Source: an uncultured delta proteobacterium (GTDB lineage Bacteria; Desulfobacterota; RBG-13-43-22). From it: a DNA stretch of 18,422 bases. Numbering within the stretch: the stretch's first letter is position 1; every line of letters starts with the position of its first letter. The DNA is taken from positions 1 to 18,422 of the forward strand of contig CAWDKY010000057.1 of NCBI GenBank assembly GCA_963802945.1. Reading direction: 5' to 3'. This document shows positions 1 to 18,422 of this stretch, one piece after another. The notes below the pieces were generated by a model that saw only the letters and a list, made by a program, of their open reading frames with translations, was not told the origin of the DNA and did no database searches. Position numbers and translations under genes: made by a program.

Positions 1-110
1 GAAAAATATTTGAACAGAAGAAAAAGATTGCCGCGCCATTCGATCTGAGAATGACCTGCAAAACCATTAAATTCATTTCAGAACCTCGAGGAATAGTTCC
101 ATTTTCCTAA

Positions 111-137
111 TTCTTAAGAAAAGGTGCTCAGCACCTT
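111..137. promoter_or_regulatory. Two adjacent palindromes, candidate operator upstream of the hydrolase gene
   Basis: TTCTTAAGAA (111-120) is followed directly by AAGGTGCT-C-AGCACCTT (121-137), about 200 bp before the ATG at 334. Confidence 0.3.
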
Positions 138-333
138 ATTTGAGGAAAGGTATGAGATTATTTTATGCTGGAGAAGAGTTCATCATTTTTAGAAAGAGAA
201 AATGGTCCCATATCACCTGAGTTGCCCCCGGCAGGAAATGGAGCTCTGCCGGGGGCGCCCAAGCATCAAGCTCAAGGAGGGAAAAGAAATTCAGGAGGAC
301 TCACTATTTCAAAATCAAAAAAGGAGAAATTCA

Positions 334-1698
334 ATGAAGAGATTGCTTTACTTTTTATTGGCAGCAGTTTTGATCTTTTCGGTAATGGCGGTCACCAGTT
401 CCTATGCCTTTGACCCTTTACCTTGGGCGGGCTGGGACTATAAAGGAGTTACAGTGTCCACCAATAACCCGGACCTGAAACATTATACATGGGAAACAAC
501 CAGGCCTCCTGGTGGACCTTGGGATAATATACAGCTCCATCGATTTGTCTATCAGCCGGGTAACGATGTAGCCGATCCCACATTATCCAGTACTGACCCG
601 ACCATGGTTCTTTTTATCATCCCCGGAACCTATGATCGTGGGTTCACCAAGCCCCCGGATGATATAAACTTCTCCGAGAACTGGTTTTTTGCCGCTAACG
701 GTTATGATGTCTATTCCATAGAATTTCGTACTGCGTTCATGCCCAATCTGGATCAAAACCAGTTAGCATCTACGAAGTTTGGTTTAGGGGATGAGTTAAA
801 AGCAACTGCTGGTTGGACCTATGCTGTCTTCCGGGAAGATATCAAGGCCTGCGTGGACCTGGCCAAAACGCTTTCCGGGGCAACTACGCTATTTATGGCC
901 GGGAGGAGCAGAGGCGGCATGCAAATGTGGATGTACTCTGCCAAGTACGCCGCCGATCTGAAAGGGTTGATATCTTTAGATGGCGGCGTTCCTTATGTTT
1001 TAAAAAACCCGTCCCAGCAAATGAGCCTATCCGCCTTTAACACTGCTGTTGCCAGTTTACAAGCGAGCGGGCCTTATCTGGACGAAGTAGGCGGTTATGA
1101 ATTGATTCAGTTTGCCGGGGCAGTCCCCTTTTCAAAGAATTCGGTGGGAGGACCTCTTCCGCCTGTAAGCACACTGACCTTTCCCCCTGATGCCCCTGCT
1201 GACAAAGCCCAAATGAAATGGGTGTCAGATTTAGTTGGCTACGCTTATTATTACAGCGGACTAGCTGGAACCATAACAGATTACTACACCCCGTATCCTG
1301 GAGGCTCGGGGGAAACCTACATGGATCGTAATGTCTTGGTGGCGATTGCCTCAAATTTTACGCGTTATTGGCCGGCCATCCAGGACCTGGAAAGCACCGC
1401 CATGGCCAATTGGTGCCCGAACGGTACGATGCCCTACGGGTTTGATTACAATAAAACCGGTCAGGTCACGCTTCCCATCCTGGCCTTTGCCAGTGACCTT
1501 ACCTGCAAATATATGAAGGCCTGCTGGGAGTTTGGCTCACCAGTACCTTCCGGGGCTACCGTCGTGCCGAGGACCAAGAGCACCGATGTTACGGACTTAC
1601 GTTTAAAGCATTATGGCCACCTGGATGTGTACGGCGGCACCCATTCGCTTGAGGATGTAAAACAGCCAATGTTGAATTGGATGAACTTGAGAAAATAA
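334..1698 (+). CDS. Secreted alpha/beta-fold hydrolase (esterase/lipase-like)
   Basis: AAGGAG at 321-326 precedes ATG 334, preferred over 202. The Sec signal peptide is MKRLLYFLLAAVLIFSVMAVTSSYA. The nucleophile elbow is G-R-S-R-G-G, with LFIIPGT upstream and a C-terminal His motif YGHLDV. Confidence 0.75.
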   Translation: MKRLLYFLLAAVLIFSVMAVTSSYAFDPLPWAGWDYKGVTVSTNNPDLKHYTWETTRPPGGPWDNIQLHRFVYQPGNDVADPTLSSTDPTMVLFIIPGTYDRGFTKPPDDINFSENWFFAANGYDVYSIEFRTAFMPNLDQNQLASTKFGLGDELKATAGWTYAVFREDIKACVDLAKTLSGATTLFMAGRSRGGMQMWMYSAKYAADLKGLISLDGGVPYVLKNPSQQMSLSAFNTAVASLQASGPYLDEVGGYELIQFAGAVPFSKNSVGGPLPPVSTLTFPPDAPADKAQMKWVSDLVGYAYYYSGLAGTITDYYTPYPGGSGETYMDRNVLVAIASNFTRYWPAIQDLESTAMANWCPNGTMPYGFDYNKTGQVTLPILAFASDLTCKYMKACWEFGSPVPSGATVVPRTKSTDVTDLRLKHYGHLDVYGGTHSLEDVKQPMLNWMNLRK

Positions 1699-1801
1699 CG
1701 ACTGTAAACATGGGCTTTAGAGACGACAGAGCAGGAAAGTTACCCGGCCGTTTCCAGCTCATCCTATATAGGCTGCCCCTATTGATTACCATCTTAACCC
1801 C

Positions 1802-1845
1802 AACGAGAAAGGCGGGGCCGGAAACGGCCCTGCCTTTCTCGTTTT
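1802..1845 (+). terminator. Rho-independent terminator after the hydrolase gene
   Basis: AACGAGAAAGGCGGGGCCG-GAAA-CGGCCCTGCCTTTCTCGTT is a 19-bp stem with a GNRA loop, ending in TTTT. Confidence 0.8.
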
Positions 1846-1889
1846 AAACCCTCATGCCCCTTAGGGGATCACGAAACATGAAAATTGTT

Positions 1890-1949
1890 AAGGATTCAAT
1901 CCCGCCAGCGGCGGAATTGAATCCTCGAATCCTGGAATCCTTGAACCCT
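1890..1949. repeat. Octamer-repeat hairpin element (T[TCG]GAATCC family)
   Basis: AGGATTCAAT-CCCGCC-AGC-GGCGGA-A is followed by TTGAATCC TCGAATCC TGGAATCC TTGAACCC (1917-1948). The same octamer occurs at 16701-16724 and 17782-17887. Confidence 0.8.
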
Positions 1950-2260
1950 ATTTTTGTTCTAAATTTAATTCCTTCCTCAACAATACAAAAGGAACGGCAA
2001 GTTAGAGAAGGATTTTTTATTTTCGGCGAGATGCCCGCAAATAAATAAAAAAAAATTCCCCCCTGGGTAATTTCAGCAACTCTGTGGTCGATAGGATTTT
2101 TTGGCGAACAAGGGCGGACTGTTAGGAAACTTGATTTTATCAGGGAATGGTCAGGTGGTAACCGTTATAATCATGGCTCCTTTCCATGGATAAGCCGGAG
2201 AAAAGGCCTGCCCGACAGCCTCCACACAGAAGAAAAGGCATCCTTAACCCGTCCAGACTA

Positions 2261-2720
2261 TTAAGAACTAGGCGTAATAGTAATAATGGTGGATCCTTGG
2301 AGAGGAGTCCCTGAAACCACCATAGCATCAATTTCCGTTGCGGGTTTGTGTGCCGATAGAAGGTGCTGTGTAGGTAACGATTAAGATTCCTCCCACGGTA
2401 TAACCGCTAAAGGTAGTATTTGTTGTTCCATTAAAAGTAAAAGTACCGCCCAACGAAGAATTCAGGATGATGGAGGCATCGGTCCTTTTTCCGAAGAATC
2501 AGTGACGATCACCGTGATGTCGTAGTCCCCCGACGGAAATAGAGTTATTTCCCGCATCACAGTGACATTGGCCGCGGCGCCCCCGGAACTCCCGGATCCG
2601 GACGTCGTGCCGCTGGTTACGCTGTTTGCTTATTGATATCCGAGAGTTGCACCCCGGGAAATTAAAAGGGCGGCAATCAAAAAAAAATAAAAAAATTGAG
2701 GAATAAAATTTATGAGACAT
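2261..2720 (-). CDS. Putative lipoprotein with an Ig-like (Big-type) beta-sandwich, about 150 aa, broken by several frameshifts
   Basis: ATG 2720 lies 4 nt after the gspG stop. Joining frames gives MSHKFYSSIFLFF(L)IAALLI(F)PGC (lipobox-like), a linker VTSGTTSGSGSSGGAAANVTV, then ITVIVTDSS..DASIILNSSLGGTFTFNG..GGILIVTYTAPS..TEIDAMVVSGTPLQGSTIITITPSS and TAA at 2261-2263. Confidence 0.6.
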
Positions 2721-2724
2721 GGTT

Positions 2725-3149
2725 TTAATCCCAATTATTGACATCCTTATCCTCCCCTTCTCCACCGGGTTTATTATCGCGGCCATAGGAAAAGAGATCA
2801 TATTCCCCATGCGTACCGGGAAATTGATAGTTGTAGGGATTCCCCCAGGGGTCGATAGGGACATTTTTCTTTAAATAAGGGCCATCCCACTTTTCCTGTC
2901 CCGGATTGGTCATCAAGGCGTTCAACCCCTCCTGGGAGGAAGGATAAGCCAATATCCAATCGATATTGATCCAGGGCTTGACCCAATAACTCGATCTGGG
3001 CCTTGGCCGCAGCTTGCTTCCCTTGCCCAATTTCGGGAAAAGCCTGGGGGCCACCAGGGCCGCCGCAGGCCAATAATGACCATGACCACCAGAAGTTCGA
3101 TCAAGGTAAACCCGCGATGATCCGCTGCGCCCTCTTGGAAACTCCTCAT
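2725..3149 (-). CDS. gspG: T2SS major pseudopilin GspG (frameshifted)
   Basis: The prepilin motif is RG|FTLIELLVVMVIIGL. Across frames it continues AAKAQIELLGQALDQYRLD, YPSSQEGLNAL, WDGPYLKKNVPIDPWGNPY and YDLFSYGRDNKPGGEGEDKDVNNW. ATG 3149 follows GGAAGGGA. Confidence 0.93.
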
Positions 3150-3191
3150 TATTCCCTTCCCGTTTGGTGTATCCATTGTGATCTTTATTAA

Positions 3192-3220
3192 ATTAAAAAC
3201 CATTACAGATGGTTAGTCAA
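3192..3220 (-). promoter_or_regulatory. Sigma70-type promoter for gspG with a palindrome in the spacer
   Basis: The minus strand reads TTGACT-17 nt-TTTAAT. The 17-nt spacer is AACCAT-CTGTA-ATGGTT. Confidence 0.55.
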
Positions 3221-3448
3221 TAAAAAAATTAAAACAACTCCATGGGAATACTGATTTTTCCTTCCACTTTGTTTCAAACCTCCGACCCCTGTTGGTATAC
3301 GGTCACCATCGTGAAAGAAAAGAGAGGTCAGATGGATTGAAGAATATATTTTTTTTCGTTAAAAATATGTAATTTTTTATTTGTCTATTTTTAAATTTTA
3401 GTGTAAGAAATTAAGTTGCTATTTAATTACTTAAGGAGGAAAATTATT

Positions 3449-5496
3449 TTGGGAAAAAGGGCGACCCGATTCATTCTGATGGGGCTTCTCCAGGTAATAG
3501 TTTTTGTGCTCTTCCTGGGTTCGCCGTTACTGGCTCAACCCCCACTGCCAGCATTGCCCCAAGACATCCCCTGAACCAACCTGCCCCTGGTTCAACCCCC
3601 GATGCCTATACCGCCAACCGAGGCGCCGGCACCTGCACCTTCCATTCATCGCTGCCGCCCCCGATTCCCGGACAACCATCAGGGGCGTCGGCAATAAAAG
3701 CTCCTGAAAACGGGAGACCGGAACCGCTCAATAACCAAAAACCTTCCCCAAAAAGAGGGGAAGTCAGTTTTAATTTTGATGATGCCGATGTCTATTCCGT
3801 CATCCAGACTATTTTTGGTGGGGTCCTGAAATTCAACTATATTATCGACCCTAAGGTCAAAGGACGGGTTAATTTCAGATCCGTGTCCCCGGTGGCCAGA
3901 GAAGATGTCCTGCCTTTGATGGAGGTCATCTTACGTCTGAACGGGATCAGCGTAGTTGAAGATGGGGGGCTTTATCGTATCATCCCTATCGGGGATATCC
4001 CCAGAGAACCGGCCCCGGTCAAGATCGGACGGGACCCGGACAAGGTAACCTTGCAGGGTCTGGGATTGCTTCAAGTCGTTCCTATAAAGTTTGTTACCTC
4101 TACGGAAATGGTCAAAGTTCTGACCCCCTTTCTGTCCACGAATGCGGTGATTGTGGATGTGCCGAAAATAAATTATCTCATTCTGGTGGATACGGATGCC
4201 AATGTAAAAAGACTCCTGCAATTAGTAGAGATATTTGATAGCGAACAGCTCAAACAAATAAAACCTCAAGTCTTTGTCTATCCGGTTCAAAACGGCAAGG
4301 CCAAGGACCTGGCCAACCTATTGCAGCAAATATACCTGGGATCAAAGGCACCCCCCAAAAACATCTACGACCACACCGCTACGAGCAGACCGGGAACTAC
4401 CGGGCCAGACTACCACTCCTCCCCCCTTCTCCTCCCTCCCCACAAATCCAGACAACCACTACGCTGTTGGGTGCGTCGCGCCGGAGAAGCCCTAGTGGCT
4501 GAAATAACAAAGATTTTCCCTGATGAGACTACCAATTCACTGGTCATCTTGGCCACACCCGAAGACTATGCCCTTATCCTGGAATCCTTGAAAAAGCTTG
4601 ATCAGGTCCCCCGCCAGGTGATGATTGAAGTGCTCATCGCCGAGATCACCTTATCCAATGAGCTAAAGTTCGGGTTGGAATGGTCCTTGAAAGGGGATCG
4701 TGAATCAAGGATTTGGCAATGTCACAGGAAGTTTTATTCCGACAACGACGACCACTACCACCAGCTCATCCGGTACTACAACAAGCAGTACACCGGCTAC
4801 CGGGATTTTCTTTTTTGGGAATTGACAAAACCGGACTGATCCGGGGATTCTTACAAACTTTGGCTACCCAAGGAAAAACCAACGTCCTGGCCTCCCCCCA
4901 TATCCTGGCCGCCGATAACCGGAAGGCCAAGATCCAGATCGGCAGTCAGGTCCCCATTGTCACCGACGTACAAAGCACCACGGTAACCACCCAATCCGTG
5001 CAATATAAAGATACCGGGGTGATCCTGGAAATAACGCCGGCCATCAATGACAGCGGTCTGGTGTCCATGGAGATCAAACAGGAGGTTTCGTTTTGTTTTC
5101 CAAAGGCCACTCGGCACAAACACCTTTCCGGTATTTACCAAAAGAGAGGCCTCCACCTATCTGGTGGCCCAGGACGGGCAGACTATTGTCATCGGCGGAC
5201 TGATACAAGAAAATAAAGGCCGGACCAGATCAGGACTCCCCTTTCTAAGTAAAATTCCCATCCTTGGATATCTTTTCGGCTATACGGATGACACCTTTGA
5301 CCGATCGGAAATCATCTTATTACTCACACCCAGGGTCGTCAAAAATCAAAAAGAGGCGGAAAACCTGACTAATTATTACATCCACCGGCTGGATAAAAGT
5401 TTTGACAAGCAGATTAAAAGGGGAGAATGGATCCCTCAACAAGGGAAAAAAAGGAAACCAAGTGAAGAGGGACAGGTAACGGGTGACAACATTTAG
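3449..5496 (+). CDS. gspD: T2SS secretin GspD (several frameshifts)
   Basis: AAGGAGGA precedes TTG 3449. A signal peptide ends SPLLA|Q, then a Pro-rich linker and the N0 motif VSFNFDDADVYSVIQTIF..YIIDPKVKGRV. Secretin motifs follow: LDQVPRQVMIEVLIAEI, NVLASPHILAADNRKAKIQIGSQVP, YKDTGVILEITP and GLPFLSKIPILGYLF. Confidence 0.93.
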
Positions 5497-5805
5497 AGAT
5501 CCATACAAAACCCGGAAAAATAATCTGTGCAAGTCAGGAGTTGACTATACAGGCCTTGTCAAGTCGAAGATTTCTTCCTGTAATGTTGTTTTTAAATTTT
5601 GGCTCTTTAAACTCCATTACAAACGGTAATCAATTTGTAAAGTACAACCCTGCAAAGTCCCCTTGCCTTCCGCCCTGATTTTCTCCTTGACCCTGTCTTT
5701 TTCTTGTCTTATACTCTTTCCATTCAAAAAGAAAATTCTTATTAAATTCCTAAAGTTGATTTTTTTAACCCTCACTTTTAAGAAATATAAGGGAGATAAG
5801 AAAAG

Positions 5806-7730
5806 ATGCCTGGTTGGTGTGGAAAGATCCTTCGGATCGATTTGAGTGATAACCGTATCACAACTGAAGAAACAGAAAGGGTTGCCCGGTTGTTTTTGGG
5901 AGGCCGGGGCATTGCCACCAAGATATACTGGGACGAAGTACGTCCGGAGGTCGGTGCCTTTGATGCCGGGAACAAGATCATCATCATGACAGGTCCTCTT
6001 GTAGCCACAGGTGTTCAAGGGGCAACTCGATGTACGGTGATCAGCAAGTCGCCGATGTTGATCCCTGAGGGGTTTTCCTACGGGAGCCTGGGCGGATTTT
6101 TCCCCTCCGAACTGAAAAAGGCAGGGTTTGATGGGATCGTCATTTCCGGAAAGGCCTCCGAACCGAGCCTGATCGTTATCAGGGATGAAACCGTGGAGAT
6201 CTGCGATGCCTCGGCCTTATGGGGCAAGGGAACCTATGAGGTCGGTACGATCCTCCGTGGCCGGTATGGTGAAGACATCAAATATATCTCAACCGGCCCG
6301 GCTGGAGAAAATCTCTGTCGAAGCGCCACCATCATAAGCGATCACGAGGGCAGTGTCACTTCAGGATTTGGGGCCGTTTTCGGATCGAAAAAGCTCAAGG
6401 CCATTGCGGTAAAAGGGTCCGGAAGTCCGTCGGTGGCCTGGAAGGAGAAGCTCCAAACCCTCAACCGCAGAACCGTCCTCTTGAGCAAACGGTTGGCCAT
6501 TAAACTCCCTTTGCCCAAGCAGCAAATCACTCTATCTGAAAAAATCCCCCTGCGCCGCCTGCGGCCTCGATTGCCAAAGAGGCCTGTTCCGAACCAATTC
6601 AGGCAAGGAAGCCATCCGAAAATGCCATTCCATGACTTTTTATATGCCTTGGGTTTACCGTCGTAAAGACGAACACATCGATACGAGCTTCACCGCTACG
6701 GCCTTGTGTAATGACTATGCCCTCTGCACGATGGAAATCCAAAATATCGTCGAGTGGTTGCTCGACTGTGAAAAAAGGGGCCTACTTACAGAAAAAGACA
6801 CTGGAATTAATCTTTCAGACTTTAGGATCTCTACCCTTCATTACTCAATTGACGTCAATGATCGCCAAAAGGGAAGGCTTCGGAAACATCCTGGCCGAAG
6901 GGGTGATGAGGGCCTCGGCACAAATGGGGGAAAAAGCTTCAAACCGTTTGACCATAAACATGAGCGGTGGCGGTATTGGACTGGCAGGGGGTTATGCCCC
7001 GCGGGAATATCCCATTACCGCATTATTGTATGCCTTCGAACCCAGGCAGCCGATTGCCATGTTGCATGAGGTGGTCTTTCATGTCATACGATGGCTGGCC
7101 AACCGAACCCGCCCCGACTTATCCCCGACTACGAACGAGGTATTTCGCAAGGCCGCCGGGCGGTTCTGGGGAGGTGAAGAAGCGGGAAATTTTGCAACTT
7201 ACGAGGGGAAGGCCCTGGGGGCCGCCAAAATTCAGGATCGTACCTATGTCAAAGATAGTCTGGGATTGTGCGATTTTGCCTGGCCCATAATGGACTCATT
7301 CAACACACCCGATCACGTGGGCGATCCGGAACTTCCGGCGCAGATTTTTTCAGCCGTAACCGGTATGGAGGTCAAGGAAGATGATCTGCATCTCTTTGGC
7401 GAGCGAATTTTTAATCTTCAAAGAAGCATCCTTTTGCGTGAGGGCCGTAAGCCGAAGGAATCGGACCTGCCGCCGGACTTTAATTTTACCAAACCAGTGA
7501 CCCATGTGGCCACCAATCCTCAGCTGATCGTTCCCGGATCGGACGAAAATCCGGTATCGATACAGGGCAACACCCTCGATCGGAACCGATACGAGTCCAT
7601 GCGGCGTGAATATTACACCATAAGAAAATGGGACCCCGATTCGGGACGCCAAAAGAAAAGCACCCTGGACAAGCTCGGTTTATCCGATGTTGCATCGGAA
7701 ATGAATAAGTTGGGGTTCCTGGAATTGTAA
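5806..7730 (+). CDS. aor: Aldehyde:ferredoxin oxidoreductase family protein (tungstopterin, 4Fe-4S), frameshifted at about 6530-6630 and 6810
   Basis: The N-terminus has GWCGKILRIDLS..FLGGRGIA, ELKKAGFDGIVISGKA, GPAGEN and GFGAVFGSKKLKAIAV. The shifted frame near 6550 has CAACGLDC (Cx2Cx3C). Later motifs are CNDYALC, IAKREGFGNILAEG, DSLGLC and YYTIRKWD..LDKLGL. Confidence 0.88.
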
Positions 7731-8136
7731 CAGGCCATTCTACTGCAAACATTTTCGGTACTGCATTTCGGGTCATCAGAAGGATAGGATAGAATTCGGG
7801 AAATAGCTCCGCATGGATGTCCTCAGGAGATAGTTCAGAAAAGCTAAAGGGTATTCGATGAATTCGATAGGATGAGGCCATGTTCCAGGAAACTCGAAGA
7901 CTCCTTCCTTGTACTCTTCGAAACTCAATTTCAAAAAAGACGAAGATTTTAAATGGTAATCGTTGACAAACCCTTGTTATTTCTGGTTTCATTTCTAAAG
8001 AAAAATTCTCCTTATTTACTGTTCCCAAAAAGGTGTATAATAAACACTATATCCAAAGGCCGGTTTAGTAAGGTAATCTGTCTTCCGATTTAGCCACTCT
8101 GCCCTAAAGGGGAGCAAGTAAATGGAAGAATGCAGG

Positions 8137-8173
8137 AAACCCTGTTTCTCTGATAGAGCGATGGGGTTTTTTT
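8137..8173 (+). terminator. Rho-independent terminator closing a short structured transcript
   Basis: AAACCCTGTTTCTCT-GAT-AGAGCGATGGGGTTT pairs at 14 of 15 positions including G-U pairs and runs into a T7 tract (8167-8173). Confidence 0.65.
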
Positions 8174-8345
8174 GTTTTGTAATTGACCTATCGTGGAACC
8201 AGTAAAGTGTATACAAAATGGAAGAAGTAGAAGAAGTAAAGAAAGAAAAACTTGTTTCAAGTGATTAAATATATTAATATGAGCTATGCAGCTAAATTAT
8301 GGAGGGGGTATTAGGCCTAATGATTTTGATAAGGGGAATGTCGGC

Positions 8346-8378
8346 TTGAAACCTATTAACTTTTTACTACGTTAATAG
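8346..8378 (+). promoter_or_regulatory. Candidate promoter/operator of the NHL gene
   Basis: TTGAAA at 8346 is followed by the perfect inverted repeat CTATTAAC-N10-GTTAATAG (8353-8378), about 40 bp before the start codon. Confidence 0.35.
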
Positions 8379-8416
8379 TAGAAATTTTTATGTGATTTAA
8401 TGATTTAGGAGGAAAA

Positions 8417-9439
8417 ATGCAACTTAATATAAACAGGGCTCAGAGAAAGATATTTTTTCAAATCCTGTTGGTTTTGATTTTCTTAACCTGTTTTCTCGTA
8501 AGCTGTAGACAAGTGTTAAAACTATAAGTTTATCCGAAGATGGGGTTCTATGGGCCTTGGGGGGAATGGGAAATTTTCAGATCCTGAAGGAATCACCATG
8601 GACAGATCAGGAAACGTTTATGTGAATGATAATCATGCTAACGATTGCATCCAGAAGTTCACTTCCTTAGGAAGTTTTATCACCCAATGGGGTTCCTGGG
8701 GCAGTGGAAATAAACAATTTTCAGATCCTGAAGGAATCGCCATTGACGGATCAGGAAATATTTATGTGGCAGATTATATGAACTGTCGTATCCAGAAATT
8801 AGACCACAATGGTAACTATTTAACCCAATGGGGTTCTATGGGCAGCGGGAATCTGCAATTTTTATATCCCATAGGAATCGCCGTTGACTCATCAAATTAT
8901 GTCTATGTGACGGACTTCGGTAATAATCGTGTAGTGAAATATGACTCCAATGGTAACTATCAAACCCAATGGGGCACTTCTGGCAGCGGGAATAAGCAAT
9001 TTATACAACCTATTGGAATCGGCGTTGACCATTCAGGATATGTTTATGTGGCTGATAGTTATAATAACCGTATACAGAAATTTGACTCCAATGGGAACTA
9101 TCAAACCCAATGGGGTTCCTCGGGCAGTGGAAATAAGCAATTTTCAGATCCTGAGTACCTTGCCGTTGGTACGCTTCCGGAAATGTTTATGTGGCTGATT
9201 GTGGAAACTATCGTATTCAGAAGTTTACTTCCGCCGGAACTTATGTCACCCAATTTGGCACTTATGGCAGCGGGAATGGACAATTTAAAGATATTGAGGG
9301 AATCGCCATTGACTCCTCATCAGGATATGTTTATGTGGGAGATGGTGCTGATAATGGCGGCAGCTACAGCATACAGAAGTTTGGCAAACATCCAGATCAA
9401 AAGGGTATGCCCTGGCTGCTTTTGCTGCTGGGAAAATAA
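8417..9439 (+). CDS. Exported NHL-repeat (6-bladed beta-propeller) protein, frameshifted at about 8510 and 9170
   Basis: AGGAGG precedes ATG 8417 and a hydrophobic signal peptide (..ILLVLIFLTCFLVSC, possible lipobox). Six repeats of WGSxGSGNxQFxxPxGIAxDxSGxVYVADxxNxRIQKF follow. The true C-terminus is in the 9191-9439 frame and ends KGMPWLLLLLGK. Confidence 0.85.
8540..9385 (+). repeat. 141-bp intragenic tandem repeats encoding the NHL blades
   Basis: ACCCAATGGGG recurs at 8682, 8823, 8964 and 9105, an exact 141-bp period. Confidence 0.85.
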
Positions 9440-9751
9440 AATTTTTATTCCCAGCCATTGTCGGAGACATCATTTTGTTCGTGCTATCTTTTTTAGGGCT
9501 TACCGGGCACCTGCCAAAAGTAACCCAGGGACTTGTGTCAGGTTTTGGTAACATTGTCCAGAAGGTAACTGAGAGATTTACAAAGGCAGCAATAAATTAA
9601 TGGCCATTAAGGTCCGGCAACGCTTTTACTGAATATGTCAGAGGAACCCTACGATATTCTGAGAGAAAGGAAGAATGGATTTTCATTTGGCGAAGGGGTT
9701 TGATTGAAATTATCGAATGACGGCCAGAGTTTTTTTCGAGACAAATTACTT

Positions 9752-9760
9752 TGATATACT
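9752..9760 (+). promoter_or_regulatory. Extended -10 promoter candidate
   Basis: TG-A-TATACT lies about 33 bp upstream of ATG 9793. Confidence 0.35.
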
Positions 9761-9792
9761 TAAAGATAAAGATGGACGAAAGGAGAATGCTC

Positions 9793-10127
9793 ATGAAAAC
9801 AACTTTTAAAAAGAGGCTTTTTATCCTGGTGTTAGTGGTCATGACGGCGATTACTTTTCTTTCCTTGAAATCGCAAGCGCAGGCTGGTTCTCCGGCGATG
9901 TATAGTTGTCAGGTCATCGCTGCCGTACGGGTAGTCGTACGGGCCAGATCTGTCTGACCGATGGGGGTGGGGCCTTTACTGGTAAATGGATGCAAACGGG
10001 AGCTGGCCTATTCAATCAACAATTAGCCATCGCCTTGACGGCCATCAGTACCGGCAAGTCGGTAATGGCTTATTTGGATGATACATTGACTCCCCCGATC
10101 ATCATCAAACTATTTCTAGTAAATTAA
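9793..10127 (+). CDS. Small exported protein (about 111 aa) with one frameshift at about 9925
   Basis: AAGGAG precedes ATG 9793 and the signal peptide ends SQAQA|G. Joined ORFs give GSPAMYSCQVIAA(G)TGSRTGQICLTDGGGAFTGKWMQTGAGLFNQQLAIALTAISTGKSVMAYLDDTLTPPIIIKLFLVN. Confidence 0.7.
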
Positions 10128-10131
10128 AAGG

Positions 10132-10167
10132 GCCAAGAATTCCGATATATTTAATTCTTGGCATTTT
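10132..10167 (+). terminator. Hairpin after the small exported protein gene, possible terminator
   Basis: GCCAAGAATT-N11-AATTCTTGGC is followed by ATTTT and starts 4 nt after the stop codon. Confidence 0.45.
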
Positions 10168-10619
10168 CAAAAGATATGGATACCGGCCAGGGCCTGCCCA
10201 TTTTGGATCCGCACGGGGACCTGGCCGAGAAGATCTTAAGTTTTGTTCTGCCCGCCGAATCAATGACCTGATTCCCTCCCCGAGAGGATTGAGAGGGAAA
10301 AATTAAAATGGGTTAAGGAGGGATTATAAGATACACCGAGCATTCAGATGACGAGTACTATACTCCTCAAACTTCGATGATCGGGAAAAGACAAGATTTC
10401 AATCCGTAATCGTTAATTTCCGAGATGATCTTTTTTAATAGTTGTAGGTGAAATCTCAAACATCATCCTGGCTGAAACAACCCGATCCTCCGTTTTCAGC
10501 CCAGCTATTACCCCTGCCTTATTTATTCCTTTGCAAAATTTCAGCCGGTATATTTTTCCTAATTCGATCAGTCCCAAGAGAGAGGGATATAATTTATAAG
10601 GGAGGAGGAAAAAAAACAG

Positions 10620-10649
10620 TTGACCTTAGAACGCAGGAAGAAGTATAAA
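10620..10649 (+). promoter_or_regulatory. Sigma70-type promoter candidate for the outer-membrane protein gene
   Basis: TTGACC-18 nt-TATAAA. Confidence 0.35.
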
Positions 10650-10825
10650 TTGTAAGGCAAGAATATTAACCAAAACAATGACCCAGGCCAAGAACAAAGC
10701 GCAAACTCATATCAGGTGAATTTGTCTCAAAAGGTCTAAAGATATACACGTCAACCTTCATAGACCCTTATGACAAGCATTAGATCGTTTTTATCAATTT
10801 TCCACAAAAGAAGGATCGATTTAGA

Positions 10826-11590
10826 ATGAGCAAAAAGCATACCTGGCTTTTGACAATCGTATTTTTAGGTTGGCTTTTAATGGATTTTCCTCAAGTTGTC
10901 CAAGCAGTGGGCTTTGAAGCGGCCTTTGGGGTCTGGTACGCCGAACCAGGGGGAGGGATAGGCTATGAAGGGGATTCCCTAGATCTGAAAAATGATTTGA
11001 ATTACTCCTCGGAAGTAAAATTTTTTGGAAGGGCTAAAGTTGAATTGCCACGTTTACTCCCCAATATTTACTTAATGGCTACTCCTCTTAGCTACGATGG
11101 CACTGCTGCAAAAAATACTTCCTTCACCTTTGGTAATCAAACCTTTGTTGCTGGCACCTCTTTTACTTCCAACGTCAAACTGGACCACTATGATTTGGCA
11201 CTCTACTATGGGGTCCCCTTTATTAAGTCGGCCACCCAGGGGATGTTAAATGTAGATTTAGGATTCAACATGAGGGTTTTTGATGTCCAGGCCAAGGTTA
11301 CTCAGGGGGGCAATATGCAATCCGAGAGTTTTTATATGCCGGTACCCATGATTTACCTCGGCATCCAGGTCAGGCCTGTTCAATCCCTTTCTCTGGAGGG
11401 AGAAATCCGCGGTATTGCCTATAATGGCAATCAGTTTTATAACCTCATCGGAAGAATAAAATATAACTTCTTTAGCTTTGCCTTTGTGAGTGCCGGATAC
11501 CGCTATGAGGAAGTCGTTTTTGATACGCTTGATATCAAGTCTGATGTTCGATTCAGCGGACCCTTGTTGGAATTAGGCCTTCAGTTCTAA
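10826..11590 (+). CDS. Outer-membrane beta-barrel protein, TIGR04219-like
   Basis: A signal peptide ends VQA and amphipathic strands follow. Motifs ELPRLLPNIYL, DHYDLALYY, VDLG and PVPMIY resemble this family. The C-terminal BAM-type signal is GPLLELGLQF. Confidence 0.75.
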   Translation: MSKKHTWLLTIVFLGWLLMDFPQVVQAVGFEAAFGVWYAEPGGGIGYEGDSLDLKNDLNYSSEVKFFGRAKVELPRLLPNIYLMATPLSYDGTAAKNTSFTFGNQTFVAGTSFTSNVKLDHYDLALYYGVPFIKSATQGMLNVDLGFNMRVFDVQAKVTQGGNMQSESFYMPVPMIYLGIQVRPVQSLSLEGEIRGIAYNGNQFYNLIGRIKYNFFSFAFVSAGYRYEEVVFDTLDIKSDVRFSGPLLELGLQF

Positions 11591-11962
11591 TGGTGGTTGA
11601 AAAGTCTTTTCCGCCTAACTATAATCTGCTTCGCTTACTACCTTACGAATACGGCCGAAAAGAAGAAAAGCCGTGCAGGACGGTGAATTAAATCGTTACG
11701 CAAGCATTCAATCCGTAACCATTGCCCTTCAGTCCAGTTCCCAAACAAGATTTGTAGGTGTAAGCCGCGAAAAAAGTTTAAAACTGTCCGTCAACATAAC
11801 TACTGGTCAGAACAAATATTCACCTCTTGAATCTTTCCTTTATCGCCAGAGCGGATTGCTTACTTATCCGTTATCGGCTATGAACTTTTCTCGTCCATCG
11901 TCACCTGGCCGTGACCATTTTTAACGCCCATCAATCGCTGCTTTTCAAAAATTTGAGGGTCG

Positions 11963-12689
11963 TTATTCATCAGGCATGGGGGGTGGTATTCCCGGCCCGG
12001 CAGGCGGGAAATCCCGTGCATCGGTCCGGGAGGCAGAGGCATACGGCCAGGCCCAGGTCTTTGCCCGGGAACGGGAACTGACGGTCCAGTCCTTGTCGGC
12101 TGGGGAAAGACAGGAGTAGGAGCCGGTGCAGCGGGCCCGGAACGGACGGTCTGCGCACCGAGGTTGTTTCCCTGGCCTTGGCTGAACCTGGTTCTTGCAA
12201 AAGAACCTGAAGGATTTCATCTCCCCGGGTCATCACTATCTTGTCGGTCATGATCTCCTTCAACTTGAAACCGCTTAATGACTCTCCAAGCATTAATGCG
12301 GTTTGTCTCTTCCCCCTGCCGGGGGTTGAGACCGGGGCCTTTTTGTCTTCCAAATAAGCCACTTTCAAATCGGGGCTTATTAAGGTTCCGAAGAGGACAA
12401 ATTCAGGTTTGGGAAGGAGGTCCTCCGCTTTTTGTTCAGGCGGGATAATGCGTTCCGGATGAAAAAGATTTTGGTCGGCAATAACCCTATATTCCTGGGG
12501 TGAGGGCGATTGGGTTTTCAAGGATTCGTTGGGGTTCTTCTCAACCGGCTTCTTTTTAATCAGGGTAGGGACATAAACAACATCCGAATCCAGCCGGGGA
12601 AGAAGGAAACCAAAAAGAAAAACAAAAAAAACGATGATCAGGATACAGTTCAATACATTAAAATTTTTTAGGACCCGAATCAGCTCCAT
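11963..12689 (-). CDS. gspC: T2SS GspC-like protein (TM plus HR domain, no PDZ) with a frameshifted Pro-rich tail
   Basis: GGAGG precedes ATG 12689 just after the gspM stop. An N-terminal TM is followed by IADQNLFHPER and FVLFGTLIS..VAYL..LGESLSGFKLKEIMTDKIVM. Rejoined frames end GIPPPMPDE with TAA at 11963. Confidence 0.65.
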
Positions 12690-12690
12690 T

Positions 12691-13335
12691 TTATTTGCCT
12701 CCATACAAGGCGGAGACATCCAGTTTGACCATGAGTTCCCTCGGCTCCCTGAAATTTTTGATCCGGCAATCCAGGTCTTTGATCACCAGATAAGGAGTCC
12801 TGGTCTCGACAAAAAAAACAATGTCCCTTAAAGCCCCCGTGTCGGGGGCTGAAAAATCAAAGTTCGCGCTGATGACCTTAAATCGTTTTTTATTTTCGTA
12901 TTTTTCTTTTTTGACTTTGAAATCCTTTCCCGTTTTTGGTCCTTTGGATTCCTCTTTTTTTGGCCCGGAAGGCCCGGAGACGATTTCTTCCTCCTTCCCT
13001 ATTCTTTCACTGGATATAACGCCGCCCCTGCTGGTAATGATGCCCTTGACCATCTCCTGAAGAGCGGCCGCGGCTAAAGAGAAGGTCTCTCCTTCCATCA
13101 GTTTTACCGTTTCGGCCTTTCTTTGCTCTTTAATGGTGATGAGCCTTTTTTCCAGATCGGGTTTCTCGGCAATGATGGCCAGGTATTTTTGAAGAGTTTT
13201 GGCCTTACCTTCCTGCTCCTCACGAATCAGGTTCAACTCTTCTTTAATCCGAAGGAAGCCGTATTGATAAATGACCAGTCCCGCCAGGATCACCAAAACA
13301 GGAATGGCCCAGATAAAAACTCTATTTTTTTTCAT
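12691..13335 (-). CDS. gspM: T2SS GspM-like (PilO-like) inner-membrane protein
   Basis: It has an N-terminal TM, a coiled coil, AAAALQEMVKGII and a ferredoxin-like C-terminus (LRDIVFFVETRTPYLVIKDLD). It follows the GspL-like gene. Confidence 0.75.
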   Translation of the reverse strand: MKKNRVFIWAIPVLVILAGLVIYQYGFLRIKEELNLIREEQEGKAKTLQKYLAIIAEKPDLEKRLITIKEQRKAETVKLMEGETFSLAAAALQEMVKGIITSRGGVISSERIGKEEEIVSGPSGPKKEESKGPKTGKDFKVKKEKYENKKRFKVISANFDFSAPDTGALRDIVFFVETRTPYLVIKDLDCRIKNFREPRELMVKLDVSALYGGK

Positions 13336-14834
13336 CAGACGAACCTTTAATTTCCATTTTGATCTGAAAACGATCCATATTTTGTCTCTGGTCTCTAAAG
13401 GTTGGGGCGGAAAACTCCACCTTCTGAAAGAGCTTCGATCCCTCCAGCTTTGGAATCAGTATGGTGGCCGAAGGGGAATAGCCTTCTAAATTAATTTGGG
13501 ATTCCGAAATTCTAAGCCTGGTCAGCCATGAATTCTTGGGCAGCAGCAAGGTGAGTTCCTTCATTATATTCAAATCCAGAGGTTTTGATTGTTTAAAGTC
13601 TTGGATAAGGTTAATCTCAGCATAAACCGTTTCGATGTCTTTTTTAAGGCTGTCGATTTTTTTTATTTCCACTTTTTTTGAAGCAATCTGGTTTTCTATG
13701 TTTTGAAGTTTTTTCTTTTCTATTTCGATCGGAGTGAACCAATAAATCCCCACTAAAATACCCAAAGCCAAAATCAATAAAGCCGTGATCACCCAAAGAG
13801 GCTTGGACTTTCTGTGAATCCCCTTAAACAGTAAATTAAGTCCCAGCGACTTGTTCCATAAGGATTCCAGCATCCCACCGACAGCGGCATAAGGAATCGG
13901 CTTTCCCCGCCATTCCCTTGGTCCAAGGTGCATCTCCGATTCATCTAAAAATTGAAAAGGTCGTTCTATGTGGATAGGGATCAATTTTTTCAGAGATGGA
14001 TTTTTATCTTTCAGAAAGAAAATAATTTCTTCCCATAAATTTATTTCCTTTGAAGCCGATTTTAATAATTCAATTTCCTGACGGATCAGTCCTGCTTTTC
14101 TCTTCTCATCCGCCTCCGGAAAAGTTCCGGAAAAGACCTTCAGATCGACATCAGGCGAAAAAAATACCCCCTGGTATTGATTTTCATCTATTCCAACGAA
14201 AAGGACCTGATCTGATCTTTGAATATACCGGCACAGGGTGTTCAATCCCAACAGATTGATTGTAATTTGATCGACCTTGAATCCTTTTTCCTGAATGGCT
14301 TTCAGATAAGGGTCTAACAAGTCGGCCCTGACCGCAGCCACTATAAGAATAACCTTCCCCTCTTCTTCTTTGAGGTACCTAAAGTCATAGTAGGCACTTT
14401 CGGGAGTGAAGGGGGTTATCCGATCCAGTTCAAAGGCGACAACATTGGAAATGTTTTCCAATACACTGGCGGGATATTCTACTGTCTTAACGACCGCCCA
14501 GGCCTTGGGAAGGCTCAAAGTCAAACGGCAGCCTTTCCGCCCCCAGTTCGGCCCTGGCTAAATTGAGGCTGGAGGTCAAAAACTCCGGTGAAGGATAGTC
14601 TGCTTCGGGAAAAGGATATTCTTTCCATTCTTTCATTGTTATTCTGGAAAGAAAGCGGGAACCGAAGGCAACGGATACTCTCCCTTTTTCAATAGACAGG
14701 CAAAGGATTTTTTTAAAGGAAATCCTGTCGTCCGCCGGACTTAAAAACAATAGCCGGCCAAGACCTGCTCCCATTTTCTTCCCGACCGAACGGAGGGAAC
14801 TGACTGTCCCGTTTTTATTTTTTAGCAATCTCAT
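13322..14834 (-). CDS. gspL: T2SS GspL-like protein (actin-like PilM domain, TM, PilN-like domain), frameshifted at about 14525
   Basis: It has an ATGA overlap with the gspK stop. Motifs are LSLPKAWAVVKTVEYP..FELDRITPF..YYDF, LNLL followed by a TM helix, and ELTLLLPKNSWLTRL..LEGYS..LEGSKLFQKVEF. Confidence 0.8.
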
Positions 14835-15793
14835 CCCTGTTTCATAGTGACTGGCGTCTTATAATAAAGTATATTATATTGGCTCTTGTCGTCCAAGAGC
14901 TTAACTGTTGCCCGCACCGCACAGCCGGATTGGGGTTTATCTTTGAATCCCGATGATTCAATCGTATAGCTATTGTTCGATACCGTCTGAATTGGTATAA
15001 GTTGAATCAGATTTTGACCTATTATTCCCTGGATCTCCGAGATACTTTTAATCTCCTGATCCTGACGATAGCTGATGATCTGATCGGCTTTTCCCGAATC
15101 TATTGTAGGACTGACGGCCATTAGGACTTCCTTAGAGGCGGAATTAATATTGATGGACCCAGCGGTGTCACAGACGGTCAGAAAATCGATTAAACCCTTT
15201 TTCCCCCCGTTTCCATAAAGGAGTTCCCGGGTCACCCCTTTGACCAATAAGAGTTCCTCCAAAGTATCAAAATCGGCATTTTTGGCTTTATAGGGATTGG
15301 GCAGCGAAAGGTAGTAGTCGGATTTGGCCCCATTCAGACGCTGCAAATCACCCTTTTCCCTCCAATCCATTATGGAGTCCGCAACAGTATCTATGTCTAT
15401 TCCTTCAATACCCATGATTTCGATAAGCTTCCTGAGGACTATCTCCGGGGCCGAATTAATATTTATTTTACCTGATTCATCGGTTATCTTGAGGACATAG
15501 TTTCCATCCCCCAACTGACCGGAATAAGGGCGGCCATCCACTTTCCATATCTCCCCGCCTTCAACCAGGCCCTTAATCACGAGAGGCTGCATCTTTCGTC
15601 TGTAAAAAAGCTCATAAACCCCTCGTTCGATCCCCGCTTCGGCCAGGAATCTTTTTCCCATCTCCTCCTTGAAGGATAAGGTGGAAAGGGTCTCGGTCCG
15701 GGCCATATAGGAAAATGAAAAAACGATGACCATCAGGACCGTCAAAACCCATAAAACGGTCAGCAGGGCAATACCTTTTTGATTCTGACTCAT
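14831..15793 (-). CDS. gspK: T2SS minor pseudopilin GspK
   Basis: It has KG|IALLTVLWVL (no Glu+5, typical of GspK), ITDESGKININ, DSIMDWR, FDTLEELLLVKGV and ININSASKEVL. Confidence 0.92.
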   Translation of the reverse strand: MSQNQKGIALLTVLWVLTVLMVIVFSFSYMARTETLSTLSFKEEMGKRFLAEAGIERGVYELFYRRKMQPLVIKGLVEGGEIWKVDGRPYSGQLGDGNYVLKITDESGKININSAPEIVLRKLIEIMGIEGIDIDTVADSIMDWREKGDLQRLNGAKSDYYLSLPNPYKAKNADFDTLEELLLVKGVTRELLYGNGGKKGLIDFLTVCDTAGSININSASKEVLMAVSPTIDSGKADQIISYRQDQEIKSISEIQGIIGQNLIQLIPIQTVSNNSYTIESSGFKDKPQSGCAVRATVKLLDDKSQYNILYYKTPVTMKQG

Positions 15794-15814
15794 TTTTCCC
15801 CTGAAATAAATTTC

Positions 15815-15865
15815 CCGTTATCCGTTATTCGACCTTCAACCTTCGATATTCAATATTCGATATTC
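15815..15865. repeat. Heptamer tandem array (7 units) just upstream of gspK
   Basis: CCGTTAT CCGTTAT TCGACCT TCAACCT TCGATAT TCAATAT TCGATAT TC. Confidence 0.8.
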
Positions 15866-15874
15866 TTTCTCTAA

Positions 15875-16038
15875 CAGGTTGCTGAAAAAGGCCCATCAAT
15901 CCCGCCAACGGCGGGATTGCCCTCATCCCTCGTCATTGCGGCGTATTTCTATATACGACTCATTCCTCGGGATTTCGGGACGCCTTGTATCTGACCCTTT
16001 TTGAGCAACCTGTGAAAAATGAGTTTTTCCGCAAACTG
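15875..16038. mobile_element. 164-bp MITE with 15-bp terminal inverted repeats and a CTAA target duplication
   Basis: CTAA|CAGGTTGCTGAAAAA ... TTTTTCCGCAAACTG|CTAA, with TIRs matching at 13/15. No transposase is encoded. A YTAR-type 4-bp duplication is typical of IS5-group elements. Confidence 0.75.
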
Positions 16039-16053
16039 CTAATCGATTCGTAC

Positions 16054-16700
16054 TTATAACGGCTTCTGCACAGCCTGGCTTCCCGATAATCCACCGCCGG
16101 TTCTCATGGAAAGGATCATAGAAAGGTCCTTCATGTCTTTGATCAGGTGAAGCCGGATCTTATTCGGCAGAAAAGCGGTCTCGGTCCATTCATCAATCCA
16201 TTTCCCTTCTGCTCCAGTCGGATCCTATAAAAATATTCGAAATACATCTCGTCAAAAAATTCCAAGAGTTTTATCTCTTTTTTGTTTTCCTGTCCTACCC
16301 CATTTTCTGAGGCCCAAAGCGTGCGTTTCCCTTGCTCTTCTTCAACTACCCGGTAGGAGACAACCACATACCCCGTCTCCCCTCCCCAAATGGAATGATT
16401 GGTAGAAAACTCGAGAAGCTCAGGCTGTCCTTTAAAATAATATTTTTTCTCTCCGTTTTCTTCGTGTTTCAGAGGGAGTTCCGATTGTATTTGGGCGTCA
16501 ATCAAATTTACAGAGGTCCTTACCCGTTCCAGGGATTCTATCTTTTTTTCCCCGGCTTCGACGGAACGAAACCCCAGTCTCAAAACGGCCACCAGGATGG
16601 AAACCATAATCCCGACAATGGCGATGGAGATCATGAGTTCCAGCAGGGTGAAGCCAAGGTTATTCCTGTTACCTCTTTTTTCAGTTATGAATGAATTCAC
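16054..16700 (-). CDS. gspJ: T2SS minor pseudopilin GspJ, frameshifted at about 16227
   Basis: The prepilin motif is LG|FTLLELMISIAIVGI. The rejoined C-terminus is (K)DPTGAEGKWIDEW..LPNKIRLHL..QKPL with TAA at 16054. The start is GTG 16700 behind GAGGA; alternatives are TTG 16736 and ATG 16740. Confidence 0.85.
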
Positions 16701-16724
16701 TTGAATCCTCGACTCCTGGAACCC
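16698..16724. repeat. Octamer array (3 units) at the gspI/gspJ junction
   Basis: CAC TTGAATCC TCGACTCC TGGAACCC. Confidence 0.75.
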
Positions 16725-16736
16725 CCTGGTTTGCAA

Positions 16737-17128
16737 TCATACCGGCTTTTTAAGCATCTTCAAGGTCTTCAGAGTCAAAGACTTTTCCTTGTTCCCCTGA
16801 GTCCAATAAACCTTGACTTCTATTTCCATCAGTTTCACTGAGAGGTTTTCCGACCTCTCCGGCAAGGTATCCGAAACAGAAACCTGAAATCGATATCCGT
16901 TATCCGTAATCCCGTCCCAAGTCCTTTCGGAAACTTCTTGGTCTTCCAGAACCTCTCTCATCTTGGTTTGGGCCTCCAAAGAACCGGCCACTAATCTTCC
17001 GAAGCTGAAATGGACCTCAGGTTGGCTGAAAAAAGCTGTAAAACCACGACGACGCCCACTCCCAGCAGGGCCAGGGCAACCAAAACCTCCAGCAGGGTAA
17101 AACCGGCCGTTTTATTCAGGGGCTTCAA
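16737..17128 (-). CDS. gspI: T2SS minor pseudopilin GspI, with a 1-bp frameshift at about 16992
   Basis: TTG 17128 behind AGAAGG gives MKPLNKTAG|FTLLEVLVALALLGVGVVVVLQLFSANLRSISASED. This joins the 16737-16991 ORF (VAGSLEAQTKM..IEVKVYW..LTLKTLK). Confidence 0.85.
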
Positions 17129-17140
17129 TTCAGCCTTCTT

Positions 17141-17180
17141 TCGATATTCCTTGTTCGCAATCCGATGTTCCCTGTTCGAT
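17141..17180. repeat. Degenerate heptamer array just upstream of gspI
   Basis: TCGATAT TCCTTGT TCGCAAT CCGATGT TCCCTGT TCGAT, with the same period and TCGATAT unit as 15815-15865. Confidence 0.65.
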
Positions 17181-17309
17181 GACTTCGTAAAAAGACGTCA
17201 TTCCCGCGCATGCGGGAATCCAGGCCCTGCTTAACCAAGTAAAAACACTGGATTCCCGTTTTCACGGGAATGACGAAAATGGGTTTCGTCGACTTTTTGC
17301 GGGTTCATC
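17178..17309. mobile_element. 132-bp MITE-like element carrying an inverted pair of ATTCCC-N8-GGGAAT palindromes
   Basis: The ends GATGACTTCGTAAAAAGAC and GACTTTTTGCGGGTTCATC (reverse complement GATGAACCCGCAAAAAGTC) match at 14/19. Inside are GTCATTCCCGCGCATGCGGGAATCCAG (17197-17223) and CTGGATTCCCGTTTTCACGGGAATGAC (17248-17274). Confidence 0.7.
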
Positions 17310-17336
17310 CTTTGCTTCTGTTTGTCTGAATAGGCT

Positions 17337-17855
17337 TCACTGGGTAACTACTGCCCCAAGTAAAGGATCCAGCCCGATCCCTATAGCCTTTTTTTTATCG
17401 GACAATTGAAATTGGACGCTTTCCATACTCCAATTTGGTTCAAAAACCAGTCGATATTGCCCACTCCGAATCTCTTCCCCTGTTGAATCTACTATTTTGA
17501 GTTCCAAATGGGAAGGGATTTTCTTGACCGGCTGCCCTTCTATTCCATACTCTTTGGAGTCCAGATCAACAGACCATCCCTGTGGTTCTCCATGAATTTT
17601 GGCCAAATTACGGGCCTGTCTTAATGTGGCTGAAAATTCCCTGGCCGTTGCCTGGAGCTTGGCCGAAGACAAAAGGTTGGCAAAAGAGACCGTCACCAAT
17701 CCCAGGATCAGCAGGCTTAACATCAAGACAATGATCAATTCCAGCAGGGTAAATCCCGACTCGTTTTTAAAATATGGGGAAGGGTTCGAGGATTCGAGGA
17801 TTCGAGGATTCGAGTTTTTAAAAATTAAACTCCAGATCGAATTTAACCTTTTCAC
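17337..17855 (-). CDS. gspH: T2SS minor pseudopilin GspH (FimT-like)
   Basis: It has SG|FTLLELIIVLMLSLLILGL and LQATAREFSATLRQARNLA, and sits between gspF and gspI. Confidence 0.85.
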   Translation of the reverse strand: MKRLNSIWSLIFKNSNPRILESSNPSPYFKNESGFTLLELIIVLMLSLLILGLVTVSFANLLSSAKLQATAREFSATLRQARNLAKIHGEPQGWSVDLDSKEYGIEGQPVKKIPSHLELKIVDSTGEEIRSGQYRLVFEPNWSMESVQFQLSDKKKAIGIGLDPLLGAVVTQ

Positions 17856-17888
17856 TTGAATCCTTGACCCCTTGAATCCTTGAATCCT
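17781..17888. repeat. Two inverted 4-unit octamer arrays around a 38-bp spacer
   Basis: GGGTTCGA GGATTCGA GGATTCGA GGATTCGA GT (17782-17815) faces AC TTGAATCC TTGACCCC TTGAATCC TTGAATCC (17854-17887). Confidence 0.85.
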
Positions 17889-17894
17889 TTTTTT

Positions 17895-18422
17895 CTAAAA
17901 AGGAAGATCCGTGATACTGAAGATAGCCATCAGCATGGACAAAACAATAAAACCGATGATCAGCCCCATCATTAAGATCATCGCCGGTTCCAGAAAGCTG
18001 ATAAATCTTTTTATGGAGACCCGCAAACTTTTTTCATAAGTGGTCGCTACCCTCACAACATATCATCCAACTGACCGGTCTCCTCCCCCACCTTGATCAT
18101 GGATAAGGCCAGGGGGGAAACACGTTGGAAGCAGAAAGCGGCAGGGCCATGCCCTTGCCTTCTTTCACCCCGGTTGACACATCCTCCAGGGCGGAAGCAA
18201 TCACCTGATTACTGACTACGTCCCTTGAATTTCTTATGGCCTGCAGCAATGGGACCTCGCTCTTAATCAGGGTGCCCAGGGTCCGGCAAAAACGGGCGGT
18301 CTCCAATTTGCGGATTATATCTCCCACCAATTTAAGCTTTATACCATCCCAGCGAAATCGGCCCTGTTCCGATTTGGTGTAAGTCCTGAACAAAAACCAG
18401 CCGGAAACAATCAGAATCAGGG
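17895..18422 (-). CDS. gspF: T2SS inner-membrane platform protein GspF, 3' part, frameshifted
   Basis: It has ARFCRTLGTLIKSEVPLLQA, VKEGKGMALPL..FPP, SMIKVGEETGQLDDM and FLEPAMILMMGLIIGFIVLSMLMAIF, with TAG at 17895. The 5' end lies outside the window. Confidence 0.92.

Follow-up and report, generated by a model that had tools for sequence, protein, structure and literature searches.

ORF-bearing intervening sequences (IVSs) occur within the 23S rRNA of Leptospira as well as of Coxiella burnetii. The STRRs of cyanobacteria are intergenic direct repeats of a heptamer, and the Neisseria opa genes carry CTCTT repeats in the region coding for the signal peptide, where they give phase variation. 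In Coxiella, the IVS in helix 45 of the 23S rRNA carries an S23p ORF, has a terminal stem of 28 bp and is cut by RNase III in vitro (PMC4990558). The TAACTGA repeats of the Beggiatoaceae are tandem heptamers that are nearly all intergenic, often lie near start codons, are patchily distributed across phyla and are of unknown origin (PMC4679880). That paper describes one inverted set among 170 and uses the terms four-helix-bundle, intervening sequence and S23 0 times (PMC4679880).

The locus described here lies in an 18,422-nucleotide stretch of DNA from an uncultured delta proteobacterium; this whole stretch is called the window. It contains gspF-H-I-J-K, a type II secretion minor pseudopilin operon recognized in Pfam by T2SSF, T2SSK and three N_methyl prepilin genes, whose order is conserved in relatives. 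TRF located repeat arrays at 17855-17889, 17781-17814 and 15827-15865 of the window, which holds four arrays of at least 3 copies in 18.4 kb. The relevant features are as follows.

17855-17889, minus strand: left arm of the F/H hairpin, (AAGGATTC) x4.4 on the gene strand (TRF, sequence, fold and start analysis)
17815-17854, minus strand: predicted loop of the F/H hairpin, 40 nt, with its own inner stem (sequence, fold)
17781-17814, minus strand: right arm of the F/H hairpin, (CTCGAATC) x4.2 (TRF, fold, frame analysis)
17337-17855, minus strand: gspH-like minor pseudopilin with an N_methyl motif and a predicted leader of 33 residues if read from GTG
about 17190-17295, unstranded: palindromic MITE in the H/I spacer (blastn copies, fold)
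about 17140-17180, minus strand: degenerate GAATATC-type heptamer run at H/I, a solo arm upstream of the gspI TTG start at 17128-17126 (sequence)
16737-17128, minus strand: gspI-like pseudopilin, frame broken near 16991
about 16700-16726, minus strand: about three degenerate octamer units at I/J, ending in AGGATTCAAGTG (seen in the sequence, not by TRF)
16056-16700, minus strand: gspJ-like pseudopilin, frame broken near 16226
about 15885-16040, unstranded: MITE of the J/K spacer; 102 blastn matches in the genome include 39 near-full copies of its family
15827-15865, minus strand: GAATATC-type heptamer array at J/K, a solo arm, x3.4 or, at period 14, x2.8 (TRF)
14831-15793, minus strand: gspK with T2SSK domains, intact
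1890-1950, plus strand: octamer hairpin outside the gsp operon, with one AAGGATTC unit, a 19-nt loop and (GAATCCTN) x3.9 (TRF)

The reading that we favor, with a probability of roughly 0.8, is that the arrays at F/H, H/I, I/J and J/K form the arms of small palindromic elements, a family spread between genes throughout the genome, and that these relics have been co-opted by the operon rather than targeted to it. The two arms of an element are inverted runs of a 7- or 8-base unit. The full form is a promoter-less cassette, composed of a left array, a four-helix-bundle gene and a right array, that follows immediately on a host gene's stop codon and reads in the direction of that gene. Both arms survive at F/H and a solo relic at each of H/I, I/J and J/K.

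Such elements resemble the 23S rRNA IVSs in several ways: an S23p/PF05635 gene lies between terminal inverted repeats, the stem is long (about 28 bp in Coxiella), the whole lies inside a host transcript, and occurrence is sporadic (PMC4990558). Unlike the IVSs, however, the present elements lie between protein genes and not in 23S helix 25 or 45, their stems consist of 7- or 8-base units in tandem, empty derivatives number in the hundreds, and any processing would act on a predicted stem. The genome's own 23S gene has an IVS-like insert with a plain stem of 27 bp, in which neither arrays nor an ORF were found when it was checked for an IVS of the array type. Like the STRR and TAACTGA repeats, the arrays described here include tandem heptamers (335 period-7 arrays), are mostly intergenic and are numerous within one genome. 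They differ from those repeats in that they fall into many unit families, often pair in inverted orientation and come with a cargo gene; the host is not a cyanobacterium, and the units are neither those of STRR nor TAACTGA. With MITEs and REP/BIME elements they share the character of small, non-coding, multi-copy intergenic palindromes that arise by internal deletion of a longer coding element and whose presence varies between relatives. Unlike these, the parent element has no recognizable transposase, the arms are tandem arrays, and no target duplication is seen.

At the F/H junction, the left arm starts 8 nt past the gspF stop codon, and its last unit runs into AGGA-N5-GTG, which is likely to be the ribosome-binding site and start of gspH. 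The two octamer arrays are reverse complements of each other, and together they are predicted to fold into a single hairpin of -46 kcal/mol (z -5.9), as favorable a fold being reached by 0 of 200 shuffled sequences. The loop opens with GTGAA; in a full cassette with octamer arms (G033), this motif directly precedes the start codon of the four-helix-bundle gene. Within the genome the loop sequence is present at the F/H site only (contigs C57 and C30), and a near-identical loop lies at the F/H junction of relative G005. The cassette left-end motif CAAGTGAA is also retained in the window element.

The GTG at 17855-17853 is the one canonical in-frame start of the window's gspH; it precedes the G-F site by 33 residues and lies upstream of the right arm, which by frame analysis falls within the sole open in-frame leader. 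In G005 the leader frame is open as in the window. The sole canonical in-frame start in G003 and G009 is an ATG at the right end of the cassette, 20-21 residues before the G, and this ATG is also in frame in G008 and in contig C8. In several lineages the sole canonical pseudopilin start precedes the right arm, and the array is predicted to be read as a cleavable leader; this reading counts canonical starts, and non-canonical starts nearer the cleavage site are possible. The in-frame leaders recur among kin genomes and are not independent events. Only in gspH does an array lie within an open leader frame; in the window, those of gspI, gspJ and gspK are upstream of the likely start codons. The proposal of the initial annotation that arrays occupy cleavable leaders thus holds for gspH and fails for the other three genes, and its related point, that a cleavable prepilin leader tolerates an insert, fits the gspH starts in the window, G003 and G009.

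The F/H junction of the window has an inverted-arm stem of two arrays with units in the 7-9-base range, and H/I, I/J and J/K have only solo or degenerate arms. The heptamer run at H/I is below TRF detection in the window, while its counterpart is detected in both other copies of the cluster (C8 and C30); these copies and G005 have clearer homologues of it. At I/J, the octamer units would be the relic of a lone left arm and would provide gspJ with its ribosome-binding site and GTG start. The J/K heptamer array lies 34-72 nt upstream of the gspK ATG and has homologues in C8 and C30. Of the arrays first annotated between gspF and gspK, those at F/H and J/K are confirmed along with both MITEs, and those at H/I and I/J survive only in degenerate form, with no TRF call. 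The absence of any insert at K/L, L/M and the next junction, where the genes overlap, is likewise borne out.

Both spacer palindromes are multi-copy and non-coding, have terminal inverted repeats and are polymorphic for presence, and they are classed as MITEs on these grounds. The H/I palindrome has 6 copies of at least 70% length among 26 blastn matches in the genome and is skipped in related contigs of three runs (X2, X3 and X4), which join 17180 directly to 17316. The J/K palindrome is missing in C8 and C30.

Arrays of this kind are spread through the genome. Period-7/8 arrays of at least 3 copies number 433 after merging, versus 13 in a third-order Markov shuffle of the whole 4.37-Mb genome, which served as the chance control; before merging there are 335 period-7 and 110 period-8 arrays, versus 8 and 5. 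The merged arrays are intergenic in 365 cases, lie at contig ends in 12 and fall in called ORFs, mostly at their extreme ends, in 56. Inverted pairing is frequent: a reverse-complement unit dimer lies within 100 nt of 131 of 432 arrays, versus 1 in a reversed control and 2 in a complement-only control. The remaining 301, about two thirds, have no inverted partner within 100 nt by this unit-dimer test, which with its controls supersedes a stricter one (24-mer, up to 4 mismatches) that gave 88 of 432. Neighboring arrays stand in inverted orientation to each other in 49 cases, versus 8 in direct orientation. The arrays also have a polarity with respect to host genes, since 72 left-arm-like arrays are closer to the upstream stop and 10 closer to the next start, distances to starts being approximate because the gene calls come from a simple ORF model and the assembly has frame errors.

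Full-length elements enclose a four-helix-bundle gene (PF05635/TIGR02436) between inverted arrays. This is the family of the "23S rRNA intervening-sequence proteins". Long loops that were located without a protein search contain four-helix-bundle ORFs. In the genome, 5 of 6 PF05635 genes are flanked by arrays, on the upstream side at least, and are co-oriented with the upstream gene. TRF calls arrays on both flanks of four of these five genes, the right arm of the fifth (C29) being seen in the sequence only, and all five exceed the TIGR02436 cut-off. Among relatives, titled Thermodesulfobacteriota or delta proteobacterium MAGs, inverted 7-9-mer arrays lie on both flanks of 19 of 30 fetched PF05635 loci, with differing units. 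The flanking of four-helix-bundle genes by arrays, mentioned in the initial annotation, is found in this genome, in relatives, and at the F/H junctions of C8 and G003. The parallel suggestion for GxxExxY genes is not supported in this genome, where the single PDDEXK_3 gene (C59:9413-9763) is flanked by other repeats and has no period-7/8 arrays. A literature search of main texts found no paper that links PF05635, TIGR02436 or S23p genes with tandem-repeat arms.

Short loops retain the 5' end of the cassette (CAAGTGAAATGCT or CCAGAATGAAAAG) together with its 3' end. Judged by these ends, the short forms, the F/H hairpin of the window among them, are internal-deletion derivatives that keep both arms and a few bases of each cassette end. 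The window has no PF05635/TIGR02436 gene, and it holds empty derivatives of the cassette, since the four-helix-bundle gene is present at the F/H junction in C8 and G003. Arm units of the window match those of full cassettes, AAGGATTC those on C33 and GAATATC those on C8. Across the genome, 203 of 421 orphan arrays differ by at most 1 mismatch from an arm unit of one of five resident cassettes (chance 7.6% for 7-mers and 0.6% for 8-mers), and 218 match none of them. We found no transposase, target duplication or excision product for the elements; the genome has 10 matches to Y1_Tnp (IS200/RAYT-type).

The gsp cluster is present in three copies in the genome (the window, on C57; C8; and C30), and comparison of these copies and of relatives at F/H shows with unusual clarity the succession of states at one site, from the full element through deleted and empty forms to none at all. 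The full cassette is found in the second gsp copy, on C8, and in G003. The insert is internally deleted in G008 and decayed in G009; it is an octamer hairpin in the window and C30, and also in G005, where the left arm is a single unit. No array is found at F/H in G001 or in 4 genomes of another genus. At J/K, the spacer is 19-23 nt without an insert in G003, G004, G009 and G013, versus 281 nt in the window. The initial annotation had taken the arrays for empty sites or footprints and had looked to alignment for alleles without an array (here G001) and alleles with cargo (here the C8 copy and G003). Such alleles are found, and the reading of the arrays as emptied or decayed cassettes is supported. 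Its rule that 8-mers and 7-mers alternate along the operon is not conserved and can be discarded: the order in C8 is 7-7-8-7, and heptamers are found at F/H in G003, G009 and G013 and at I/J in G003 and G013. Intergenic heptamer and octamer arrays have been catalogued for decades without an origin, and here they can be tied, at one junction after another, to a cassette whose gene belongs to the 23S rRNA IVS protein family.

We infer that in the operon transcript the arms pair to form a long imperfect duplex, which would be built like the stems of the ORF-bearing 23S rRNA IVSs that RNase III excises. We also infer from the sequence that the gsp operon has co-opted its relics as start regions and leader. 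The left arm would provide a ribosome-binding site and start codon, and the loop and right arm would be translated as an extra-long prepilin leader, to be removed by prepilin peptidase. A host would thus make use of a relic, taking ribosome-binding site, start codon and cleavable leader from element sequence, and annotation in this lineage should expect unusually long prepilin leaders and start codons concealed in repeat arrays. Because the predicted F/H hairpin buries the start site, it probably keeps translation of the minor pseudopilins low. If RNase III cleaved the stem, the cut would fall within the leader-coding part of the gspH message itself, so cleavage and read-through could not both be complete at F/H. 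The relics probably built up in this operon through the tolerance of cleavable leaders and through local copying between the similar 5' ends of pseudopilin genes, and not through targeting.

The arrays might instead be operator-like sites, with each four-helix-bundle protein recognizing its own arm unit, as DNA or RNA, and acting in trans on orphan arrays; those at the gsp junctions would then belong to such a regulon. This tentative and rather unlikely proposal is compatible with co-option of cassette relics and differs from it in the present-day role given to the arrays. Consistent with it, each of the five resident cassettes has arms that match one of the most abundant unit families, these five together cover the 203 matching orphan arrays, and the arm units vary between cassettes while the design is constant. 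However, since the gene and its arms travel as one, common descent by itself would lead to a matching family, and among the 218 orphan arrays that match no resident cassette, the commonest heptamer family, AACTCCG, has no resident gene. A bolder version, which we hold to be unlikely, is that the four-helix-bundle proteins, by binding their own units, would form with the hundreds of orphan arrays a genome-wide post-transcriptional network, in which the matching protein would open or cut the hairpins at gsp start sites and so set the ratio of minor to major pseudopilins. If so, STRR-type heptamer arrays, long unexplained, would be both relics and operators of one cassette family.

An improbable alternative is that the arrays are switches for phase variation by slipped-strand mispairing, in which gain or loss of a 7- or 8-base unit in the leader changes the reading frame, so that a minor pseudopilin is switched on or off. 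As in the Neisseria opa genes, the repeats fall in a region that codes for a cleaved-off segment, within the sole open gspH leader frame in the case of the right arm, and their unit length is not divisible by 3. Copy number does vary, the left arm having 4 units in the window and 1 in G005, and the F/H region is 25-26 nt shorter in related contigs from three runs. Unlike in opa, however, the units are imperfect and no frame-shifting change in copy number was observed: the right arm has 4.2 units in both the window and G005, and the difference seen in unit number lies in the left arm, upstream of the start codon, where it shifts no frame. The gspH copy on C30 carries 4.9 units, and a stop precedes its G by 3 codons, but C30 also has single-base indels typical of this assembly. 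Furthermore, most arrays in the genome are non-coding.

The mechanism first proposed for this locus, a repeat-guided insertion system that specifically targets prepilin 5' ends and uses the arrays as landing sites, is very improbable and is rejected, since genome-wide counts contradict it. These counts bear on the targeting; insertion guided by the repeats may occur all the same. In favor of targeting, all four junctions from F to K have array material and the three downstream have none, arrays occur at these junctions in all three cluster copies and in most same-genus relatives, and a cleavable leader would render insertions harmless. However, 528 of 3973 gene junctions in the genome bear arrays, with runs of 3 to 6 consecutive array-bearing junctions elsewhere (3, 4 and 6). 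The expected enrichment at prepilin 5' ends is not found, as other pilin genes have an array in 1 of 14 cases versus a baseline of 324 of 4045 genes. An upstream array is seen for 7 of 23 prepilin-like N-termini, 6 of them in the three copies of the gsp cluster, and for none in a six-pilin cluster on contig C17. Arrays also occur in rRNA spacers and, within the window itself, at 1890-1950, well outside the gsp genes. The claim that a system specifically targets pilin genes should be abandoned, and co-option of relics from a genome-wide family remains the preferred reading.

Almost no weight can be given to the idea that the arrays are artefacts of an error-prone assembly: the window does have frame breaks in gspF (two), gspI and gspJ, mostly at short base runs (three, at C6, TT and GG), but independent assemblies already contradict it, as arrays recur at matching junctions of independently assembled genomes, 13 of 13 genomes of the genus show the octamer pattern, versus 0 control matches, and contigs from public runs span the arrays. 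Among public runs, none of RNA was listed as matching the stretch, and the 19 DNA runs that matched each shared at most 0.10 of the sampled words with it. The frameshifts themselves look like assembly errors. Related contigs from four public runs, which were used solely for indels, joints and length differences, carry one extra base at 16226, 16991/16995 and 18054, and an extra G behind 16226 is present in the related contigs of all four runs.

On the minus strand of the window lies a type II secretion block with short tandem-repeat arrays at the junctions of gspF, gspH, gspI, gspJ and gspK (F/H, H/I, I/J and J/K). The metagenome-assembled genome (MAG) that contains it, G000, comprises 4.37 Mb in 72 contigs at 47% G+C, the window being one entire 18.4-kb contig (C57); its nearest public relatives bear the titles Thermodesulfobacteriota or 'delta proteobacterium' MAG.

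Features of the window and of other contigs of the same genome
Window, minus strand: type II secretion block, in the order gspF C-terminus (T2SSF), gspH, gspI and gspJ (N_methyl), gspK (T2SSK), overlapping L/M-like genes
Window 17855-17889 and 17781-17814: two F/H octamer arrays (TRF)
Window 15827-15865: J/K heptamer array (TRF)
Window 1890-1950: further octamer hairpin, outside the gsp operon
Window 16226 (gspJ), 16991 (gspI), 18054 and about 18100 (both gspF): single-base frame breaks
C8:9400-13464 and C30:204300-209500: two further, diverged gspF-K clusters, each with its own frame breaks
C65:20262-20334: heptamer array hairpin in an rRNA operon spacer, upstream of 23S
C65:16759-16790: heptamer array hairpin in an rRNA operon spacer, between 23S and 5S

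The initial annotation placed an array at every junction from F to K. TRF confirms this at F/H and J/K, but at H/I (heptamer) and I/J (octamer) the runs are degenerate in the window and were recognised only by eye; counterparts of both are detected in other gsp copies. The strict 8-7-8-7 alternation is broken in the C8 copy (7-7-8-7) and in relatives. The overlap of genes downstream of gspK is as described, and the two junction inserts named MITEs are indeed multi-copy (39 and 6 near-full copies). Overall, the observation was largely right. Over the MITEs (window 17158-17319 and 15862-16023), the contig depth summed for runs from peat and soil metagenomes reaches hundreds to thousands, and thus these element families are abundant in such communities.

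Three of the four frame breaks coincide with short single-base runs (C6, TT, GG). Because relatives and a second same-genome copy are intact at these points, and an additional base is present at 16226, 16991/16995 and 18054 in related contigs of four public runs, the breaks are probably assembly errors; no result rests on them. The gspK pieces of the C8 and C30 copies have 61-99% protein identity and, given MAG contamination of 6.7%, these copies may come from different strains and need not be paralogues.

Genome-wide, there are 335 period-7 and 110 period-8 arrays with at least three copies, versus 8 and 5 after a third-order Markov shuffle. With gene calls from a simple ORF-plus-hexamer model made for this analysis, 365 of the 433 merged arrays are intergenic and 12 are at contig ends; the other 56 fall within called ORFs, most of them at the extreme first or last bases. 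Array material is present at 528 of 3973 junctions, including consecutive ones (58 runs of 2, 11 of 3, two of 4 and one of 6). The idea that prepilin genes are a targeted class is wrong. A motif scan finds 23 prepilin-like N-termini, and 7 are preceded by array material at a distance of up to 150 nt; six of the seven belong to copies of one cluster (C57, C8 and C30). Since pilin genes outside these copies have an upstream array in 1 of 14 cases, against an all-gene baseline of 324/4045, targeting is unsupported. A six-gene pilin cluster on C17 has no arrays within 150 nt upstream.

Some of the arrays accompany a four-helix-bundle gene. When long loops between inverted arms were listed without any protein search, before the profile search, ORFs resembling four-helix-bundle proteins appeared in five of them, and a stump in one more. 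A whole-genome profile search yields 6 PF05635 matches, five of which are exactly the loop ORFs; all five pass TIGR02436 and share the orientation of the upstream gene. TRF arrays flank four of these five cassette genes on both sides, the right arm of the C29 cassette being seen only in sequence. The sixth match is a longer ORF without flanking arrays. PF05635 genes occur in 33 of 41 relative genomes, and among 30 fetched loci (the best match from each of 30 genomes) 19 are bracketed by inverted arrays of 7-9-mers under a strict TRF criterion, with arm units that vary among genomes. The suggested link to four-helix-bundle genes is thus upheld, in five of six genes here and 19 of 30 in relatives, but that to GxxExxY genes is not, as the sole PDDEXK_3 gene in the genome is flanked by other repeats. 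Both flanks of that gene (C59:9100-10100) carry a similar TTTCACCGC...GCAG motif and then a GC-rich hairpin, a different small-cassette design.

The short hairpin forms, which lack the gene, are on sequence evidence derived from cassettes, whose ends stay in the short loops. CAGAATC-family loops retain the C-terminal coding end as well as CCAGAATGAAAAG, the region of the cassette start codon; octamer loops retain CAAGTGAAATGCT fused to the gene's last codons; and the window F/H loop starts with CAAGTGAA, as in octamer cassette-derived loops. Among the 421 orphan arrays, 203 differ at no more than one position from an arm unit found in the five resident cassettes, a match expected by chance for 7.6% of 7-mers and 0.6% of 8-mers. 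The part of the earlier suggestion that holds is that the arrays are footprints, here of a cassette system. The octamer triple-unit pattern is found in 13/13 same-genus genomes (7-159 matches each, 0 control matches) and is patchy outside the genus, with 59 matches in one genome from another family; for the heptamer pattern, match counts vary between 0 and 201 across genomes.

The usual element consists of a stop codon, an array within about 10 nt, a 15-45 nt loop, an inverted array, and the ribosome-binding site of the next gene. Neighbouring arrays within 1.5 kb are inverted in 49 cases and direct in 8, and a reverse-complement unit dimer lies within 100 nt of 131/432 arrays (controls: reversed 1, complement-only 2). 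Where the cassette of a unit family is known, left-arm-like arrays show strong polarity toward the upstream stop (72 closer to it, 10 closer to the next start); the corresponding counts for right-arm-like arrays are 23 and 35.

The window contributes an allelic series at one junction and a relic apparently co-opted as start site and leader.

States of the F/H junction in this genome and relatives (G-numbers)
C8 copy, G003: full four-helix-bundle gene between heptamer arms
G008: heptamer arms, internally deleted four-helix-bundle gene
G009: heptamer arms, decayed four-helix-bundle gene
Window, C30: octamer hairpin
G005: octamer hairpin, left arm one unit
G001 and four genomes of a neighbouring genus: without array

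Contigs from three public runs are 25-26 nt shorter across F/H in the same manner as G005, and contigs from three runs skip the H/I MITE. The J/K spacer is 19-23 nt and insert-free in four same-genus genomes, versus 281 nt in the window. At H/I of G009 (locus L018), gspI is preceded in frame by a 9-base array (CAATGAACC x6.8), whose translation would give a PMN-type repeat leader. At I/J of G005 (L013), the octamer relic, which the window has intact, is interrupted by ~190 nt of inserted sequence containing internal direct repeats (units starting ACGGTCGGCTTTGCCGACC...).

In the window, the sole in-frame canonical start of gspH is a GTG after the left arm (AGGA-N5-GTG), from which the open frame crosses the loop and then the right arm, reaching the G-F site after 33 residues; in G005 the leader frame is preserved although substitutions have occurred. 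For G003 and G009, the sole in-frame gspH start is an ATG at the cassette right end, 20-21 residues ahead of G, an ATG also in frame in C8 and G008. The gspJ starts of G003, G009 and G013 lie exclusively upstream of the right arm, and the relic contributes AGGATTCAAGTG to window gspJ. Arrays of window gspI, gspJ and gspK are upstream of the likely starts, unlike that of gspH, and the array-free neighbouring genus has a 9-residue leader. Together, the sequences support co-option of the relic as start site and leader. The gspH and gspJ starts, scored as canonical starts in lineages that are kin, also favour the earlier point that a cleavable leader tolerates inserts, although non-canonical starts may be used instead.

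The array cassettes appear to be built like ORF-bearing 23S rRNA intervening sequences, in which, according to PMC4990558, RNase III cuts the terminal stem. The F/H junction folds as an array hairpin (-46 kcal/mol, z -5.9), with the gspH start codon and ribosome-binding site inside the predicted stem. Because the right arm is coding and the start is buried, complete cleavage would destroy the gspH message. More likely, the F/H hairpin would hold back translation of the minor pseudopilins, and stem processing might occur at other sites. The accumulation of several arms of a single family in the operon could be due to local copying, given that the pseudopilin 5' ends are near-identical. Ten Y1_Tnp matches are present in the genome.

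Intergenic heptamer repeats are already known, as in the TAACTGA repeats of PMC4679880; in that text 'hairpin' occurs twice, and 'four helix', 'S23' and 'intervening sequence' are absent. A literature search of main texts found nothing joining PF05635/TIGR02436/S23p genes to tandem-repeat arms. The 23S rRNA gene of G000 itself has an IVS-like insert (L089 3236-3525, C65), with a 27-nt inverted repeat and 236 nt between the arms; it contains neither ORF nor arrays. The gene is 3290 nt long versus a 2925-position model, and the insert lies ~1265 nt from its 5' end, possibly at helix 45. A palindrome within it resembles the H/I MITE. Elsewhere in the window, an aldehyde-ferredoxin-oxidoreductase gene (5806-7730) is divided into two ORFs, and a 141-bp tandem repeat (8682-9200, 3.7 copies) is an ordinary coding repeat within an NHL-repeat beta-propeller gene.
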